Assembly (NCBI GenBank): GCA_003221005.1 | Contig: QHTZ01000067.1 | Coordinates: 38,116-102,115 of the forward strand | Direction of reading: 5' to 3' | Length of the DNA: 64,000 bases | Origin: Gemmatimonadota bacterium | GTDB lineage: Bacteria > Gemmatimonadota > Gemmatimonadetes > Gemmatimonadales > GWC2-71-9 | Shown: piece by piece, positions 1-64,000 of the stretch | How the letters are laid out: each line of letters begins with the position of its first letter | Numbering within the stretch: position 1 is the stretch's first letter | Notes under the pieces: generated by a model | Told to the model about the DNA's origin: nothing | What the model saw: the letters and a program-made list of their open reading frames with translations, nothing else | Databases searched by the model: none | Position numbers and translations under genes: made by a program

Positions 1-968
1 CCGTAACGGGCGAAGCGGAGCGTGGCGCTGCCGCGCGAGCCATGCACGCCGAGCGCGGCCTCGCCGTTCACGGCTGCGAACCCCGTGTTGTCGAGCGCGC
101 CCGCGGGGGTGTGCAGGTCTCCGGCGCGCCGGCCGATCGCGAACACGCGCCCGCTCCAGTCGCCGCGCGCGGCGTCCAGCCGCACCGCCGTGCCGAGCTC
201 CGTGTTGTTCGTCGCCCCGTAGACCTCGACATCGGCGCGCCGCAGGCTCGATCCAGGGGGCGCGTCGGGGAGCGCGTGCGGAATCACATTCACCACGCCG
301 CCGATCGCGTCCGATCCGTAGAGCAGGCTCGCCGGCCCCCGGATCACCTCGACGCGCTCGGCCAAGCGGGCGTCCGCCGAAGGGCCGTCCTCGTCGCTCC
401 AGGAGTAGTCCTCGAGGCGGTGCCCGTCGTCGAGCACGAGGACGCGCGCGCCGCTCAAGCCCCGGACGACAGGCTTGCCGATCTGCGGCCCCGAGCTGAA
501 CGACCGCACGCCCGGCAGCTCCTCGAGCGCGCGGGCGAGCGAGACGGTCGATCCACGCCGCAGGGGCTCGTCGCCCAGGACGTCTGCCGGGAGGGGCGAG
601 GCGCGGCGATCGAGCGGGCTGCGTGTGGCCGTGACGGTGATCGGATCGACGAGCGTCGGCGCGGGGTGGAGCGCGACTTCGAGCGGCGCGCCCACGGGCA
701 CCACGACGGACGCGGACGCTGCCCCGTATCCCAGCCGCCGGACGGTCACCGTGTAGCGGCCGGGCGGCACGCTCGCGAAGACGAAGCGACCGTCCGCTCC
801 GCTCGCGGTCGCACGCGCTAGCTCCACGAGCGCCACCTGGGCCCCGGCTACCGGCCCCCCGCGGGGGTCACTGACGCGCCCGCTCAGCGTATCCGGCGGC
901 GCGGCGCGGCCCGGCGTCGCAGCGAGCAGGCAGAACAGCAGCGTGCGGAGCAGCGACGCGGCGCGCAT
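1..968 (-). CDS. TonB-dependent receptor, N-terminal part (signal peptide, CarboxypepD_reg-like domain, plug); continues beyond the window
   Basis: My own minus-strand translation from the ATG at 966-968 gives MRAASLLRTLLFCLLAATPG... It continues with LSGRVSDPRGGPVAGAQV...GRFVFASVPPGRYTV, then plug-like ITVTATR...LEELPGV...VIRGPASLLYGSDAIGGVVNV. It is absent from the ORF track because it has no stop inside the window. Confidence 0.8.
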   Translation of the reverse strand, partial: MRAASLLRTLLFCLLAATPGRAAPPDTLSGRVSDPRGGPVAGAQVALVELARATASGADGRFVFASVPPGRYTVTVRRLGYGAASASVVVPVGAPLEVALHPAPTLVDPITVTATRSPLDRRASPLPADVLGDEPLRRGSTVSLARALEELPGVRSFSSGPQIGKPVVRGLSGARVLVLDDGHRLEDYSWSDEDGPSADARLAERVEVIRGPASLLYGSDAIGGVVNVIPHALPDAPPGSSLRRADVEVYGATNNTELGTAVRLDAARGDWSGRVFAIGRRAGDLHTPAGALDNTGFAAVNGEAALGVHGSRGSATLRFARY

Positions 969-2199
969 GTTAAGGACCATGGCCACGGGCTCCGCTCCGC
1001 GGGACGACCACCGCGCCGCCGTCTTCGCGGGCTTCCTCGGCTGGACGCTCGACGCGTTCGATTTCTTCCTCGTCGTCATGACCCTGACGGCGATCGCCCA
1101 GGAGTTCCATCAGTCCGACGCCGCCATCGCGTTCTCCATCACGCTGACTCTCGCGTTCCGCCCCGTGGGCGCGTTCGTGTTCGGCCTGCTCGCCGATCGT
1201 TACGGCCGCCGCCTGCCCCTCATGCTCGACTTGGTATTCTACTCGACCGTAGAGGTGCTGTCCGGCCTGGCTCCAAACTACACGACGTTCCTCGTGCTGC
1301 GGGCGCTGTTCGGCATCGGGATGGGCGGAGAATGGGGCGTCGGCGCCTCACTCGTCATGGAGAAGGTCCCGCCGCGGCTGCGCGGGGCCTTCTCCGGGCT
1401 GCTGCAGCAGGGCTACGCCGCCGGCTATCTCCTTGCCGCCCTCTGCTACTACGCGGTGTTTCCCCACTGGGGCTGGCGCCCCCTGTTCTTCCTCGGCGGA
1501 CTGCCTGCGTTGCTCGCGCTGTACGTGCGCGCCAGAGTGAAGGAGTCGGAGGTCTGGGCGCGCACACGGCACGAGAACTGGGGCCAGCTCGGCCGCGCGA
1601 TCGCGTCGCACTGGAGGCTGTTCCTGTACCTCACGCTGTTTATGGCGATGATGAACTTCGTCTCCCATGGCACCCAGGACCTCTACCCGACATTCCTGCA
1701 GCGCGACTGGGGCTTCACTCCCGCGCAGCGCGCCGCGCTCACGGCCCTGTCCATGGTCGGCGCCCTGACGGGGGGCGTGATCTGCGGGCTCTGGTCCGAC
1801 CGCATCGGTCGCCGGCGCACGATCGTGGCCGCCCTCGTCTGCGCCGTGCTACTGATCCCGCTGTGGGCGTTCGCGCCGTCGGTGCCGCTGCTCGTGTGCG
1901 GGGCGTTCGCGATGCAGTTCATGGTGCAGGGCGCGTGGGGCGTGATCCCGGCGCACATCACCGAGCTCGCACCGGACGGCGTGCGGGGCTTCCTCCCTGG
2001 GTTCGCCTATCAGTGCGGTGTGCTCATCGCCGGCTCGGTCGCGACGATCGAAGCACTGCTGGCCGCTCGAGTCACCTACGCGTGGGCCATGGCGGTGACC
2101 GCGGTGACGGTCTTCACGCTCTGCGCCATCGTGGCCGCCCTTGGGCGGGAGCGCCGCGGGATCGTGTACGGCGCGTCGCCGGGGCCGGCTACGGGATGA
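967..2199 (+). CDS. MFS transporter
   Basis: ORF 943..2199 is hydrophobic with about 12 TM segments and MFS-like motifs (GLLADRYGRRLPL, GLWSDRIGRR). The start is uncertain: ATG at 967 or 979, since the GTG at 943 would overlap the divergent receptor gene. Confidence 0.8.
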   Translation: MLRTMATGSAPRDDHRAAVFAGFLGWTLDAFDFFLVVMTLTAIAQEFHQSDAAIAFSITLTLAFRPVGAFVFGLLADRYGRRLPLMLDLVFYSTVEVLSGLAPNYTTFLVLRALFGIGMGGEWGVGASLVMEKVPPRLRGAFSGLLQQGYAAGYLLAALCYYAVFPHWGWRPLFFLGGLPALLALYVRARVKESEVWARTRHENWGQLGRAIASHWRLFLYLTLFMAMMNFVSHGTQDLYPTFLQRDWGFTPAQRAALTALSMVGALTGGVICGLWSDRIGRRRTIVAALVCAVLLIPLWAFAPSVPLLVCGAFAMQFMVQGAWGVIPAHITELAPDGVRGFLPGFAYQCGVLIAGSVATIEALLAARVTYAWAMAVTAVTVFTLCAIVAALGRERRGIVYGASPGPATG

Positions 2200-3157
2200 G
2201 GAGCAGCTTGCCCGTGGTGCGGCGCGCTTCCAGCTGGCGGTGCACTTCGCCGGCCTGCGCGAGCGCAAACTCACCGCCGATTCGCAGCTTGAGCCGCCCG
2301 GCGCGCACCCACGTCATCACCTCGCCTGCCCGCGCAAGCAGCTCGGCTCGCGTCACGACGTAGTGGTGGAGCGTTGGCCGGGTGGCGAAGAGCGAGCCCT
2401 TCTGACTGAGGACCTGGAGATCGAGCGGCGCGACCGGACCGCTCGACTGGCCGTACAACACCATCATCCCGCGCCGGACGAGACAGTTGAGCCCTTTGGC
2501 GAACGTCGTCTGTCCCACCGAGTCGTAGACGACCTGCACGCCCGCGCCCCCGGTGAGGCGCTTCACTTCCTCCTCGAAGTCGCGCTCGGTGTAGAGTATG
2601 ACCTCGTCCGCCCCGGCCTCACGCGCGAGCTCCGCCTTTGCGGCCGTCGACACCGTCCCGATCACGCGGGCGCCGCGGAGCTTGGCGATCTGGCACAGCA
2701 GCAACCCGACGCCTCCCGCCGCCGCGTGGACAAGGCACGTGTCACCCGGCTGCAAGGGATAGGTGTTGGTGGCGAGGTAATGCGCGGTCATCCCCTGGAG
2801 CATCAGCGCAGCCGCCTGCCGCGCGCTGACGTCCTCGGGGAGCGGAACCAGACGGTCGGCCGGGACCACCGCGAGCTCGGCGTAAGCCCCGAGCACGCCG
2901 GTGTAGGCGACGCAATCGCCGAGCTTCACGTCGCCGGCGCCGGATCCCACCTGCGTCACGGTTCCGGCCGCTTCCTGCCCGGCGGTGAACGGCAACGGTA
3001 CCGGGTACAGCCCGCGGCGCTGATAGACGTCGACGAAGTTCACTCCCGCGGCGGCGATCTTCACGACCACTTGCCGGGCCCCAGGCTCGGGCGCTGGCAC
3101 GTCCTCGTACTGCAGCACCTCGGGACCGCCGGTGGTGTGAACGCGCACCGCCTTCAT
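2189..3157 (-). CDS. qor: NADPH:quinone oxidoreductase (zinc-type alcohol dehydrogenase superfamily)
   Basis: The C-terminal 322 aa of ORF 2189..3748 start at MKAVRVHTTGGPEVLQYEDVPAPEPG... and include AAAGGVGLLLCQIAK. The ATG at 3155-3157 overlaps the upstream stop (ATGA). Confidence 0.85.
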   Translation of the reverse strand: MKAVRVHTTGGPEVLQYEDVPAPEPGARQVVVKIAAAGVNFVDVYQRRGLYPVPLPFTAGQEAAGTVTQVGSGAGDVKLGDCVAYTGVLGAYAELAVVPADRLVPLPEDVSARQAAALMLQGMTAHYLATNTYPLQPGDTCLVHAAAGGVGLLLCQIAKLRGARVIGTVSTAAKAELAREAGADEVILYTERDFEEEVKRLTGGAGVQVVYDSVGQTTFAKGLNCLVRRGMMVLYGQSSGPVAPLDLQVLSQKGSLFATRPTLHHYVVTRAELLARAGEVMTWVRAGRLKLRIGGEFALAQAGEVHRQLEARRTTGKLLLIP

Positions 3158-4746
3158 CGCCGGCCGCCACCACCCCCGCCCGCGTCCGCCGCGGGCACGA
3201 AGCGCAGATCCTGATAGTCGAAGCTGAAGTCGGCGAGCGGGGACACGGCCGCCATCCGGAACTGCACGATGGAGCCGTCCGGGTTCAGGTCGAACGTGAC
3301 GAACGCGTCCGCGAGGTTGGGCGTGCGCCACCCGGTCCGGAACGTATCGTACTGCCAGTGCGCCAGGTCCCCGACGAACGCGGGCGAGCGGCTGAAACGG
3401 AGGACGAGCGTGCCCTGCTCGAGGGTGATCGTGGCGTCGCCGTACAGCGCGTCGGTGTAGCGCCCGGCATAGCGCGCCAGCGGGAGCGAGGGGCCCGCGG
3501 TCGAGTCCCGCGTGCGCCGTGCGACACGCAGCGCGGAGTCGACCTGGGACCGCGTCTGCTGCGACGCGTCGTCGAATGCCTTGATCCAATCGGTGGCGGG
3601 AGCGCCGAAGAAGTGGTCGAGCAGCTCGTACGTCAGCGCGTCGTGCGCGTCGTCGTTCTCGCCGTTCGTCAGGATGACGATTCCCAGCCGCTGATCGGGA
3701 ACGAGCGTGGTGCGGGACGCCATGCCCGCGAGGGCGCCCGTGTGCCACACGATCTTGTGACCGCGGTAGTCGCGCAGCCGCCAGCCGAGGCCGTAAGCCG
3801 CGAAGTTGGGGCGCAGGGCCGCGAGCGGCGGGTCAGGGTCGGCGATCGGGAGGATCGTCTGCGCGGACCACATCTCGCGCGTGCGGCGCGCGGTCCACAG
3901 CCGTGCGACACCGGCGCGCCCCGAGTCGAGCTGCACCAGGAGCCATCGGGACAGGTCCGTGACGCTCGAGATGAGTGCGGCCGCGGGCGCGATGTTGTCG
4001 ACCGTGTCGAGCGGCACGATCTGGAGCCGGCCGTCGAGCACCGCGTGCGGCGCGGCGAAGGGATCGCCCGGCCGCAGGTCGGCGACGCCGACGCGAGTCT
4101 CGGTCATGCCGAGCGGCGTGAGAATCCGGTCGCGCACGAACGTTTCCCACGTCTTGCCCGTGACGGCGGGCACGATCTCCCCCGCCGCGGCGTAGAGCAC
4201 GTTGTCGTACGCGTATTGGCTCCGGAAGCTCGAGACCGGGGGGGCCGCGCGCAGGCGACGGATGATCTCCGCGCGCCCGTAGGTCGAGTGGAGCCACAGC
4301 AGGTCGCCCGCCCCGAGACCGAGGCCGCTCCGGTGGGTCACCAGGTCCTCAATCGTGAACTCCCGCGTGACCCAGGGATCAGCGAGCTGGAAGTCCGGCA
4401 GGTACTTGGTCACCCGGTCGACCCAGGCGAGCTTCCCCGAGTCCGCCAGCAGCGCGAGGCACGCCGTGGCGAACGCCTTGGTGTTGGAGGCGATCTGGAA
4501 GAGGGTGTGCGCGTCCACCGGCGTCGGGTCGCCGAGCCGGCGAACGCCGTAGCCCTTCGCGAGCACCACGCGCCCGTCCTTCACGATCGCGATCGCCGCC
4601 CCCGGCACCTGGAACTCCCGCAGGGCCCGCGCCACGTCGGCGTCGAAGCGCCGGGGGAGTCGCGCCTGCGCCGCGGCGGGCGACGTGAGCAGCGGCGATC
4701 CGGCGAGAAGTAGAGTGAGGGTTGCCGAGGGCAGCCGATTTCCCAT
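3154..4746 (-). CDS. Secreted serine hydrolase (beta-lactamase / PBP family)
   Basis: Signal peptide MGNRLPSATLTLLLAGSPLLTSPAAAQA. SxxK motif in FQIASNTKAF. The 530-aa length fits a class-C-like beta-lactamase fold with a C-terminal extension. Confidence 0.85.
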   Translation of the reverse strand: MGNRLPSATLTLLLAGSPLLTSPAAAQARLPRRFDADVARALREFQVPGAAIAIVKDGRVVLAKGYGVRRLGDPTPVDAHTLFQIASNTKAFATACLALLADSGKLAWVDRVTKYLPDFQLADPWVTREFTIEDLVTHRSGLGLGAGDLLWLHSTYGRAEIIRRLRAAPPVSSFRSQYAYDNVLYAAAGEIVPAVTGKTWETFVRDRILTPLGMTETRVGVADLRPGDPFAAPHAVLDGRLQIVPLDTVDNIAPAAALISSVTDLSRWLLVQLDSGRAGVARLWTARRTREMWSAQTILPIADPDPPLAALRPNFAAYGLGWRLRDYRGHKIVWHTGALAGMASRTTLVPDQRLGIVILTNGENDDAHDALTYELLDHFFGAPATDWIKAFDDASQQTRSQVDSALRVARRTRDSTAGPSLPLARYAGRYTDALYGDATITLEQGTLVLRFSRSPAFVGDLAHWQYDTFRTGWRTPNLADAFVTFDLNPDGSIVQFRMAAVSPLADFSFDYQDLRFVPAADAGGGGGGRR

Positions 4747-4838
4747 AGCGGTGCGCGAAGCTTAACCGGACGCCCGCGGTCGCGGGTAGCCCCGCGACGC
4801 CGGGCGGCACCCGACGAGGCGCGCTATCTTGGAGCACG

Positions 4839-5792
4839 GTGACGCGGCGCGCGGGTGCCGGGTCCGTGGATAGTAAGGATTGTGAGGAGGGTCTCGTGTG
4901 GCTGCTGGCGACCGTACTGCTCGCCGACTCTGCGCATAGCATCCAAATTCCGCTCGCACCCGCTGAGACACTCCACGTCGAGACCAGCGGCGCGGGAGAG
5001 CCGGTCGTCCTCATCCCCGGCCTGTTCGGGTCGGCGTTCGGGTTCCGCGAGCTCGTCCCGCTGCTCACCGCCCGTGGCTACCGCACCATCGTCATCGAGC
5101 CCCTGGGGATCGGCGCGTCCGCCCGGCCCCCGCGCGCCGATTACTCCCTCACCGCGCAGGCCGATCGAATCGCGGCGGCCCTCGACACGCTGGGTGTGCG
5201 CCACGCCCTCGTGGTGGCCCACTCGGTCGGCGGCTCGGAAGCGTTCCGTCTCGCTTATCGCCGCCCCGACCTCGTGGAAGCGCTCGTCTCGATCGAGGGC
5301 GGACCCGCGGAGACCGCGGCCACGCCGGCGTTCAAGCGAGCGATGCGGTTCGCGCCGTGGATCAAGATCCTCGGCGGCGTGAAGCTCATCCGCTGGAAGA
5401 TCCGCAACATGCTGATCGCATCGTCGGGGGACGCGGGCTGGGTGACGGATTCGGTGGTCCGCGGCTACACGGCCGCAGCCGCCCGAGACCTGGACGGCAC
5501 CCTCAAGGCCTTTCTCGCCATCGCCGTTACGCGGGAACGCATCCGCCTCGAGCCGCACCTCGGCGAAATCCGCTGCCCGGTGCGTCTGCTGATCGGTGGG
5601 AGCCAGCACGAGGGCGACGTGGGTCGCGACGAGGTCGCGCTGTTGCGGCGCGCCCTGCCCCGCTTCGCGGTGGACTCGGTCCCCGGAGCCGGCCACTTCC
5701 TCTACGAGGAGCAGCCCATTGCCGTCGTGGCGGCGGTACAGCGTGCCGCGGCGGCGCTCGCCGCCCGCGCGCCGGACGTCGCCGACCCGTGA
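4839..5792 (+). CDS. Alpha/beta-fold hydrolase
   Basis: VVLIPGLFGSAFGF... and the nucleophile elbow VVAHSVGGSEAF. Its stop overlaps the next gene's GTG (GTGA at 5789-5792). The exact start is uncertain. Confidence 0.75.
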   Translation: MTRRAGAGSVDSKDCEEGLVWLLATVLLADSAHSIQIPLAPAETLHVETSGAGEPVVLIPGLFGSAFGFRELVPLLTARGYRTIVIEPLGIGASARPPRADYSLTAQADRIAAALDTLGVRHALVVAHSVGGSEAFRLAYRRPDLVEALVSIEGGPAETAATPAFKRAMRFAPWIKILGGVKLIRWKIRNMLIASSGDAGWVTDSVVRGYTAAAARDLDGTLKAFLAIAVTRERIRLEPHLGEIRCPVRLLIGGSQHEGDVGRDEVALLRRALPRFAVDSVPGAGHFLYEEQPIAVVAAVQRAAAALAARAPDVADP

Positions 5793-6916
5793 CGGCAGCT
5801 CGCGCAAGCCTGCGCATCGCCCTCGTCGCCGAGGACTACTACCCCCAACTGGGGGGCGTCCCGGAGCACGTGCATCATCTGGCCCTCGAGCTCAACCGCC
5901 GTGGCCACGCCGCCACCATCGTCACTTCGCGGATGCGCGGGCCGCAGCGCGATGCCTCGTTCGTGCGCCGCGTGGGCACGAGCGTCGTGCTCTACGCCAA
6001 CGGCGGCGTGTCGCGGATCACCGTCGGGTGGCGGCTCACGCGCCGGCTGACGGAGCTGTTCCAGGCGGGCCGGTTCGACGTCGTTCACATCCACGGCGGG
6101 CTCGCCCCGACCTTTGGCCTCCTCGCGCCGCTGGCCGCCTGGCGTGCCGGGATTCCGGTGGTCGCGACGTTCCATTCCTGGTTTCCGCGCTCCGCCGGCT
6201 ACCGTGTTCTCAAGCGGCCGCTGCAGCGGATGCTCGACCGTCACGCGGCGCTGATCGCCGTGAGCGAGCCCGTGGTCGCCGCGATGTCGCGTTACTTCCG
6301 CGGCGCCTGGGAGATCGTGCCGAACGGCGTGGACGTGGGATACTTCCAGCCCAACGGACGCCGGCCCGGCGATGCCCTCACGCGCGGTCCCCGGCTGCTG
6401 TTCCTGGCGAGACTCGAGCCGAGGAACGGGCTTTCAACCGTGCTCGACGCGATGCCGCGGATCCTCGAGCGCTTCCCGGCGGCCGAGCTGACCGTGGCCG
6501 GCGATGGACCGTGGCGCGGCTATTACGAGCGCCGCGCGCGCTCCCTCGGACCCCGCGTGCGCTTCCTCGGCCGGGTGTTCGGGGACCGCCCGCTGCACTA
6601 CGGCACCGCAGACCTCTATCTCTGTCCAACCACGCGGGCGTCGTTCGGCGTCACCCTGCTCGAGGCGATGGCCTGCGGCACACCGCTCGTCGTATCGGAC
6701 AACGTGGGCTTCCGCGCGGTGCTCGGCGACGGCACCGAGGCCGCCATCGTCCCGAACGACGACCCAGCCGTGTGGGCCGACACAACCATCGCCCTGATCG
6801 AGGATCCGGGGCGACGCGACGCGATGAGCCGGGCCGGACTCGCGAAGGCCGCACGGTTCGCCTGGCCACGGATCGCGGACCAGACGCTCGCCATCTATCA
6901 GCGGATCCTCGCGTGA
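5789..6916 (+). CDS. GT4-family glycosyltransferase (PimA-like)
   Basis: LRIALVAEDYYPQLGGVPEHVHHLALELNRRGH... and a C-terminal E-x7-E-type region (FGVTLLEAMACGTPLVVSD). I trimmed the 519-aa track ORF to the GTG overlapping the upstream stop. Confidence 0.85.
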   Translation: MTAARASLRIALVAEDYYPQLGGVPEHVHHLALELNRRGHAATIVTSRMRGPQRDASFVRRVGTSVVLYANGGVSRITVGWRLTRRLTELFQAGRFDVVHIHGGLAPTFGLLAPLAAWRAGIPVVATFHSWFPRSAGYRVLKRPLQRMLDRHAALIAVSEPVVAAMSRYFRGAWEIVPNGVDVGYFQPNGRRPGDALTRGPRLLFLARLEPRNGLSTVLDAMPRILERFPAAELTVAGDGPWRGYYERRARSLGPRVRFLGRVFGDRPLHYGTADLYLCPTTRASFGVTLLEAMACGTPLVVSDNVGFRAVLGDGTEAAIVPNDDPAVWADTTIALIEDPGRRDAMSRAGLAKAARFAWPRIADQTLAIYQRILA

Positions 6917-7614
6917 TTGCTGCTGCCGTCGCGGGGATCGGGGCGGCCGCCGCCGGCACGCTCGCGCTCGGCGCCTATGCTCCCAACAGCCGCGTGTTTG
7001 GGGACGTGATCGGGCGCGGTCCCCGGAGCTCCCGCACGCTCTACCTGACGTTCGACGACGGCCCGAACCCCACCGCGACGGCGAGCGTCCTGGAGACGCT
7101 CGCGCGAGAGCGCGTCGCCGCTGGGTTCTTCCTGGTCGGGGAGCACGTGCGCCGCTACCCGGAGCTCGCACGGCAGGTCGCCGCTGCCGCTCACGAGGTG
7201 GGAAATCACACGCAGCATCACGTGAAGCTCCATCTGCTCGGGCCGCGGCGCATCCGCCGGGAGCTAGAGGATGCCCACGGGGCGATCAGCGCCGCTGTGG
7301 GACGGTCACCCCGCGCGTTCCGGGCTCCGCACGGCTACCGCAACCCGTTCGTAACGGCGGCGGCGCGCCGCCTTGGCTACCGCGTCGTCGGCTGGACGTT
7401 CGGTGTGTGGGACTCGGACCGCCCGGGGGCGGAGGAGATCCGGCGCCGGGTCCGCGTCAAGGCCAGCCCGGGCGCCATCGTCCTGCTGCACGACGGCGAC
7501 GGCTACGATCCCGCCGGTGACCGCAGCCAGACCGCCGCCGCGCTCCCCGGGGTCATTCGCGACGCACGGGATGCAGGCTACTCATTCCGCCCGCTGGCGG
7601 AGCTGCTCGCGTGA
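6913..7614 (+). CDS. Polysaccharide deacetylase (NodB homology / CE4)
   Basis: LYLTFDDGPNP, HEVGNHTQHH and FRAPHGY are the NodB-domain motifs. The GTG at 6913 overlaps the GT4 stop (GTGA). Confidence 0.85.
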   Translation: MIAAAVAGIGAAAAGTLALGAYAPNSRVFGDVIGRGPRSSRTLYLTFDDGPNPTATASVLETLARERVAAGFFLVGEHVRRYPELARQVAAAAHEVGNHTQHHVKLHLLGPRRIRRELEDAHGAISAAVGRSPRAFRAPHGYRNPFVTAAARRLGYRVVGWTFGVWDSDRPGAEEIRRRVRVKASPGAIVLLHDGDGYDPAGDRSQTAAALPGVIRDARDAGYSFRPLAELLA

Positions 7615-8558
7615 GGCCAGGCGTGGCGCGCTGGGCGTGGGGCGTCGCTACCCTGGCGGGGTTGGTGGCGGTGTCGGTTCTGGTGCTGCGGTTTCCCTGG
7701 CAACACACGTTCCAGGTGCTCGCCGCCGTCAACGTGGGACTGCTCGCCACGGCGCTGCTCATCAACCTGCTCTCCCCCCTCGCCAAGGGCTGGGCGTGGC
7801 ATCTGCTGCTCCAGCCGGTCGCGGCGAACCGCTGGTGGGTCGCCGAGGAGGCGAACCTGATCGGCACGGCGGTGAACAGCATCGCGGCGGGAGTGAGCGG
7901 CGAGGCCGCTCGCATTTCGCTCATCATGCGGCGCGACACGGTGCCGCTGCGGCCGGCCGTGCTGTCGGTCGTGTGGTCACGCGGCGTGGAAGCGCTGGGT
8001 CTCGGGCTGTTCCTCGTGCTCGCCCCCCTCGTGCTCGAGCTCCCGGCGCCACTGCGGGGCCTGCAGATCGGCGCCGGTGCGGCGCTCGTCGCCGCGCTGG
8101 CGCTGACGCGGGTCCGCGGCCTCGGCGACCTGATCGCCAAGCTTCCCGCGAGCCTGCGCGCCGGCGCGGCAGAGCTTGCCGAAATGAGCTGGGGCGGCCG
8201 ACTGATCGCCCCCACGGCGCTCGCCCTCGTGAGCTGGGCCGCCGAATGGGCCACGTTTCACCTCACGCTCCGGGCCGTCCACATTCCCGCGTCCTACGCC
8301 GCCTCGTTCACGGCGCTGATCGCCGTGAACGTGGGCGGTCTCATCCGAGTCACCCCCGCCAACGTTGGCGTCATGCAGGCGGCGCTCGTGGGCGCCCTGG
8401 TGCCGTTCGGCGTCGCCGCCGACCAGGCCGTCGCGGGCGGACTGGCCCTCCAGGCGATCGAGGTCCTTCCCGTGCTCGCCCTCGCCTTCGCCGTTGCGGG
8501 CTGGACGGGGCTCGTGTCCCTGATGACCGCAGCCGCCGGGCCGCGCGAAGCAACCTGA
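7611..8558 (+). CDS. Flippase-like membrane protein (LPG_synthase_TM / UPF0104, MprF N-terminal type)
   Basis: A 315-aa polytopic membrane protein whose start overlaps the deacetylase stop (GTGA). The sequence pattern fits the UPF0104 family (family call made from memory). Confidence 0.65.
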   Translation: MRPGVARWAWGVATLAGLVAVSVLVLRFPWQHTFQVLAAVNVGLLATALLINLLSPLAKGWAWHLLLQPVAANRWWVAEEANLIGTAVNSIAAGVSGEAARISLIMRRDTVPLRPAVLSVVWSRGVEALGLGLFLVLAPLVLELPAPLRGLQIGAGAALVAALALTRVRGLGDLIAKLPASLRAGAAELAEMSWGGRLIAPTALALVSWAAEWATFHLTLRAVHIPASYAASFTALIAVNVGGLIRVTPANVGVMQAALVGALVPFGVAADQAVAGGLALQAIEVLPVLALAFAVAGWTGLVSLMTAAAGPREAT

Positions 8559-8677
8559 GCCGCTCGGACGGCGCGCCACTTCCGGACGCATGTAGTGTAG
8601 ATAGTGGACGGCCTGGACCCTCACTATTTTGAACGGTGCGTTCCCGCACCGCACCCTCCACCTCCTGGGAGTGAGCC

Positions 8678-10102
8678 ATGACGCTTGAGACTCGGACGCT
8701 GTCCGTCATCGCCTTCACCGGTCTCATTGCGGCGTGTGGCGGGGGCACCGTCGGCATACCGTTCATCGGCTCGGTGAACGGCGCGGCCTCGCCAGCAGGA
8801 GCCGTCGGCGCCCAAGTGATCATCTCGGGCGTCAGTTACGGGGACGTGCAGGGGAGCAGCCAGGTGTTGTTCACGAACTCACTCGGCGGCCTCAGCGTCG
8901 CCGCCCCGATCGCACAGGCGAGCGATTGGACCAATACGTACATCATCACCACGGTGCCGGCCGGGGCGTTCAGCGGCGCACTGGTCGTACAGACCGGCGG
9001 CGGCACGAGCGGCGGCTGGCCATTCACGGTCAGCCCGAGCGTACCGAACGTGCCCCTCACTCCCTCAGCGGTGTCCTGGACCGCGGGCAGCTCGCTCCCC
9101 GTCGCTGTGAGCGGGAATGCTGCTGTGTATGCCCGCGTCCGGACAACGTACGGGACCGACACGGGGTTCGTCTACTCAATCGGCGGCGCGGACAACACGG
9201 GCACGCCGACGACCGGTGTGTACTACGCCGGTATCGGCACGAACGGCTCGCTCGAAGCGTGGAAGGCGACCGCATCGCTGCCCACGGCGCTGGCGTTCCA
9301 CGCCGCCGTCGCCGCCACTCCCCGGAACTCCCCCGTCAACACCACCGGCTATCTCTACGTGCTCGGTGGCGCGACCAATTCGTCCGGCACGGTCTACCGC
9401 GCCGCGCTGAATGCGGACGGGACGGTCGGCGCCTGGACCTCAGTCGGCACCCTTCCCGCGCTCCATTCGTTCGGCGCCATCATCCACCTCGGCTCGCTAT
9501 ACGTCGTGGGAGGAGCCAACAACAGCGCGAACACCGCAGTAGCCACGGTGTACCGGAGGACGATCCAGGTGGACGGGTCCCTCACGACCCCCCCCGGAAC
9601 CCAAGGGCCCCTGCCAGCGCCCCGGGCTCGCTTGGGCATCGGTGCGTACGGGCTCTATATGTACGCCGTGGGCGGCGACACGGCGACGCTCGCCCCCAAC
9701 GACGCGACGCCACCGAACTCGGGGGTCGTCGCTGTGTTCTACGGCAAGCTCAACCCTAGCTCGCACGACATCGCGACGTGGACCGCGGCCGGACAGCTCG
9801 AAACGGCTCGCTCGGCGCACACGGCCGTCATCGCGGGAGGCAACATCCTCGTCACAGGCGGGCTCTACAGCGGAGCGGCGACCGGAACGAACGAGGACAG
9901 CTATGCCGCTATCGCCGCAGACGGCACCGTGGGGAGCTTCAGCCCGGCCTCGGGCGGGACCAAGCTCACGTCCAACCTGTTCAACCACGCCGCCATCGGA
10001 TACTTGAGCACCGGCAGCAATCCGACCTTCCACCTCGTGGTCGTGGGGGGGGACAACGTGAATGCCCCGGGAACCAAGAGTGCCCAGTCGTTCATCTACT
10101 GA
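8678..10102 (+). CDS. Lipoprotein with an IPT/TIG domain and Kelch-type beta-propeller repeats
   Basis: Lipobox LIAAC. IPT-like segment GAQVIISGVSYGDVQGSSQVLF...ITTVPAGAFSGALVV. Repeated motifs YLYVLGG, LYVVGG, MYAVGGD, ILVTGG, LVVVGGDN. Confidence 0.7.
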   Translation: MTLETRTLSVIAFTGLIAACGGGTVGIPFIGSVNGAASPAGAVGAQVIISGVSYGDVQGSSQVLFTNSLGGLSVAAPIAQASDWTNTYIITTVPAGAFSGALVVQTGGGTSGGWPFTVSPSVPNVPLTPSAVSWTAGSSLPVAVSGNAAVYARVRTTYGTDTGFVYSIGGADNTGTPTTGVYYAGIGTNGSLEAWKATASLPTALAFHAAVAATPRNSPVNTTGYLYVLGGATNSSGTVYRAALNADGTVGAWTSVGTLPALHSFGAIIHLGSLYVVGGANNSANTAVATVYRRTIQVDGSLTTPPGTQGPLPAPRARLGIGAYGLYMYAVGGDTATLAPNDATPPNSGVVAVFYGKLNPSSHDIATWTAAGQLETARSAHTAVIAGGNILVTGGLYSGAATGTNEDSYAAIAADGTVGSFSPASGGTKLTSNLFNHAAIGYLSTGSNPTFHLVVVGGDNVNAPGTKSAQSFIY

Positions 10103-10108
10103 GGCGTT

Positions 10109-11764
10109 CTAGCTCGTCGCTAGCTCCGCGCCCGGCAGAAACCGGGGTGGCCGGCGCGCCCGGGTCGCCTGCTCGAGCCCGTATGCCAGCTTGATGAGGA
10201 GCGGTTCGCTGTACGGCCGCCCGATGAACGACACACCGACGGGGAGCGCGAACACGTAGCCCATCGGAACGGTGATGCTCGGATACCCTGCCACGGCGGC
10301 CGGCGTCGAGCTGCCGCCCAGGAAGTGATCGCCGTTCACTAGGTCGATCGTCCAGGGCGGATTCCCCGTGGGGGCGACCACGGCGTCGAGCGCGAACTTC
10401 GCGAGCACAGCGTCGAGCCCCTGGTCCCGCGCGAGTAGCTGGTCCTTCGCCAGCGCCTTCAAATAAGCGTCCTCTGTCAGGGACCCCTTCGCCTCCGCCT
10501 TCTCGAAGAGGTCCTGATCGAAGTAGGTCAGCTCGTCGGCCTGATGCCGCTCGTTGAAATCGATCAACTCCTTGAGGGTGTGGACCGGCGCAGCGGCGCC
10601 AAGGTCGGCGAGGTAGCGGTTGAGGTCGGCCTTGAACTCGTACAGCAGGACCTCGAGCTCCGAGTCGTCGTACTCGCCGGCGTGGGGGATGTCCGCGGGG
10701 TCCACGATCACCGCGCCGAGGCGCCGCATCGTGTCCAACGCCTCCTCCACCAGGCGGTCGGTCGGGGGGTGATAGCCGAAGAACTTGGTGCGCGCGACTC
10801 CGATGCGGGCCCCCTTGAGCCCGTTCGGGTCGAGGAACGAGGCGTAGTCCGTAGAGCCCATAGCCTGGCTCCCCTGCGTGGCGGGATCGCGCGGATCGAC
10901 TCCCGCGAGCACGCTGAGCAGGACGGCGGCGTCGGCCACAGTGCGGGCCATGGGGCCCGCCGTGTCCTGGCTGTGGGCGATGGGGACGATCCCGGAGCGG
11001 CTGACGAGCCCCAGCGTCGGCTTGATGCCGACGAGGGAATGCGCCGCCGACGGGCAAACGATGGAGCCGTCCGTCTCCGTCCCGACCGCGACGGCGCAGC
11101 AGCTCGCGGCGACCGCGGCAGCCGACCCCGAGCTCGATCCGCAGGGGCTGCGATCGAGGGCGTAGGGATTGCGGCACTGACCGCCCCGCGCGCTCCAGCC
11201 GCTCGAGGAGTGGCTCGAGCGGAAGTTCGCCCATTCGCTCAGGTTGGTCTTCCCGAGGATGACCGCTCCAGCGGCTCGCAAGTGCTCAGCCACGAACGCG
11301 TCGCGTGGCGCCCGGGCCCCGACCAGGGCCAGCGACCCCGCGGTCGTTGCCATGCGGTCCGCCGTCGCGACGTTGTCCTTGATCATCACGGGGACGCCGT
11401 GGAGCGGGCCCCGCGGACCCTTGGCCCGGCGCTCGGCGTCGAGCGAATCTGCGATGGCGAGGGCGTCGGGGTTGGTCTCGAGCACCGCCCGGATCGCCGG
11501 CCCCCGGCGGTCCAGGGCGTCGATGCGCGAGAGATACTGCTCGCACAGCCCTCGTGCGGTGTAGCGGCCCGACCGCATCCCCTGCTGCAGCTCCGCGACC
11601 GTAGCTTCTGCGAGATCGAACAGCGCCGGCGCGATAGGCGGGCCCGAGGGCATCGGCGCGGTCATCCGAGCGGGGGTGCGGCGGTCGACAGCCGCGGCCG
11701 CCGCGGCGAGCGTGCCGTACCGCAGGAACTCGCGGCGATCGATCGCATCCTGACGAGCGTGCAT
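10109..11764 (-). CDS. Amidase (amidase-signature family), Tat-exported
   Basis: Twin-arginine leader DRREFLRYGTLAAAAAAV. AS signature GSSSGSAAAVAASCCAVAVGTETDGSIVCPSA. Confidence 0.9.
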   Translation of the reverse strand: MHARQDAIDRREFLRYGTLAAAAAAVDRRTPARMTAPMPSGPPIAPALFDLAEATVAELQQGMRSGRYTARGLCEQYLSRIDALDRRGPAIRAVLETNPDALAIADSLDAERRAKGPRGPLHGVPVMIKDNVATADRMATTAGSLALVGARAPRDAFVAEHLRAAGAVILGKTNLSEWANFRSSHSSSGWSARGGQCRNPYALDRSPCGSSSGSAAAVAASCCAVAVGTETDGSIVCPSAAHSLVGIKPTLGLVSRSGIVPIAHSQDTAGPMARTVADAAVLLSVLAGVDPRDPATQGSQAMGSTDYASFLDPNGLKGARIGVARTKFFGYHPPTDRLVEEALDTMRRLGAVIVDPADIPHAGEYDDSELEVLLYEFKADLNRYLADLGAAAPVHTLKELIDFNERHQADELTYFDQDLFEKAEAKGSLTEDAYLKALAKDQLLARDQGLDAVLAKFALDAVVAPTGNPPWTIDLVNGDHFLGGSSTPAAVAGYPSITVPMGYVFALPVGVSFIGRPYSEPLLIKLAYGLEQATRARRPPRFLPGAELATS

Positions 11765-11821
11765 GTGCGGTCTCCTCGCTTGGGCGGAGGCTGAACACCA
11801 TAGATACCTTAAGGAGGTCGA

Positions 11822-12232
11822 ATGAACGCGAGCAAGGGAGTACGGTGGGCCGTGATCGGCTTGTCGGCGCTCGTCGCCGGATGCCTCGTGGCGGCCGCCG
11901 GCGCCGGCGCGGGCGGCGGCATCTACTTCACGTCGCGCGGGGCGGAGGGAGTGGTGCCTGCGTCAGTCGAGCGGGCGGCTCACGCGACGGACCAGGCGTT
12001 CGATCACTTCAAGATCAGGAAGACGAAGGTCGCGGCAGAGCGGAGCGATGAGGGCCAGAAGCAGGAGATCTCAGGGACGGCGGCCGAGCGCAAGGAGGAG
12101 GTCACCGTCACACTCCGGGCTGAAGACCCCGGGTCCACTCGGATTCAGGTCGTGGCCCGGAAGAGCGCCGTGACGTGGGACAAGAGCTTCGCGCGCGCGG
12201 TGCTGGAGCAGATCGTCACGTCCGCGCGCTGA
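11822..12232 (+). CDS. Small lipoprotein (DUF3568-like)
   Basis: AAGGAGG RBS upstream of the ATG. Lipobox LVAGC. 136 aa. Confidence 0.6.
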   Translation: MNASKGVRWAVIGLSALVAGCLVAAAGAGAGGGIYFTSRGAEGVVPASVERAAHATDQAFDHFKIRKTKVAAERSDEGQKQEISGTAAERKEEVTVTLRAEDPGSTRIQVVARKSAVTWDKSFARAVLEQIVTSAR

Positions 12233-12266
12233 GGCGACCGGCGCCCCGATACCCTCACAGATCTCC

Positions 12267-12491
12267 CTACCGGGTGGGGCTGCACCTGGACGCCGCCGAC
12301 TGAATTCCCGTGGCGGACGTGCAGGAATTGATCCGGTCGCTCGTGGCTGCGCCGTTTGCTTGCGCGTGAAGCGCGGGGGCACGGTACATCATCGGGTCCA
12401 TGGGGTCCATCGTAGTGCCGCCCGTACCGCTGCCGTGGCAGGCGGCCAGGAGCAGAGTCGCGAACCCCAACAGGGACACTAAGCGCATCAT
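12267..12491 (-). CDS. Small Met-rich lipoprotein (about 74 aa)
   Basis: An internal start of ORF 12267..12569 is preceded by GGAGG. It encodes MMRLVSLLGFATLLLAACHGSG... with MDPMDPMM and two C-terminal Cys. It lies 78 bp downstream of a radical SAM gene on the same strand. Confidence 0.5.
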   Translation of the reverse strand: MMRLVSLLGFATLLLAACHGSGTGGTTMDPMDPMMYRAPALHAQANGAATSDRINSCTSATGIQSAASRCSPTR

Positions 12492-12568
12492 GGAACCTCC
12501 AGCGTGCGGACGAGGGCTCGTCATCGGCGACCGGGAATTGTATGTGAGCATCGTCCCTTTTTCAACCA

Positions 12569-13954
12569 TTACACCCCGCCGTTGTTCCCCGCGAGGGCGA
12601 GCAACGCCTCGCGCGCCTTGCGCGCCTCCTCCCGCGCCGTGGCGCCGTTCGTCGCGTCGAGGCGGTGCGACTCGACTTCGTGGCGCAGCCAGCGATCGGC
12701 GTACCGGTACAGCTCGCGCGGATACCGGCCGCGCACGTCATAGTCACGATCGGTGGCCGCGGCCCAATCGCGGGTTGCAACGACGCGGTCGCCCAGCTCC
12801 CGGAAGTACGCCGTGTTCTTGATCGGGTACGCGACCGTGGTGAGGAAAACGTCGGGATCGGCGCGCCTCACGAGCGCGACCGTCTCCGCGATGTCGTCCA
12901 CGGTCTCGCCCTCGTAGCCCCACATCAGGAACATGCCGACCCGAAGCCCATGGCGCTTGGCGGCCCGGGTGGCGAAGAGCACCTGCTCCACGGTGACGCC
13001 GCGCTCCATTGCGTCCAGGATCCGCTGGCTCCCGCTCTCCGCGCCGATCCAGATGCGCCAGCAGCCCATCTCGGCCAGCGTGCGCAGAACGTCCTCCTGC
13101 ATCATGCGGTCGGCCCGGGAGATCGTTTCGAAGGGCACGCGCAGGCGCCGACGTTGCAGCTCGGCGGCATAGTCGTACAGCCAGCGATGGTGAATCGTGA
13201 ACACGTCATCCGCATACCAGACGATGTCCGGCCGGTAGCGCTGCACCAGGAACTCGAGCTCGTCGGCGACGCCGGCGACGCTGCGGCGCCGATGGGTGTA
13301 GCCGAAAACGGCGTGCGAGCACCAGCGGCAGCGATAGGGACAGCCGCGCGCCGTGATCAGGTTCACACTCCCGGTTCCGTGATGCGTGCGCCACACATCC
13401 ACATACCGCTGGACGTCGATCGCGTCGCGATCAGGCCACGGGAGGGCATCGAGGTCGCGGATCTGGGGGCGGTCCGGATTGATGACAACGGTGCCGCTCT
13501 CGTCCCGAAAGGCCGCGCCAGCCATGCCGTGCAGCCGGTGCGGCCCGCGCGCGTCGAGAGCGGGGAGCAGCTCGACCATGGTCTCCTCGCCCTCGCCGAA
13601 CACCACGACGTCGGCACCGCGCGCCAAGTACTCTGCCGGGTAGTTGGCGGCCTCGGGGCCGCCGAGCACGACGGTCCAACCCTGTGACTTGGCCCGGGTG
13701 ACGAGGTCCAGCACCGACCCCCGCGTGATGAGATTCGTGTATACGCCGAGGACGCCGGCAGGCGCCGTTCCGAGCCGCGCGGCGAGCGCATCGCGGGTGG
13801 CAAAGGTGGTGTCGAACACCTCGACGCCCAGACCCGCGCGCCGCAGATACGCGGCGACGTAGAGCAGCCCGAGGGGCGGGTACGGCTTCATCACTTCCCG
13901 CTCCTTCGGGTCGTCGTCGAGGAAGTAGCCGTGGGTGAGGAGAATGTCGGTCAT
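12569..13954 (-). CDS. B12-binding-domain radical SAM enzyme (#1)
   Basis: N-terminal Rossmann-like region (PPLGLLYVAAYLRRAGLGVEVFD, VVFGEGEETMVELL) and the CxxxCxxC motif in ITARGCPYRCRWCSH. Start trimmed to MTDILLTHGY. Confidence 0.85.
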   Translation of the reverse strand: MTDILLTHGYFLDDDPKEREVMKPYPPLGLLYVAAYLRRAGLGVEVFDTTFATRDALAARLGTAPAGVLGVYTNLITRGSVLDLVTRAKSQGWTVVLGGPEAANYPAEYLARGADVVVFGEGEETMVELLPALDARGPHRLHGMAGAAFRDESGTVVINPDRPQIRDLDALPWPDRDAIDVQRYVDVWRTHHGTGSVNLITARGCPYRCRWCSHAVFGYTHRRRSVAGVADELEFLVQRYRPDIVWYADDVFTIHHRWLYDYAAELQRRRLRVPFETISRADRMMQEDVLRTLAEMGCWRIWIGAESGSQRILDAMERGVTVEQVLFATRAAKRHGLRVGMFLMWGYEGETVDDIAETVALVRRADPDVFLTTVAYPIKNTAYFRELGDRVVATRDWAAATDRDYDVRGRYPRELYRYADRWLRHEVESHRLDATNGATAREEARKAREALLALAGNNGGV

Positions 13955-13961
13955 GAACGGC

Positions 13962-14762
13962 TCAGCGCACAACCGTTTCCCAGACGTCGAAGCGGGACGG
14001 GGGGCGGCGGCCCAGCGCACGGGCGGCAAGCGGGCGAAGCTCGTACCAAAGGGGATAGCGCACGCGGTGACGGCGCCAAGAGAGGTGGAAGGGCGCCGAC
14101 GCGGCGGCGAGCCGATCCGCTGTGAGATACTCGATCATCCGCAGCGCGAGCAGGTCGGCGGCGCGATCCCCCCATTCCCGGCGTGCGGTCTCACGTTTTT
14201 CAGCGACCATCCGTTCTCCATCTACGGCACGCCCGTAGAACGGGCTGTCAAGGATAACGAGCCGGCCTCCGGGAAGGGTCGCGCGGACCGCCTCCCCGAT
14301 CGTCCCGTCGAGTGACGACGTGTAATGGATGGCGGCGTTAAAGACGACGAGATCGAACGCGCGCTTCACGGGAAGCGCGTCGAAGGACGCCGCCACGCGG
14401 GACAACGCCGGCGCGAGGTGAGCCCCGTACGCCGCGCCCGCGCCAAGGCCATCCACCGCGTCGCGCCGCCAATCGAGCGCGACGCACCGATGGCCCTGCA
14501 GCGCGAGCCGGTAGCAGAGCCAGCCGTTCCCCGCTCCCAGGTCCAGGACGTTGAGCGGTTGCGGAGCCCGGGCCCGCCTCAGTGGCGCCACCACCGCGCG
14601 CAGCAAGCACTCGTAGCTCCGGGCCCGCACGGCCCACTGACGCGCCAGCGGTCCTGTGCGGAGATACGGGAGAGCGAGGAGCTCTGCGACTCCCCTTGAA
14701 CCGCGGCCCTCGGCCTCCCGGTGCTTGGCGTAAGCCGTGCGGAATCGCGCCGACGTCGTCAT
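13962..14762 (-). CDS. Class I SAM-dependent methyltransferase (#1)
   Basis: Motif I VLDLGAGNGWLCYRLALQGHRCVALD. Confidence 0.8.
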   Translation of the reverse strand: MTTSARFRTAYAKHREAEGRGSRGVAELLALPYLRTGPLARQWAVRARSYECLLRAVVAPLRRARAPQPLNVLDLGAGNGWLCYRLALQGHRCVALDWRRDAVDGLGAGAAYGAHLAPALSRVAASFDALPVKRAFDLVVFNAAIHYTSSLDGTIGEAVRATLPGGRLVILDSPFYGRAVDGERMVAEKRETARREWGDRAADLLALRMIEYLTADRLAAASAPFHLSWRRHRVRYPLWYELRPLAARALGRRPPSRFDVWETVVR

Positions 14763-14823
14763 CGGTCGAAGGTTAGCGGGTCGCTATTGGACCCGCCAGT
14801 TCCTGGGTAGATTACCCGGTTCG

Positions 14824-15609
14824 ATGTCATCCGCCGTAGCTTTCGAGACGCTCGCGCCTGAGTACGACGCGCGCTTCACCCAGAGCATGATCGGGCGATT
14901 GCTGCGCCGAGCCGTGTGGCACTGGCTCGACCGTGCCTTCGCGCCCGGTGAACGCGTCCTCGAGCTCAACTGCGGGACCGGCGAGGACGCGATGCACCTG
15001 GCCGCTCGGGGCGTGCGCATCCTCGCAACCGACGCTTCCCCCGCGATGCTCGATCTCGCACGGGCCAAGGTCAGCGATGCGGGGCTCGGCGGCCTTATCG
15101 AAATGCGGCTGACGGCGATCGACCGTCTCGCCGACTTGCGGGGGGAACTCCGGGAGGCGCTGGACGGCGCCTGGTCGAGCTTCGGCGGCCTCAACTGCGT
15201 GGCCGACGTGCCCGGCGCAGCTCGGGGTCTCGCCCCGCTGCTCAGGCCGGGGGCGCGCGTCGTGCTGTGTGTGATGGGGCCCCTGGTGCCATGGGAATGG
15301 GCGTGGTTCCTGATGCGGGGACAGGTGCGCAGCGCCCTGCGTCGGCTCACACGGGGCGGCGTGCCGTGGCGAGGGGTGACGGTCCGGTACCCGTCCATTC
15401 GCGCGCTGCGGCGGGCGTTCGCCCCGGGTTTCGTCGTCCGGCGTGTAGGCGGGCTCGGCGTGCTCCTCCCGCCCACCTACGCGGAAGCGTGGGCGCGCCG
15501 CCATCCGCACCTGATCGCACGCCTCGACCGGTGGGAGCGCCGCATCGAGCGCTGGCCCATCGTGCCTTGGCTCGGCGATCACTGCCTGCTGGAGCTGGAG
15601 CGGCGATGA
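14824..15609 (+). CDS. Class I SAM-dependent methyltransferase (#2)
   Basis: Motif I VLELNCGTGEDAMHLAARGVRILATDASPAML. Start trimmed to the ATG (MSSAVAF). Confidence 0.8.
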   Translation: MSSAVAFETLAPEYDARFTQSMIGRLLRRAVWHWLDRAFAPGERVLELNCGTGEDAMHLAARGVRILATDASPAMLDLARAKVSDAGLGGLIEMRLTAIDRLADLRGELREALDGAWSSFGGLNCVADVPGAARGLAPLLRPGARVVLCVMGPLVPWEWAWFLMRGQVRSALRRLTRGGVPWRGVTVRYPSIRALRRAFAPGFVVRRVGGLGVLLPPTYAEAWARRHPHLIARLDRWERRIERWPIVPWLGDHCLLELERR

Positions 15610-17009
15610 AGCGGCGCGTCGTACTCTACAACCCAGTGGCCGCGTTCCACACCATGCCACTCGCGCTCGTCGCGATCGGCTCCCATCTCGACCGCGAGCG
15701 GTACGAGCCGCTGATCGTGGATGGGCGACTGGAGCCCGACGCAGTGGGTCGTGTGCTGCAAGCGGCTGAGGGTGCGTTGTGCGTCGGGGTCACGGTGCTC
15801 ACCGGGGAGCCGATTCGCGACGCGGTGAGGATCTCGCGCGCGGTCAAGGCACGATATCCTGATCTTCCCGTGGTCTGGGGCGGTTGGCACCCGTCGATGT
15901 TTGGCGTCCAATGCCTCGAGGAGCCAAGCGTCGACGTCACCGTGCAGGGCCAGGGCGAGGTCACGTTCCTCGAGATCGTGGATCGCCTGGCCCGCGGCGA
16001 TGCGCTCGACGGTTGTCTCGGTTGCTCCCATCGGGCGAACCACGGCGCCGTGACGCGAAACGCCTCCCGGCCGCTCGAGGACGTCAACGCCTTTCGCCCG
16101 CACGATTACACGCTGATCGACATCGAGCGGTATTACGGGCTCAAGGGCAAGAAGCAGCTCGACTACATCGCCTCCCAGGGGTGCCGCTTCCGCTGCGCGT
16201 TCTGCGCCGATCCGTTCGTCTACCAGCGCCGCTGGGTCGGGCTCGACCCCGCCCGCGTGGGCTTCGAGATCGAGCAGTGGTGGTTCCGCTACCGCTTCAC
16301 GGACGTCAACTTCCAGGACGAGACCTTCTTCACGTCGACGCCACGCGTGGTGGCAATCGCGGAGGAGTTCATCCGTCGGGGACTGCCCATCACTTGGGCC
16401 GCCACGATGCGCGCCGATCAATGTGTGCGCATGACCGATGACGCTTTCGAGGTGTGCAAACGCTCCGGACTGCGGCGGGTCCTCGTCGGCGTCGAATCTG
16501 GGTCACCAGAGATCCTCAAGCGCATCAAGAAGGACATCACGATCGAGCAGGTTCTGGAAACCGCGGCGCGCTGCCGGGCGCTGGGCCTCAGGGTGCAATT
16601 CCCGTTCATCGTTGGCTTCCCCGACGAGGACGAGGATAGCGTCTCGGCGACGCTCGCGCTTGCCAAGCGGCTGCGGGCCATGAGTCCCGACTTTGAGACG
16701 ATGATCTTCTACTTCAAGCCGTATCCCGGCTCCGCGCTGACCGAAGACGCGGTACGCCGCGGCTACGAACTGCCCCGCACGCTCGAGGCGTGGTCCACGT
16801 TCGACTACGTCGGTTCCGCGGGCCCCTGGGTCTCGCGTGAGAAGTACCGCCGCATGGAGCGATTCAAGTTCTACGAGCGGCTGGCCTGGGACCGGGTACC
16901 AGCGTGGAAGAAACCGCTCCAGAGGCTCGCGCGCTGGCGCTGCCGCCAGGATGCGTACGGGTTTCCCGTTGAGAAACTGGTACTAGGAGCGACCTCTGGA
17001 CTTCGCTGA
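15606..17009 (+). CDS. B12-binding-domain radical SAM enzyme (#2)
   Basis: MKRRVVLYNPVAAFHTMPLALVAIGSHL..., VQGQGEVTFLEIV and CxxxCxxC in ASQGCRFRCAFCAD. The ATG overlaps the upstream stop (ATGA). It looks paralogous to the 25596..27074 gene. Confidence 0.85.
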   Translation: MKRRVVLYNPVAAFHTMPLALVAIGSHLDRERYEPLIVDGRLEPDAVGRVLQAAEGALCVGVTVLTGEPIRDAVRISRAVKARYPDLPVVWGGWHPSMFGVQCLEEPSVDVTVQGQGEVTFLEIVDRLARGDALDGCLGCSHRANHGAVTRNASRPLEDVNAFRPHDYTLIDIERYYGLKGKKQLDYIASQGCRFRCAFCADPFVYQRRWVGLDPARVGFEIEQWWFRYRFTDVNFQDETFFTSTPRVVAIAEEFIRRGLPITWAATMRADQCVRMTDDAFEVCKRSGLRRVLVGVESGSPEILKRIKKDITIEQVLETAARCRALGLRVQFPFIVGFPDEDEDSVSATLALAKRLRAMSPDFETMIFYFKPYPGSALTEDAVRRGYELPRTLEAWSTFDYVGSAGPWVSREKYRRMERFKFYERLAWDRVPAWKKPLQRLARWRCRQDAYGFPVEKLVLGATSGLR

Positions 17010-17522
17010 CCACCCCCTCCCGGGGCCCACCTGAATAGAGGGTGTTCGCGTGACTCCGCGACCTACTACCATCCGCCCACACCCACCTCCCGCCCGCAGT
17101 CTTGTCGAAATCCATTCCGCAGACGCGAGTTCAGGGTGGGCTGCCTTGAAGCCCGTGTAGTAGGTGAATGCGGAATACAAGAGCCCCAGGGAACTGGTAA
17201 CCACCCAGCGCCGAGCGCAATTCCCGATCCAACCAAAGCTTCTGTTTGATCCCCAGCGGCCCGGCCGCTGCGAATTGGGAGAATCCGCGCGGCGCGACAC
17301 CGAGAAAGGTCTCTAGAATGCGATCGAACTTCAGGATCGGCTTTTTCGTACCGCCTCGCCCAGGCAGTACTCCACGGGGCGGGCGGGGAAGCCGGCGTCG
17401 CCCTTCTTACGGGTGAACCGCTGCTCCGACGCGGCGGCGACGATCTCGCCATCGGCCAGCAGCGCGGCGGCGCTGTCGTGATAGTACGCCGAAATCCCGA
17501 GGATTCGTACGGAGCGGGCCAA
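17010..17522 (-). pseudogene. Carbamoyltransferase (NodU/CmcH family) remnant: truncated and frameshifted
   Basis: The minus strand reads (L)ARSVRILGISAYYHDSAAALLADGEIVAAASEQRFTRKKGDAGFP...YCLGEA and then hits a stop. The family sequence resumes in another frame (KKPILKFDRILETFLGVAPRGF...) at an A5 run and dies after about 70 codons. Only about 0.5 kb remains of a gene that is normally about 1.7 kb. Confidence 0.7.
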
Positions 17523-17532
17523 CCGCAACCCC

Positions 17533-18753
17533 CTAATTGGACCGATGAAAGGGGGGGCGCTCGCGGAAGTGCGCAACCAGCACCCGCGCAAGCAACAGAG
17601 AGCCGTGATCGTTAAAGTGGACGTCGTCGTACAGCGCCGTCGTGTCAGCTGGAACCACTTTTGCCGCATCCACACAGTCGAGTCCTCGTTCGCGGCAGAC
17701 CTCGAGCAGGGTCCCGTTGTACCGCGCCATCGCGCGGCTCAGCGCGCGGGTCGTGAAGTACCGCGCAGACTGACGATCCTTGCCCAACCACCCGAACCAT
17801 AGCAGGCGCTCCTCCGCGTCGGACATACCGTCACGCCACGCGCTGGGCTGCGTGACGAACACGAGCCGCACGCGAGCTGCCGCCGCGAGGTCCGCCATCG
17901 CGTTGAGGTTCCGTCGGTACTCGATCAGGGGCCCCTCGAGCGGCGGGAGACTGTCGATCCACTCCTTGGTGTCGTGGCGACGGAGGCGTGCCCCCTGGAG
18001 GAAGCCCGGGCCGCCGCCCCGCCACGCGAGGCTCCGGTTCCGGGCCAACCTCACCCGTCGCGCGAGTTGCCACAGCACCGTCGCTTTGTACCAGGGAACG
18101 TTGAGAGTGCGAATCGCATCTTGAATTCCGCCGGGGACACGTGCGAACGCCCGTTTTAGCTGCTCGTTTTCCGCACCGGGCTCCGTCACGAGCGCAGGAA
18201 GGCGATATCCCCATCCTTGCTGCAGGGCGGACATCATGTCGTTTACCCCGACGAGGGAGACGACGACGTCGATATGGGGATACTGCGGCAGGAGGTACTT
18301 GAGGTGCAGCACATGATCCCGGGTATTCGCGCCGCTACGGCCGACGTTCCCGACCCACACCTGTCTCCCATCCGCCGTTCGGTCGAGATCCGTCTCGAGC
18401 AGGTGGGTCCAGACGTTGGTGTCATCCAGGACCCAACACTGCGTAGTGCTTCCCCCGACGGCGAGGATGCGGTATTCGGTGCGGTCGTCTCCGAAAGGCC
18501 GCCCCCGCACGCCGAAGCGATTGACTCGGACGTGCGACACACCTTCCACGCCGTGGATCACGTCGGGCGCCGCTGTCACCGTCCAGTCCGTGCCTGGCTC
18601 GAGCACGAAGTAGCCGCGGGAGGGCGGCAGCACCTCGCGCAGCACAAGCTCCGCCGCGGCTAGGGCCACGATGACCGACACGGCTGCCAGGGCGAGGTTG
18701 GAAAGAGCCCCAGCGATGCGAGCGCGCCAAGTCGCCGGGGAGCCTGGGAGCAC
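17533..18753 (-). CDS. Membrane-anchored SGNH/GDSL-type hydrolase (esterase or acyl-transfer family)
   Basis: N-terminal TM helix. SGNH blocks ILAVGGSTTQC, GNVGRSGANT, LVGVNDMM and DDVHFNDHG. Confidence 0.7.
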   Translation of the reverse strand: MLPGSPATWRARIAGALSNLALAAVSVIVALAAAELVLREVLPPSRGYFVLEPGTDWTVTAAPDVIHGVEGVSHVRVNRFGVRGRPFGDDRTEYRILAVGGSTTQCWVLDDTNVWTHLLETDLDRTADGRQVWVGNVGRSGANTRDHVLHLKYLLPQYPHIDVVVSLVGVNDMMSALQQGWGYRLPALVTEPGAENEQLKRAFARVPGGIQDAIRTLNVPWYKATVLWQLARRVRLARNRSLAWRGGGPGFLQGARLRRHDTKEWIDSLPPLEGPLIEYRRNLNAMADLAAAARVRLVFVTQPSAWRDGMSDAEERLLWFGWLGKDRQSARYFTTRALSRAMARYNGTLLEVCRERGLDCVDAAKVVPADTTALYDDVHFNDHGSLLLARVLVAHFRERPPFHRSN

Positions 18754-18779
18754 CGGAGCTCCGATCGTGCCGCCCAGTT

Positions 18780-20147
18780 CTACCCCACGGCCCGATTCAC
18801 CGGAAGCTGTTCCGCCGAACGGTGTCCCGCTTCACGGCGTTCGAGCCCGCTCCACAGAGCATCGAACTCGCTCACCCGCGGGCCGTCTCCCGTGCGCGCA
18901 CTCACTTCCTGGTGCAGCAGGTCGCGAATCTCGCGATAGAAGTCGGTGGAGTAAGTCCCGCGGAACATCATCGCGAGATCGTCCGAGTCGGCCCAATTTG
19001 CCTTGCCCCTGAGGTCCATCCGCACCCGCTCGTAGAACGGCGTCCCCGGCAACGGATAGGCGACTGACACCCCAATATCATCGGGCGCTTCGTCCCGGAT
19101 CAGATCGCGCGTCTGGAGGATCGCATTCCAATCCTCGCCGGGATACCCCAGCTGGACGAACCAGCAGGCCCGGATGCCGTGCTGCTTGAGACGTTGCGTC
19201 CCTTCGCGAATCTCGTCGACCGTGGTCCCCTTATCCATGGCCTCCAGTACATGCTGCGCCCCGGACTCGACGCCCAGCCACACCTCCTCGCAGCGCGCCT
19301 CGGCCAACGCCTCGACCGCGGTCGGCGTCATGAGGTTGACCCGGGACTGCATCGTGAACGGCAGCGCGGCGCTCCGGGACCGGACCTCTGCAGCGAACGC
19401 CTCGATCCACCGGGGCGTCAAGCCGAAGATATCGTCCGCGAACCACACGTGGTCGGGGGCCACGGCTCGCCGGAGCTGCGCGAGCTCTTCCGCCACGTTC
19501 GCCGCGCTCCGTTGCGTGTACCGCCGCCCGAAGACCGGTTTGGCACACCAGTTGCAGGCGTATGGACAGCCGCGAGACGTACAGACGTTCCAGGAGAGCC
19601 GGCCGTGCGCCGCCGTCCACGCGACGCGGTACTGCTCGACATCGATCAGATCCCACGCCGGGAACGGGAGGGCGTCCAACTCCGTGCTCGAACGACGTGC
19701 GGGCGTCCGGCGAATCGAAGACCGCGCGGCGGCGGACCCCGCAATCGCCAGTCCCGCAACCCGCGAGAGATCGGCATCGGGATCGTCGCTCCACCGGGTC
19801 GTGAGGTCGAGAAAGGTCTCCTCGGCCTCCCCCAGGATCACCGCGTCCGCGCCCACGTGCAGGTAGGCCGCCGTCTGATCGATGGCGTCCGAGCCGTTGA
19901 CCACGACCCGCGCGCCAGCCGACTTTGCCGCGCTGATCATCTCGAAGGCGGCTTCGCGCATCCGCGTCGTGCACATCTTGGTGAGGAAATTGAAATTGTC
20001 CTCGAGGATGCCGACGACCTTCGGGCGCGCGGCGTGCAACAGATCGCGGAATTCTTCCACCCCCTCCGACAGCATCGCGTCGAAGAACGTGAAGTGGCGG
20101 CGCTCGCGTCGCAGCAGCGCCGCCGCGATGAGCGTCGAAAGGCTCAC
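18780..20147 (-). CDS. B12-binding-domain radical SAM enzyme (#3)
   Basis: VVVNGSDAIDQ...VILGEAEETFLDL and CxxxCxxC in TSRGCPYACNWCAK. The start is set at the GTG at 20145-20147, which overlaps the upstream stop (GTGA). Confidence 0.8.
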   Translation of the reverse strand: MSLSTLIAAALLRRERRHFTFFDAMLSEGVEEFRDLLHAARPKVVGILEDNFNFLTKMCTTRMREAAFEMISAAKSAGARVVVNGSDAIDQTAAYLHVGADAVILGEAEETFLDLTTRWSDDPDADLSRVAGLAIAGSAAARSSIRRTPARRSSTELDALPFPAWDLIDVEQYRVAWTAAHGRLSWNVCTSRGCPYACNWCAKPVFGRRYTQRSAANVAEELAQLRRAVAPDHVWFADDIFGLTPRWIEAFAAEVRSRSAALPFTMQSRVNLMTPTAVEALAEARCEEVWLGVESGAQHVLEAMDKGTTVDEIREGTQRLKQHGIRACWFVQLGYPGEDWNAILQTRDLIRDEAPDDIGVSVAYPLPGTPFYERVRMDLRGKANWADSDDLAMMFRGTYSTDFYREIRDLLHQEVSARTGDGPRVSEFDALWSGLERREAGHRSAEQLPVNRAVG

Positions 20148-21292
20148 CTGGGCCTCGCGGCGCCGGGCCGGGACACCAGGTCCGTCAGCAACCCAACCGC
20201 ACCCGTGAGGTCCGCGGCGCCCGACAGACGGTAGCCACCGCTCCGGGACCAATGCGCGGCGATGTGGTCAGGCGTCCCGAACCGGTGCTCCTGCGGGATC
20301 GCACCGTGCCGGAAGTCTTCGAGGAACGTATCAGGGGCCAGGGGCTCGAGGCGCGCGCGGCTCCCATTTCGGGGACCCAGCAGCACGGTGGCGACGCGCC
20401 GGGCGCGGCGCACCGCGGGTGTGGACGAAGGGAAGAGATCGAGCCGATACTTAGCGTCCGCTCCACTGCCCGCCGCCGTGGCCGCGTCTTCGAGGGCGAG
20501 GAGTCGCGCTGCATCGGGGCGCAACGTCACGTCGCGTACGGCGGAAAGGATGTCGTCCGGGTCGCTCCGGGCAGCCAGCACGCTTTCGTCCCCCAGCACT
20601 CCCAGACCCGACCGATACGCGGCAGCGACCAGGGTGGACTTGCCCGCGCCGGCCGCACCTCGAATCACCACGGCTCCCACCGGCCCGCTCACCGCACCGG
20701 CATGCAGCACGCAGTACCCGCGCCGAGCGAGCAGGGCCGCCGCGGGTGTCTCCAAGAGCAACCGCGCGACGAGCGAGAACTCATGCGTCACCAGTCGTGC
20801 GGAGACTCGGCCGATCAAGTACCCAGCGGCGCAGTCGATGCGAGCCCACAGGTGGTCGCCGAGGGAGAGCTCTGCGTGGTCGGTGCCGACGCCCCACCGC
20901 TCCGTGAGGGCCGCTGAAGGGCGAGCGCCATCGCTCTCCCCCTGCACGTCGATCGCAAACGCGATCGGCACCTCCGTGCGCCCAGTTGACCGCAGGCCGG
21001 GCCGGACGCGATCCCAGAGACGATCCGCCAACTCAAGGATCCGGGCGTCATTGGTCCGGATCCGGATCGCGTCACGGGGAACCACGTACCATGCTTCGCG
21101 GCGCAATCCGCCGTTCCAGCGGGACGACGTGGCCAACCTCCATTCCGTGAGAAAGTCGAACGACGGGATGCTTCGGACCCACGAAAGACAGCAAGCTAAC
21201 GGACTCGCCAACGCCCCGACACCCCCCGGCCACGCGTCCTCCCGTCGCGCCCGATTGACCGCCGGATTGCAACGTGTCAGCGTTCTGCGCAT
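20144..21292 (-). CDS. HprK-related P-loop kinase-like protein
   Basis: LHAGAVSGPVGAVVIRGAAGAGKSTLVAAAY matches the HPr kinase C-terminal domain pattern. The 5' end is uncertain. The ATG at 21292 shares a CATG with the divergent GT4 start, so the true start is probably 100-200 nt further in. Confidence 0.6.
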   Translation of the reverse strand: MRRTLTRCNPAVNRARREDAWPGGVGALASPLACCLSWVRSIPSFDFLTEWRLATSSRWNGGLRREAWYVVPRDAIRIRTNDARILELADRLWDRVRPGLRSTGRTEVPIAFAIDVQGESDGARPSAALTERWGVGTDHAELSLGDHLWARIDCAAGYLIGRVSARLVTHEFSLVARLLLETPAAALLARRGYCVLHAGAVSGPVGAVVIRGAAGAGKSTLVAAAYRSGLGVLGDESVLAARSDPDDILSAVRDVTLRPDAARLLALEDAATAAGSGADAKYRLDLFPSSTPAVRRARRVATVLLGPRNGSRARLEPLAPDTFLEDFRHGAIPQEHRFGTPDHIAAHWSRSGGYRLSGAADLTGAVGLLTDLVSRPGAARPR

Positions 21293-22406
21293 GGTACTCG
21301 TCGATGGCCACGGGCCCCGGGTCGCTTGGGTGGGAGTACATCTCGATCCGCTGGGTCGCGGCGCCGACGCGCTGCTTGCGGGGGGCTGGCGCGGGTTCGG
21401 CCGCGCCGCGGCGGCGGCCCACCGCGCCGGGGCGCGCGTGGCGATCGTTCAGGCGGCCTGGGAGACTGCCGAACGGGAGATCGAAGGTGTGCCCTGTTAC
21501 TTCGTCCGCCCACGACGGCTGCTCGAGCGCGTCGCGGCCCACGCCCCCGACCTGATCCATTTTGAGGGGCTACGCTTTCCCCGCAAGCTGCGTGCGCTCG
21601 CCGCGGCGCTTCCAGGCGTCCCCATCCTCGCGCAGGACCACGGCACAACGTGCCCGCGGGGCTGGCGGCGCTGGTGGTACCGCTGGGGGTTCGCTCCGCT
21701 CGCCGGCGTCGCGTTCACAGCGCAGTCGCAAGCCGTGCCCTTCTTCTCCGCCAGCGTTCTTCGCGTGAATCTCCCGATCTTCGAGGTGATCGGGATATCG
21801 AGCCCGTTCACGCCCGGCGACCACGGGGCGGCTCGCGTGGAGGCGGGACTGGACGGCGACCCATGTCTCCTCTGCGCGGGGAACCTCGAGCCAAACAAGG
21901 ATCCGCTCACGGTGCTTGCCGCTGTGTCGCGTGCGGCGTCTGAGTTCCCTGGCCTGCGGCTGTACATGTGCTTCCGCAACGCGCCCCTGCTCGGCGCCGT
22001 CCAAGCACGCGTGGCGGGCGATCCGGCCCTCGCTGATCGGGTACGGTTACTGGGCGAGGTGCCCTACCCCGAGATCGAAACGTATTTCCGGGCCGCGGAC
22101 TTCCTCATTCAGGCGAGTCACATCGAAGCGAGCGGCGGAGCCGTCATCGAGGCGCTTGCCTGTGGGACGACACCGCTCGTCACCGATATCCCGTCATTCC
22201 GGCGGATCACCGGCGACGGGGAGTTCGGTGCACTCGTTCCCGTTGAGGACGCGGTGGCGTTCGCCGCCGCGATCCGCGACTGGAGCCGGAGGGACGGCGG
22301 CACGCTCCGCAGGCGGGCACGCGAGCACTTCGAGCGGGATTTGTCCTTCGACGCGATCGGGGGCCAGCTGCGCGCGGCCTATGAGGCGGTCCTCGCCCGA
22401 CGATGA
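21291..22406 (+). CDS. GT4-family glycosyltransferase
   Basis: C-terminal GT-B motifs (FLIQASHIEASGGAVIEALACGTTPLVTD). The 714-aa track ORF was trimmed to the ATG at 21291. Confidence 0.8.
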   Translation: MVLVDGHGPRVAWVGVHLDPLGRGADALLAGGWRGFGRAAAAAHRAGARVAIVQAAWETAEREIEGVPCYFVRPRRLLERVAAHAPDLIHFEGLRFPRKLRALAAALPGVPILAQDHGTTCPRGWRRWWYRWGFAPLAGVAFTAQSQAVPFFSASVLRVNLPIFEVIGISSPFTPGDHGAARVEAGLDGDPCLLCAGNLEPNKDPLTVLAAVSRAASEFPGLRLYMCFRNAPLLGAVQARVAGDPALADRVRLLGEVPYPEIETYFRAADFLIQASHIEASGGAVIEALACGTTPLVTDIPSFRRITGDGEFGALVPVEDAVAFAAAIRDWSRRDGGTLRRRAREHFERDLSFDAIGGQLRAAYEAVLARR

Positions 22407-23458
22407 ACGCGCCGACCTGGCATGTCCGGCCGTACCGGCTGGGAGATGAGCGTGCGCTCGTCGCGCTGTGGGCCGAGGCGTTCAACCGGCCGATGACCGA
22501 AGCGCACTGGCGCTGGAAGGTGAAGGGAAGGCCCACGCCGGTAGAAAACGTCGGTATCGCCGTCGCGGCCGACGACCGACCGATCTTTCAGTTCGTGGGG
22601 ATCCCCTGCCCCGCCGTCGTGCTAGGGGCGCCGCGCACGGTGATGGTCGGGGCGGACGTCGTGACCGCCCGGGAGTTCAGACGCCGCGGCGTGTTCACGA
22701 CCGCTGCGCACCGCTTGTTCGACAGCTGGCGCGAGGCGGGCATAGCGCTGGTCCTCGGCCTGGCGAACGATCGCTGGGGCTCGCGCGCCGAAGCACTCGG
22801 CTACGAGCGCTACTTCGAGTTGCGCTGGCGGATCCGGTTCTTGCGGCCGGAGCGCATACTGGCCCGCAAGGCCCACCTCCCGGCGCTCGCCCGCCTGCGC
22901 GGACTCGGCAATCTGTGGAACCGCGCGTGGGATCTGGTGCCGCCAGGCGCGGGCGGAATTACCGTCCGGCCCCTCGTCTCCGCGGCGCCCGACATCGACA
23001 CGATCTGGGAGCGCGGGGCGAGGCACGTGGCGACCTCCCTCGTGCGCGACCGCCCCTGGGTGGAGTGGCGCTACTGCAATCCGCCGGACGGCGACTACCG
23101 TCTCACGCTAGCAGAGCGCGCGGGCTCGCCCGTCGGGTATGCGGCCTGTCGCGTGGTACAGATGGACGGCCGAACTTCCGTCCGCCTGGCCGAGATCTTC
23201 GCGCCCGGCGACCCGATGGCGCTACGCGCGCTCGTGCGGGACGTGGTCACGCGCGCTGCGGTCGAGGACGCCGACGTCGTGGTCACCCTTGCCGTTCCTG
23301 GGAGCCACATGGATCGCGAGTTACGGCGCGCCGGGTTTCTCTTTTGTCCCGGCGCGTATCGGTTGGAGGCGATCCGGCTGGACCCCACCATCCCTCCGGC
23401 GCTGCTGCGGGACCCGCGGGGGTGGTGGCTCGCTGGCGGCGACTTTGATGTCGTTTAG
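22403..23458 (+). CDS. Large GNAT-family N-acyltransferase (two-lobed, MshD/Eis-like size)
   Basis: VRPYRLGDERALVALWAEAF... and VVTAREFRRRGVFTTAAHRLF (the acyl-CoA-binding R/Q-x-x-G-x-G/A region). ATGA overlap with the GT4 stop. Confidence 0.7.
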   Translation: MNAPTWHVRPYRLGDERALVALWAEAFNRPMTEAHWRWKVKGRPTPVENVGIAVAADDRPIFQFVGIPCPAVVLGAPRTVMVGADVVTAREFRRRGVFTTAAHRLFDSWREAGIALVLGLANDRWGSRAEALGYERYFELRWRIRFLRPERILARKAHLPALARLRGLGNLWNRAWDLVPPGAGGITVRPLVSAAPDIDTIWERGARHVATSLVRDRPWVEWRYCNPPDGDYRLTLAERAGSPVGYAACRVVQMDGRTSVRLAEIFAPGDPMALRALVRDVVTRAAVEDADVVVTLAVPGSHMDRELRRAGFLFCPGAYRLEAIRLDPTIPPALLRDPRGWWLAGGDFDVV

Positions 23459-24332
23459 GCTCAAGCGGGCCGTCCTGGCGAGCGCGACGGCGGTTTGGTC
23501 CGGCGCCGCGCGGGCGGCCGGGCTGTGCGCGAGCGGACGGCCGGACCTCTGGCACTCCCCCGGCGGACAACGGGTGCTGGTGGTGGCACCCCACCCCGAC
23601 GACGAGATCGCGTGTGCCGGCACCCTGCTCCTCCACCGACGGGCCGGCGACGTGCTGCATGTGGCACACGCCACCGACGGTTGCGCCGCTCGGGCCGGAG
23701 GTCTCACACGGGGCGAGATGCACGACCGCCGGCGAGAAGAGGCTCGGGTGGCCGCTGACTTGCTCGGTGTCGCCGGGGCGCACTGGCTCGGCCTGCGCGA
23801 GGGCGACTGGGAGGAGGCGGCGCTCGTGCCCGCACTGCGCGACCTGGTGCGGCAGACGGCACCGCACGTCCTCTACGCCCCCTCGCGCGTCGACTTCCAC
23901 CCCGAGCACGTCCGCGTCGCCAGGGGTCTCGCCGCCGCCCTGTCGGGCGACGGAGCGCTCGGGTGCACGATCCGCGTGTACGAGGTGCAGGTGCCGCTTA
24001 CGCCCGTGCTGGTCAACTTCGTGACGCCGATCGGCGCTGTGGTTGACGAGCTCATTGGGGCTATGGAGTGCTACCCGACCCAGCTCGGGAGCATCGAGCG
24101 GCTGCTGCGCATGAAGCGTTATGCCGCGTCGTTCTACGGGTTGTCGCAGCTGGCGGAGGAGTTCTGGCAGATGGATCCGGCGGCGTACCGGCGCGCGCAC
24201 GCGGCGCGGGCCGCGCCCGAGGCAGACGGCGCATTCCGGGGCGTGCGGGCGCGACCGTTCACCGATCCGCTCTCATATCTCCGAGGGCTGGGCGCGAGAC
24301 GGCAGCTGCGGGACGTGTCGCAGGGTCCGTGA
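23448..24332 (+). CDS. PIG-L/LmbE-family N-acetylglucosaminyl deacetylase
   Basis: VLVVAPHPDDEIACAGTLL and the HPEH motif. Start trimmed to MSFRLKRAV, giving an 11-nt overlap with the GNAT gene. Confidence 0.85.
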   Translation: MSFRLKRAVLASATAVWSGAARAAGLCASGRPDLWHSPGGQRVLVVAPHPDDEIACAGTLLLHRRAGDVLHVAHATDGCAARAGGLTRGEMHDRRREEARVAADLLGVAGAHWLGLREGDWEEAALVPALRDLVRQTAPHVLYAPSRVDFHPEHVRVARGLAAALSGDGALGCTIRVYEVQVPLTPVLVNFVTPIGAVVDELIGAMECYPTQLGSIERLLRMKRYAASFYGLSQLAEEFWQMDPAAYRRAHAARAAPEADGAFRGVRARPFTDPLSYLRGLGARRQLRDVSQGP

Positions 24333-25456
24333 AGCTCGGGCTCGTGGTCCCGGGTGGCGTGGCGCGCACGTCGGAGGACGGTCGGATCCCGTGCCTGCAC
24401 TGGCTCATCGAGCGGCTCGCACGGCGCCATGAGGTCCACGTCTACTCCCTCCGTGGCGCGCCGCGGCCAGACCGCTATTCCTTCCTTGGGGCGACCGTTC
24501 ATCACGCCGGTGTGCGCCCGCTGAGTCTGCGGACGCTCGCGGCGATCGTGGCGGAGCACGGCCGGAGGCCGTTCGACCTGCTGCACGCGTTCTGGGTCAC
24601 GCCGCCGGGAGTCATCGCCGCGTGGGCGGGCACGATGATTCGGCGCCCTGTGTTGCTCCACGTCGGGGGGAACGAGGTGGTCGCGCTGCCTGAGATTCGC
24701 TACGGCGGCCTGTCCACGCGGCGTGGCCGGTTCTGGGTTCGCGTCGGCCTAGCGGGCGCGACCCGGATCACGGCCGCGAGCCAGCCGATGCTCGACGTCA
24801 TCCGGGCGCGGGGGCACACGGCCGAGCGGGTGCCGCTGGGCGTCGCGCTCGAGCGGTGGTGCGTCGCGGCGCCGCGGCCGCGCCGTGCGGGAGCGACGGC
24901 GCGCCTCGTCCACGTGGCGGACCTCAATCTGGTGAAGGATCAAACCACGCTGCTCGAAGCGGCGCGACGCCTCGCCGAGCGCGGCGTCGTCTTCCAGCTT
25001 GACATCGCGGGCCGGGACACCCTTGGGGGCGCGGTCGCCAACCTCGCCCGGCAGTGTGGCGTTGGTGACCACGTACGCTTCCACGGGCATCTGCCGCACG
25101 AACGTCTTCACGCGCTCGTGACGGAAGCCGATCTGTTGTGGCTGTCGTCACGACACGAGGCGGGGCCGCTCGTGGTTCTCGAGGCGGCGGTTGTGGGCGT
25201 CCCTACGGTGGGGACAGCGGTGGGCCACGTGGCGGAGTGGGCGCCCGAGGCTGCAGTAGCAGTTCCCGTGTGTGATCCTGAGGCACTCGCCCGGGAGACG
25301 GTGAGACTGTTAGGAGACGAGGCGCGACGGCTGTCGCTGGCGCGCGAAGCCCAGCGCCGGGCGCTCGCGTGCGATGCCGATTGGACCGCCTGCCGCTTCG
25401 AGTCGCTGTACGACAAGATCGTCAACGGAGCCAGACCGAACGGTCGCGATCGATGA
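24329..25456 (+). CDS. GT4-family glycosyltransferase
   Basis: VKLGLVVPGGVARTSEDG... and LLWLSSRHEAGPLVVLEAAVVGVPTVGT. The GTG overlaps the deacetylase stop (GTGA). Confidence 0.8.
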   Translation: MKLGLVVPGGVARTSEDGRIPCLHWLIERLARRHEVHVYSLRGAPRPDRYSFLGATVHHAGVRPLSLRTLAAIVAEHGRRPFDLLHAFWVTPPGVIAAWAGTMIRRPVLLHVGGNEVVALPEIRYGGLSTRRGRFWVRVGLAGATRITAASQPMLDVIRARGHTAERVPLGVALERWCVAAPRPRRAGATARLVHVADLNLVKDQTTLLEAARRLAERGVVFQLDIAGRDTLGGAVANLARQCGVGDHVRFHGHLPHERLHALVTEADLLWLSSRHEAGPLVVLEAAVVGVPTVGTAVGHVAEWAPEAAVAVPVCDPEALARETVRLLGDEARRLSLAREAQRRALACDADWTACRFESLYDKIVNGARPNGRDR

Positions 25457-25595
25457 GATCGCCCGTGCGCAGGATTTCGTCTCGGTAGCAATCAGTCACC
25501 AGCCCTGGAGATGCCGCTGCAGATCGAAGGAGGACGACGTCGTGCCCGTGCTGGGAGCGCCGGCGATGATGAAGTTCGGAAGCCGCGCGGCGGGC

Positions 25596-27074
25596 TCAGA
25601 ACCCACTGGTCTCGGGTCGTTGATAGCGCACGAGTCGTTGCAGCGCTTGCAGTTCGAGCGGCAAACCGTAAAGGCGCGTCCGGTATCGCCACGCGCTCAC
25701 CCCGCGGAGCACCCTGCGCCACATGCCCGTCAGATGCGCGTCGGTGGACGTCGGATAGTACGCATTGAGCACGCGCTCAAAATCGCGGACTCGCTGCCGC
25801 AGGGCGCGATTGAGCCAGGGCACCACGTCGCTGTACCGTTGCGCAAACCGTTGCCAAGGGTCGCTGATCCATTCGTCGAGCGTTTTGGGAAAATGAAAGC
25901 CCTCCGCCTGCGCTGCGTCGTACAAGTCGCCTGCGAGCGGTACTGGCGTGTAGTTGTACATGATGATCTCGCTGCGCGAATTGATCACCTTGACGCGGCG
26001 GATGAACTCGATCGTGTGGCGCACGTCGCCTTCCGCGTCTGGCGGGTTCCCCAACACAAACGAAAATTCTGGCACGATGTCGTAGTCCTTCATCTTACCG
26101 GCTAACTCGAGCGTCTTGTCGGGCGACATCGTGCCGCCCTTGTCCATTCGCTGTAACGTCTCGAGCGATCCAGATTCCGCGCCCAGAAAAACCATCTTCA
26201 GACCCGAATCGCGCATCAGGCGCCACGTCTTCTCGGAGTACTTCAGCAGCGTGTCAATGCGCGCCTCGCCCCACCACGCCAGCCCGAGCGGCAGGATGCG
26301 TTCGGCGAATTCCGCAGTGCGCGCCTCGTGGGTGAAGAAATTGTTGTCGTAGAATTCGATCGCGTTGATGCGCCATTCGTTCACGTACATTTGCGCAATG
26401 TCGGCCACGCGCGCCGCGGCCTGAGGCAGCCAGCGCCCGTTCACCATGTTCACCACGGCGCAAAAATTACAAAAGAAGGGACAGCCGTAGCTCGAATGAT
26501 GTGGCAGAGTGCGCGACCCGAGGAAGGTCGGTCGGATGTAGCGCTGAATGTCAATCCGATGATAGGGGAACGGCGGGAGACGGTCGGGGTGCGGAATTGG
26601 CGCGAGTCCATTCTGCACTACCTGGCCGCTCGCATCCCGATATGCCAACCCTGCGATGCCACCATGATCGGAATTCTTCCCCAATGCATCCAGCAAATTC
26701 AGGAACACCGTCTCGCCGTGGCCGCGCACCGTGAAGTCGACCGCGGGGTCCTGGAGAATCACGTCTGAGTGCTGTGTCGGGAAATAGCCGCCCCACACGA
26801 TCTGCAGATGCGGAAATTCCCTCTTCAAGGCGCGCGAATGCGGCACCGCCCACGCCAGCTGCGGTCCGGGCATCACCGTGATCGCCAACAGATTCGCGCC
26901 CGCCGTGATTCGCGCTCGCAGCGTCGTCAGCGCGTCGCCTTCGCAATTCCCGTCCACCAGGGTGTACTCGTAGTTGCCTTCGAGCAGCGCGCCCAACGCG
27001 AGCAGCGACATAGGCAAGATCCGCTTACCCGAGCCGTTGCTCACGGGATTGTAGAACACAATGTTCGGCCTCAT
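25596..27074 (-). CDS. B12-binding-domain radical SAM enzyme (#4)
   Basis: MRPNIVFYNPVSNGSGKRILPMSLLALGALL, VRGHGETVFLNLL and CxxxCxxC in SSYGCPFFCNFCA. ATGA overlap with the upstream methyltransferase. Confidence 0.85.
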   Translation of the reverse strand: MRPNIVFYNPVSNGSGKRILPMSLLALGALLEGNYEYTLVDGNCEGDALTTLRARITAGANLLAITVMPGPQLAWAVPHSRALKREFPHLQIVWGGYFPTQHSDVILQDPAVDFTVRGHGETVFLNLLDALGKNSDHGGIAGLAYRDASGQVVQNGLAPIPHPDRLPPFPYHRIDIQRYIRPTFLGSRTLPHHSSYGCPFFCNFCAVVNMVNGRWLPQAAARVADIAQMYVNEWRINAIEFYDNNFFTHEARTAEFAERILPLGLAWWGEARIDTLLKYSEKTWRLMRDSGLKMVFLGAESGSLETLQRMDKGGTMSPDKTLELAGKMKDYDIVPEFSFVLGNPPDAEGDVRHTIEFIRRVKVINSRSEIIMYNYTPVPLAGDLYDAAQAEGFHFPKTLDEWISDPWQRFAQRYSDVVPWLNRALRQRVRDFERVLNAYYPTSTDAHLTGMWRRVLRGVSAWRYRTRLYGLPLELQALQRLVRYQRPETSGF

Positions 27075-27766
27075 GGAGCCACGCGAATCTCGTACACGGT
27101 CAATTTCTCGTTGATCAAGTCGCGTTCGCGTACGACACGCACGCTCAGATGGGTTGCCGACCACAGCGCCGTGGCGATGTCGCCATCACTCGAGAGCACG
27201 ACGAGAGCGCGCCCCCCGGGCGTCAGGTGTGCGGGGACCTCACGCAGAAAGCGATCGAAGACATCGAGGCTCCGCCATGCGGAGTCGGAGAGGTTCCGCG
27301 GCCGGCCGCGAAAGTACGGGGGGTTGAAGAGGATCACGTCAAAGCGCTCACCGTGCACCGGCTCGAACAAATCGCCCACGCGGATTTCAATCCGCCGTTC
27401 GAGGCCGTGCGCCAGGGCGTTGAGCTGGGCACAGCGTGCCGCTTGCGGGTTAATGTCCGTCGCAATCACTTGCGCGGCGTAGCGGGCGGCAAAAATCGCA
27501 CCCAGGCCAGAGCCAGTGCCGACGTCGAGCGCGCGCGCGTCGGGTGGACAGATGTTCACATTGAGCGTCTGTGCGAGAAAGGCGCCCGTCCGCAGCTGCG
27601 CGCCGTTGAAAACGCCAGGGAGCACGACGATCCGCACCCCGCTGACGGTGTCGACGCGCAGCTGTGTATCCTCCCGCAACCGCAGCCGTCGCCACAGGCG
27701 CCAAGACCAGCGAGATACCGCGCGGGCCCAGCCCTGGCTGCCCGCGCCCCATTGCCCCAGGTTCAT
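27071..27766 (-). CDS. NPPY-motif SAM methyltransferase (HemK/PrmC-like small-domain MTase)
   Basis: ALDVGTGSGLGAIFAA and DVILFNPPYF. GGAGG lies 6 nt upstream of the ATG at 27766. Confidence 0.75.
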   Translation of the reverse strand: MNLGQWGAGSQGWARAVSRWSWRLWRRLRLREDTQLRVDTVSGVRIVVLPGVFNGAQLRTGAFLAQTLNVNICPPDARALDVGTGSGLGAIFAARYAAQVIATDINPQAARCAQLNALAHGLERRIEIRVGDLFEPVHGERFDVILFNPPYFRGRPRNLSDSAWRSLDVFDRFLREVPAHLTPGGRALVVLSSDGDIATALWSATHLSVRVVRERDLINEKLTVYEIRVAP

Positions 27767-27785
27767 GCGCGACCTCCGGGGCTGT

Positions 27786-28859
27786 TCATAGCGCCGTCCG
27801 CACTCCGACCTGCAGTGTGCAGACGCAGCGGCGACAAGTCGCGTCTGCTGCAACATTCAATCCGCGCCGAAACGCGACCATCTCGTTCGCCAAGATCTCG
27901 CGCAAGCGCCTTTCGCGAATGTTGCCAACCACCGGGTGGAAATAGCACGGACGTACCGCGCCGTCGGCTTCGACCACGGCGCTTGCCCACGGCGCGTTGC
28001 ACCGTACCGAGGGAAAGTCAGCAAGCCCGCGCTGTGCGGCGTAGTACTTGGGCAACCGCCGCAACTTCTCCGGTGCCTCGGCAACAAACCGGGACTCGAA
28101 ATCCCTGGCGTGTGAGGCAATGGTGTCCTCAACCACCCGCGCGAATTCCTCGATCTCGTCCTTCTTCAGGAGCAGTCCTCGCATCGAGGACGCTGTCCGC
28201 AAGGTCCTCTCCGCTGCGGCGCCACCCGCCGTAGACGTTCGTCCGAACGCTTCGCTCGTCACGTCGGCGGCAAGAAACGAGATCCCATCGAGTCCCATGG
28301 CGTGCGCCTTGTCGATCAACTGGGACAGCTCCCCAAAGTTGTGACGATGGATGGTGCTGCGCGCCAGCACGGGCATCAGCGGCGACAAGGTCTTCAAGCG
28401 TTTCACGCCGCTCTCGATTACCCTGAGCCCGTCCACCCCGCGAATCTGGTGATACAGCGAGGCGGTGTGCCCGTCCAGGGAAATTGTCACCCGCTCAAAG
28501 TGCTCGACGACCGCCGCCGCATCACGTTCGAGAAACAAGCCGCTCGTCAGCAGATGCAATCTCACGCCGCGGGCTCGGAACAGCGCAGCAATCTGGTACA
28601 CGTCGCGCCGCAGCGTCGGCTCCCCGCCCGAGAACGTCACCAGCCGCGTCCTGAGGGCTGGCAGCTCGTCGGTCAACCCGCGAATCTCGTCGAGCGTCAA
28701 ATCGCCGGCACCATCCGCCTTCCACCAGTCGCACGACACGCAGCGGGAGTTGCAGCGCGCGGTCGGAAAAAAAATGAGGATCGGCAGGGCAAACGTGCGA
28801 TCGGTCGCGCGATTGAGCTGCACGAGCAAATTGCTCGTGACCTGCGGGAGCGTTAACAT
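27786..28859 (-). CDS. Radical SAM enzyme with a C-terminal SPASM-type Cys cluster
   Basis: CxxxCxxC in FPTARCNSRCVSCDWW. C-terminal Cys-rich region VRCNAPWASAVVEADGAVRPCYF...TCRRCVC. Confidence 0.8.
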   Translation of the reverse strand: MLTLPQVTSNLLVQLNRATDRTFALPILIFFPTARCNSRCVSCDWWKADGAGDLTLDEIRGLTDELPALRTRLVTFSGGEPTLRRDVYQIAALFRARGVRLHLLTSGLFLERDAAAVVEHFERVTISLDGHTASLYHQIRGVDGLRVIESGVKRLKTLSPLMPVLARSTIHRHNFGELSQLIDKAHAMGLDGISFLAADVTSEAFGRTSTAGGAAAERTLRTASSMRGLLLKKDEIEEFARVVEDTIASHARDFESRFVAEAPEKLRRLPKYYAAQRGLADFPSVRCNAPWASAVVEADGAVRPCYFHPVVGNIRERRLREILANEMVAFRRGLNVAADATCRRCVCTLQVGVRTAL

Positions 28860-29065
28860 GGCTTTGGAGAGAGTCTATAGTAGCGTGCCTACGGAATGTC
28901 CACACGTGGAGTGGCTCACCCTCGAGCAGCCGCACCCCAGCCCGGCGTCGCTTCCTGAGACGGCTTGCCTTTCATGAAGTCATTGCCGTTCTGGGCCTCG
29001 GGGCGCCAGTGCCGTCGGCACGTATGCGAACAGCATGAAGCCGCTGAGACAGGTATCGTTCCTCC

Positions 29066-30040
29066 GTGAACCCAGGCACGCTGATATCGATCATCATTCC
29101 CACGTACAACCGGGCCAGGCTCCTGCGTGAAGCGGTGGAGTCGGTCCTCGCTCAAACATATCACGACTGGGAGCTGCTCGTGATTGACGACGGCTCTACC
29201 GACGGCTCCCGCACGTACCTCGGGACGCTCGCCCACCGGCGCCTTCGCCCGGTCCTGTTGGAGCACTCCGGCAACGCAGCACGGGTTCGCAATGCGGGAC
29301 TTCGCGCAGCCCGTGGCTCATACATCGCGTTCCTGGATTCGGACGATCTCTGGCACCCGGAGAAACTCGCACTTCAGATCGAGGACATGCACGCGCATCC
29401 TGAATGTGGCTGGAGCTATACTGGTCTGGCGCTTGTGGACGAGCGGGGGCAAGAGATCCCGCCGGTTGGCGGCCGCCGTGTGCCAGCTCAGCGGGGCTGG
29501 ATTCTCGAGGCCTTGATCAAGGGACAGGCTATCGCCGCCACCTCAGCAGTGCTCGTGCGGCGACAACTGCTCCAGAGGGTGGGCGACTTCGATGAATCCC
29601 TGCCCGTTTGTGAGGAGATCGATCTCTTCTTCAGATTCGCCGAGGCGAGCCCGGCGACCGTCGTGTGCCGGCCGTTGGTGTCGTGCCGTCGCCACCCGGG
29701 AAATGGGCCCTGGCCCCCCCTCGACGTCCTCGAGTGCAGGAATCGGGTTTACGACGGCCTGCTGGCCCGCACGTCGTCGCGGCGGCTGCGGCGCATCTGT
29801 CGACGGAGCAAGCTACGATTCACCGTGGCCCATCTGGGCAGGCTGCGAAGGACCGGGCTGTACGCCGAAACTCGACAGGCGCTTTCAATGTCGTTCCCGT
29901 ATGCAGGATTGCACCCGGCGTGGTGGGTCGCGTGCCTCCAGACATGGCTGCGGCGTTCGCCGGGAGGTGGGCCAGCGTCCCTCCGGCCCCCCCAAGGCCG
30001 TGCTGATCCGCCGCCAGTGGCTCGCGGTTCTTCTTCCTGA
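29066..30040 (+). CDS. GT2-family glycosyltransferase
   Basis: ISIIIPTYNRARLLREAVESVLAQTY...LLVIDDGSTDGS and FLDSDD. Confidence 0.85.
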   Translation: MNPGTLISIIIPTYNRARLLREAVESVLAQTYHDWELLVIDDGSTDGSRTYLGTLAHRRLRPVLLEHSGNAARVRNAGLRAARGSYIAFLDSDDLWHPEKLALQIEDMHAHPECGWSYTGLALVDERGQEIPPVGGRRVPAQRGWILEALIKGQAIAATSAVLVRRQLLQRVGDFDESLPVCEEIDLFFRFAEASPATVVCRPLVSCRRHPGNGPWPPLDVLECRNRVYDGLLARTSSRRLRRICRRSKLRFTVAHLGRLRRTGLYAETRQALSMSFPYAGLHPAWWVACLQTWLRRSPGGGPASLRPPQGRADPPPVARGSSS

Positions 30041-30094
30041 CAGTCAGTCATTGCGCACGCCGCGATGACGCTCAAGACGAGCCGGACCGTCCAG

Positions 30095-31087
30095 TCAGCG
30101 GAGCCACGCCGAGAGGTCGCGGCCAATGAAGTCGGCTGTGCCCAAGATCTGTTCGCGGTAGTAGTCGATGACCATGGCGCGATCGGCGGGATCCATGGTC
30201 ACGGCGGTCCGCGGTCCGCGGTACAGGCGCACGAGGAGTCGGCGGGCCGGTTCAGGGAGCCGAGTCGTCAGGGCTACCTCGCCAAGCAACCGTCGGCGCA
30301 AGGCGTGCAGGCGCGGGAACCGCGGTACGACGGGCACATTGTGCCGGCGCGATAGGTCCACTGGCACGTCGGGATCGATCTCCAGGAACTCAAAGATGTC
30401 CCGCAACACCGACCGCGCGTCCGCGCAAAAATCCTCGTATAAGTAGACGCGGAGGTGCTTTCGGGGGAACAAGGCCGCGTAGCGCTGCAGGTGGGTCGCG
30501 TATCGCCCCACGAGCACCCTCAGACCCTTCCAGGGATCCGGTCGGTCCGCTGCCTCGAGAAACTGAGCGCGGAATGTCTGGAGGCGGGGACGACGCCACA
30601 GGTTCGCCGCATACTCTGAGAACAGTCGCTGAGCCGGGTCTCGCAGCACGAAAATTAGGCGCGCGTCCGGCACGTGCGCGTGAATCGCCTCAGCGGCGCT
30701 GGGTAACCAGACATGATCGACGCTCGCGTCACCGATGGCGGTCTCCTCGCGCACACGCTGGAAGAGCTCCAGATAGTCCTCCCACTTTGCGACGACCCAC
30801 CTTCTCCCAGATACGTACTCCCACTTCGCGACTGCCCACCGTCTCTCAGGCTCCACCAGGCCCTTCCAATGCGGGTGCAAGTCTTCGAGCTCCTGCATTG
30901 ACTGGCGCACGACGCGATCACCGTTCGCGTCAGACAGGATGTCGGCCGCTCCGAAGAACGTCGGCTCCTTTGGCCAGCACATGTAAACCTGGGGATGTTG
31001 TTGCAGGTAGGCGTACAGCGAGGAGGTGCCGGCTTTGGGCACGCCCGCGAGAAAGAACGTCGGGAGCTTGCCCGTACCAGGTGTCAT
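30095..31087 (-). CDS. PAPS-dependent sulfotransferase
   Basis: 5'-PSB loop FFLAGVPKAGTSSLYAYL. 3'-PB motif FVLRDPAQRLFSEY. Confidence 0.8.
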   Translation of the reverse strand: MTPGTGKLPTFFLAGVPKAGTSSLYAYLQQHPQVYMCWPKEPTFFGAADILSDANGDRVVRQSMQELEDLHPHWKGLVEPERRWAVAKWEYVSGRRWVVAKWEDYLELFQRVREETAIGDASVDHVWLPSAAEAIHAHVPDARLIFVLRDPAQRLFSEYAANLWRRPRLQTFRAQFLEAADRPDPWKGLRVLVGRYATHLQRYAALFPRKHLRVYLYEDFCADARSVLRDIFEFLEIDPDVPVDLSRRHNVPVVPRFPRLHALRRRLLGEVALTTRLPEPARRLLVRLYRGPRTAVTMDPADRAMVIDYYREQILGTADFIGRDLSAWLR

Positions 31088-31412
31088 CAGATGGAACGGT
31101 ACCGCCGGCGGACGCGCACCGTCAATTGGAAGCCCTTCGGGGGCTTCAAGTTCCGGATCGACCTCCCGTCACCGAGCCTGCTCGCGACGCTGTGATCATG
31201 AGCCACGTGGACCTCGTCATTCGAGCTGCGGACCTGCGGACAGTAGTGCAGGCGTCCCAGAGGGCGCACCGCCCCGTCCAGACCGGGATCGCGCACCTTC
31301 ACCGATAGACCTTGGAGAGTCGCTCCGCGACGATCACGGCGGCGTTCGCCATGGGCGAACCGTGCATCGGCCCACGCGTCCCCGGGAACCGCGGGGCGGC
31401 GGGAGGCAGCCG

Positions 31413-32394
31413 CTATTCCCGCTGCGCCGCGGTCTGGAACAGTGGCAGGTACTGCGCGTACCCCTCTTCCCCCAACCGCTCCACAGGCATGACCCGCAGC
31501 CGAGCGGACTTCGGTGCGGGTCATGAACAGGCTGCGATCCGTCTTCTCTTTCACGTTCGGCGCCTCGAGCGGCCGCGTGAAACTCGGCCATCCGGTGCCG
31601 GAGTCGAACTTGTCGAATGAGCTGAAGAGCGGCTCCCCCGAGACCACGTCCACGTAGATCCCCGGATGGTGGTTGTCCCAGAAGTCGTTGTGGAACGGCC
31701 GCTCGGTGGCCTCGTGCTGCGTGACCTCATACTGCAGCGGCGTGAGCGAGCCCTTGAGCTCGGCGTCGCCCGGCTTTCGAAACTGCATGGGATTCCATCC
31801 TTTCTGACTCGCCACTCTGGATGCGTCCGCGCCCCACACTTCGCGCAGCCGCCGGTCGCGACCGCAGCCCAGGCGGTAGGCCTTGTAATACGCGGAATTC
31901 TTCCGATAGAAGTGCTGATGACGTTCCTCCGCAGGGTAGAACGCGGCCGCCGGCGCGATCAGCGTCACGATCGGCTGCCGAAACCGCCCCTCGAGGCTCC
32001 GCTTCGATTGCTCCGCGAGCCGCTGCTGCGTCGAGTCGTGGTAGAAGATCGCCGTGTGGTACTGCGGCCCGTGGTCGCAGAACTGGCCGTCGGCCTGGAG
32101 CGGATCGATGTTGTGCCAGAACGCGTCGAGTAGCGTCTCGTACGTCACCTTCCGCGGATCGTAGACGACCCGGACCGACTCGAGGTGCCCGGTGCCGCCG
32201 CTCGAGACTTCCTCGTACGTCGGATTTGCCGTGCGACCTCCAGTGAAGCCCACGGTCACCGCAGTGACGCCGTCGAGCTGGTCGAAGGGATGCTCCATTG
32301 ACCAGAAGCAGCCGCCTGCGAAGATCGCCGTGGCGCTGTCGCTCGGCGCCGCACCGGCGAGGAGCAGGCTGAGGACCGTGGACATGAAGAGCAT
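31413..32394 (-). pseudogene. msrAB: msrA-msrB fusion; the MsrA part is intact, the MsrB catalytic core is deleted and frameshifted
   Basis: MsrA motif [11 protein letters not shown]. MsrB reads GWPSFTRPL...MTRTEVRS and then loses HLGHVF...RYCINS. The genuine C-terminus [21 protein letters not shown]... resumes in the +1 frame and ends at the TAG at 31413-31415. The track ORF continues to 31087 only as out-of-frame read-through. Confidence 0.7.
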
Positions 32395-32603
32395 CTGGCT
32401 GGCTCCGATCGGGTTGAGTCGCTTGGCGACGCTCTCAATCTCGCCACGCGAACCCGCGGAGTGAAGCACCAGGACCGTCGGTGAGAGAACTGTCATCCTT
32501 CACTCATTCGGGAGGCGCGCAGCAGGGCACCGAACATTAGAACGGTCTCATCGGACGTCGCCGCTCGTTGCCGGCCTGGCCGGCTCCCCCGTAGCTTAGC
32601 GGC

Positions 32604-33278
32604 GTGCAGATCCTCGTGGTAGAAGACGATCGCGACCTGCGACGCTTTCTGAGCAAGGCGTTCCGCGAGGAGGGCTATGGGGTGGCCGAGACCGACTCCG
32701 GTGACCGGGCCCTCGACCGCGCTCTCGACGGCAGCTACAGCTGCATCATCCTGGACGTGATGCTGCCGGGGCGGGACGGCTTTAGCGTCGTCGCGGAGCT
32801 GCGCCAGCGCGGGGTCTTCACCCCGGTGCTGATGCTCACTGCCAAGGACGAGCTCGACGCCCGAGTGCGGGGGCTCGAAGGCGGCGCGGACGACTATCTC
32901 ACCAAACCGTTCGACTTGTCTGAGCTGATCGCGCGGGTGCACGCCATGATTCGCCGTTCCGAACTGCGCCACAAGGATGCAACGCTGAAGGTGGGCAACA
33001 TCGTCCTCGACCCGCTGACCCGCCGGGTGACGCAGGACGGGCGCGTCGTGGATCTGAGCCCGCGGGAGTTTTCCCTGCTCGAGTTCCTCATGCGCAACGC
33101 CGGCCGCACCGTGTCCCGCTCGCGCATCGCCGAGGCGGTCTGGAACTACAAGTTCGACCCGGAGACCAACGTGGTCGACGTCTACGTCAACTACCTCCGG
33201 AAGAAGCTCAGTTTCGCGGGAGCCACGGCGCCGATCCGCACGGTGCGCGGCACGGGCTACCGGCTCGAGACGCCGTGA
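32604..33278 (+). CDS. OmpR-family response regulator
   Basis: ILVVEDD...ILDVMLPGRDG...LTAKD...KPF receiver domain, plus a winged-helix C-terminus (RTVRGTGYRL). Confidence 0.9.
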   Translation: MQILVVEDDRDLRRFLSKAFREEGYGVAETDSGDRALDRALDGSYSCIILDVMLPGRDGFSVVAELRQRGVFTPVLMLTAKDELDARVRGLEGGADDYLTKPFDLSELIARVHAMIRRSELRHKDATLKVGNIVLDPLTRRVTQDGRVVDLSPREFSLLEFLMRNAGRTVSRSRIAEAVWNYKFDPETNVVDVYVNYLRKKLSFAGATAPIRTVRGTGYRLETP

Positions 33279-34621
33279 CCGAGGGCCGGCTCAGCGCGAT
33301 CCTCACGCGGCGGTTCCGCCGCGTCGCTTGGACGGCGCTCACCGGCTACACGCTGCTCGTCGTGGCGGCGTTCGTCGTCGCGGGCGAAGCGGTGCTGCGC
33401 CGCTCCCTCGAGCACTCCGCCGACGTGATCCAATCGCTGCTGGGCGCGTACACCGACTCAACCGGGGGACCGGGGAGCGTGATGCCCGCGACGCTGGCCG
33501 AGCAGCTCGTCGGCATGGGCGGCCAGGTTGTCATCACCCGCACGCGGACCAACGCCGGCGGGATGCAGGAAGTGTACTTCCTTTCGCCGGGCATGCCCGC
33601 CAAGCGGCTCGAGGGCATCCCCGCGAGTGCCTCCCCGGAGGACGTGCGCCAGGTGTTGCTCGCGGCGATTGCGCAGCGCGCGCGCTGGCGCTACCGCGTG
33701 CTGCACCGCTCGATGGGCACCTTCGACATCTACATCGTCGCGAGCCGCGAGCCGTATCTCGTCGCGCTCGCCGCCGTGGCGGCTGCGGCCCTGCTGTTAT
33801 TGCCCGGCGCCGCGCTCAGCGCCGGACGCGGCGCAGGCCAGGCCGTCGCGGCGGCGCTCGATCCCCTCGAGCGCGTGGCCGCCGAGACGCGCGCCATCGG
33901 CCCCGCCGAGCTCGGCAAACGGCTCACCAGCCCCACCGGCCAGGCGGAGGTCACGGAGCTCGCCGACAGCATCAACCGTATGCTCGAGCGCGTGGACCGG
34001 GCACACCGTGCCCTCGAGGCGTTCACCGCCGACGCGAGTCACGAGCTGCGCACGCCGCTTACCCACCTGCGCGCGCAGGTGCAGTGGGCCCTCGCCGAGG
34101 GGCGCTCCGAGCCGGAAGTGCGCGACGCGCTGATGGCGCTGGAGCGCGAGCTCGAGCGCACGACAAAGCTAGTCGAAGAGCTGCTGCTGATCGCCCGCGG
34201 GGAGAACCGCCAGCTCGCGCTCGCACACGAATCATTCGATCTTGCGACCGTGGTGGACGAGGTGCGGGAGATCACCGAAGCGATGGCGGTCGGCCGGGAT
34301 CTCGTCGTACGCTCCGACGCCCTCGACCCGACGCTGGCGGTGGGCGACGCCGATCGCACCCGTCACATCCTCCTCAACCTCGCCTCCAACGCCGTGCGCT
34401 ACACGCCGCGCGGCGAGATCACCTTCTCGCTGCGGCGCAACGTCGACCGGTTCTTCCGGATTGATCAGTCCCGCAGCCGCGCGCTCGGTGGCACGGGCCT
34501 GGGCCTTGCGATCGCACGCCTGCTTGCCGAGCTCCAGGGGGGCGAGATCACAGTGGAAAGCACACTTGGCGCGGGGAGTACGTTCACGGCGTGGCTGCCG
34601 GCGGCGCGCCTCACCCCCTGA
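33275..34621 (+). CDS. Sensor histidine kinase (2 TM, HAMP, HisKA, HATPase_c lacking the G1 box)
   Basis: H-box SHELRTPLT, N-box LLNLASNAVRYTP, G2 box GGTGLGLAI. Only 'RRNV' lies between ITFSL and DRFFRID, where the DxGxG (G1) segment normally sits. GTGA overlap with the regulator gene. Confidence 0.8.
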   Translation: MTEGRLSAILTRRFRRVAWTALTGYTLLVVAAFVVAGEAVLRRSLEHSADVIQSLLGAYTDSTGGPGSVMPATLAEQLVGMGGQVVITRTRTNAGGMQEVYFLSPGMPAKRLEGIPASASPEDVRQVLLAAIAQRARWRYRVLHRSMGTFDIYIVASREPYLVALAAVAAAALLLLPGAALSAGRGAGQAVAAALDPLERVAAETRAIGPAELGKRLTSPTGQAEVTELADSINRMLERVDRAHRALEAFTADASHELRTPLTHLRAQVQWALAEGRSEPEVRDALMALERELERTTKLVEELLLIARGENRQLALAHESFDLATVVDEVREITEAMAVGRDLVVRSDALDPTLAVGDADRTRHILLNLASNAVRYTPRGEITFSLRRNVDRFFRIDQSRSRALGGTGLGLAIARLLAELQGGEITVESTLGAGSTFTAWLPAARLTP

Positions 34622-34658
34622 CCCCCTCTCCGCGAGGCGCAGGCCTCACCCCCTCTGG

Positions 34659-34683
34659 CCCCTCTCCGCAATGCGGAGAGGGG
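34659..34683. terminator. Perfect 11-bp GC-rich hairpin between convergent genes (putative bidirectional terminator, no U-tract)
   Basis: CCCCTCTCCGC-aat-GCGGAGAGGGG. A partial direct copy (CCCTCTCCGC) lies at 34624-34633. Confidence 0.45.
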
Positions 34684-34700
34684 GAACGAGAGTGAGATGT

Positions 34701-35861
34701 CTAGCGAGCCGCGAGCCCGGCGACTGAGCCGGGCATGTTCCCGACCACGCCCAACGTGGTGAGGTGGCCGTCAGACTCCACCCGCAGCGCCGTGATCGGG
34801 CCGCTGCCGCGCAGCTGGTACAGATAGCGTCCGTTCACGCTCAGCGCCAAATCGAGGTTGCCCGGGCCCACCGTAGCAGTGACGCCGCTCGCATCGAGCA
34901 GGCTGAGGGAGCCATCCGTGCCCACAGCGAACCCGGAGATCGTACCGCTGGCCGCGTTGGCCGAGTACGCGAAACGGCCGTTCTTGGTCACGCCCACCCA
35001 GCAGGGGGCGCCCTGGTGCGTGGCTACCGCGCCACTCACCAGTGTCACTCGGCCGCTCGAACCGAGGGTGTATGACGATGCACTGCCCGTGGCGGCTTCG
35101 GAGACGATCAGCTCGTTCCGCAACCCGAACGCGAACCCGAACGGCTTGATGCCGGCGCCGGCAGGCGCCTGGGGCGTGGGACCGCTCGCCACACCATCGG
35201 GGGTGACCGAGTACACGTCGATGCTATTCGTATTCTTCTCAGTCACGACCAGCCACCGGCCATCGGGGCCGAACGCTACCTGGGCGGGGTCCACCGCTGC
35301 GCCACCGAGCGGGCGCGTCGATCCCGGAATGGGCGCGAGCGCTCCGTCCGAGCCGACGGTGAACCCGCTGACGTTCCCGCTCCCACCGCCGTTGAGGACG
35401 TAAACGATGTTGTCATGAACCGTCAGGCTGATCGGCTTCGTTCCACCCGACAAATGGCGATCGGTGAGCGAAAGGCCCGCCGGGCTCACGCGGAACGCCG
35501 AGATGTCATTGCTGCCCGCGTTGACGGTGAACAACCAGCGCCCATCGTCGCTCAAAGCGAGCGCGCCCTGCGAGCCGAGGCTGCTCCCGGTCCCCGTGCC
35601 ACCGGTTGCGACCGTGCCCGCCGCGGTGAGCGTACCGGCGGCCGAGCGCTGGAAGATCGCAACGGCATTTCCCCCATTGGCCGCGACCTGGTTCATCAGC
35701 GTGTACACCGCGCCCGGAGTGTCCTCTGCATCTGCGGCGCTCGCGGCGCTGGCGCTGAGCTCACGCCGCAGCGGTGCGGCGGGGCCTGTAATCCCGCGAT
35801 CCCGCGAGCAGGCGGCGACACCGGCCACCGCCAGCGCAACGAGTGCGATTCTTTGTGCCAT
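34701..35861 (-). CDS. Lipoprotein, lactonase-type 7-bladed beta-propeller
   Basis: Lipobox VAAC. Repeats typical of the 6-phosphogluconolactonase-like fold (WLFTVNAGSNDISAFRV, IVYVLNGGGSGNVSGFTV, WLVVTEKNTNSIDVYSV, FAYSANAASGTISGFAV, YLYQLRGSGPITALRV). Confidence 0.75.
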   Translation of the reverse strand: MAQRIALVALAVAGVAACSRDRGITGPAAPLRRELSASAASAADAEDTPGAVYTLMNQVAANGGNAVAIFQRSAAGTLTAAGTVATGGTGTGSSLGSQGALALSDDGRWLFTVNAGSNDISAFRVSPAGLSLTDRHLSGGTKPISLTVHDNIVYVLNGGGSGNVSGFTVGSDGALAPIPGSTRPLGGAAVDPAQVAFGPDGRWLVVTEKNTNSIDVYSVTPDGVASGPTPQAPAGAGIKPFGFAFGLRNELIVSEAATGSASSYTLGSSGRVTLVSGAVATHQGAPCWVGVTKNGRFAYSANAASGTISGFAVGTDGSLSLLDASGVTATVGPGNLDLALSVNGRYLYQLRGSGPITALRVESDGHLTTLGVVGNMPGSVAGLAAR

Positions 35862-35990
35862 GGATCGAACCTCCCGAGAGAGTGTGATGCGTGCCTGCTA
35901 CGGTGCCGGAAGGTTCACTCGCGCGCCGCGTAGCGGAGCTACCCGGCGAGCGATATGAGAGGCTTCTCATGGTGTTCTCATCCACGTCGG

Positions 35991-36028
35991 AAAACGCAAC
36001 GAGGCGCGGCTTCACTCCGCCGCGCCTC
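35991..36028 (-). terminator. Rho-independent terminator after the small secreted-protein gene
   Basis: 10-bp perfect stem GAGGCGCGGC-ttcactcc-GCCGCGCCTC, followed on the minus strand by GTTGCGTTTTCC. Confidence 0.6.
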
Positions 36029-36059
36029 GGTCTCTCGGGCGCACCGACTGCTGGGCGCG

Positions 36060-36365
36060 TTAAGGCCGATGAATGTTCGACTGACCCAGATTTGCCGGCT
36101 TCCTCGAAGGTGAAGCGGGCACGGCGGGCGTTGCCGGCGTTGCTGGGCTAGCCGGAGCAGCCACGCCACCTACGCTCAGGGATGCAGGCGTGGCGCGCGT
36201 CGCCGGCACGGCCGCGGTCGCCGGCGTCACCGCCCGATTATCAAGCCCCACGACCTCACCCCGAAAGTGCGTCGCGCGGTGCGCGGCGACCTTCGAAACA
36301 TCCTGTGCTGCGAGCAGCGACGGAACGACCAGGCTCGCGGCGAGCAACACGACCTTGCGAAGCAT
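36060..36365 (-). CDS. Small secreted Ala/Pro/Thr-rich protein
   Basis: GGAGG lies 7 nt upstream of the ATG. Signal peptide MLRKVVLLAASLVVPSLLAAQ. Low-complexity PATPATPAVPASP tail. Confidence 0.55.
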   Translation of the reverse strand: MLRKVVLLAASLVVPSLLAAQDVSKVAAHRATHFRGEVVGLDNRAVTPATAAVPATRATPASLSVGGVAAPASPATPATPAVPASPSRKPANLGQSNIHRP

Positions 36366-36514
36366 GCGCTACCTCCAGCTTGGGGTGCTGCAACGGCCCC
36401 AGACGGGGGCCGCCCTGAAGACTCCCTGCAGGGCCGCCGAGTAACGCGGCGGCCCCACAAGTGGTTATTCTGACAGGAGATAGGCGCGAAAGCGCGCACG
36501 GCTTCAGCCCGCCC

Positions 36515-37756
36515 TCAGAGCTTGCCGAGGAACTTGAGCAACACCCCACGCTCCCCATCCGACAGCGCCAGGAAGCGGTCACGCGCGGCTGTGGCTTCTC
36601 CGGCGTGCAGCCTGATCGCCTCGTCGATCGTCGCCGCGCGGCCATCGTGCAGGAACGCAGTCACGAAGCGCAGTCCCATCAGTGGCTCGGTCCGGAACTC
36701 AGCAGGCTCCGCCTCGCCGAGACAGATGTCGGCGAGGTCCGGGCCCATGTCGTGTAGCAGCAGATCCGTGAACCCCGGCACGATCTTGTTGTTGAACGCT
36801 TGCACGGGATTGGGACCCGTCGTGAGCGCCGGAATGTGACATTCCGCGCACCCGATCCGCGAAAAGATTTTCCGGCCCGGCAACTGGCCGATCGCAAACG
36901 CCAGGGGCGTCGGAGCGTCGAGGAACCGCACGAACGCATCCGCGGCGTCGAGATCGTCTTGACTCAGCTCCGGATCGCGTGCCGGATCGACACCCGCGGG
37001 AAGCGGCTTCCCAGCGACCGTCAGCTCCGTGGGGAACGACGGGCTGGTGATCCCCATCTCCTGGATGAACGCCCCGGCCGTGAACTCGCTCAGCGTCGGG
37101 CTCTGCGCCTTGCGGCCGAAGCGACCCAGCCGCCCGTCGGGCGTCCGGTTGGGGCGCCCGGAGACGCCGTCGTGGCCACGAGCCTGGGCGTCCGCAAACC
37201 CCTGAATCTCGGCTTCGGGCACCGCGTCCAGCAGCCCGAACCCCAGGATGGAGGGCGAGGTGCGATGCGCCGTCGCCGTGAATCCCTCGGGCAGCGGCTC
37301 GGCGTCGATCCCCAGGGCGTCGTGCAGCGCCTGCGTCACGTGCTGCTGGACGACCGGCCCGCCCACGTCGCTCAAGTCGCTGCACGCCGGTTGGCCGCTC
37401 GGGTGGTAGGCCGTCGCGTGGACCTCCACTTCGTCGCCAGTGGCACCGACGACGGGATCTTCGTGGCATTCGGCGCAGCCGGTGGAGTTGAAGAGCGGCC
37501 CCAGCCCGGTCTCAGGAGTGAAGTCGGTCGTGAACACCACGCGGCCCCGCTTGAACTGCGCCTGCTGATGGGCGGTGAGGAACGACACCGGACGACCCAG
37601 GCTCGCCACACTCATTGCAGTAGCTCGGTCCGACAGGAACGAAGGCGCGTTGGGCGGTACCGCGTCGCAGGCTGCGACGGCGGCGAGCAGTACTGCGAAC
37701 GGAATGCGGGCGCGGCTGTGGTTGGACACGGCGTCCTCCCGGTTAGTAGCAGCCAT
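36515..37756 (-). CDS. Di-heme cytochrome c family protein (DUF1111, putative peroxidase / thiol oxidoreductase)
   Basis: Two CxxCH motifs (STGCAECHEDP and RIGCAECHIP) plus an N-terminal signal/lipobox. Confidence 0.8.
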   Translation of the reverse strand: MAATNREDAVSNHSRARIPFAVLLAAVAACDAVPPNAPSFLSDRATAMSVASLGRPVSFLTAHQQAQFKRGRVVFTTDFTPETGLGPLFNSTGCAECHEDPVVGATGDEVEVHATAYHPSGQPACSDLSDVGGPVVQQHVTQALHDALGIDAEPLPEGFTATAHRTSPSILGFGLLDAVPEAEIQGFADAQARGHDGVSGRPNRTPDGRLGRFGRKAQSPTLSEFTAGAFIQEMGITSPSFPTELTVAGKPLPAGVDPARDPELSQDDLDAADAFVRFLDAPTPLAFAIGQLPGRKIFSRIGCAECHIPALTTGPNPVQAFNNKIVPGFTDLLLHDMGPDLADICLGEAEPAEFRTEPLMGLRFVTAFLHDGRAATIDEAIRLHAGEATAARDRFLALSDGERGVLLKFLGKL

Positions 37757-37976
37757 GCACCACGATGTCGCGGTCTCGAATCGGGCGGGAAACGGACCCT
37801 AGGGCGGCGAGCGTGGGTCACGTGTGTTGGCCCATATCGCCGAGCACTTCAGGGGCGCGTCTCGTCTTCGGGAAGCACGATGGCGCCGGGGGCGGGCCGC
37901 AGGCCGTGACGGGGGCCACGTTGCCGCGGGCCGCGCGCCGGCGGCGGTCACAGGAAGGTGGGGCGCGTGCCTGTTG

Positions 37977-38378
37977 TTACCGGGAGGGTCGGCCGTCGCG
38001 GGCTCTGACCGCAGCGAGACGGGCCGGATCGGCCGCGTCGAGCGTGCCGATGTTCACGTGTGCCCAGATGACGCGGGAATAGCGGAACAGCAGGGGCACG
38101 CACGCAACGTGGACGACCACAGCGACGGCGATGGCGCCGACCAGGCCCAGGCGGGGCGCCAGCACGAACATCGCTACGAGCGCAAGCACGAACGCCTCGG
38201 CGATGCCAAGCGCGTAGCTCACGTACATCGCGCCTTGAAAAAAACCGGTCTCCCGCTCAAAGCGGTGCCCGCAGACGGGACACGCCGCGTTCATCGCGAA
38301 GACACCACGGAACATCCTGCCCTGGAGACACACCGGGCAACGTTGCCGCAGAACGGCTCGCAGACGCGCCGTGGTCAT
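37977..38378 (-). CDS. DUF983-type zinc-ribbon membrane protein
   Basis: MTTARLRAVLRQRCPVCLQGRMF...ACPVCGHRFE followed by two TM helices. Start trimmed to the ATG at 38378. Confidence 0.7.
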   Translation of the reverse strand: MTTARLRAVLRQRCPVCLQGRMFRGVFAMNAACPVCGHRFERETGFFQGAMYVSYALGIAEAFVLALVAMFVLAPRLGLVGAIAVAVVVHVACVPLLFRYSRVIWAHVNIGTLDAADPARLAAVRARDGRPSR

Positions 38379-38382
38379 CGGC

Positions 38383-38679
38383 TCAGGGAGTGTGCAGCAG
38401 GAGGTCCTGATACTCCGGGTGTCGACGGAGGTAGGCCGCGACGAAGGGACAGCGGGGCACGACCCTGAGGTGCTCTGCGCGCGCATACTCGAGCGCGGTG
38501 TGCGCCAGCTTGTCGGCGATGCCCCGGCCCCGCAGGGCGGCAGGCACTTCGGTGTGAACCAAGACGATCCTATCAGGGAAGCGCTCATACTGCAGCTCAG
38601 CCGTCTGCCCATCCACCCGCGCCACGAACCGGTTGGCCGCGGCGTCGTTCTCTACCGCGATATCGACGAGACCCGTCAC
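38383..38679 (-). CDS. Small GNAT-fold N-acetyltransferase (YjdJ-like)
   Basis: NRFVARVDGQTAELQYERFPDRIVLVHTEVPAALRGRGIADKL...VVPRCPFVAAYLRRHPEY. The GTG at 38677-38679 overlaps the dedA stop (GTGA). Confidence 0.75.
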   Translation of the reverse strand: MTGLVDIAVENDAAANRFVARVDGQTAELQYERFPDRIVLVHTEVPAALRGRGIADKLAHTALEYARAEHLRVVPRCPFVAAYLRRHPEYQDLLLHTP

Positions 38680-39365
38680 GTCGACCCTTGGAACGTGGAG
38701 GGGGTGTCCAACGCCTGGGGCCTGCGCACGGCGCCGTCCTTGCGATCGCCACAGGCGCTCTCGAACCGCGCCACCGCCGCGCGACGGAGCCAGGCCCACC
38801 ACGCCACGAGCCCGGCCATGGCGAGCACGATCACCACCGCCGCGAGACTGACGCGTGTCAGAGCTTGCTCGAGCTGCGGCAGATTATGACCGAACAGATA
38901 GCCGAGGGTGCCCGTGAGGACAGCCCAGCAGACAGCGCCGAGGGCGTTGTAGAGCATGAAGGTGCCGTAAGGCATGGAGGTCGTTCCCGCGAGCACGGCC
39001 GCCCAGGTGCGCAGCAGCGCGATGAAGCGGCCGAAGAAGACCGCCTTGGGTCCGTACCGCTCGAAAAAGCGGTGCCCGCGCTCGAGGTACGATTCGTTGA
39101 GATGGATGACGCGGCCATACCGGCGGACCAACGCGACGCCGCCGGTGCGCCCGATCCAGTAGCCGGCGTTGTCCCCCAGCACCGCCGCGGCCACGGCTAC
39201 CGCGACCACCGCCGTTATGGAGAAATGCCCGAGCGCGGCCCACGCCGCGGCTGCGAGCAGAGCCGTCTCGCCCGGCACCGGGACGCCCAGGCTCTCGAGC
39301 CCCACCAGGACGAAGAGCAGCGGGTAGCCCCAGCTATCGACGAGATCCTTGACGGCGTTGTCCAT
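38676..39365 (-). CDS. DedA-family membrane protein
   Basis: YPLLFVLVGLESLGVPVPGETALLAAA and FGRFIALLRTWAAVLAG. Confidence 0.85.
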   Translation of the reverse strand: MDNAVKDLVDSWGYPLLFVLVGLESLGVPVPGETALLAAAAWAALGHFSITAVVAVAVAAAVLGDNAGYWIGRTGGVALVRRYGRVIHLNESYLERGHRFFERYGPKAVFFGRFIALLRTWAAVLAGTTSMPYGTFMLYNALGAVCWAVLTGTLGYLFGHNLPQLEQALTRVSLAAVVIVLAMAGLVAWWAWLRRAAVARFESACGDRKDGAVRRPQALDTPSTFQGST

Positions 39366-39367
39366 GG

Positions 39368-39739
39368 CTACGCCGCGCCGTCCGGGCGCCGCGGATGACT
39401 CCGCAGACGGTGCGTCGCCTGGTCCACCCGGGCGATGTAGGCACGGATCGCTTCGCTGCGCTCGCGCCGCGGCAGCACGAAGTGCGGGTCATCGGGATCC
39501 CGGCTCTTCAGGTCGTCCACCATCAGGTCCCCGCCGTGGGACTCGACCGCCGCCTCGAAGCGCTCCACCGCGTCCAGCAGGCTCGCGAGGTCACCCGGAT
39601 CCTCGGCACCCGTGACGGTGACCCCGCGGTCCCGCAACCGGGCCGCCACTTCCGCGACCGCCGCATCGCGCTCCTCCTTGCGGTGCGGATCGAGCGCGCC
39701 CTCCAGCTCCTCGTAATCATCCCGTGATTCCGGTACCAT
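39368..39739 (-). CDS. Hypothetical acidic cytoplasmic protein
   Basis: A 123-aa ORF with coding-like composition, ending 2 nt before the dedA start. I recognised no family. Confidence 0.5.
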   Translation of the reverse strand: MVPESRDDYEELEGALDPHRKEERDAAVAEVAARLRDRGVTVTGAEDPGDLASLLDAVERFEAAVESHGGDLMVDDLKSRDPDDPHFVLPRRERSEAIRAYIARVDQATHRLRSHPRRPDGAA

Positions 39740-39788
39740 GACTACCTCCCGTGGTCAAGCGCCGCGGCCGCGCTGCTTGTTCCCCAGT

Positions 39789-41069
39789 CTAGCGCAGCAG
39801 CACCGAGACTGTGTGGATCAGCAGGCCGACCAGCCCCCCTACCAGCGTGCCGTTGATGCGGATGAACTGCAGGTCGCTCCCCACCGCGAGCTCGAGCCGC
39901 CGCACCGCGACCTGGGGATCCCAGGCGCTCACCGTGCGGGCGATCAGCTCGGCGATCTCGTGCCGGTGCTGCTCTACGGCGGACGCCACGATCCCCGTGA
40001 GAAAGTCGTCGAGATCGTTGAGCAGCGCCTCGTTGCCGAGCAGGGACTCCCCCGCCGCGGCGATCCCACGCTCGAGGGCTTCCTGAGAGGCGTCGTCGGG
40101 GTGCGTACGGTAGCGCACCGCGGCGCGCCGCACGGCATCCCAGAGCGAGGCCGCCAGCTCGTCCACCAGCGGGTGCGCCAGCACTTGCTCCTTCAAGGCC
40201 TCCGCCTTCGCCATCACATCCGGCGCATGCTGCAGCTTGTCGATGAACTGCTCCAGCGCCGCGTCGAACTTGCGCCGCACCGGATGACGCGGGTCGGCCC
40301 GCACGTCGAGCAGCAGCTCCTCGAGCGCGATGATGATCTTCTGGTAGATCACGTCGTCGATCACTCCGGGAACCCACCAGGGGCTGCCCTCGCGGATCTT
40401 GAGCCGAATGGCCTCCCGGTTGTCGTCGAGCGCCTGGGCGGCGAGGTTGAGCAGCGCGTTCAGGAGCTCGTGGTGGCGGTTGTCGCTCGTCACGAGCGCG
40501 AGGACGCCGCCAAGCACGGGCGCCACCCGCGTGGCCTGGAGACGGGCCACCGCGCTGTCGTGGATGAGCTCGCGGAACTCGGCCTCCGGGAGCGCCTCGA
40601 TCGTCTTCGCGACACCCGTCACCAGCTGCCTCGCCACGCGGCCGCTGTTCTCGGGGCGCGCCACCCAGCGCGCCGCCCGCTCGGACGGGCGCAGCACACG
40701 GACTTCGGCCGCGACGACCTCCCGCGAGAGGAAATGCTTCTGCACAAAGTTCCCGAGGATGCGGCCGATCCGGTCTTTCTGCGTCGCGACGATCGCCGTG
40801 TGGGGGATCGGGAGACCGAGGGGGCGCCGGAACAGTGCGGTGACGGCGAACCAGTCGGCGAGCCCGCCCACGAGCGAGGCCTCGGCCGTAGCCCGTACGA
40901 ATCCCAGCCAGGGATGAGTGCTCTCCAAGAAGCGGGCGACGGCGAACACGACCGCGGCGAGAACCAGGAGCCCCGTCGCCCGCCGTCGCATGGTGTCGAG
41001 CCGGGCCTGCCGCGCCGCGTCATCCGGGGCGGGCGGGGGGGACGGAGGGGGCGATGGCGACGCCGTCAT
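39789..41069 (-). CDS. DUF445-family membrane protein
   Basis: GGLADWFAVTALFRRPLGLPIPHTAIV and C-terminal IRINGTLVGGLVG. The ATG at 41067-41069 overlaps the uppP stop (ATGA). Confidence 0.75.
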   Translation of the reverse strand: MTASPSPPPSPPPAPDDAARQARLDTMRRRATGLLVLAAVVFAVARFLESTHPWLGFVRATAEASLVGGLADWFAVTALFRRPLGLPIPHTAIVATQKDRIGRILGNFVQKHFLSREVVAAEVRVLRPSERAARWVARPENSGRVARQLVTGVAKTIEALPEAEFRELIHDSAVARLQATRVAPVLGGVLALVTSDNRHHELLNALLNLAAQALDDNREAIRLKIREGSPWWVPGVIDDVIYQKIIIALEELLLDVRADPRHPVRRKFDAALEQFIDKLQHAPDVMAKAEALKEQVLAHPLVDELAASLWDAVRRAAVRYRTHPDDASQEALERGIAAAGESLLGNEALLNDLDDFLTGIVASAVEQHRHEIAELIARTVSAWDPQVAVRRLELAVGSDLQFIRINGTLVGGLVGLLIHTVSVLLR

Positions 41070-41926
41070 CGCACGAGCAGCACCAGGCTCGCCGAACCGG
41101 CCAGGGCACAGTAGACGGCGAACGGCACGAGCGTCTTCGTACGGAAGTATCGCGTCAGAAACTTCACGGACGCGTAGGCGGCGATCGCGGCGGCCACCGC
41201 GCCAAGCAGGGCGACGCTGATGGCTCCGCTCCCGCCCGAGAGCAACAACCTCGGAAGCTTCAGCGCGGCCGCCGCCCCGATGATCGGGGTCGCGAGCAGA
41301 AACGAGTAGCGCAGCGAGTCTTCGTGGGACAGACCGACCAGCAATCCCCCCGCGAGCGTCGATCCGGTCCGCGAGAATCCGGGGATCAAGGCGATGATCT
41401 GCAGCAGGCCTACCCTGATCGCGTGCGGCCACGTGAGCTCCGTGGCGATGCGCCGATCGGGGTCGAGAAGGTGGTCCGCCCGCTTCGCCTTCCGACGCAG
41501 CCGCTCGGCGCCGAACAGCAGGACGCCGTTCATGATCAGGAAGAACGCGGCGGAGCGCGGCGAGACGAAAAGACCTCTCACCTGCTTCTCGAACAGCAGC
41601 CCGACGATTCCGGCGGGGACGGTTCCCGCGACCAGTAGCCAGCCGAGCCTTGCGTCGAGATCACCCGGCCCGAGCGCACGGTCCCGCAGCGAGCGCCCCA
41701 GACCCGCCAGGATGCGCTTCCAGTCACTCCAGTACAGCACGAACAGCACGAGCGCGGTCGCGAAATGCGTGGCGACGAGGAACGTGAGGAATGCACCGGC
41801 ATCCTGATCCACACGCCACCGGAGCAGCCCCGGAAGCACCACGCTATGGCCGAGGCTCGATACGGGAAACAGCTCGGTCACCCCTTGGAGGAACCCGAGG
41901 GCAATCGCCTGGGAGACGGAGATCAT
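41066..41926 (-). CDS. uppP: Undecaprenyl-diphosphate phosphatase
   Basis: GFLQGVTELFPVSSLGHS and PGFSRTGSTL, the BacA/UppP signatures. Confidence 0.9.
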   Translation of the reverse strand: MISVSQAIALGFLQGVTELFPVSSLGHSVVLPGLLRWRVDQDAGAFLTFLVATHFATALVLFVLYWSDWKRILAGLGRSLRDRALGPGDLDARLGWLLVAGTVPAGIVGLLFEKQVRGLFVSPRSAAFFLIMNGVLLFGAERLRRKAKRADHLLDPDRRIATELTWPHAIRVGLLQIIALIPGFSRTGSTLAGGLLVGLSHEDSLRYSFLLATPIIGAAAALKLPRLLLSGGSGAISVALLGAVAAAIAAYASVKFLTRYFRTKTLVPFAVYCALAGSASLVLLVR

Positions 41927-41946
41927 GCCGCTAAACTTACGGTAGG

Positions 41947-42285
41947 ATGACCGGCGTGATTGTGGTGCTGGCCAGCGTCGCCGCCTTCCTCGCGGCGGCG
42001 AAGTCGCATGGCCGTCAGGTCAGGGTCGAGCGGGAGCTCGCCGGCTACTGGGAGTGGACGATCTGGCTCCCGGCCGTGGTGTGGGCGCCCATCGTCGCGT
42101 TCGTCGCGTTCGTCGCGCTCGGCGTGGCGAGCCTGCGGCGTTTCGGCGCGGCGCTGCGCCGCGGCACTCCCCCGGGGCGAGCCACCGACGCCGCCTGGCT
42201 CCGTCGCGCCCTCGCGGGGAGCGCGGCGTGGTGGCTCGTCACCTTCGGGCTGATCGCTGCTGCGGGCTGGGCCGCCTGGCCTTAG
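41947..42285 (+). CDS. Small membrane protein (hypothetical)
   Basis: 112 aa with 3 predicted TM helices, divergent from uppP. Confidence 0.45.
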   Translation: MTGVIVVLASVAAFLAAAKSHGRQVRVERELAGYWEWTIWLPAVVWAPIVAFVAFVALGVASLRRFGAALRRGTPPGRATDAAWLRRALAGSAAWWLVTFGLIAAAGWAAWP

Positions 42286-42878
42286 GGCTTCGGGCCCAGC
42301 GCCCTGACCTGCCCCCGGATCTCGCCGCCGGGGAAGTCTCCGGGACCGGTGTTCGTCCCGTCCACACCGTCGTTCGTGTGCACGTTCGCATACGCCGAGT
42401 CATGGCGAATCAACCTGAGTAGATCGCTCAGCGGATGCCCGGCGAGTGGCCCGATGAGATTGCCGGCGGTGATGATGCCAGACGCCAGCACGCCGTCCGT
42501 CCGGCCGCCTCCTGCGGGCACCAGCCCGTAGAGGAAGACGACGATGGGACCGTTGATGCCTGCCGGCGCGATGTGAATGTGAGACTGGACCACGTTGTAG
42601 ATGTTGCTCGAGATGATCTTGTACTCGAGCGTGTCGCCGGCGGCGTTCAGCTGCAGCTTGAGCTCGCCCTGTCCGCGCGTATCACGCGCCGGAACCTCAT
42701 CGTCGCCGCTAAGGTGCGCGTCGAAATTCTGCGCTGGGGGAGCGACCACGCTCGCGGACGGGACGGCTAGCGCCGTCGACCCGCGCAGCTCGGTGGGCAC
42801 GGCGCGATCCGCAGGATTGCAGGTCGCGAGCAAGGTCACAAGGAGAAGCAGGACGCCTGTGGTGGCGAGGGGACGCAC
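42282..42878 (-). CDS. CHRD-domain lipoprotein
   Basis: Lipobox LLATC. SHIHIAPAGINGPIVVFL and AYANVHTNDG...GEIRGQV are typical of CHRD. Confidence 0.75.
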   Translation of the reverse strand: MRPLATTGVLLLLVTLLATCNPADRAVPTELRGSTALAVPSASVVAPPAQNFDAHLSGDDEVPARDTRGQGELKLQLNAAGDTLEYKIISSNIYNVVQSHIHIAPAGINGPIVVFLYGLVPAGGGRTDGVLASGIITAGNLIGPLAGHPLSDLLRLIRHDSAYANVHTNDGVDGTNTGPGDFPGGEIRGQVRALGPKP

Positions 42879-42955
42879 AGGACCTCCAGCGAAGGGACGA
42901 GCGTCAACCTACCCCGCGGCAGGCGCGGCGCAAGCAGAGCTTCGAGCCGCTCGAC

Positions 42956-43942
42956 CTAGCGGTTGCGCGCGGGCCCGCGCGCGAACCCAGTGGCGCCCGT
43001 GACCGCCGTCGCCCCGACGGCGATCAGAGCCCCCTCGCGTGACAGCGACTGCACGCCGAGCACCGTCGTGATCGGCGGGTTCGCGCCGAAGTAGGCCGCC
43101 CCGGCGTCGCGGATCGCGGCGAGCTGGCTCGGTTTGTAGTCAGCGACGTAGATCGTGAGCGCGACGACGTCCGGCGGGGAGGCACCAGTCGCGCGCAGCA
43201 CTGCCCCGAGATTGGCAAACGCCCGCAGGGCCTGGGCAGCCAAATTCCCCGCACCCACGAGTGCGCCCGCGCTGTCGAGCGGTAGCTGGCTCGAGACGTA
43301 CACCGTGCGGCCGACGCGGACCGCCTGCGATCCCAGGTCCGGACGAGGCGTGCCGGGCGGGCTAGCGAGGAACGCCTTCTGTTCGGGGAGGGGCGCCATG
43401 CGCTCGCCGCCGAACGCCGCCTGCCGCCAGCGCAGCGCGTCCTCCCGCGCCTTCTCCTCGGCGGCGCGTTCCTGGTCCTCTTTCCAGCGGCGATAGCTCT
43501 TCGACTGATCGCCCGTCAGCAGGTGACGCAGCTGAACTTCGAATTTGTCCTGACGGTCTTTGAGGTACCTGCCGAGCTCCTGCAGGCGCTCGGCGTAGAA
43601 CAACGCAGCGGCGCGGTCACCCGAGTCGAGGCGGTCGTTCATCTTTTCGGTCACCGCGCGGGCGCTGTCGCGCTGGGGCCGGGTGGCGACCATGAAGGAA
43701 TCGTACGCCTGCCCGTACCGGGCGGCCTGCTGGTCGCTGAAATCGAGGAGCGTGCGTGCCATCGCCGAATCGGGCGGGCCGTCGAGCTCCGCCCCAGGGA
43801 GTCTCGGGGCCGCTGCCTCCCGACCGAATCCTCCGCCACCCATCCCCTGTCCGCGACCGCCGAAACCACCCCACTGCCCCCGGGCCTCGCGGGAGCTCAC
43901 CGCAAACACCAGCAGAGCCGCCGTCACGAGCGTGCGTCGCAT
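42956..43942 (-). CDS. Secreted fusion: Spy/CpxP-like helical domain + RidA (YjgF/L-PSP) domain
   Basis: Signal peptide MRRTLVTAALLVFAVSS and a Gly-rich linker. A helical region with LTGDQSKSY. The C-terminus RVGRTVYVSSQLPLD...NLGAVLRATGASPPDVVALTIYV...PPITTVLGVQSLSREGALIAV is RidA-like. Confidence 0.65.
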   Translation of the reverse strand: MRRTLVTAALLVFAVSSREARGQWGGFGGRGQGMGGGGFGREAAAPRLPGAELDGPPDSAMARTLLDFSDQQAARYGQAYDSFMVATRPQRDSARAVTEKMNDRLDSGDRAAALFYAERLQELGRYLKDRQDKFEVQLRHLLTGDQSKSYRRWKEDQERAAEEKAREDALRWRQAAFGGERMAPLPEQKAFLASPPGTPRPDLGSQAVRVGRTVYVSSQLPLDSAGALVGAGNLAAQALRAFANLGAVLRATGASPPDVVALTIYVADYKPSQLAAIRDAGAAYFGANPPITTVLGVQSLSREGALIAVGATAVTGATGFARGPARNR

Positions 43943-43989
43943 GGGCGTCTTCTCCTCGCAGGAAGATCTTGGTGCTACCCCCGCCGCTG

Positions 43990-44520
43990 TCAGCCGCTCC
44001 GGAACCGCGGCCGATGCCGACCCCACCATGGGCCGTCGCGCCAGGGACCCCCCTCACCAGGCCCAGCCCCACGCCCCCGCCCCATACGCGCGAAGTGCTG
44101 GCGCATCAGCGAGAGTCGCGCGCGTTGCAGCGGGGACAGATAGCCCGCCATCTCCCGGTTCTGATCCCGCCGCAACTGGGCCAGGGCAGCCTCGTTCTGT
44201 TCTTGCGCGTCCAACAGCTTCCGCAGGCTGTCCGCGTTCGCCGCGACACCCGGCTGCAGCTGACCCCGGAGAGCCCCCCCGAGCTGGTGCTGCCGTTCCA
44301 TAATGGCGCGGCGCTGGTCACCGAAGCGCTGCTGGGTGGCCTTGAGCTTGGCCGCCTGGTCGTCGGTGAGGCGGAGCGCCTCGCGCAGCCGGGCTTCGCG
44401 CTGGCGTTGGAACTCTTCGCGGTGCTGGCGCATCCGGCCAGCGCGCCCTGTGTCGGCGGGATTTTGCGCCGGGAGTACCGGAGCCGCCGCGAAGAACAAG
44501 AGCAACGCGATCCGTTTCAT
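43990..44520 (-). CDS. Periplasmic Spy/CpxP-family (LTxxQ) protein
   Basis: Signal peptide MKRIALLLFFAAAPVLPA. LTDDQAAKL and LSPLQRARL motifs. Gly/Arg-rich tail. Confidence 0.7.
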   Translation of the reverse strand: MKRIALLLFFAAAPVLPAQNPADTGRAGRMRQHREEFQRQREARLREALRLTDDQAAKLKATQQRFGDQRRAIMERQHQLGGALRGQLQPGVAANADSLRKLLDAQEQNEAALAQLRRDQNREMAGYLSPLQRARLSLMRQHFARMGRGRGAGPGEGGPWRDGPWWGRHRPRFRSG

Positions 44521-44639
44521 CTTCCCTCCAGAAGTGACGTGATAGGCGGCACACTCACACTTAAGGATAGAGTACGGAGACCTCCAAAGCGTCGCTGAAC
44601 GCGTGATAAGTTGGAGGCCATCCCCCTCCAGGAGCGCCC

Positions 44640-44798
44640 ATGGCCTGGCACCTCCTCGGTACCCGCGACGAGCTGCTCACTCGAGCCCTCGACTGCTGGA
44701 AGATTCTCGACCAGAACCGGGCGATGATGGACAAGCCGATGGAGCGCGCCGGCCGCAAGGGCAACCCGCTCGAGAACCCCGAGGAGGCGCTCGTATGA
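44640..44798 (+). CDS. Unannotated 52-aa ORF translationally coupled to the next gene
   Basis: AGGAG lies 6 nt upstream of the ATG. The ORF encodes MAWHLLGTRDELLTRALDCWKILDQNRAMMDKPMERAGRKGNPLENPEEALV with high GC3. Its TGA overlaps the downstream ATG (ATGA at 44795-44798). It is below the ORF-track size cutoff. Confidence 0.5.
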   Translation: MAWHLLGTRDELLTRALDCWKILDQNRAMMDKPMERAGRKGNPLENPEEALV

Positions 44799-45256
44799 GC
44801 AGGCGGATGGAGATCGCGCGGGCTTACGAGAAGGCGCTGTTCGCGGGCGACCGCGGCGGCGTCGGTCAGCGTTTCACGGACGACATCGTGTACTGGGTGG
44901 CGGGCGCAACCGGGCGCGCCGGGCGCCCGCCCATCGGCGGCGAGTGGAAGGGCCGGGAGCGGGTGCTGGACGCGCTCTGGAACCGCGAGGCCGGCCTGGG
45001 CGCGGCCGACTGGACCTCCGAGGACACGTGGCGGGAGTGGTACGAGGCGGACGACCGCGTGATCGTCGAGATCCGCGAACGCAGCTGGCTCAAGAGCGAC
45101 CTGCGCGACGTGATGGACCAGCGCACCTGCGTCGTGATCAGGTTCCGAGGCGACCGGATCTGCGAGATGCGGGAGTACACGGACAGCCACATCTACGAGG
45201 AGTTCTTGAAGCGGCACCGGAGCGAGCTGCCGAAATTCGCCGAGCGCAAGACGTAG
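44795..45256 (+). CDS. NTF2/SnoaL-like fold protein
   Basis: MSRRMEIARAYEKALFAGDRGGVGQRFTDDIVYWV...CVVIRFRGDRICEMREYTD. Confidence 0.6.
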   Translation: MSRRMEIARAYEKALFAGDRGGVGQRFTDDIVYWVAGATGRAGRPPIGGEWKGRERVLDALWNREAGLGAADWTSEDTWREWYEADDRVIVEIRERSWLKSDLRDVMDQRTCVVIRFRGDRICEMREYTDSHIYEEFLKRHRSELPKFAERKT

Positions 45257-45274
45257 GAGAGGAGCATGCTCCGT

Positions 45275-45297
45275 TCACACGCTGAAGCGTGTGATTT
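45275..45297 (+). terminator. Rho-independent terminator
   Basis: TCACACGC-tgaa-GCGTGTGA followed by TTT. Confidence 0.6.
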
Positions 45298-45327
45298 GGC
45301 AGCGCGAGGTACGGGTCCTGAGCCCCG

Positions 45328-46557
45328 TTACGGGTCGAACCGGTCCAGCTTCCGGTCCCGCCGCCGCGCGAGCCAGTAGAGCGGCACGCCCAGGATCAGC
45401 GTCGCCCCTGAGGCGACCCACGCCTCAGCGATCCCCCGTGTGCGCGCGAGCCATCCCCATCCCGTCTGCCCGGCCACGCCACCCACGTTCGCGAAGAATG
45501 AATCGAGCGAGATGATCGTGGCTCGCTGCTGCGACGGGATGTGGGCGTTGAGATAGCCCTGCTTCACCGGCATCCCCACGCCGAGTGCCATGCCATAGAC
45601 GAGGTACAGCCCCACCACCACGTAGAAGTCCCGCAGCAGGCCGCACAGGACTACCGTGACCACCTGCACGACCACTGACGCGATCAGCATTCCGGTGCGC
45701 GAGCGAACGACGCGCGACAGCGGCACGACAAGCGCATTGCCGGCGATCAGCGTGAGCGACGTGAGCGCGGCGATCACCCCCGACACCCACACCGCCTCCC
45801 GCCCCAGCAGGTCCAGGAAGTAGCGCTGCCAGCTGTAGAAGCCGAAGATCATAAAGCTCATCGAGACGAGCGACCCGAGCATCAGCGGCCGGACCACCGG
45901 GTGGTGCAAGCCGTAGCGCATGCCCTCCACGAACACGCGCCGCATCTCCGCCGGCACGCGCGACAACGCGAGCGCACGCGGGGTGTAGCCGAGCTCGCGC
46001 ATCCCGAACCAGGCCAGCGCGAACAACGGCACCACGATTCCCGCCCGCACGAGGTAGGGCACGGCGAGATCGATCTGACCCAGCAAGCCGCCGGCGAGGG
46101 TACCGACCAGCATCGCCGCGCCGAACGCCATCTGACCGCGCGCGAACACCGGCTCGAGCGGCGCGGTGTACCCCGTCGCCTTGAGAGCGTCGACCAGCCA
46201 TGCGTCCACCGCGCCGGTGTAGAACGTGTAGCCGAGTCCCAGAAACACCGACACGGCGGCGAACGGCCAGAAGCCCCACCCGAGCCGCGCGATCGCCACG
46301 TAGCAGAGTGTGGTGACGAACAAGGTGGCGAGGCACAACAGCAGCGAAATACGCCGCCCGAGGGTGTCGGCGACGACGCCGGTGGGGATCTCGAACAGGA
46401 CGTTGCCCAGCGTGAACGCGGCATTCGTGAGCATCACCTGGAAGATGTCCAACCCCGCGTGGAGCTTGAACAGCGTGTCGATGCCCCAGATCAGGGACAT
46501 CGCCAGGTTGAAGAGCCCGGTGATCAGCAGGTAGACGCGGATGATCTGTGCGCTCAC
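45328..46557 (-). CDS. MFS transporter
   Basis: 409 aa with 12 TM-like segments. GVVADTLGRRISL motif. The GTG overlaps the upstream stop (GTGA). Confidence 0.8.
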   Translation of the reverse strand: MSAQIIRVYLLITGLFNLAMSLIWGIDTLFKLHAGLDIFQVMLTNAAFTLGNVLFEIPTGVVADTLGRRISLLLCLATLFVTTLCYVAIARLGWGFWPFAAVSVFLGLGYTFYTGAVDAWLVDALKATGYTAPLEPVFARGQMAFGAAMLVGTLAGGLLGQIDLAVPYLVRAGIVVPLFALAWFGMRELGYTPRALALSRVPAEMRRVFVEGMRYGLHHPVVRPLMLGSLVSMSFMIFGFYSWQRYFLDLLGREAVWVSGVIAALTSLTLIAGNALVVPLSRVVRSRTGMLIASVVVQVVTVVLCGLLRDFYVVVGLYLVYGMALGVGMPVKQGYLNAHIPSQQRATIISLDSFFANVGGVAGQTGWGWLARTRGIAEAWVASGATLILGVPLYWLARRRDRKLDRFDP

Positions 46558-47423
46558 GGAACGTGCGCCTCGAGCCAGTCGTGCGCGATCGCCCGGATGT
46601 CCTGGTGCTGCACGTCGGCCAGCGCATTCAAGCGCCGCATCTCGTCGTCCGAGATCTTGCCGGTCAGCTCGCCGAGCGCGGCCGCCACCTCGGGATGGCG
46701 CCGCAACACCACTTCACGCGCGACGACCGCGGCTTCGTAGGGAGGGAAGTAATGCCGATCGTCTTCCAGGGCGACGAGATCGAGCGCGGCGATCTGACCG
46801 TCCGTCGAGTTGCCGGCGATCATGTCCACCTTTCCGTCGGCGAGCGCGCGGTAGGTGAGTCCCAAGTCCATCGCGGTCGGAGGCGCGCGGAAGGCAAGCC
46901 TGTACACCTGCGACAGCCCGGCGAATCCGTCTGCGCGCTCCAGGAACTCGTAACCGAACCCCGCCTTCCACCGCGGCGCGACGCGCGCCACGTCGGAGAT
47001 CCGCGTCAGGCCATATTGCCGCGCTTCCGTCCGGCGGATCAGAATCGCGAACGTGTTGTTGAAGCCGAACGGCGCGAGCCACCGCAGGCCGAAGCGTGCC
47101 GCATAGTCGCGCGCCACGACTCGCGCCACGCTGTCCCGATCGCTCACCGGGGGGTGCTTGAGCACCGCCGTGAACGCGGTGCCCGTGTACTCGGGATAGA
47201 GATCGATCTGTCCCGCGACGATCGCCTGATGACACACGAACGTGCCACCCAGGTGCAGGCGTCGCTCCACGGGCAGGTGCGCGCGCCGCTCGATCTGCTG
47301 CGCCACGAGCTCGGCGAGCAAGTCGGACTCCGTGAAGTTCTTGGCGCCCACGACGATCCGGTCGTGCCGGGCACACGAACTTGCTGCGGAGAGCGCGAGC
47401 ACCGCGGCGAGCAACGCGAGCAT
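46554..47423 (-). CDS. Quaternary-amine (glycine betaine/choline type, OpuAC-fold) ABC substrate-binding lipoprotein
   Basis: Lipobox LSAASSC. IVVGAKNFTESDLLAELVAQQIE...IDLYPEYTGT is typical of OpuBC/OsmX-type binding proteins. The start could be further upstream (up to 47525). Confidence 0.75.
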   Translation of the reverse strand: MLALLAAVLALSAASSCARHDRIVVGAKNFTESDLLAELVAQQIERRAHLPVERRLHLGGTFVCHQAIVAGQIDLYPEYTGTAFTAVLKHPPVSDRDSVARVVARDYAARFGLRWLAPFGFNNTFAILIRRTEARQYGLTRISDVARVAPRWKAGFGYEFLERADGFAGLSQVYRLAFRAPPTAMDLGLTYRALADGKVDMIAGNSTDGQIAALDLVALEDDRHYFPPYEAAVVAREVVLRRHPEVAAALGELTGKISDDEMRRLNALADVQHQDIRAIAHDWLEAHVP

Positions 47424-47550
47424 GCCGGCCCGGCGTTTCCCGTGCCCTGAAGGGCCGGCTCGGCGTAAACGCGCGTCTTTAAAGACGCGACCTCGGCCGA
47501 GCCGGCGTTTCAACGCACGGACCACACGTGAGGCCAGGTGGGAGTCCTGC

Positions 47551-48180
47551 TCACCTTGCCCGCCACACCAGCCGCCGCTCGAGCAGCGCGAACAGGCCGT
47601 CCGCCGCCAGCGCCATCAGCGCCGCCGGGATCGCGCCCGCGAGGATCAAGGTGTCGTCCACCACCGCCACGCCGCGGAAGACGTAGACGCCGAGCCCGCC
47701 CGCGCCGATCGCGGCGCCGATCGTAGCCACGCCCACGCTCACGACCGTCGCGACGCGCACACCCGCGAGAATGACCGCCGCAGCGAGGGGCAGCTCCACC
47801 AGCCGCAGCAGCTCGGCGTCCGTCATCCCCATGCCGCGACCGGCTTCGCGGATGGCTGGGTCCACGCCCGCGATTCCCGTGTAGGTGTTGCGCACGATGG
47901 GGAGTAGCGCGTACACGATCAGCGCGGTGATCGCCGTCCAGAACCCGATGCCGAAGATCGGAATGAGGATCCCGAAGAGCGCGAGGCTCGGGATCGTCTG
48001 GAACACCCCCGCGAGCCCGAGCACGGGGGGCCGCCACGCGGGTCGGCGGGTGAGCACCACGCCGAGGGGAATCCCCACGAGTGCCGCGGCACCGGTCGAG
48101 AGTACCACCAAGACGAGGTGCTGACCGACGAGACCGAGTGCCTCATGGGCGTTGCGCGCGAAGAACGCTACCAACCTCAT
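47551..48180 (-). CDS. ABC transporter permease (OpuBB-like)
   Basis: 209 aa, 5-6 TM, with an EAA-like loop IREAGRGMGMTDAELLRLVELP. Confidence 0.8.
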   Translation of the reverse strand: MRLVAFFARNAHEALGLVGQHLVLVVLSTGAAALVGIPLGVVLTRRPAWRPPVLGLAGVFQTIPSLALFGILIPIFGIGFWTAITALIVYALLPIVRNTYTGIAGVDPAIREAGRGMGMTDAELLRLVELPLAAAVILAGVRVATVVSVGVATIGAAIGAGGLGVYVFRGVAVVDDTLILAGAIPAALMALAADGLFALLERRLVWRAR

Positions 48181-48929
48181 GCCGCCTCCAGGAAGCGGCG
48201 GACCTCGGGGTGCTCGTTGCGACGGAATTCGTCGGGGGTACCGAGGAACAGCAGCCGTCCCGCATGCATCAACCCGATGCGCGTCCCCAGGAGCAGCCCC
48301 TCCCGCACGTCGTGGGTCACGAACACCATGCCCTTTCCCAGCCGCCCCTCGAGGGCGCGGAATTCCTGCTGCAGTTCGAAGCGCGTAATGGGATCGAGTG
48401 CGCCGAACGGCTCGTCCAGGAGCAGCAGCGGCGGGTCGGCAGCGAGCGCGCGCGCCACCCCGACCCGCTGCCGCTGACCGCCCGAGAGCTGGTGCGGATA
48501 GCGTCCACCGAACGCCTCCGGGTCGAGCCCCACGAGCGCGAGCAGCTCGCGCACCCGGGCCGCGATCCGCTCTGGAGGCCAGCGTTCGAGCCGCGGCACG
48601 AGTCCCGCGTTCTCGGCCACCGTGAAATGCGGCAGCAGACCCACCTCCTGAATCACGTAGCCGATCCGCCGCCGCAGCGACGTGGGCTCGAGCGCCGCGG
48701 TCCGCTGCCCCGCCACCAACACCTCCCCCACCGAAGGCTCGAGCAGACGGTTGATGAGCTTAAGTGTGGTCGTCTTCCCAGAGCCGCTGCGGCCGAGGAG
48801 CACGAGGGTCTCTCCTGCACCCACAGTGAAGGACACGTCCCGGACGATCGGCAGGACCCGTCCCTCCTCCCCCGTCCCTCTTCCCGGCAACGTATAGCCG
48901 AGTCCCCGGACCTCGAGCACGGCGCTCAT
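48177..48929 (-). CDS. ABC transporter ATP-binding protein
   Basis: Walker A GRSGSGKTT, signature LSGGQRQRV, Walker B LLLLDEP. The ATG at 48927-48929 overlaps the upstream stop (ATGA). Confidence 0.9.
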   Translation of the reverse strand: MSAVLEVRGLGYTLPGRGTGEEGRVLPIVRDVSFTVGAGETLVLLGRSGSGKTTTLKLINRLLEPSVGEVLVAGQRTAALEPTSLRRRIGYVIQEVGLLPHFTVAENAGLVPRLERWPPERIAARVRELLALVGLDPEAFGGRYPHQLSGGQRQRVGVARALAADPPLLLLDEPFGALDPITRFELQQEFRALEGRLGKGMVFVTHDVREGLLLGTRIGLMHAGRLLFLGTPDEFRRNEHPEVRRFLEAA

Positions 48930-49879
48930 TGCGCCCCCGCCCCCACCAGCACCATTTGAAAGCGGCCGTCTTCGCTCGTCCCGCGCCAGCGCTGCCCGAG
49001 GCCGGCATCTCGCAGGATTCGCAGGAACGTGTCGGCGTCGTACTTGTACGAGTGGTTCATTTCCAGCCGCTCGCCGGCACCGAGGGTCAGGGACTCTCCG
49101 CCGAGCCGGGCGGCGACGTCGCGGGTCGCCCGGAAGTGCTTGGTGAGGGGATGCAGCCCGGGGACGCGCGCGTCCTCGCGGTCCTCGAACACGAGCTCGC
49201 CGTCGGCCTCGGTGATCCCGACGGCGTGGAGCGGCGCCCACGCGAAGCGCCGGTTCAGGGGGTTGTCATAGCCAGCGACGGTGGCCTGGGCGGCGTAGAT
49301 CTCGCCGTCCACGAGGAGCAGGTCGTCCCCGCGGAGCAGTTTCCGCAGGGCCCGCGTCTCGACCAGCGGATCGAATGCGCCGAGGGTGTTGCCCAGGAGC
49401 AAAATCAGGCGCGGCGGCGTTTCGGGATTAGGCGCCAGTGCAGTGAGGTGGTCGGTCCGTGTGAAGTCGGCCTTGACGCCCTGGGCGGGGAGCCCCGCGG
49501 CGACGGCGCCCTGACACGCGAGCTCGAGCAACGCCTGGCTCGTGTCTACGGGCGTGTAGGAGACGCGGATCCCGTGGGGTCGCAGCGCTTCGATGAGAAG
49601 CAGGTCCTTGTCCCCCTGCCCCGAGCCCAGGCTCAGGACCTCGAGCGGGCCGGGGGGTATGTAGCCAGCGAGGTCGGCGGCGGACCGAGCGATGAGCGAG
49701 CGCGACCGCACGTAGTTCCGGTAGGCGCCGTCCGAGCAGAGGGCGAGCCAGGCTCGGACGGACAGCGGAAACCAATAGAAGAATTTCTCCGGGAGCCGAC
49801 GCGCGCGAAACGCGGCGACGAACTCGTCGGCGAGCGCGGTCTCGGTAAGTAGCGTGTGAGTGACGATCACGGAGTTCAA
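48926..49879 (-). CDS. Methyltransf_33 / EgtD-family SAM-dependent N-methyltransferase (divergent)
   Basis: LPEKFFYW..., LSLGSGQGDKDLLLIEAL, LLLGNTLGAFDP and ...LEMNHSYKYDADTFLRILRDAGL follow the layout of histidine N-alpha-methyltransferase-type enzymes. The His-binding N-terminal motifs are not well conserved. Confidence 0.55.
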   Translation of the reverse strand: MNSVIVTHTLLTETALADEFVAAFRARRLPEKFFYWFPLSVRAWLALCSDGAYRNYVRSRSLIARSAADLAGYIPPGPLEVLSLGSGQGDKDLLLIEALRPHGIRVSYTPVDTSQALLELACQGAVAAGLPAQGVKADFTRTDHLTALAPNPETPPRLILLLGNTLGAFDPLVETRALRKLLRGDDLLLVDGEIYAAQATVAGYDNPLNRRFAWAPLHAVGITEADGELVFEDREDARVPGLHPLTKHFRATRDVAARLGGESLTLGAGERLEMNHSYKYDADTFLRILRDAGLGQRWRGTSEDGRFQMVLVGAGAQ

Positions 49880-49889
49880 GAGTTACCGG

Positions 49890-49918
49890 TTGACGGGTCT
49901 GGCGGCAACCCGTATGCT
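49890..49918 (+). promoter_or_regulatory. Sigma70-like promoter for the peptide/AKR/DUF692 operon
   Basis: TTGACG, a 17-nt spacer, then TATGCT. It sits in a locally lower-GC divergent intergenic region. Confidence 0.45.
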
Positions 49919-49969
49919 ACGTTTCGTCTGCCGTCGTCTGATTTCCACGTAAAGACGGAGGATATTCGC

Positions 49970-50062
49970 ATGCAGATCGTCGAGACGCAGGAGCTCGTGC
50001 CCACCTGTCATCGGCCTGAGGTCGTGGAGACGAGCGAGCTGCAGCCAACCTGTCACTCCTGA
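49970..50062 (+). CDS. 30-aa candidate RiPP precursor with two tandem ETxELxPTCH units
   Basis: GGAGG lies 9 nt upstream of the ATG. The ORF encodes MQIVETQELVPTCHRPEVVETSELQPTCHS. It is first in an operon with a DUF692 enzyme and RRE-like domains. Confidence 0.6.
   Translation: MQIVETQELVPTCHRPEVVETSELQPTCHS
49982..50056 (+). repeat. Two 30-nt direct repeats (45-nt period) encoding the ETxELxPTCH units
   Basis: gagacgcaggagctcgtgcccacctgtcat and gagacgagcgagctgcagccaacctgtcac. Confidence 0.8.
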
Positions 50063-50076
50063 CGCAGGGCGGCTGG

Positions 50077-51201
50077 ATGCAAGAGGGGGCCCGGACCGAT
50101 TTCGGGCCCCTTTCGCGTTTCCTGGGCACGGAGGCGCGACTGGGGTTCGGGGGCTGGGCGGTGGGCGGCGCGGGCTGGGGGACGCCAGACGACACGCACG
50201 AGCGCGAGGCCGCGATCCGGCGCGCCGTCGAGCGGGGCGTCACGTTCTTCGACACCGCGCCGACGTACGGTGACGGCGAGTCCGAGCGACTGCTGGGCCG
50301 CGCGCTCGGAACCGTGCGCGAGCGGGTGGCGATCGCCACCAAGGTCGGCCCGCGCGACGATCCACGCGCCTCACTCGAAGCGTCGCTGCGCCGCCTCACC
50401 ACGGACTGCGTGGACCTGGTGCAGCTGCACGAAGCGCTCGAACGGTGGGAATGGCAACTCGAAGCGCTCTATCGGCTGCAGCTCGAGGGAAAGGCCCTCG
50501 CGATCGGGCTCTGCAACGCCACTCACCTGCAGGTCGCGCGGGCGCTGACCATCGCTCCCCTGGCGACGTATCAGGGCACCTACAACCTGTTCGATCGCGA
50601 CGTAGAAGAGCGCGAGCTGCCACTGTGCCGCGAACGTGGCCTCGCGTTCCTGGCATTCCGGCCGCTCGCCGCAGGCCTGCTCACCGGCAAGTACCGGGAG
50701 CCTCCCGCCTTCCCGGACGATGACCACCGCCGCAAGGTCTATTGGTTCAAGGGGAAGGAGTTCGAGCGCCGCCAGCGGACGATCGAGCGGCTGCGGCGCG
50801 TTGCGCGCCGGGAGGGCGTGTCGCTGCTCGAGCTCGCCCTGGGGTGGCTGCGCGCGCGGCCGGGGGTGAACATGGTCCTGGTGGGCGCGAGAAACCGGTC
50901 GCAGGTCGAGGAGGCGTTCGTCCCGGGCGTCGGGCCGCTGACAGCGGACACGGTGAACGAGATCGACCTCATAGTCCGCGAGGTCTTCCGCCCGGGCCGC
51001 GGCACGGCGCAACTCGAGCGGGCGGCCGCGACGTGGGGAGAGCGCGAGCGCTTCATCGCGGCGCGGCTCGACGGGAAGACTCGCTACGAAGCGATCGCCG
51101 CCGAGTGGACCGACCGCGGCGAACAGCCGATGATCGCGGCGCAGATCAAGGTGTTCGTGGACCAGTTGGCTGAGCAACGGTTGGTTGACGCCGACGGCTG
51201 A
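50077..51201 (+). CDS. Aldo/keto reductase with a C-terminal PqqD/RRE-like extension
   Basis: AKR core FFDTAPTYGDGESERLLG, IATKVG and VDLVQLHE (Asp/Tyr/Lys/His all present). An extra tail of about 55 aa reads ERERFIAARLDGKTRYEAIAAEWTDRGEQPMIAAQIKVFVDQLAEQRLV. Confidence 0.75.
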   Translation: MQEGARTDFGPLSRFLGTEARLGFGGWAVGGAGWGTPDDTHEREAAIRRAVERGVTFFDTAPTYGDGESERLLGRALGTVRERVAIATKVGPRDDPRASLEASLRRLTTDCVDLVQLHEALERWEWQLEALYRLQLEGKALAIGLCNATHLQVARALTIAPLATYQGTYNLFDRDVEERELPLCRERGLAFLAFRPLAAGLLTGKYREPPAFPDDDHRRKVYWFKGKEFERRQRTIERLRRVARREGVSLLELALGWLRARPGVNMVLVGARNRSQVEEAFVPGVGPLTADTVNEIDLIVREVFRPGRGTAQLERAAATWGERERFIAARLDGKTRYEAIAAEWTDRGEQPMIAAQIKVFVDQLAEQRLVDADG

Positions 51202-51207
51202 CCGCTG

Positions 51208-51993
51208 ATGGCTCTCATGGTCGGGGCGTTCTACAACCCTCAGCTCGGCGCTGAGCTCGCTGCGGCGAAGGGCATCGACCACCTCGCCATGGCCGACCCG
51301 CCGGCAGCACACGATGCGCACTGGCCCACCATCCGCGAGCGCTACACGCTGCTGCTCCACGACTACCTCGGCCAGCTCTCCGAGCCGCTCGATGAACGCT
51401 CGATCGAGCGTGCCCGCTCCCTCGCTACGTTGTACCGCACACCGTGGATCGCCGAGCATTTCCAGTGCCTGCACACGGAAGACGGGCGCTACAACATCAA
51501 CTACGTGTTCCCGCCGCTCTACACCGACGAGTTTCTGGAGCGTTTCGTCGCCAACGCACGCGCGCTCCAGGCGCGGCTCGAGCAGCCGCTCGTGATGGAG
51601 AACATCCCCGGCTTCTTCGACGTCAAGGCGAGCCAGCTCCCGGAGCCTGTCTGGCTCGCGCGTTTCTTCGACGCGACCGAGGTCGGCTTTCTGCTCGACC
51701 TGCCGCACGTTTGGCTCGAGGCCCACTACCGCGGCATGAAGCCTGAAGCGTGGCTCGCGCAATTCCCGCTCGAGCACGTAGTCGAGCTGCACGTGGCCGG
51801 CGTCGAGGAGGACGAGGACCTGCGAGGTCCCTGGATCGCGCCCACCGCCCCGTCGGAGGCCATGCTCGCGTTTCTGGCGCACGCCGTCACTCGCTGTCCC
51901 CGGGCCAAGGCTGTCACGTTCGACGCATTTTCGCCGTCGCTCACCGCCGACGTGCTGTTCCGGAGCGTTGAACGGATCCGGGGGGCGCTGTGA
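51208..51993 (+). CDS. DUF692-family TIM-barrel enzyme (MNIO; MbnB/TglH/ChrH/BufB family)
   Basis: LLLHDYLGQLSEPLD, TPWIAEHF, LVMENIPGFF and GFLLDLPHVWLEAHYRG...VVELHVAG follow the DUF692 motif order. Confidence 0.7.
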   Translation: MALMVGAFYNPQLGAELAAAKGIDHLAMADPPAAHDAHWPTIRERYTLLLHDYLGQLSEPLDERSIERARSLATLYRTPWIAEHFQCLHTEDGRYNINYVFPPLYTDEFLERFVANARALQARLEQPLVMENIPGFFDVKASQLPEPVWLARFFDATEVGFLLDLPHVWLEAHYRGMKPEAWLAQFPLEHVVELHVAGVEEDEDLRGPWIAPTAPSEAMLAFLAHAVTRCPRAKAVTFDAFSPSLTADVLFRSVERIRGAL

Positions 51994-52760
51994 CCGACCG
52001 GGCACTCCAGGACCTGGTGCTGCGCGCGCTGGCCGACGCCTCGTTCCGGGCGTCATCCGCCTGGCGGCAGCGTGCGCTCGCGGACCCCGCGAAGGTGGAG
52101 CGGTTCGCACGCTTCCTCGCGCGGCACTTCTACTACGAGCGGATCGTGCACTTCTTCAAGTACTCGGGGGCGCTGGCGCGTGTGACCGGCCGGCGACCAG
52201 AGGGGACGCTCCGCGGTGCCGAATTCGAAGCGCTGCTCCCCGTGGTCGTACTCGGCAGTCGGCAGACGGCTCGCGCGGTCGCCGATCTCGTCGTGCGCGA
52301 AGTGAAGGGCGGCGCCCCCGTGGCCTCGATCCCATATCGCGACGACTTGCTGCGCTACGAGGCGGCGATGATGGTCGCGGAGGCGGGGCCGAGGGTGTGG
52401 CGAGAGAACGGGAAGGGGGAAGAGGGAAGAGGAACGGGTGTCCCGGAAACCGCTGAAGGAACAGTGCTGCTGGATCTCGCCTACGACCTACCGGCGGTCC
52501 TGCCGCAGCTGCTCCAGCCGTGGACCGAGGTGCCGCAGGCGCCGCCGCGACCGGTGCGACTCCTCGTCGCGCGCTCGCCCCGCGGCCGGGTCGCGGTCGC
52601 TCGCACCGACAGCGCGGTGGCGCGCGTGGTCGAGCTCGCGGACGGCCGCCGCACCCTCGAAGAGCTCGCACGCGCGGCCGGGTTGCCGCGGAACGAGCTC
52701 GAGGCCACGCTCGCCGGGCTCACCGACCTCGGCGCCGTTCGCTTCGGGACGGGCAGCTGA
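51990..52760 (+). CDS. MNIO partner protein with a C-terminal PqqD/RRE-like winged helix
   Basis: The GTG overlaps the DUF692 stop (GTGA). The C-terminus reads VARVVELADGRRTLEELARAAGLPRNELEATLAGLTDLGAV. Confidence 0.6.
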   Translation: MTDRALQDLVLRALADASFRASSAWRQRALADPAKVERFARFLARHFYYERIVHFFKYSGALARVTGRRPEGTLRGAEFEALLPVVVLGSRQTARAVADLVVREVKGGAPVASIPYRDDLLRYEAAMMVAEAGPRVWRENGKGEEGRGTGVPETAEGTVLLDLAYDLPAVLPQLLQPWTEVPQAPPRPVRLLVARSPRGRVAVARTDSAVARVVELADGRRTLEELARAAGLPRNELEATLAGLTDLGAVRFGTGS

Positions 52761-52771
52761 GCGCCGTGGCG

Positions 52772-53593
52772 TTACGCGGGCTTTCGCGCGCGCACGAACG
52801 CGCCCATGATCCTGCCGCTCACCTCGCGCGCCAGGACATCGACGTCGAGCCCGGCCCCAGCCAGCACGGCCCGCGCATCCTCGAAGCTGTAGATCCGGGT
52901 CGGCTCGATCCCGACGTTTTCGAAGCCGTTCGCGCTAAGCAGCGCCTTGAACTCTTCCTCCTCGAGGGCGCCGGCCACGCATCCCACCCACAGCTCCATG
53001 CTGCGGCGCACCTCACGCGGGATCTCCCCCCGCACCACGACGTCGGAGACGGCGAACCGGCCACCGGGCTTGAGCACGCGAAACGCCTCGGCCAGCACCC
53101 GCCGCTTATCGGCGGCGAGGTTGATGACGCAGTTCGAGATGATGACGTCCACCGACGCGTCCGGAAGAGGAATGCGCTCGATGTCCCCTTTCAAGAACTC
53201 GACGTTCTCGACCCCGGCCTTCCGCTGGTTTTCGCGCGCCAGGGCGAGCATCTCGTCGGTCATGTCGAGCCCGTACGCCTTGCCGGTCGGCCCCACGCGC
53301 CGGGCGGAGAGCAGCACGTCGATGCCCCCGCCGGAGCCGAGGTCGAGCACCACTTCTCCCGGGAGCAGCTCGGCGAGCGCAGTTGGGTTGCCGCAGCCGA
53401 GCGAAGCGAGCACGGCTTGCTCGGGGAGGGACGCGGTCTCAGCAGCCTCGTACAGGTTGGATGTGACGGGATCGCAGCCGCCGCTCGCTGCGGCGCCGCC
53501 GCAACACGAGCTTCCCTGCCCGTGCAGCACGCGCAGCGCCGCCTCTCCGTACTTCGCCCGTACGGTGTCCTTGATCACGGTGTCGTCGGTCAT
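52772..53593 (-). CDS. arsM: Arsenite S-adenosylmethyltransferase-like methyltransferase
   Basis: N-terminal Cys pairs (GSSCCGG...GGCD) and motif I VVLDLGSGGGIDVLL. LKPGGRFAVSDVV is typical of ArsM. Confidence 0.8.
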   Translation of the reverse strand: MTDDTVIKDTVRAKYGEAALRVLHGQGSSCCGGAAASGGCDPVTSNLYEAAETASLPEQAVLASLGCGNPTALAELLPGEVVLDLGSGGGIDVLLSARRVGPTGKAYGLDMTDEMLALARENQRKAGVENVEFLKGDIERIPLPDASVDVIISNCVINLAADKRRVLAEAFRVLKPGGRFAVSDVVVRGEIPREVRRSMELWVGCVAGALEEEEFKALLSANGFENVGIEPTRIYSFEDARAVLAGAGLDVDVLAREVSGRIMGAFVRARKPA

Positions 53594-53630
53594 CTGTCCT
53601 CCTGAACAAACGTCAATGGGTCAACCACGG

Positions 53631-53659
53631 TTGACAAGAGGGGTACCCCTGGCGATACT
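53631..53659 (+). promoter_or_regulatory. Sigma70-like promoter upstream of rpsU
   Basis: TTGACA, a 17-nt spacer, then GATACT. Flanked by the palindromes TCAACCacGGTTGA and GGGGTACCCC. Confidence 0.5.
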
Positions 53660-53756
53660 GTGCGCGAGCGCAATGAACCAGAGACTGTTCCGAGGACCTG
53701 GGCTTCGCCCGTGGTCCTCGTTCGTTTCTGGAGGCTTTCACTGGAAGCGAGGCCGC

Positions 53757-53954
53757 ATGCAGGTGACGCTGGGCGAGAACGACCGACTGGACTTCGTCCT
53801 GAAGAAGTTTCGCCGTCAGATCGCCAAGGCCGGGCTGTTCCAGGACATGAAGCGCAAGCGCTTCTTCGAGGGCCCGCGCGCTCAGCGACGGCGGAAGGAC
53901 AAGGCAGCGGCCCGCCGCAAGGCGAAATCCGCGCACCGTCGCGAACACCAATAA
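53757..53954 (+). CDS. rpsU: 30S ribosomal protein S21
   Basis: [57 protein letters not shown]... Confidence 0.9.
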
Positions 53955-53971
53955 GTAAGGAGTGGCATCAG

Positions 53972-54181
53972 ATGGCACGCATCACCGGTACCGTGAAGTG
54001 GTTCAACGACGCGAAGGGCTTCGGCTTCATCACGCCCGAGAACGGCGAAAAGGACTGCTTCGTGCATCACACCGCGATCCAGGCGGAAGGTTTCAAGACA
54101 CTGGCTGAAGGTCAGCGCGTCGAGTTCGACGTCGTGCAGGGGCAAAAGGGCCCAGCGGCGCAGAACGTCGTCAAGCTCTAA
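53972..54181 (+). CDS. cspA: Cold-shock protein (CspA family)
   Basis: [45 protein letters not shown] (RNP1/RNP2 motifs). Confidence 0.95.
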
Positions 54182-54204
54182 GCCCGACCCGGTACCAGAA
54201 AACG

Positions 54205-54240
54205 AACGGCGCCATCCGTGAGGACGGCGCCGTTGGTGCT
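54205..54240. terminator. Rho-independent terminator between convergent genes
   Basis: 9-bp stem AACGGCGCC-(12 nt)-GGCGCCGTT followed by GGTGCTTT. Confidence 0.6.
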
Positions 54241-54254
54241 TTAGGGAACAACCC

Positions 54255-55886
54255 CTAGCTCACCATCTGCGCGGTGGCATGGGGGATGACCTTCAGGAAC
54301 GCCGCCACGACGCGTTCGGACCACCACGCCCGGCAGTTCATGATCTCCTCGAGCGCGCGCTCCGCGCTCACGGCCGCATGCTCCGTGCGCGAGTTTGTGA
54401 GCGAATCGTAGACATCCAGGATGCCGACGATCTGCGCGGACAGCGGGATCTCGTCTCCCTTGAGCCGATCGGGATACCCGCTCCCGTCGCAACGCTCATG
54501 ATGCCAGCGGATGATGGGCTTCAGGTCCCACGGAAACTCGACGTTCCCGAGCAGCTCGATCCCCCAGATAGGATGCATCTGCAAGAGTTCGCGCTCGGCG
54601 CGGGTGAGCGGCCCGGGCTTGTGGAGAATCTCGTGGGGGACGCGTACCTTGCCGACGTCATGGAGATAGGCGCCGAGCAGAATGGTCGTCTCCTCCTGGT
54701 CGTTTAGCCCGAGGGCCCGCGCCACGGCGACCGCGTTTTGCGCCACGCGCTCGCAATGACCGAACGTGCAGCCGTCGCTCGATTCGATCGACTGGCCCCA
54801 CGCGCGCACCACCGCCAGATACGTGGCTTCGAGCTCGGCCAACTTGCCGCCTACGTAGACCAGGTCCGCTCGGGCGTCCAGTTGGCGGAATAGGCCGTGG
54901 GCAACGTTGAGCACCCCGAGCGCGTCCTGGTTCCGGCCCATCGCCTGATGCAGGATGGCCAATTCGCGGGAGGCCTCCGCCTCGCCGAGGACGGAGCCCG
55001 CCGCGACGGCCAGCTCGATCGCCGCCAGGAACCGCGCCTCCGCGAGCGCCGGACGGCCCGTCTCGCGGTACACCATCCCGAGCACCCGATAAGCCCCGGC
55101 CTTGGGCCCACGCGCCCCGAGGTGATCGAACACGGCGAGCGCTTCCTCGGCCTTCTGGCGCGCGTCCTCGAACCGCTGGCGCATCACGTCCACCTCGGCG
55201 TGATTGACGAGACAGAGTCCGCGCAGATGGAGGTCGCCGACCCGCTCGGCGAGGGACCGGGCCTCGCGGAAATAGCAGTCTGCCGCATGGAACCGTCCCC
55301 GATCCGCGCTCACCATCCCCAGGTTGTGGTACGCGATCGCGCACCCCTGCGCGTCACCGGAGCCGCGGTACGCCTCGAGGGACCGCTCGTAGCGCGCGAT
55401 GGCCTCGCGCAGCTCGCCCTGGATGTTCGCGAGGATGCCGAGATTCTGCTCGACGCGAGCGCGCAGCTCCTTCCTCGATCCGCCGAGCTCGAGCGCCTCG
55501 AGAAACGTCAGCCGGGCGTCCTCGACCTTCCCGGCAGCCAGGTGGAGGCCGCCCAACGTATTCAACGCTTCCGCGGCAAGTAGCTCGTTGCCGATCTGCC
55601 GCGCGATCTCGTAGCTCCTGCGGCACAACGCGTGGGCCTGACCGGACTCATTCCCGTGGTGCCTGAGGATCGCAAGCCGCCGCAGCGCTTCGGCCAGCAC
55701 CGTGTGCTCCCCGGCCTGCTCCGCGGCGGCGATGGCGGATCCGAAGCGCGCAATCGCTTCGGGGATCCGTCCCGCGCGCTCCTGCTGCCGCGCCTCGTGC
55801 AGCAGGTCCGCGCTGCGACGCATCACGCCGAGGGAGCGGCGCGGGGTCGCCCGGTCGGACACCCAGCCCTCACCAGGCGATGGCAT
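54255..55886 (-). CDS. TPR-repeat protein with a C-terminal HD-GYP domain (c-di-GMP phosphodiesterase type)
   Basis: TPR-like repeats, then HCERVAQNAV...GAYLHDVGK...HHERCDGSGYP. The start is either 55886 or the ATG at 55823. Confidence 0.85.
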   Translation of the reverse strand: MPSPGEGWVSDRATPRRSLGVMRRSADLLHEARQQERAGRIPEAIARFGSAIAAAEQAGEHTVLAEALRRLAILRHHGNESGQAHALCRRSYEIARQIGNELLAAEALNTLGGLHLAAGKVEDARLTFLEALELGGSRKELRARVEQNLGILANIQGELREAIARYERSLEAYRGSGDAQGCAIAYHNLGMVSADRGRFHAADCYFREARSLAERVGDLHLRGLCLVNHAEVDVMRQRFEDARQKAEEALAVFDHLGARGPKAGAYRVLGMVYRETGRPALAEARFLAAIELAVAAGSVLGEAEASRELAILHQAMGRNQDALGVLNVAHGLFRQLDARADLVYVGGKLAELEATYLAVVRAWGQSIESSDGCTFGHCERVAQNAVAVARALGLNDQEETTILLGAYLHDVGKVRVPHEILHKPGPLTRAERELLQMHPIWGIELLGNVEFPWDLKPIIRWHHERCDGSGYPDRLKGDEIPLSAQIVGILDVYDSLTNSRTEHAAVSAERALEEIMNCRAWWSERVVAAFLKVIPHATAQMVS

Positions 55887-56406
55887 AGTCGGAAAAGTGA
55901 CTGAGGTTGGCGGTGACCGCCTGAGCCGACGGGTCGTCGACCGACGGTAGGTACTCCAGGATGGACCCGGAGGCGTTCAAGTAGGCGATCCGCTTCGCGG
56001 CGCTGATCGCGCTGCAGTTGGCGTAGCTCATGGTCAGCGACGCCGGCTGCTGGAACGTGAGGCCTTCAGGTTGGAAGACGACCCGGTTGAGGGTGTCCGA
56101 CGGCGCTACCGCCGTGATGCTTACGGAGTCGCTCAGGGCACCCGGCGGGACCGAGAGTGTCTGCCCCCCCACCACGAGCGCTCCGCCCGCGGGACCGATC
56201 GTCTGCGTGACCGAATCGGCGGCGATGGGGGAGCACCTGAGCAGGCCCGCGCTCTGCTGGGCGGTTTGCACCAGCGAGTCGAGGAGGTCTCCCTGTATCG
56301 TCGGCGCTCGGGCATTCACGCCGAGGGGCGAGCGATCTCCACAGCTCAGGACGAGCACGGTGGCACCGCCGAGCAGCGCGGAGCGCACGAAGGCAGGGAC
56401 GTTCAT
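55870..56406 (-). CDS. Lipoprotein with a ZU5-like domain
   Basis: Lipobox VLSCG. GGALVVGGQTLSVPPGALSDSVSITAV...FQPEGLTFQQPASLTMSY...ANLSHFSDYAIAW follows the ZU5 pattern, ending in HFS (family call made from memory). Confidence 0.5.
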   Translation of the reverse strand: MNVPAFVRSALLGGATVLVLSCGDRSPLGVNARAPTIQGDLLDSLVQTAQQSAGLLRCSPIAADSVTQTIGPAGGALVVGGQTLSVPPGALSDSVSITAVAPSDTLNRVVFQPEGLTFQQPASLTMSYANCSAISAAKRIAYLNASGSILEYLPSVDDPSAQAVTANLSHFSDYAIAW

Positions 56407-57359
56407 CGAATGGTTCTCCTGTTCTCAAGCACGAAGCCGGGCGGCGTGGTGCGCGGCACGGACGCGCCGTCACCCCCAGGCACCGCAGTCACCTCGAAGC
56501 GACGCACCCACGGGCAGTCCGGCTCCGCCTGGCCGACCCGCACGGCAGCCATCGCGCGAGCGAGCAGCTCGGCCGGATCAATCGGCGAATAGCCCAGGTT
56601 GCCGACCGCGTCGTAGCCGGCGCGCAGCGTTGCCCCGGGAATGAGGACCGCCCCGCCAACGGTGTGGCAAAGGACGGTGCCGACCCGCTGCGCGAGCTTC
56701 ACGGCACCAGCATGGTTGGTCGCGGGCGCGAGCAGTGCGAACTCGCTCGAGCTCATCACCCCGACCACGTCGGACAATCGTGCGGCGTAAGCCAGGAGGG
56801 ATCCGGCCTTGGGAACCGGGAGGTCGCTCGACAGCGCGAACACGACGCACGCCAGCGCCCCGTGCTCCCGGGCCATCAGCGCCCCGAGCTCCCGCGCCCG
56901 CCGGGCGAGCGCCGACCGACTGTGGAGGCCGGTCGCCGGGTCAACCAGACCTGCCGCCAACGCGACATCGACACTCCGCTTCGCCTGGACGTACGCTTCG
57001 AGATTGAGCGACAGCTCCCCGGCAGTGGGCGGAGCGCGGAGAAAGTCCCAGGCACCAGCGCGCAAGGCCGCCACGCGCTGCTCGGGTGTCGGTTTATCAG
57101 GAGCGACGATGAGGATCGGCACCGTTTGAGCCACTCGCGCATCGGCGTGCAGCAGCCGGCACGCGTCGATCCCCGACATATCAGGAAGCTCAGCCTCGAG
57201 CAGGATGGCGTCCGGGGCGAACTCACGCGCGCGCTCGAGTACCTCCGCGCCCGTGTGCACCTCAGTCACCGCGTACTCATTGCGGCCGAGCAGGGGCGCA
57301 AGAGAGTGCTCCGCGGCAGTCGCGATCAGGACGACGGGCGGTGCGCCGGTGGTGGCCAT
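56403..57359 (-). CDS. Pseudo-receiver + degenerate GGDEF domain protein (I-site retained)
   Basis: The receiver-like domain has Glu at the phospho-acceptor position (AILLEAELPDMSG) and lacks the N-terminal acidic pair. The GGDEF motif is replaced by SSSEF, while RLSD sits exactly 5 residues upstream. Start trimmed to MATTGAPPVV. ATGA overlap with the downstream gene. Confidence 0.7.
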   Translation of the reverse strand: MATTGAPPVVLIATAAEHSLAPLLGRNEYAVTEVHTGAEVLERAREFAPDAILLEAELPDMSGIDACRLLHADARVAQTVPILIVAPDKPTPEQRVAALRAGAWDFLRAPPTAGELSLNLEAYVQAKRSVDVALAAGLVDPATGLHSRSALARRARELGALMAREHGALACVVFALSSDLPVPKAGSLLAYAARLSDVVGVMSSSEFALLAPATNHAGAVKLAQRVGTVLCHTVGGAVLIPGATLRAGYDAVGNLGYSPIDPAELLARAMAAVRVGQAEPDCPWVRRFEVTAVPGGDGASVPRTTPPGFVLENRRTIR

Positions 57360-57531
57360 AGGATCGTGTGGCCTCCCTGCAACGAGCGCGCCGCGCGCGC
57401 ACAGCACGGGGAGCCTCAGGTTCGCGCGAGGGCGGCACCATTCTGAGGCCGGGGGTCGGTCGGCTTGCCTCAACTCGCGGCGCGCGGCGATTGCCGGGCG
57501 CTGCACGGTGTTGCGCGAGGGCCACAGCACG

Positions 57532-58038
57532 TCATGACTTCCGCCAAGGGTGCAATCTCGGAACCCAGCGCGGCACATTGGCGCAGAACGCGTCGTATTC
57601 GGCGCCGAACGTCGCGCGCAACGTCGGCTCCTCGTACAGCAGGACAAAGCCGTGAAACGCGAGCCAGAGCAGCGCTGCATACCCGAGCAGCGGAGCGCTG
57701 CCCAGCACCAGGCCCTGACCGACAATCAGCGCCACCAGAGCCACGTACATAGGGTTTCGGACGTAGCGATAGAAACCGCGGACGACCAGGTGGCGGGTGG
57801 GAAATACCGGTGCCGGCGTGCCGAGGCCTTCGAGCGCGAAGCGCCGGAATGCGTCCAGCAACACTGGAAGTCCGGCGGCGATTAGCGCGCCGCCGGCGAT
57901 CCGGATCGCGGGGACACCCAACAGCGGCGCCTGTACGCGCCATCCCGAGATCCACCACGGCACGAGTCCGGCGACCGTGCCGGGCGCGATCACCAGGAAC
58001 ACCGCGGATCCCAGCACCGCGAACACGCGCCGCGTCAT
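57532..58038 (-). CDS. Isoprenylcysteine carboxyl methyltransferase (ICMT/PEMT) family membrane protein
   Basis: LVVRGFYRYVRNPMYVALV...YEEPTLRATFGAEYDAF. Start trimmed to MTRRVFAVL. Confidence 0.8.
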   Translation of the reverse strand: MTRRVFAVLGSAVFLVIAPGTVAGLVPWWISGWRVQAPLLGVPAIRIAGGALIAAGLPVLLDAFRRFALEGLGTPAPVFPTRHLVVRGFYRYVRNPMYVALVALIVGQGLVLGSAPLLGYAALLWLAFHGFVLLYEEPTLRATFGAEYDAFCANVPRWVPRLHPWRKS

Positions 58039-58043
58039 CGTCA

Positions 58044-58436
58044 CTACAGCACGACGAGTTTCCCGCCGCCGGTGAGCAAGATCACGAGATTCATCACGAG
58101 CAGCATCAGGTCGTAATGCCAGCCGTACGCCCTGCCACCCCAGAACCCGGTCCTCCACACGAAGACCTTTTTCTGTATCGCCCCGAGCATGATGAGGATC
58201 AGCCCGATCGCCGCGAGCTGGGTCAAGATGCCGAGCGCCACACCGATACTTCCGAGCACTTCGGCCGATCCGAGGAAGACCGTGAATCCGGTGCTCGCCC
58301 CGATGCTGTGTGATCGTGCGGCCGGGTCCCTGAGATGACTCAGCCCGCTCGAGAAGAACACCGTCGCGACCATCAGTCTCAAGAGGAGCAGCCCGACGTC
58401 GCTGAACCGCAGCAGCGCCGGAAACAGGACGTGCAT
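58044..58436 (-). CDS. DoxX-family membrane protein
   Basis: LLLLRLMVATVFFSSGLSHL... with 4 TM. Start trimmed to MHVLFPALL. Confidence 0.75.
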   Translation of the reverse strand: MHVLFPALLRFSDVGLLLLRLMVATVFFSSGLSHLRDPAARSHSIGASTGFTVFLGSAEVLGSIGVALGILTQLAAIGLILIMLGAIQKKVFVWRTGFWGGRAYGWHYDLMLLVMNLVILLTGGGKLVVL

Positions 58437-58948
58437 CAGCCCCGCTCGTGCGCCGCCACCGCCCGGTCCGCGTGGGCTTCCACAAACCACAGCCACTTGT
58501 CGACCCCGCGGGAAATCTCGGTGCAGATGTCGGTCGCGTCCGCGTCCCCCAGATCGTCCGTCTCGTCGATGGTCCGGCGGATGCGCTCGCCGAAGCGGGC
58601 CAGGGCGTTGGACAACGCCCACACGTGTTGTTCGCCGCTCGACAGGTTGAGCGGGTACTGAGGGAGCTCGGAGCGCTCGGCGACGATCGCGCCAGTCCCT
58701 TCGGCCACGCCCCCGAGCTGGACGATGCGCTCCGCGAGGAGGTCAACGTAGTCCTCCACGGCTCCGTAGATCTCGTCGAACAGTTTATGAAGCGCGATGA
58801 ATTGCGGCCCCTTCACGTTCCAGTGCGCCTGTTTCGCCTGCAACTGGAGGTCGATAGCGTCGGCCAACCGTTGATTCAACAGGTCGATCACCTGAGCCCG
58901 GGTCGATTCCGGGATGTCGTTCAGTGTCTCGTGCGTAGCGCCAGCCAT
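58436..58948 (-). CDS. dps: Dps (DNA starvation/stationary-phase protection protein)
   Basis: LNQRLADAIDLQLQAKQAHWNVKGPQFIALHKLFDE...DLLAERIVQLGG. Confidence 0.9.
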   Translation of the reverse strand: MAGATHETLNDIPESTRAQVIDLLNQRLADAIDLQLQAKQAHWNVKGPQFIALHKLFDEIYGAVEDYVDLLAERIVQLGGVAEGTGAIVAERSELPQYPLNLSSGEQHVWALSNALARFGERIRRTIDETDDLGDADATDICTEISRGVDKWLWFVEAHADRAVAAHERG

Positions 58949-59149
58949 GGGCGAGCTCCAGTCTGTCGTGGAGTGAGTGGTGGAGTGGAATAGTAGCGTC
59001 GATTCCAGCGGCCTGGTCCGCCGGTACGACTCAGCAATCATCTGTCTCGAAGGAAAGTTCCCCGCCCAGGGCTCCGGGGCGGCGCCGCCGCGCGCTCGAG
59101 GCACGGCTCCCGCGCGAGCCCTTTCCGGTTTATCTTTGCGGTGGCGCGC

Positions 59150-59249
59150 GCGGCCTTCACCGCCCACGCCCCCTGTCGGGAGCGGTCCATCATCTCCGGT
59201 GGACCGAGGCGTTGCCCAAACGGCCCCCTGGCAGCGGTACCACACACCA
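59150..59249 (+). promoter_or_regulatory. Structured 5' leader of nadBAC with two similar tandem elements (possible NAD+ class I / nadA-motif-like riboswitch)
   Basis: GCCCACGCCCCCTGTCGGGAGCGGTCCA and GCCCAAACGGCCCCCTGGCAGCGGTACCA lie 54 nt apart. Each contains ACGNCCCC, close to the ACANCCCC bulge I recall for the nadA motif. The hairpin GGTCCA-N10-TGGACC lies between them. Confidence 0.3.
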
Positions 59250-60812
59250 ATGGGAGCGTCGCATGTCCTGCCAAGGCACCAAGGGCTCCGACACGCCGCT
59301 GTGAGCGCGGTGCACACCGCGCGCCCCGTCATCATCGGGTCCGGCCTCGCCGGCCTGTGGACCGCGTGGCGGATGGCGGTAGCGGGTCGCGCCTGTCTCC
59401 TCGTGACCAAGCGCAGCCTGGCTGACAGTGCCAGTGCCTGGGCGCAAGGCGGCATCGCGGCGGCTCTCGGCCCCGGAGACAGCCCGGCCCTGCACGCCGC
59501 CGACACGCTGGCGGCGAGCGACGGGCTCGCGGACCCCGAGGCGGTCCGCATCCTCACGAGCGAAGGGCCCGAGCGCATCCGGCAGCTGGTAGCGTTGGGC
59601 GCGACGTTCGATCGCGGGCCCGATGGGCGCCTCGCGTTCGGCCTCGAGGCCGCACACAGCCGGCCGCGGATCCTGCACGCCGGCGGCGACCGGACGGGGG
59701 CGATGCTGGTGCATTGCCTGGCTCGGATCGTGGCCGATCACCCCCAAATCGAGATTCGGGAGCACACGGAAGTCGCCCGCTTGTTGCTCGCCGATGGCCG
59801 CGTGGTGGGGGTGGTAGCGGTCGTGGCGGGCGGCGGCGTGCTGACGCTACCGGCTCCGGCGGTCGTTCTGGCGACGGGCGGCGTGGGACAGCTCTACGCC
59901 CTCACGACCAATCCTCTCGTGGCGACGGGCGATGGCTGGGCGCTGGCGCACCACGTGGGCGCCGAGCTGCGCGACATCGAGTTCCTGCAGTTCCATCCCA
60001 CCGCGCTCAAGCTCGCGGGCGTGAACCCCGCGCCCCTCATCTCGGAAGCGGTCCGGGGTGCGGGCGCGACCCTGGTGGACCAGCACGGTCGCCGGTTCTT
60101 GGTCGAGGTGGATCCCCGCGCGGAGCTGGCACCACGGCATGTCGTGGCGCGCGCCGTCGCCGCCGCCGACCGCGCGGGCGGAGCGTGGCTGGACGCGCGC
60201 CGCGTGAAGGGCTTCGCTGCGCACTTCCCCTCCATCAGGGCGATGCTCGCGGGCCACGGCCTCGATCCCGCGCGCGATCTCATCCCCGTGGCGCCAGCGA
60301 TGCACTACGCCATGGGCGGGATCGCGACCGATCTGGCCGGGCGCTCGAGCGTCCCCGGGCTCTGGGCCGTGGGCGAGGTGGCCTGCACCGGCGTCCACGG
60401 CGCGAACCGCCTGGCATCGAACTCGCTGCTCGAGGGGCTGGTGTTCGCCGATCGCGCGGGGCGCGCACTCGCCGCGCTGCCCGCACGGCGGCCGCCCGCG
60501 GCGTCGCCGGAAGCGTCCGGGTGGCCACCCGATCGCGACGCCGACGCGGAATGCGAGGCGCTGCGCCGCCAGCTGCGGCTGGTGATGACGGCCGACGTGG
60601 GAATCGAGCGCAGCGAGTCGTCGCTGCTGCGTGCTGCGCGCGCCTTGGCCGAGCTCCTCGCGGCGGCCCCGCCGTCGGCATGGCGTACGCGTAACCAGAT
60701 CACCGTAGCGCTGCTCATCACGGAGGCCGCGCGGCGACGGCGCGAGACGCGGGGCGGCCACGCCCGGCTCGACTACCCGCGGCGGGCCGGCGTGCCGGCG
60801 GTCGCATCATGA
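59250..60812 (+). CDS. nadB: L-aspartate oxidase
   Basis: PVIIGSGLAGLWTA, ASAWAQGGIAAA and EVACTGVHGANRLASNSLLEG. The start is either the ATG at 59250 or the GTG at 59301. Confidence 0.9.
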   Translation: MGASHVLPRHQGLRHAAVSAVHTARPVIIGSGLAGLWTAWRMAVAGRACLLVTKRSLADSASAWAQGGIAAALGPGDSPALHAADTLAASDGLADPEAVRILTSEGPERIRQLVALGATFDRGPDGRLAFGLEAAHSRPRILHAGGDRTGAMLVHCLARIVADHPQIEIREHTEVARLLLADGRVVGVVAVVAGGGVLTLPAPAVVLATGGVGQLYALTTNPLVATGDGWALAHHVGAELRDIEFLQFHPTALKLAGVNPAPLISEAVRGAGATLVDQHGRRFLVEVDPRAELAPRHVVARAVAAADRAGGAWLDARRVKGFAAHFPSIRAMLAGHGLDPARDLIPVAPAMHYAMGGIATDLAGRSSVPGLWAVGEVACTGVHGANRLASNSLLEGLVFADRAGRALAALPARRPPAASPEASGWPPDRDADAECEALRRQLRLVMTADVGIERSESSLLRAARALAELLAAAPPSAWRTRNQITVALLITEAARRRRETRGGHARLDYPRRAGVPAVAS

Positions 60813-61750
60813 CCGACTTAGTCACCGAGATCCGGGCGCTCAAGGTCGCGCGGCGCGCGGCGATCATCGCGCACAACTACCAGCGCCCCGAGATCCAGGA
60901 CCTGGCCGACGTAGTGGCCGACTCGCTCACCATGGCACGGCGCGCGATCGCCATCGACGCGTCCGTGATCGTCATTTGCGGGGTGCACTTCATGGCCGAG
61001 ACCGCCGCGATTGCAAACCCCGACAAGCGGGTGCTCATCCCGGACCCCGGTGCCGGGTGCTCCCTCGCGGCGACCATCCAGGCCGCAGACGTGCGCGCCT
61101 GGCGGGCCGCCCACCCCGATGGCGTCGTGGTCGCCTACGTGAACACGAGCGCGGCGGTGAAGGCGGAGGTCGACTACTGTTGCACTTCGGGGAACGCAGT
61201 CGCCGTGATTAACGCGCTCCCGCCCGACGTGCCGGTCCTGTTTCTTCCGGATTTCTTCCTCGGGAGCTACCTGCGGCGCGTGACCGGCCGGCCGCTCGAC
61301 GTCTGGATGGGGGAATGCCACGTACACGCGGCCTTGACGCCAGACGTACTCGAAGCAAAGCGCCGCGAGCATCCGGACGCGGAATTCCTGGTCCATCCCG
61401 AGTGCGGCTGCGTCACGAGCGCGATGTACTACGCCGAGGTGGATGGCGACGTCGCCGCCGGCCGGACGCGCATCGTTTCGACCGAGCAGATGATGCGGCG
61501 CGCGCGCGCCTCGAGCGCCAGGGAGTTCGTGGTGGCGACGGAAACGGGCGTGCTGCACCGCCTGCGGCGTGAGAACCCCGAGAAGCAGTTCTCCGCGCTC
61601 GCCGAGTCAGCGGAGTGCCGCTACATGAAGATGATCACGCTGGAGAACCTCCGGGACGCGCTCCGCGACCTGAAATACGAGGTGACGGTGCCGCCCGAGA
61701 CGGCGGCGCGGGCGCGGCGCGCCATCGAGCGGATGCTCGCGATTGGCTGA
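60809..61750 (+). CDS. nadA: Quinolinate synthase
   Basis: AAIIAHNYQRPEIQDLADVVADS, CGVHFMAET and VHPECG. ATGA overlap with nadB. Confidence 0.9.
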   Translation: MTDLVTEIRALKVARRAAIIAHNYQRPEIQDLADVVADSLTMARRAIAIDASVIVICGVHFMAETAAIANPDKRVLIPDPGAGCSLAATIQAADVRAWRAAHPDGVVVAYVNTSAAVKAEVDYCCTSGNAVAVINALPPDVPVLFLPDFFLGSYLRRVTGRPLDVWMGECHVHAALTPDVLEAKRREHPDAEFLVHPECGCVTSAMYYAEVDGDVAAGRTRIVSTEQMMRRARASSAREFVVATETGVLHRLRRENPEKQFSALAESAECRYMKMITLENLRDALRDLKYEVTVPPETAARARRAIERMLAIG

Positions 61751-62591
61751 CGCGCGCGGCCGGAACGAGGTGGGCCGGGCGCTGGCGGAGGACCGGGCGA
61801 CGCACGACGTGACCACCCAGCTCCTCGGACCCGCCGCGGAGCGCCCCGCCTACGCCGACTTCGTCGCCGAAGCGCGGTTCGTGCTCGCCGGGATCCCGGT
61901 CGTCGCTAGCGTCTTTGCGGAGCTCGAGCCGACGGCGCGGGTCGATGCGCGGTGCAAGGAGGGAGACTGGGTCGCGGCCGGCACAGTGCTCGCCCGCGTG
62001 CGAGCCCGCGCCGGCACGCTCCTCGCCGGCGAGCGCGTCGCACTGAATTTCCTGCAGCGGTTGTCGGGGGTCGCCACCCTGACGCGCCGGGCGGTGGACG
62101 CGGTGGCCGGGACCGGCGCACGGATCACACACACGCGCAAGACGACGCCCGGCCTCCGGGCGCTCGAGCGTTACGCCGTCACCGTGGGGGGTGGGGTTGC
62201 GAACCGGGGATCACTCGCCGAGGCGGTCTTCTGGAAGGACAACCACTGGGCGCTCCTCGGCGACCGCGACCTGGCCGCGACGCTGGCTGCCGCGCCCGCG
62301 GGGGCGCCCGTGGTCGTCGAGGTGGAGAACGACGCCCAGCTCGAGCAGGCGCTCGGCGCCGGCGTGAGGTACATCCTGGCCGATAACCAGTCGCCCGAGC
62401 GCGTGGCAGCGTGGGTGCGGCGCGTGGGTCCGGGCGTCGCCGTCCAGGCCTCGGGCGGCATCACGCCGGAGACGGCTCGGGCTTACGCGGAGGCGGGAGC
62501 GACGCTGATCTCGATCGGCGCGCTCACCCACTCGGCGCCCGCCGCGCCGATCCGGTGCGACATTGGAACGGTACCACCCTCTCCCAGTTGA
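61743..62591 (+). CDS. nadC: Nicotinate-nucleotide diphosphorylase (carboxylating)
   Basis: ITHTRKTTPGLRALERYAVTVGGGVANR, VEVENDAQLEQAL and ASGGITPE. Confidence 0.9.
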   Translation: MADARGRNEVGRALAEDRATHDVTTQLLGPAAERPAYADFVAEARFVLAGIPVVASVFAELEPTARVDARCKEGDWVAAGTVLARVRARAGTLLAGERVALNFLQRLSGVATLTRRAVDAVAGTGARITHTRKTTPGLRALERYAVTVGGGVANRGSLAEAVFWKDNHWALLGDRDLAATLAAAPAGAPVVVEVENDAQLEQALGAGVRYILADNQSPERVAAWVRRVGPGVAVQASGGITPETARAYAEAGATLISIGALTHSAPAAPIRCDIGTVPPSPS

Positions 62592-62633
62592 CTTCCAACG
62601 CATCCGGAACCCTGCGAGATTGTTTCGGGGTTC

Positions 62634-63803
62634 ATGAGCAAGTTCTCCTCGGGAGGGGCCGTGAAAATCCTTGACAGTCAGTGGCGAAGGAGGGTGCGCG
62701 TCGGCGCCACGGCGGCGCTCGCCCTGTTCTTGGGCGCGTGCGGCCGCAGGGGGCAAGCGCCGGCGTTCCCGCCTCCAGAAGTGGCGGTGGTGGTCGTACA
62801 GCCGAGCACGGTCCCCGAGTCCTACGAGTTCAGCGCCGAGGTGGCGCCGTACCGTCGTGTCGAGGTTCGCGCCCGGGTGGATGGCATCATCCAGGAGCGG
62901 GCCTTCACCGAGGGAGCCGTTGTCGAGCCGGGACAGGTGCTCTACCGCCTGGATCGCGTTCGCTACGACGCGTCATACCGAGCCGCGCTGGCACGGTTCG
63001 CGAACGCCAAGCGGACGCTCGAGCGGCTCGAGCCGCTGCTGGGGCAGCACGCGGTCGCGCAGCAGGACGTGGACAATGCACGGTCCGAGTACGAAGCGTC
63101 CCAGGCCGCCCTGGAGCAGGTGAAGAAGGACCTCGACGACACCGACGTGCGCGCCGAGATCCCGGGGCGTGTGGGGCGGACCGAGCTCGACGTCGGCGCC
63201 CGGGTGACCGGACCGGCCGACCTGCTGACGACGATCGACCGGCTGGATCCCGTCTACGTGTCCTTCCGGCCGTCTTCCGCGCAGCTCCTCGCCTGGCATC
63301 AGAACGTCCGAGCACGCGCCCTGATCCACCCGGGGAGTGCGCTCGCGGTGCAGGTCGAGTTACCCGACGGCTCGGTGCTGCCGCGGACCGGCCGGCTCGA
63401 CTTCGTCGCGCCGGCGCTCGACCCCGCCACGGGGACGCAGGAATTCCGGGCCCTCTTCTCGAACCCCGATCGGCTCCTCATGCCGGGGCAGTTCGTGCGG
63501 GCCGTGCTGGTGGGCTTCGCGCGGGAGAGCGCGCTCGCCGTGCCGCTGCGCGCGGTGCAATCGGGCCTCGGCCGGCAATTCGTGTACGTGGTGGGTGTGG
63601 GGGACACGGCCAAGATGCGAGACGTCCAGCCGGGGCCCTGGAGCGGGCGCCTCTGGATCATCGATCGGGGGTTGAACGCGGGCGATCGCGTGGTGGTCGA
63701 TGGCGTCCAGAAGGTGATCCCCGGGCGCCCGGTGCGGCCCGTGCCGCTCGCGGACTCGGCGTCAGCCGCATCGCGGGCGCAGCCCCCGGGGCCCGGGCGA
63801 TGA
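62634..63803 (+). CDS. RND efflux periplasmic adaptor (MFP/HlyD family)
   Basis: Lipobox FLGAC. A coiled-coil hairpin region. C-terminal [14 protein letters not shown]. Confidence 0.85.
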
Positions 63804-64000
63804 GCGCCGCGCCGCCGCCCGCCGGGCCGCCGCCCGAGATCCGGTACCTCTTCATCCGCCGGCCCGTGCTTGCCGGCGTGATCTCCATCGTCATCACGCT
63901 GCTCGGGGGCTTCGCGATCCGGCTCCTGCCCCTGTCGCGGTATCCGCAAATCGCGCCTCCCGCGGTCCAGGTCGCGGCGGCGTATCCGGGCGCGACGGCC
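63800..64000 (+). CDS. RND efflux permease (AcrB family), N-terminal fragment; continues beyond the window
   Basis: My own translation from the ATG at 63800 (ATGA overlap) gives ...[50 protein letters not shown]. Confidence 0.85.

What the first reader, a model, noticed from the sequence alone, without database searches (positions are those of the whole stretch)
49970..50062. Precursor-like peptide built from two near-identical 10-11-aa units, each ending in Thr-Cys-His
The peptide reads M-QI-[V ETQELVPTCH]-RPE-[V ETSELQPTCH]-S. At the DNA level, two 30-nt units with a 45-nt period (49982-50011 and 50027-50056) share 24/30 identical bases. The differences give two amino-acid substitutions (Q/S and V/Q) plus several synonymous third-position changes, so the PTCH ends are preserved. 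Multi-core precursors are a known RiPP theme. A repeated acidic ExxEL segment before each Cys could act as a built-in recognition motif in place of a long leader. The ORF track only shows it inside a 68-aa GTG-initiated ORF (49856..50062). That ORF would begin upstream of the predicted promoter and overlap the divergent gene.
Basis: seen in the sequence. Interest (0 to 1): 0.8.

Follow-up and report, generated by a model that had tools for sequence, protein, structure and literature searches.

The report
Repeated Cys-His precursor peptide gene
A real 30-codon gene encodes a peptide made of two "…E-x-x-E-L-x-P-T-Cys-His" units. It is the conserved substrate gene of an iron-enzyme (MNIO) peptide-modification cluster found in three soil phyla, and some relatives replace the cysteine with a probable selenocysteine, which points to an undescribed sulfur/selenium natural product.

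Summary
Window 49970-50062 (+) encodes MQIVETQELVPTCHRPEVVETSELQPTCHS behind a GGAGGA ribosome-binding site. Two details need correcting: the DNA repeat is 22/30 identical, not 24/30, and the spacer is RPEV.

The gene is real. Of 125 related loci, 115 carry the small ORF in the same frame. Variation is concentrated at third codon positions, and conservation starts exactly at the ATG.

Unit number varies: 2 in Gemmatimonadales, 3-4 in Actinomycetota and 3 in Terriglobales. A further Acidobacteria-like group has 1 unit, with TGA in place of the Cys codon. That TGA is followed by His, a stop and a hairpin 18-25 nt downstream, so it is a probable selenocysteine.

The conserved partners are a divergent MNIO (DUF692), a TglI/DUF2063-like partner protein and an EgtD-like methyltransferase, the last present in all 101 informative loci. 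A quaternary-amine (OpuBC/EgtUC-type) ABC importer usually accompanies them. In this phylum there is also an aldo-keto reductase fused to a PqqD-like peptide-recognition domain.

No family model, database name or paper in the searchable library describes this system.

Most likely it is a multi-core RiPP precursor whose Cys/Sec is oxidised by the MNIO. The chemistry and the final product are inferred, not shown.

The parts
49890..49918 (+). Sigma-70-like promoter candidate (TTGACG-17-TATGCT) in the ~90-nt divergent intergenic region
   Evidence: the only consensus match in 49600-50400 (shuffles give a mean of 0.0). Its conservation in relatives was not established.
49957..49962 (+). Ribosome-binding site GGAGGA, 7 nt before the ATG
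   Evidence: Positions -10 to -6 are the only conserved upstream columns across 56 orthologous versions.
49970..50062 (+). Precursor peptide gene, 30 codons plus stop: MQIVETQELVPTCHRPEVVETSELQPTCHS
49976..50011 (+). Unit 1, IVETQELVPTCH (Cys13 codon at 50006-50008)
   Evidence: Cys and His are invariant. Most relatives have P-S-C-H here.
50021..50056 (+). Unit 2, VVETSELQPTCH (Cys28 codon at 50051-50053)
50083..50113 (+). GC-rich 13-bp hairpin 21 nt after the peptide stop, followed by CUUUCGCGUUUCC. It lies inside the first codons of the reductase ORF and may act as a partial terminator or an mRNA-stabilising element.
   Evidence: the 66-nt segment 50060-50125 folds at -33.1 kcal/mol, z = -2.3. 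The same GGGGCCCG...CGGGCCCC stem appears in all 22 Gemmatimonadales relatives printed. The terminator scan did not call it.
50077..51201 (+). Aldo-keto reductase with a C-terminal PqqD-like peptide-recognition (RRE) domain (about 50998-51198)
   Evidence: PF00248, E = 1.2e-59, residues 21-299; 19 of 20 orthologous tails match PF05402 PqqD, best E = 5e-5.
51208..51993 (+). MNIO (DUF692) enzyme of a divergent subfamily
   Evidence: PF05114, E = 1e-26; below the cut-off of every NCBIfam MNIO equivalog; only 3BWW and TglH (8HCI_D) match, at about 1e-9.
51990..52760 (+). MNIO partner protein. Its GTG start overlaps the MNIO stop (GTGA).
   Evidence: model pLDDT 80.7; best folds are TglI (8HCI_A, E = 1.3e-5) and NGO1945/DUF2063 (3DEE, E = 1.8e-4).
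48926..49879 (-). EgtD-like (Methyltransf_33) SAM methyltransferase, divergent from the peptide gene
   Evidence: Present in 101 of 101 loci with enough flank.
48177..48929 (-). ABC ATPase of the betaine/proline/choline family. Its start overlaps the methyltransferase stop (ATGA).
47551..48180 (-). ABC permease, choline/betaine type
   Evidence: ATGA overlap with the ATPase stop.
46554..47525 (-). Substrate-binding lipoprotein of the OpuAC/OpuBC/OpuCC/EgtUC family, which binds quaternary amines
   Evidence: PF04069, E = 5.7e-60. OpuBC/OpuCC at 1e-49 to 1e-57, EgtUC at 2e-47. N-terminal signal ...LALSAASSC.
45328..46557 (-). MFS efflux-type transporter. Its GTG start overlaps the binding-protein stop (GTGA).
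   Evidence: It is syntenic in most Gemmatimonadales loci.

Best explanation
The 30-aa ORF is the translated precursor (substrate) peptide of an undescribed MNIO-type RiPP system.

Proposed mechanism:
1. Each 12-15-aa unit carries its own acidic beta-strand-like recognition segment ((I/V)(V/I)E-x-x-E-L-x) and a core P-(T/S)-Cys-His. One peptide therefore delivers two substrates. Relatives deliver one to four.
2. The partner protein (TglI/DUF2063-like) docks a unit, and the MNIO oxidises the Cys, or Sec in some relatives.
3. By precedent, the most likely product is a 5-thio(seleno)oxazole or the isomeric oxazolone-thio(seleno)amide, formed with the preceding Thr/Ser carbonyl (-4 H per Cys). This places a soft S/Se donor next to the invariant His imidazole and creates a metal-binding or redox-active site.
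4. In Gemmatimonadales and Actinomycetota, the reductase with its own PqqD-like recognition domain then reduces a carbonyl on the still peptide-bound intermediate.
5. The universally linked EgtD-like methyltransferase installs a methylated (betaine-type) amine on a released fragment that carries a free carboxylate.
6. The co-transcribed MFS exporter and the quaternary-amine ABC importer export and recapture the product.

Shown here: the gene, frame, start and selection on the peptide; variation in unit number; gene linkage; the domain and fold identities; and the Cys/TGA alternation.

Inferred: every chemical step, the order of steps, proteolytic release and the physiological role.

My probabilities: about 0.9 that this is a genuine MNIO substrate modified at Cys/Sec; about 0.4-0.5 that the modification is a thio(seleno)oxazole-type heterocycle. 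The confidence value given for this explanation (0.5) refers to the whole mechanism, including the heterocycle step.
For: - Coding and conservation.
- The family is unannotated. 172 protein clusters are all unnamed and without Pfam domains, and the peptide hits no NCBIfam model.
- Operon structure: peptide, reductase, MNIO and partner are separated by gaps of 14 and 6 nt and a 4-nt overlap.
- MNIO identity.
- Partner fold matches TglI and NGO1945.
- The reductase carries an RRE, so it should act on the peptide.
- Core linkage survives gene rearrangement across three phyla.
- Cys and TGA alternate at the same codon. L085 is a Cys ortholog. L119 carries tandem Sec and Cys paralogs. A hairpin starts 18-25 nt after the UGA. 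This marks the chalcogen atom as the functional centre.
- Precedents: MNIO/DUF2063 pairs convert every Cys of repeated EGKCG cassettes to thiooxazoles, with no protease in the cluster (PMC12538549). The rSAM enzyme SbtM makes thio(seleno)oxazoles on a precursor that has a TGA followed by a SECIS element (PMC11002830).
- The transporter binding protein belongs to the quaternary-amine family.
- The methyltransferase keeps EgtD's carboxylate-binding Tyr206 and Ser284 equivalents.
Against: - No chemistry was observed.
- The MNIO scores far below the cut-off of every characterised subfamily (ApyH 105 vs 400, BufB 86 vs 310, HvfB 51 vs 360, MbnB 14 vs 325). Its reaction cannot be transferred by homology.
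- A thiooxazole metallophore model does not by itself explain an EgtD-like amino-acid methyltransferase. It also does not explain a closed-pocket small-betaine binding protein, which fit a small-molecule end product better.
- No protease is conserved in the cluster.
- The reductase is absent from all Acidobacteria-type loci, so it is not part of the core.
- Most loci are closely related Gemmatimonadales MAGs. The independent evidence therefore rests on a handful of lineages.
Confidence: 0.5

Rival explanations
1. Scaffold route to a small thio-/seleno-imidazole betaine. The MNIO couples the Cys sulfur (or Sec selenium) to the imidazole of the adjacent His, as EgtB/OvoA do intermolecularly. Elimination and proteolysis then release a thio- or seleno-histidine derivative from each unit. 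The EgtD-like enzyme N-methylates it to an ergothioneine/selenoneine/ovothiol-like betaine, and the EgtUV-like importer recaptures it. Dehydroalanine-derived pyruvoyl ends left on the peptide would be the reductase's substrate.
For: - His is invariant directly after Cys/Sec in every unit of every lineage.
- The EgtD-like methyltransferase is present in 101/101 informative loci and is translationally coupled to a betaine-type ABC importer.
- The methyltransferase keeps the residues that bind an amino-acid carboxylate in EgtD.
- The binding protein is in the same family as the ergothioneine receptor EgtUC.
- Sec variants exist, and selenium is used by nature in selenoneine and ovoselenol (my own knowledge).
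- Repeated cores suit stoichiometric production of a small molecule.
- The partner's best structural match is TglI, from the one MNIO pathway that makes a small molecule on a peptide scaffold.
- A superoxide dismutase gene follows the cluster in four Terriglobales loci.
Against: - No MNIO is known to form a C-S bond to an imidazole.
- EgtD's amine-binding Asn166 is Ala/Gly/Ile/Val here, Glu282 is Asn/Ser and Thr213 is Asn. The substrate is therefore not plain histidine.
- The methyltransferase scores 61.6 bits against a 290.9-bit EgtD cut-off.
- No C-S lyase or protease is conserved in the cluster.
- The binding protein is closer to OpuBC/OpuCC than to EgtUC.
Confidence: 0.22
2. The peptide is a genuine MNIO substrate, but the chemistry is of another kind, for example Cys beta-carbon excision as in TglH, N-Calpha backbone cleavage as in MovX, or modification of His or Thr with Cys/Sec left as a free thiol/selenol. 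The product would then be neither a thiooxazole nor a thiohistidine.
For: - The MNIO is roughly equidistant from all characterised subfamilies. Its best HMM is ApyH, an enzyme that does not act on Cys.
- The partner resembles TglI.
- MNIO reaction diversity keeps growing, with nitriles, hydroxylations and ortho-tyrosines among the 2025-2026 titles.
Against: - Cys-to-heterocycle is the commonest MNIO outcome on Cys motifs.
- The Cys/Sec alternation fits a role for the chalcogen in the product, but it does not distinguish between chemistries.
Confidence: 0.15
3. The small ORF is a regulatory leader peptide. Its translation, sensing Cys/His supply, controls formation of the downstream GC-rich hairpin and hence read-through into the enzyme genes. 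It would not be a substrate.
For: - A strong conserved hairpin followed by a U-containing tract lies 21 nt after the stop.
- The ORF is short and sits at the head of the operon.
Against: - Purifying selection acts on the whole amino-acid sequence, not only on the Cys and His codons.
- The unit structure is kept across three phyla that lack this hairpin.
- The peptide sits next to two proteins with peptide-recognition domains.
- There are only two Cys and two His codons.
- Sec-recoded versions make no sense as an amino-acid sensor.
Confidence: 0.03
4. The peptide functions unmodified as a small Cys-His metal-binding or redox micropeptide, and the neighbouring enzymes act on other substrates.
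For: Cys-His and Sec-His dyads bind metals and occur in redox enzymes (my own knowledge).
Against: - The peptide is tightly co-transcribed with an MNIO/partner pair whose only known substrates are peptides, and this arrangement is conserved.
- The reductase carries an RRE.
- No other candidate substrate ORF is conserved in the loci.
Confidence: 0.04
5. It is a chance ORF, or the C-terminal part of the 68-aa GTG ORF 49856-50062.
For: The window has 69% G+C, so spurious ORFs are common.
Against: - Third-position variation, invariant ATG and stop, and a conserved ribosome-binding site.
- The upstream extension is unconserved and is often closed by a stop in relatives.
- In the window the extension overlaps the divergent methyltransferase gene.
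Confidence: 0.01

Closest known systems
Oxazolins, bufferins and bulbicupramide (HvfA/BufA/MmrA with HvfBC/BufBC/MmrBC)
   Same: An MNIO and partner protein act on Cys residues in short repeated motifs of a ribosomal peptide. Every repeat is modified and no protease is encoded in the cluster (PMC12538549; PMC12452194). The products are metal-binding thiooxazoles or oxazolone-thioamides.
   Different: - Those precursors carry Sec-type signal peptides, EGKCG or other Cys motifs, bona fide DUF2063 partners and often DoxX.
- Here there is no signal peptide, the motif is P-T/S-C-H with its own acidic recognition segment, and the partner is TglI-like.
- The cluster also has an EgtD-like methyltransferase, a betaine-type importer and an RRE-fused reductase.
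- The BufB and HvfB models are missed by a wide margin.
Pearlin / 3-thiaglutamate system (TglA with TglHI)
   Same: The partner protein's best structural match is TglI, and TglH is one of only two MNIO hits in the PDB. A peptide serves as a scaffold on which a Cys is oxidised by an MNIO to give a small molecule.
   Different: There is no PEARL (TglB) aminoacyl-tRNA-dependent ligase and no TglG-type protease. Here Cys is genetically encoded, internal, repeated and always followed by His.
Selenobiotic-type precursors (SbtA with the rSAM enzyme SbtM)
   Same: A RiPP precursor has an in-frame TGA followed immediately by a SECIS hairpin. Cys and Sec forms are interchangeable, and the enzyme makes a thio(seleno)oxazole (PMC11002830).
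   Different: The maturase there is a radical-SAM/SPASM enzyme, not an MNIO. The window's own peptide has Cys. Only relatives (L077-L092, L117-L119) have TGA.
Ergothioneine, selenoneine and ovothiol metabolism (EgtD, EgtB/OvoA, EgtUV)
   Same: A Methyltransf_33 enzyme with EgtD's carboxylate-binding residues, a binding protein from the EgtUC/OpuCC family, and a non-heme-iron oxidase that brings Cys/Sec and His together.
   Different: - There is no EgtB/OvoA sulfoxide synthase and no C-S lyase.
- The methyltransferase is far below the EgtD equivalog cut-off and has changed amine- and imidazole-contacting residues.
- Cys and His are supplied as adjacent residues of a ribosomal peptide.
Methanobactin (MbnA with MbnBC)
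   Same: Two modified Cys in a short peptide could give an N2S2-type copper site. The cluster has an exporter and an uptake system.
   Different: - MbnB model: 13.6 bits against a cut-off of 325.
- No MbnT, MbnN or similar genes.
- No long leader.
- Each Cys lies in its own repeated unit.
Aminopyruvatide (ApyA with ApyHI)
   Same: ApyH and ApyI are the best-scoring NCBIfam models for the MNIO and its partner. The precursor has no signal peptide.
   Different: Both scores are far below cut-off. ApyH acts on a C-terminal Asp, and that cluster has a P450 and a B12-rSAM enzyme. None of these is present here.

Membership tests
MNIO-dependent RiPP system (generic) | An MNIO (PF05114/DUF692) gene adjacent to the small ORF | tested here: met
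   PF05114, E = 1e-26. It lies in the same operon, 1.1 kb downstream here and directly downstream in the Acidobacteria loci.
MNIO-dependent RiPP system (generic) | A partner protein of the MbnC/TglI/DUF2063 kind encoded next to the MNIO | tested here: met
   4-nt start/stop overlap. Weak ApyI and NGO1945_C HMM hits. The AlphaFold model's best PDB folds are TglI and NGO1945.
MNIO-dependent RiPP system (generic) | A small ORF with a conserved target-residue motif that co-varies with the enzyme across taxa | tested here: met
   115 of 125 loci carry it. Nine lack enough flank. One (L042) has a truncated reductase and no peptide.
MNIO-dependent RiPP system (generic) | Enzyme-dependent modification of the peptide | not testable with these tools
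   Needs co-expression and mass spectrometry.
Bufferin / oxazolin | N-terminal Sec-dependent signal peptide on the precursor | tested here: not met
   The peptide starts MQIVETQELVP, which is acidic and has no hydrophobic segment.
Bufferin / oxazolin | The MNIO reaches the BufB or HvfB equivalog score | tested here: not met
   BufB 86.3 vs 310; HvfB 51.5 vs 360.
Methanobactin | MbnB equivalog and an MbnA-type leader/core | tested here: not met
   MbnB 13.6 vs 325. The peptide hits no NCBIfam model.
Aminopyruvatide | ApyH/ApyI equivalogs and a C-terminal Asp on the precursor | tested here: not met
   ApyH 105.2 vs 400; ApyI 25.5 vs 200. The peptide ends ...CHS.
Pearlin (TglA/TglHI) | A PEARL ligase that appends Cys to a scaffold peptide | tested here: not met
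   No such gene was found among the conserved neighbours.
Ergothioneine pathway | EgtD equivalog (L-histidine N-alpha-methyltransferase) | tested here: not met
   TIGR03438 61.6 bits vs 290.9. The Asn166, Glu282 and Thr213 equivalents are changed, while Tyr206 and Ser284 are kept.
Ergothioneine pathway | EgtB/OvoA-type sulfoxide synthase and a C-S lyase | tested here: not met
   Absent from the conserved gene set in all locus types. The rest of the genomes was not searched.
Quaternary-amine ABC importer (OpuB/OpuC/EgtUV type) | Binding protein of the OpuAC fold family, with a matching permease and ATPase | tested here: met
   PF04069, E = 5.7e-60. PDB OpuBC/OpuCC/EgtUC at 1e-46 to 1e-57. ProV-family ATPase and choline-type permease. 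Ligand specificity was not tested.
Bacterial selenoprotein gene (relatives L077-L092 and L117-L119, not the window) | An in-frame UGA aligned with Cys in homologs | tested here: met
   TGA replaces TGT/TGC in P-T-x-H. His and a stop follow in all of them, with synonymous CAC/CAT and TAA/TAG changes. L085 is a Cys ortholog and L119 holds a Cys paralog.
Bacterial selenoprotein gene (relatives L077-L092 and L117-L119, not the window) | A SECIS hairpin at the right distance after the UGA | tested here: inconclusive
   Every sequence folds into a hairpin whose loop starts 18-25 nt after the UGA. L118 and L119 have GGUC/GGUCA loops and L117 has GGCU. Within the main group the stem is 98% paired but shows no double compensatory change. 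Single-sequence z-scores range from -0.04 to -2.9. Rfam gave no SECIS hit.
Bacterial selenoprotein gene (relatives L077-L092 and L117-L119, not the window) | selA/selB/selC/selD present in the same genomes | not tested
   Only the locus flanks are held.

The most novel reading that the evidence does not exclude
Ribosomally encoded Cys-His (or Sec-His) cassettes supply both the chalcogen and the imidazole for a small thio- or seleno-imidazole betaine. An MNIO makes the C-S/C-Se bond on the peptide. The units are released, N-methylated by the EgtD-like enzyme and recaptured by an EgtUV-like importer. This would be a third, RiPP-like route to ergothioneine/selenoneine/ovothiol-type antioxidants, and the first MNIO pathway to use a genetically encoded selenocysteine.
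Probability: 0.2. Interest if true: 0.95.

Novelty: new variant of a known kind. Interest (0 to 1): 0.8.

Why it matters
MNIO enzymes are a fast-growing source of new peptide chemistry, and their substrates are often missed because the genes are so small. This finding adds several things:

- **A new precursor family.** It has 172 unnamed clusters in the protein database and is built from self-contained recognition-plus-core units whose copy number varies from one to four.
- **An unreported accessory set.** I found no MNIO system described with an EgtD-like amino-acid methyltransferase, a quaternary-amine importer with an exporter, and a reductase that carries its own peptide-recognition domain.
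- **Probable selenocysteine relatives.** They give a natural Cys/Sec pair for probing the enzyme mechanism, and they would be the first selenopeptide substrates of an MNIO.

Either outcome would be new chemistry in abundant and rarely cultured soil phyla (Gemmatimonadota, Acidobacteriota). The product may be a thio(seleno)oxazole-His metallophore or a ribosomally templated thio-/seleno-histidine betaine. The cluster is compact enough, at four to eight genes, to test directly by heterologous expression.

Tried and rejected
- **Rfam (E <= 10) on 12 Sec-type and Cys-type loci.** No SECIS family matched. The hits were one ordinary tRNA and chance microRNA matches.
- **Covariation in the main-group hairpin.** There are no double compensatory changes because the stem is nearly invariant. 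The support for a SECIS element is conservation, position and the independent hairpins in L117-L119, not covariation.
- **Peptide search in the protein database.** It was replaced by a profile search.
- **Sequence search of the partner against the PDB.** Nothing was found. Structure prediction and Foldseek were needed.
- **Search for conserved extra genes (protease, lyase, Sec machinery) in flanks of all locus types.** Nothing is conserved beyond the core. The rest is lineage-specific:
  - SOD in four Terriglobales loci.
  - A TonB-dependent receptor in two loci.
  - A BetI-type TetR and an M28 peptidase in one Actinomycetota locus.
  - SpoIIE, HNH and other unrelated genes.
- **Literature.** No paper in the library links MNIO/DUF692 with EgtD, ergothioneine, thiohistidine, selenocysteine precursors or Gemmatimonadota. 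The MNIO landscape paper and its supplements do not mention this gene set.
- **Intrinsic-terminator scan.** It did not call the hairpin after the peptide gene.
- **Alignment to EgtUC.** The binding protein could not be aligned residue by residue to EgtUC, because only the five best PDB matches can be printed.
Full report
**Observation**

Window 49970-50062 (+) reads ATG...TGA and translates to MQIVETQELVPTCHRPEVVETSELQPTCHS. GGAGGA sits at 49957-49962, 7 nt before the ATG.

The peptide consists of two units, IVETQELVPTCH (49976-50011) and VVETSELQPTCH (50021-50056), with a 45-nt period. This is the only place in the window that reaches 22/30 at period 45. That is unusual but would not be convincing alone.

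**Is it a gene?**

I anchored on the downstream DUF692/MNIO protein, not on the peptide. This retrieved 80 loci from species-representative genomes. A second anchor retrieved 45 metagenome loci.

- A small ORF built from the same unit lies upstream of the MNIO, on the same strand and in the same frame, in 115 of 125 loci.
- Nine of the remaining loci end too close to the MNIO to include it.
- One locus (L042) has a truncated reductase and no peptide.

Among 75 two-unit loci there are 56 distinct DNA versions but only 27 peptide versions.

| Codon position | Variable sites | Mean entropy |
|---|---|---|
| 1 | 13/29 | 0.20 |
| 2 | 8/29 | 0.15 |
| 3 | 25/29 | 0.57 |

Met1, Cys13, His14, Cys28, His29 and the stop never change. 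The 60 nt upstream are unconserved apart from the ribosome-binding site.

The in-frame extension to GTG 49856 is unconserved and is often closed by a stop in relatives. In the window it would run into the divergent methyltransferase gene and start upstream of the one promoter-like site, 49890-49918. The 30-codon ORF starting at 49970 is therefore the gene.

**Anatomy of the family**

The unit is hydrophobic-hydrophobic-(E/D)-x-x-(E/D)-hydrophobic-x-P-(T/S)-C-H.

| Lineage | Units | Notes |
|---|---|---|
| Gemmatimonadales | 2 | RPE spacer |
| Actinomycetota | 3-4 | In L068 and L069 the 12-aa units abut directly |
| Terriglobales | 3 | Four-residue spacers; the peptide ends exactly at His |

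A profile of these peptides finds 172 clusters in the 5.8-billion-protein database. All are unnamed or called "hypothetical", and none has a Pfam domain. The window peptide hits no NCBIfam model.

**Neighbours in the window**

The peptide, an aldo-keto reductase (50077-51201), the MNIO (51208-51993) and a partner protein (51990-52760) form one operon, with gaps of 14 and 6 nt and a 4-nt overlap.

- **MNIO.** It matches PF05114 but falls far below every curated MNIO equivalog: ApyH 105 vs 400, BufB 86 vs 310, HvfB 51 vs 360, ChrH 17 vs 600, MbnB 14 vs 325. In the PDB it finds only 3BWW and TglH, at about 1e-9.
- **Partner.** It has only weak HMM hits. Its AlphaFold model (pLDDT 80.7, pTM 0.79) best matches TglI in the TglHI complex (E = 1.3e-5) and then NGO1945/DUF2063 (E = 1.8e-4). 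These are the two known kinds of MNIO partner.
- **Reductase.** It has a conserved ~65-aa C-terminal tail. In 19 of 20 orthologs this tail matches the PqqD RiPP-recognition domain, best E = 5e-5. This suggests that the reductase works on the peptide.

On the other strand, an EgtD-like Methyltransf_33 gene (48926-49879) heads an operon joined by ATGA/GTGA overlaps. It continues with a ProV-family ATPase, a choline/betaine-type permease, an OpuAC-family binding lipoprotein and an MFS transporter. The binding protein matches OpuBC/OpuCC at 1e-49 to 1e-57 and the ergothioneine receptor EgtUC at 2e-47.

**Which neighbours are core?**

- The methyltransferase is present in 101 loci. All 24 loci without it lack the flank where it would lie.
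- Its position changes between lineages. It is divergent and upstream in Gemmatimonadales, Actinomycetota and the three-unit Terriglobales. In a second Acidobacteria-like group it lies downstream on the same strand, in the order peptide - MNIO - partner - methyltransferase - ATPase - permease - binding protein. Linkage that survives rearrangement across phyla argues for a shared function.
- The reductase is confined to Gemmatimonadales and Actinomycetota.
- No protease, lyase or other enzyme is conserved.

The methyltransferase was mapped onto M. tuberculosis EgtD using the residue roles described in PMC8593015.

| EgtD residue | Role in EgtD | Equivalent in this family |
|---|---|---|
| Tyr206 | Binds the carboxylate | Kept (Tyr204), invariant in all 16 family members examined |
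| Ser284 | Binds the carboxylate | Kept (Ser277), invariant in all 16 members |
| Asn166 | Binds the alpha-amine | Ala/Gly/Ile/Val |
| Glu282 | Lines the histidine-binding site | Asn/Ser |
| Thr213 | Positions the water that bonds the imidazole | Asn |

The enzyme therefore probably still binds something with an amino-acid-like carboxylate, but that substrate is not plain histidine.

**The selenocysteine relatives**

This group was noticed while looking for loci that seemed to lack the peptide. In L077, L078, L080-L084 and L086-L092 the small ORF has a single unit, and the Cys codon is TGA: ...E-S-L-V-P-T-TGA-CAC-TAA.

- The His codon and the stop after it are kept in every locus, with synonymous CAC/CAT and TAA/TAG changes. 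The following bases diverge until a conserved hairpin, CCGGCU-CGUGU-GGCCGG.
- L085, whose MNIO is 79% identical to this group, has TGT at that codon.
- A third group (L117-L119) ends P-T-TGA-H-N-stop. L119 carries tandem Sec-type and Cys-type precursor genes, each with its own ribosome-binding site.
- All eight distinct sequences fold into a hairpin whose loop begins 18-25 nt after the UGA. L118 and L119 have unrelated stems with GGUC/GGUCA loops, and L117 has a GGCU loop.

The weaknesses of the selenocysteine reading:
- There is no double compensatory change within the main group.
- Single-sequence z-scores are modest.
- Rfam gives no SECIS hit.
- The Sec machinery of these genomes was not checked.

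I rate selenocysteine as probable, about 0.75. It marks the chalcogen atom as the functional centre of the unit.

**Mechanism**

Shown here:
- a translated multi-unit peptide under purifying selection;
- an MNIO with a TglI/DUF2063-like partner;
- a second peptide-recognition domain on the reductase;
- obligatory linkage to an EgtD-like methyltransferase, and frequent linkage to a quaternary-amine importer;
- Cys/Sec alternation next to an invariant His.

Inferred, favoured model: the partner docks each unit through its acidic strand, and the MNIO oxidises Cys/Sec. By precedent the product would be a thio(seleno)oxazole or an oxazolone-thio(seleno)amide formed with the Thr/Ser carbonyl.
- MNIO/DUF2063 pairs modify every Cys in repeated EGKCG cassettes, in clusters that encode no protease (PMC12538549).
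- The rSAM enzyme SbtM makes thio(seleno)oxazoles on a TGA-plus-SECIS precursor (PMC11002830).

With the adjacent His this would give a soft-metal or redox-active site.

This model does not naturally explain the methyltransferase or the closed-pocket betaine receptor. These fit a small end product better. The main rival model is therefore a peptide-templated thio-/seleno-histidine betaine, with S/Se transferred to the neighbouring imidazole followed by release, N-methylation and re-import. It accounts for more of the gene set but requires MNIO chemistry with no precedent.

I give about 0.9 to "genuine MNIO substrate modified at Cys/Sec". I give about 0.45 to the heterocycle model, about 0.2 to the thiohistidine model and about 0.15 to some other chemistry. 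A leader-peptide attenuator, an unmodified micropeptide and a chance ORF are each unlikely, for the reasons given under the rival explanations.

**Comparison with known systems and novelty**

The system works like the repeated-motif MNIO metallophores (oxazolins, bufferins, bulbicupramide). In its partner protein it resembles the TglHI pearlin system. It fails the defining tests of every named family:
- no signal peptide;
- no equivalog-level MNIO match;
- no PEARL ligase;
- no C-terminal Asp;
- no EgtD equivalog;
- no EgtB or OvoA.

Searches of the paper library found nothing that links MNIOs with EgtD-like enzymes, ergothioneine-type molecules, selenocysteine precursors or Gemmatimonadota.

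I file it as a new variant of a known kind: a new MNIO-RiPP family with an unprecedented accessory set and probable selenopeptide members.

**Caveats**

- Most loci are related soil MAGs. The independent support comes from about five lineages and two gene orders.
- Loci were collected through MNIO similarity. The co-occurrence figures therefore describe this MNIO subfamily only.
- No chemical step has been observed.

Noticed in passing
L077 ~5785-5870; L078 ~2310-2400; L080-L084, L086-L092; L117 ~1660-1760; L118 ~120-230; L119 697-790: Relatives of the peptide have a single unit in which the Cys codon is TGA. A conserved His codon, a stop and a hairpin 18-25 nt downstream follow it. These are probable selenocysteine (Sec-His) precursors of an MNIO. 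L085 is a Cys ortholog that still carries a similar hairpin. L119 has tandem Sec and Cys paralogs.
   Followed up: partly
window 50083-50113: A 13-bp GC-rich hairpin lies 21 nt after the peptide stop, followed by CUUUCGCGUUUCC. The 66-nt segment 50060-50125 folds at -33.1 kcal/mol. It sits inside the first codons of the reductase ORF. The same stem is seen in all 22 Gemmatimonadales relatives that were printed. It may be a partial terminator or a stabiliser that raises precursor mRNA over enzyme mRNA.
   Followed up: partly
window 50998-51198 (reductase residues ~308-374): The aldo-keto reductase carries a C-terminal PqqD-like RiPP-recognition domain, and 19 of 20 orthologous tails hit PF05402. 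I know of no described reductase-RRE fusion in an MNIO cluster.
   Followed up: yes
window 45328-49879 (-): The EgtD-like methyltransferase, ABC ATPase, permease, OpuAC-type lipoprotein and MFS transporter form one operon. Three of its four junctions are 4-nt ATGA/GTGA overlaps, and the permease-binding protein junction has a 25-nt gap. An exporter and a binding-protein-dependent importer therefore sit together.
   Followed up: partly
L074 7829-8431; L075 7860-8462; L076 7753-8352; L079 3351-3905: An Fe/Mn superoxide dismutase gene lies directly downstream of the partner gene, on the same strand, in one Terriglobales subclade. L074 and L076 also have a TonB-dependent receptor next to the methyltransferase.
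   Followed up: partly
L069 3026-3640 and 8479-10713: In one Actinomycetota locus a TetR regulator with a BetI-type C-terminal domain abuts the methyltransferase, and a PA-domain M28 peptidase lies downstream of the cluster. Each was seen in only one locus.
   Followed up: no
L016 6780-7990; L003 6782-7480; L058 6783-7730; L049 4825-5976: Many Gemmatimonadales loci have an unrelated gene inserted between the MNIO and its partner, which overlap in the window. The inserts differ: a ~400-aa secreted protein, a membrane protein and a beta-propeller-like protein. L049 has an alpha/beta-hydrolase-like ORF between the reductase and the MNIO. None of these inserts was annotated with a family search; the labels are my reading of the ORF translations.
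   Followed up: no
L042 1-1713: This is the one locus with enough upstream sequence that lacks the peptide gene. Only the RRE tail of the reductase remains, preceded by unrelated sequence. It is a deletion, a rearrangement or a misassembly.
   Followed up: partly
L006 3817-4663; L070 3736-4663; L108 1808-2670; L121 4001-4712; L122 1874-2621: The methyltransferase or MNIO matches are split into two pieces in different frames in several MAG or metagenome loci. These are frameshifts from assembly errors or from pseudogenisation.
   Followed up: no
window 52772-53593 (-): A SAM-dependent methyltransferase (Methyltransf_31/11/25; arsenite-methyltransferase-like by my own reading of the sequence) is convergent with the partner gene. 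It is not conserved next to the cluster in other lineages.
   Followed up: no
window 30769-30849: A tandem repeat with a 39-nt period, 2.1 copies and 83% matches (TRF score 111). It is the only other in-frame-period repeat of note in the window.
   Followed up: no

What the first reader, a model, noticed from the sequence alone, without database searches (positions are those of the whole stretch)
50077..51201. Aldo/keto reductase fused to a PqqD-like peptide-binding tail
The AKR core appears catalytically complete (Asp, Tyr, Lys and His contexts are present). After the normal end of the barrel, the protein continues for about 55 residues (…ERERFIAARLDGKTRYEAIAAEWTDRGEQPMIAAQIKVFVDQLAEQRLV…). 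This matches the 'LDG-x-(R/T)-…-eia…-v…fl..L…gl(v/i)' pattern of PqqD/RRE domains. An RRE on a reductase implies that it acts on the leader-bound peptide. For example, it could reduce a carbonyl or imine generated by the MNIO. I do not recall this tailoring step from characterised MNIO pathways.
Basis: partly seen in the sequence, partly recalled or inferred. Interest (0 to 1): 0.6.

Follow-up and report, generated by a model that had tools for sequence, protein, structure and literature searches.

The report
Reductase with a peptide-recognition-like tail
An ordinary-looking NADPH reductase carries a conserved tail of about 70 residues that resembles the helical half of the peptide-grabbing domain of peptide natural-product pathways; this fusion occurs only inside one iron-oxidase peptide gene cluster, so it is probably an undescribed tailoring enzyme, but peptide binding has not been shown.

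Summary
ORF 50077-51201 (+) encodes a 374-aa AKR11-like aldo/keto reductase with the barrel at residues 21-299 and an aligned Asp59/Tyr64/Lys89/His118 tetrad. A C-terminal extension follows, and it is as conserved as the barrel.

The extension is a diverged PqqD/RRE-type winged-helix domain:
- Pfam PqqD is the best hit for all 37 homologous tails, but always below the family cut-off.
- hhalign against 30 genuine PqqD domains gives E 1.6e-5 and probability 79% over 50 columns.
- Structure search puts PqqD and leader-bound lasso B1 RREs at Z 6.2-6.7, tied with other winged helices.

Only the three helices match. The window's clade lacks a ~20-residue segment that looks like the beta hairpin and is kept by rarer long-tail relatives.

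The tail is found only on this AKR clade: 30 hits in 1.84 billion representatives, nearly all AKR fusions or likely fragments of them. Wherever the contig allows, the fusion lies in the cassette of Cys-His-repeat precursor, AKR-tail, MNIO and partner (about 75 loci).

Peptide binding is not shown, and the reaction is inferred. I rate it a new variant of a known kind, of moderate interest. The scan had already noted this cassette on the same DNA.

The parts
49970..50062 (+). Precursor peptide gene: 30 codons, two units of the form (I/V)VETxELxP(S/T)CH
   Evidence: ORF and RBS. Conserved in every related locus with enough upstream sequence; 18 of 30 positions invariant. Relatives L038 and G104 carry four units.
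50077..51201 (+). AKR-tail fusion gene (374 aa)
   Evidence: AF2 model: mean pLDDT 90.4, pTM 0.90.
50137..50973 (+). Aldo/keto reductase (beta/alpha)8 barrel, residues 21-299, with the tetrad D59/Y64/K89/H118
   Evidence: Pfam PF00248 E 1.2e-59. AKR11B 1pz1 and AKR11A 1pyf are the top structural and sequence matches. Tetrad invariant in alignment A1.
50974..51036 (+). Linker, residues 300-320: a short helix at 311-317. It replaces the hairpin-like segment of long-tail relatives.
   Evidence: AF2 secondary structure. Alignment with long-tail forms shows a 20-residue gap here. Lower conservation, 0.65.
51037..51189 (+). PqqD/RRE-like three-helix part of the tail, residues 321-371 (helices 322-330, 337-346, 354-366)
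   Evidence: Pfam PqqD sub-threshold hit, profile positions 21-67. hhalign E 1.6e-5, 50 columns. VIA-align Z 6.7 to PqqD 3g2b and lasso B1 6jx3. Conservation 0.80 against 0.78 for the barrel.
51208..51993 (+). MNIO (DUF692) oxidase
   Evidence: Pfam MbnB_TglH_ChrH E 1e-26. NCBIfam best hits are ApyH and BufB, both far below the equivalog cut-offs. It starts 7 nt after the AKR stop.
51990..52760 (+). MNIO partner protein with its own RRE-like C-terminus (about residues 205-252)
   Evidence: Weak hits to NGO1945_C, ApyI and HvfC. An xxELADGrrTLeEL pattern at the C-terminus. A 4-nt overlap with the MNIO stop.
48926..49879 (-). Divergently transcribed EgtD-like (Methyltransf_33) methyltransferase, kept next to the cassette even in distant relatives
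   Evidence: Pfam E 4e-24. Present in related loci with enough upstream sequence, including L038 and G104 at 49-52% identity.

Best explanation
The gene encodes a tailoring reductase of an MNIO-type RiPP pathway. An AKR11-like NAD(P)H-dependent barrel is fused to a reduced PqqD/RRE-family winged-helix domain. Shown here: the domain make-up, the intact catalytic tetrad, strong purifying selection on the tail, its restriction to this AKR clade, and its fixed place between the Cys-His-repeat precursor gene and the MNIO and partner genes. Inferred: the tail, perhaps using its invariant Arg323/Arg325 and helix 3, holds the acidic EIVETxEL part of each precursor unit. This would place the MNIO-modified P-(S/T)-C-H unit at the barrel's active site, where a hydride from NAD(P)H reduces a carbonyl-type group made by the MNIO, adding about 2 Da per modified unit. 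The partner protein has its own RRE-like C-terminus, so the oxidase and the reductase would each bring their own recognition module.
For: - AKR domain and tetrad.
- Tail related to PqqD: PF05402 is the best and only recurrent family for 37 of 37 tails (best E 6.5e-5). hhalign of the tail profile against 30 real Gemmatimonadota PqqD domains gives probability 79%, E 1.6e-5, 50 columns. The partner's wHTH, used as a comparison, gave only 15 columns at E 0.014 against the same PqqD alignment.
- Fold: the tail-only AF2 model has pLDDT 84, and the tail reaches 93-97 in the full-length model. Seven RRE entries are in the top 50 of 48,161 chains: 3g2b Z 6.7, 6jx3_B with leader Z 6.7 over 68 residues, 5v1u Z 6.2, 8t19 5.5, 5sxy 5.3, 8vpo 5.2, 4v1t 4.6.
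- Long-tail relatives carry a hairpin-like segment just before helix 1, which suggests descent from a complete RRE.
- Exclusivity: a profile search of 1.84 billion representatives found 30 hits. All six examined that have Pfam domains and a single matched stretch are AKR fusions or fragments. Three multi-stretch hits look spurious, one of them confirmed as a zinc-finger repeat. No stand-alone form or other fusion was found.
- Context: 35 of 38 genome loci and about 35 of 40 metagenome loci show precursor, AKR-tail and MNIO in one operon, and the rest are cut by contig ends. AKRs at 44% identity or less lack both the tail and the MNIO.
- Co-occurrence: in 151 sampled genomes of the phylum, the tail is in 5 and the MNIO in the same 5 plus one decayed copy.
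- Conservation: the tail is as conserved as the barrel.
Against: - The Pfam PqqD score (about 17 bits) is below the 23.4-bit cut-off, and the genome's two genuine PqqD domains score 66-67 bits.
- Only profile positions 21-67 match. The window's clade lacks the hairpin-like segment, and its model shows only one- or two-residue bridges. From established knowledge of solved RRE complexes, that sheet is the canonical leader-binding element.
- Foldseek found nothing significant (best E 1.9).
- The VIA Z values of 6-7 tie with GATOR1, PKMT and AsnC winged helices and lie in the range the tool calls common.
- The tail has no net positive charge: 12 K+R against 13 D+E.
- No binding or activity data exist, and the MNIO's product is unknown, so the reduced group is a guess.
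Confidence: 0.55

Rival explanations
1. The tail is a protein-protein docking module. It attaches the reductase to the MNIO-partner complex, or makes AKR oligomers, rather than binding the peptide. The substrate would then be handed over within a complex.
For: The canonical peptide-binding hairpin is missing in this clade. The top structural matches include winged helices that act as protein-protein modules: GATOR1/SEA Z 7.1-7.2, PKMT Z 5.5-6.0. The partner already has an RRE-like C-terminus that could serve the whole pathway. The tail's high pLDDT in the full model, 93-97 against about 88 alone, suggests that it packs on the barrel.
Against: The only family detectable by sequence is PqqD, whose known role is peptide binding. 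Long-tail relatives appear to keep the hairpin. No test of contacts with the MNIO or the partner was possible.
Confidence: 0.25
2. The tail is an active-site lid or stability element specific to this AKR clade. Its PqqD resemblance would be an evolutionary relic with no recognition role, and the AKR might even act on a small molecule released from the peptide.
For: AKR C-terminal segments commonly shape the substrate pocket (general knowledge of the family). The match to PqqD is partial and below the cut-off. The cassette sits beside an EgtD-like methyltransferase and a betaine-type ABC importer, which hints at a small-molecule end product.
Against: A relic would not be expected to be as conserved as the barrel, yet 29 tail positions are at least 90% conserved, including surface-type residues Arg, Glu, Asp and Gln. 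The domain folds on its own in the model (pLDDT 84).
Confidence: 0.12
3. The tail is a DNA-binding winged helix that makes the enzyme a moonlighting regulator of the cassette.
For: Many fold-search rows are transcription factors of the AsnC/Lrp, Fur and sigma region 4 types.
Against: The third helix, the usual recognition helix, carries one Lys and several acidic residues, and the tail as a whole is slightly acidic. No DNA-binding family reaches significance by sequence; Sigma70_r4_2 hit 1 of 37 tails at E 0.022. The wing is reduced.
Confidence: 0.03

Closest known systems
PqqD and discrete or fused RiPP recognition elements (RREs), for example lasso-peptide B1 proteins (6jx3, 5v1u), PbtF RRE (8t19), and the LynD/TruD N-terminal domains
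   Same: The same three-helix core with the LDG-x-T...EIA...D-x-L...GLV sequence pattern. Sequence-profile and fold similarity. Fused to a tailoring enzyme inside a RiPP-type operon.
   Different: Below the Pfam cut-off. The N-terminal three-stranded sheet is reduced to a short helix in the window's clade. It is fused to an aldo/keto reductase, a host enzyme class for which I found no report in the held library. Binding is not shown.
AKR11 family reductases (B. subtilis YhdN/GSP69 1pz1, IolS 1pyf, Gluconobacter AKR11B4 3n2t)
   Same: 32-33% identity over the barrel and the same catalytic tetrad.
   Different: These enzymes end shortly after the barrel and act on small carbonyl compounds. None has a winged-helix tail or lies in a peptide cassette.
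MNIO pathways with RRE-bearing partner proteins: captophorins, bufferins and oxazolins (MNIO plus a DUF2063-RRE PME1 partner, 10.1101/2025.11.18.689057) and aminopyruvatide ApyHI (PMC11117315)
   Same: An MNIO, a partner with a C-terminal RRE-like region, and a short repeat-type Cys-containing precursor. ApyH and BufB are the best NCBIfam models for this MNIO.
   Different: All scores are far below the equivalog cut-offs (105 against 400 bits; 86 against 310). The repeat is P-(S/T)-C-H rather than EGKCG or Cys-Lys. No reductase is mentioned in the main text of the captophorin preprint (0 occurrences of 'reductase').
ElxO in epilancin 15X biosynthesis (recalled from the literature, not checked here)
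   Same: A precedent for an NADPH-dependent reduction of a peptide-borne keto group (pyruvyl to lactyl) as a RiPP tailoring step.
   Different: ElxO is a short-chain dehydrogenase without an RRE, from a lanthipeptide pathway. The resemblance is functional only.

Membership tests
Aldo/keto reductase superfamily (PF00248) | (beta/alpha)8 barrel that matches the family model above its cut-off | tested here: met
   202 bits against a cut-off of 24, residues 21-299. AF2 model matched to 1pz1: Foldseek E 1.8e-23, TM 0.71-0.80.
Aldo/keto reductase superfamily (PF00248) | Catalytic tetrad Asp-Tyr-Lys-His | tested here: met
   D59, Y64, K89 and H118 are invariant in 44 homologues and aligned with the corresponding blocks of AKR11B.
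Aldo/keto reductase superfamily (PF00248) | NAD(P)H binding and carbonyl reduction | not testable with these tools
   Needs an enzyme assay.
PqqD / RRE (PF05402) | Score at or above the Pfam gathering cut-off (23.4 bits) | tested here: not met
   16.6-17.3 bits; 15.8 bits in the whole-genome scan, where two genuine PqqD domains score 66-67 bits.
PqqD / RRE (PF05402) | Profile-level homology to genuine PqqD domains | tested here: met
   hhalign E 1.6e-5, probability 79%, 50 columns covering helices 1-3. 37 of 37 tails hit PF05402 at E <= 1.
PqqD / RRE (PF05402) | Three-stranded antiparallel sheet preceding the helices (the leader-pairing strand) | tested here: not met
   The model shows only one- or two-residue bridges at 308-309, 332 and 370-371. 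The ~20-residue hairpin-like segment of long-tail relatives is absent.
PqqD / RRE (PF05402) | Winged-helix fold superposable on solved RREs | tested here: inconclusive
   Z 6.7 with rmsd 2.4 over 57 residues (3g2b), and Z 6.7 with rmsd 2.7 over 68 residues (6jx3_B). These are tied with unrelated winged helices at Z 7.1-7.6. Foldseek was not significant.
PqqD / RRE (PF05402) | Binds the precursor peptide | not testable with these tools
   Needs a binding assay (see the next steps).
MNIO-type RiPP gene cluster | An MNIO (PF05114), a partner protein and a short precursor in one operon | tested here: met
   The arrangement is conserved in about 75 loci.

The most novel reading that the evidence does not exclude
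The AKR-RRE fusion would mark an undescribed MNIO peptide family in which each P-(S/T)-Cys-His unit is oxidised by the MNIO and then reduced by a peptide-recruited aldo/keto reductase. Together with the conserved EgtD-like methyltransferase and the betaine-type ABC transporter, the cassette might yield a methylated thio-histidine-like or other sulfur-containing product by a ribosomal route.
Probability: 0.15. Interest if true: 0.85.

Novelty: new variant of a known kind. Interest (0 to 1): 0.55.

Why it matters
RRE domains are the main handle for finding and understanding RiPP pathways. An RRE-derived domain on an aldo/keto reductase would add a new enzyme class to leader-guided tailoring and a reductive step to MNIO chemistry, which so far is described as purely oxidative. 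The comparison between the hairpin-less tail and the long-tail form is also a natural experiment on how much of an RRE is needed for recognition. The cassette is compact, with four genes and a 30-mer, so the idea can be tested directly by co-expression and mass spectrometry.

Tried and rejected
- Complex prediction with the full AKR alignment, NADP and the precursor alignment gave no verdict (ipSAE 0.01-0.02, controls not run). It counts neither for nor against binding.
I took genomic context from the search for related loci and the genome search instead.
- phmmer and hmmsearch of the tail against PDB sequences found nothing relevant.
- Foldseek of the tail model against the PDB gave no significant match.
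- The ESM Atlas look-up of the tail was uninformative (score 0.75, unnamed cluster).
- hhalign of the partner protein against the tail (E 0.025, probability 2%) gives no sign that the tail is a recent copy of the partner's RRE.
- hhalign of the long-tail forms against PqqD extended the match to 63 columns including the putative beta3, but with only 8 sequences the probability was 28% and E 6e-4.
- The metagenome scan aimed at long-tail relatives returned only the short-tail clade.
- The 'common AKR extension' idea is rejected. AKRs at 44% identity or less in about 80 other loci have neither the tail nor an MNIO neighbour.
- Literature searches for an AKR in MNIO or RiPP pathways found nothing relevant in the held library, which is incomplete.

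Full report
**1. What is at the coordinates**

ORF 50077-51201 (+) is open and encodes 374 residues. Pfam places an aldo/keto reductase domain at residues 21-299 (E 1.2e-59).

The closest solved proteins are family-11 AKRs. By sequence, B. subtilis GSP69/AKR11B (1pz1) scores E 1.1e-42, and IolS and AKR11B4 follow. An AlphaFold2 model built on 44 homologues has mean pLDDT 90.4 and pTM 0.90, and it matches 1pz1 at Foldseek E 1.8e-23.

Asp59, Tyr64, Lys89 and His118 are invariant in the 44-sequence alignment. They lie in the blocks that align with the catalytic motifs of 1pz1.

**2. The tail**

About 75 residues follow the Pfam domain. The model gives these elements:
- a short helix at 311-317;
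- three helices at 322-330, 337-346 and 354-366;
- only one- or two-residue beta bridges at 308-309, 332 and 370-371.

Block-mean confidence in the tail is 93-97 in the full-length model and about 88 when the tail is folded alone (overall pLDDT 84, pTM 0.71).

The tail is under selection as strong as the barrel. Mean top-residue frequency is 0.80 for residues 321-370 against 0.78 for the barrel, and 29 tail positions are at least 90% conserved.

**3. Is it PqqD/RRE-like?**

*By sequence.*
- Pfam PqqD is the only hit of the tail (E 0.006-0.01, about 17 bits, profile positions 21-67 of 67).
- It is the top family for all 37 distinct homologous tails (best E 6.5e-5).
- The score is below the 23.4-bit cut-off. 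In this genome two genuine PqqD domains score 66-67 bits and the tail comes third at 15.8 bits.
- I extracted 30 genuine PqqD domains from genomes of the same phylum and compared profiles. hhalign gives probability 79% and E 1.6e-5 over 50 aligned columns, running from late helix 1 through helix 3 to the C-terminal GLV-type end.
- As a rough comparison, the partner protein's winged helix aligned to the same PqqD profile over only 15 columns at E 0.014.

*By structure.*
- Foldseek gave nothing significant.
- VIA-align against 48,161 representative chains put seven RRE entries in the top 50:
  - PqqD 3g2b: Z 6.7, rmsd 2.4, 57 residues;
  - lasso B1 with its leader, 6jx3_B: Z 6.7, rmsd 2.7, 68 residues;
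  - TbiB1 5v1u: Z 6.2;
  - PbtF RRE 8t19: Z 5.5;
  - PqqCD 5sxy: Z 5.3;
  - TigE 8vpo: Z 5.2;
  - LynD 4v1t: Z 4.6.
- These are tied with unrelated winged helices such as Rv2067c (Z 7.6) and GATOR1/SEA (Z 7.1-7.2), and they lie in the range the tool calls common.

My reading is that the tail is a diverged member of the PqqD/RRE lineage with a winged-helix-type core. This rests mainly on the profile evidence, and the fold evidence is compatible with it.

**4. A reduced RRE**

More distant AKR-tail proteins are 39-45% identical to the window's enzyme. They are P0137, P0144, P0153-P0156, the L038 locus and genome G104. All carry about 20 extra residues just before helix 1, of the type G-D-V-M-V-R-M-C-D-R-G-I-V-R-T-L-V-V-G.

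This stretch has the alternating pattern of the beta2-beta3 hairpin of PqqD domains. With it, hhalign extends the match to 63 columns, but the statistics are weak because only eight sequences were available (probability 28%, E 6e-4).

The window's abundant clade has a short helix in that place. From established knowledge of solved RRE-leader complexes, the strand next to helix 3 pairs with the leader. Its loss is therefore real evidence against a canonical binding mode. It does not exclude binding through helix 3 and the conserved Arg323/Arg325.

The two long-tail loci seen in context have four-unit precursors, whereas the short-tail loci have two units. This correlation is confounded by phylogeny.

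**5. Where the tail occurs**

A profile of the 37 tails was searched against 1.84 billion representative proteins. It found 30 hits at E <= 0.001. All six examined that have Pfam domains and a single matched stretch are AKR-tail proteins or their C-terminal fragments. Three hits matched in several stretches and look spurious: the one checked is a zinc-finger repeat protein, and two very long proteins were not checked. No stand-alone copy and no fusion to another enzyme was found.

In genome contigs, 38 Gemmatimonadales loci carry the AKR. In 35 of them the MNIO follows, directly or after one inserted gene, and in the other three the contig ends first. Every locus with enough upstream sequence has the precursor gene, and the EgtD-like methyltransferase lies on the other strand wherever the contig reaches it. 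About 40 metagenome contigs show the same arrangement. AKRs at 44% identity or less, about 80 loci from many phyla, have neither the tail nor the MNIO.

In 151 sampled genomes of the phylum, the tail was found in 5. The MNIO was found in the same 5, adjacent on the same contig, plus one more genome, G120. The two same-genus genomes in the sample have neither, so this is a patchy accessory cassette. These tallies include two unpublished genomes, G057 and G097. Both were negative for the tail and the MNIO, and no sequence from them is used here.

The refutation condition 'a common AKR extension outside peptide loci' is therefore not met.

**6. The cassette**

In order, the genes are:
- precursor, 49970-50062;
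- AKR-tail, 50077-51201;
- MNIO, 51208-51993 (Pfam MbnB_TglH_ChrH; the best NCBIfam models are ApyH and BufB, far below their cut-offs);
- partner, 51990-52760 (weak ApyI, HvfC and NGO1945_C similarity, with an RRE-type motif at its C-terminus).

The gaps are 14, 6 and -4 nt, which fits one operon.

Relatives insert accessory genes. An S33-like alpha/beta hydrolase sits between the AKR and the MNIO, and an LssY_C protein or a beta-propeller sits between the MNIO and the partner.

Upstream on the other strand lie the Methyltransf_33 enzyme, an ABC ATPase, a permease, an OpuAC-type binding protein and an MFS transporter.

**7. Mechanism**

Shown here: an intact reductase fused to a conserved RRE-derived domain, encoded between the substrate gene and the oxidase.

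Inferred: the tail recruits the acidic EIVETxEL segment of each unit, and the barrel reduces a carbonyl-type group that the MNIO makes at the P-(S/T)-C-H unit.

The identity of that group is unknown, because the MNIO is not an equivalog of any characterised one. Known MNIO products include keto and heterocyclic carbonyl groups: aminopyruvic acid (PMC11117315), and oxazolone or thiooxazole (10.1101/2025.11.18.689057). A reducible group is therefore plausible but not demonstrated.

Rivals are a docking role towards the MNIO-partner complex, a lid or relic role, and DNA binding, which is unlikely.

**8. Comparison and novelty**

RRE fusions to tailoring enzymes are a known principle. I found no report of an RRE-like domain on an aldo/keto reductase, or of a reductase in an MNIO pathway, in the held library, which is incomplete.

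I file the enzyme as an AKR. For the tail, 'works like an RRE' is plausible and untested. Membership of Pfam PqqD is not claimed, because the cut-off and the sheet criterion are not met.

Earlier notes of this scan on the same DNA already described the precursor and the divergent operon. I re-derived both independently.

**Verdict:** This is a new variant of a known kind, with interest 0.55.

Noticed in passing
L193:1559-2456 (genome G120, minus strand): This is a decayed copy of the cassette. The precursor gene is intact. The AKR gene is deleted in frame, leaving its first 16 codons joined to residue 4 of the MNIO. The MNIO itself has a deletion and frameshift near residue 214. It could be a real natural loss or a MAG assembly artefact.
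   Followed up: partly
L038:4718-5104 and L194:2197-2442 (genome G104): Relatives with the long, hairpin-containing AKR tail have precursors with four Cys-His units instead of two. Unit number and tail form may co-vary, but there are only two long-tail loci and the comparison is confounded by phylogeny.
   Followed up: partly
window 45328-49879 (-): A divergent operon encodes an EgtD-like Methyltransf_33 enzyme, an ABC ATPase, a permease, an OpuAC-type quaternary-amine binding protein and an MFS transporter. The methyltransferase stays next to the cassette even in relatives at 45% AKR identity, which hints at a methylated, betaine-like product or its transport.
   Followed up: partly
L010:3492-4559, L035:6993-8048; L007:6775-7974, L008:7910-9106; L014:7922-8959, L035:8853-9830: Related cassettes carry variable accessory genes. 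An S33-type alpha/beta hydrolase lies between the AKR and the MNIO. An LssY_C-domain protein or a beta-propeller (DUF6923 / Vgb-lyase-like) lies between the MNIO and the partner. The window's cassette has none of them.
   Followed up: partly
G000:C113:429-629 and G000:C110:1852-2052 (same genome, other contigs): Two genuine PqqD-domain ORFs (both in 161-aa open frames, 66-67 bits) lie on two short contigs. They may be a repeated or split-assembled RiPP locus unrelated to this cassette.
   Followed up: no
protein P0033: A homologue 69% identical to the AKR-tail protein is labelled Acidimicrobiales in NCBI, whereas all other named ones are Gemmatimonadota. This is either mis-binning or horizontal transfer of the cassette.
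   Followed up: no
window 52772-53593 (-): A class-I SAM methyltransferase (Methyltransf_31/11/25) lies just downstream of the partner gene on the opposite strand, next to rpsU. I did not check whether it belongs to the cassette.
   Followed up: no
(151 genomes of the phylum): The cassette is patchy. It was found in 5-6 of 151 sampled genomes and not in the two sampled genomes of the same genus, as expected for an accessory biosynthetic cluster.
   Followed up: yes
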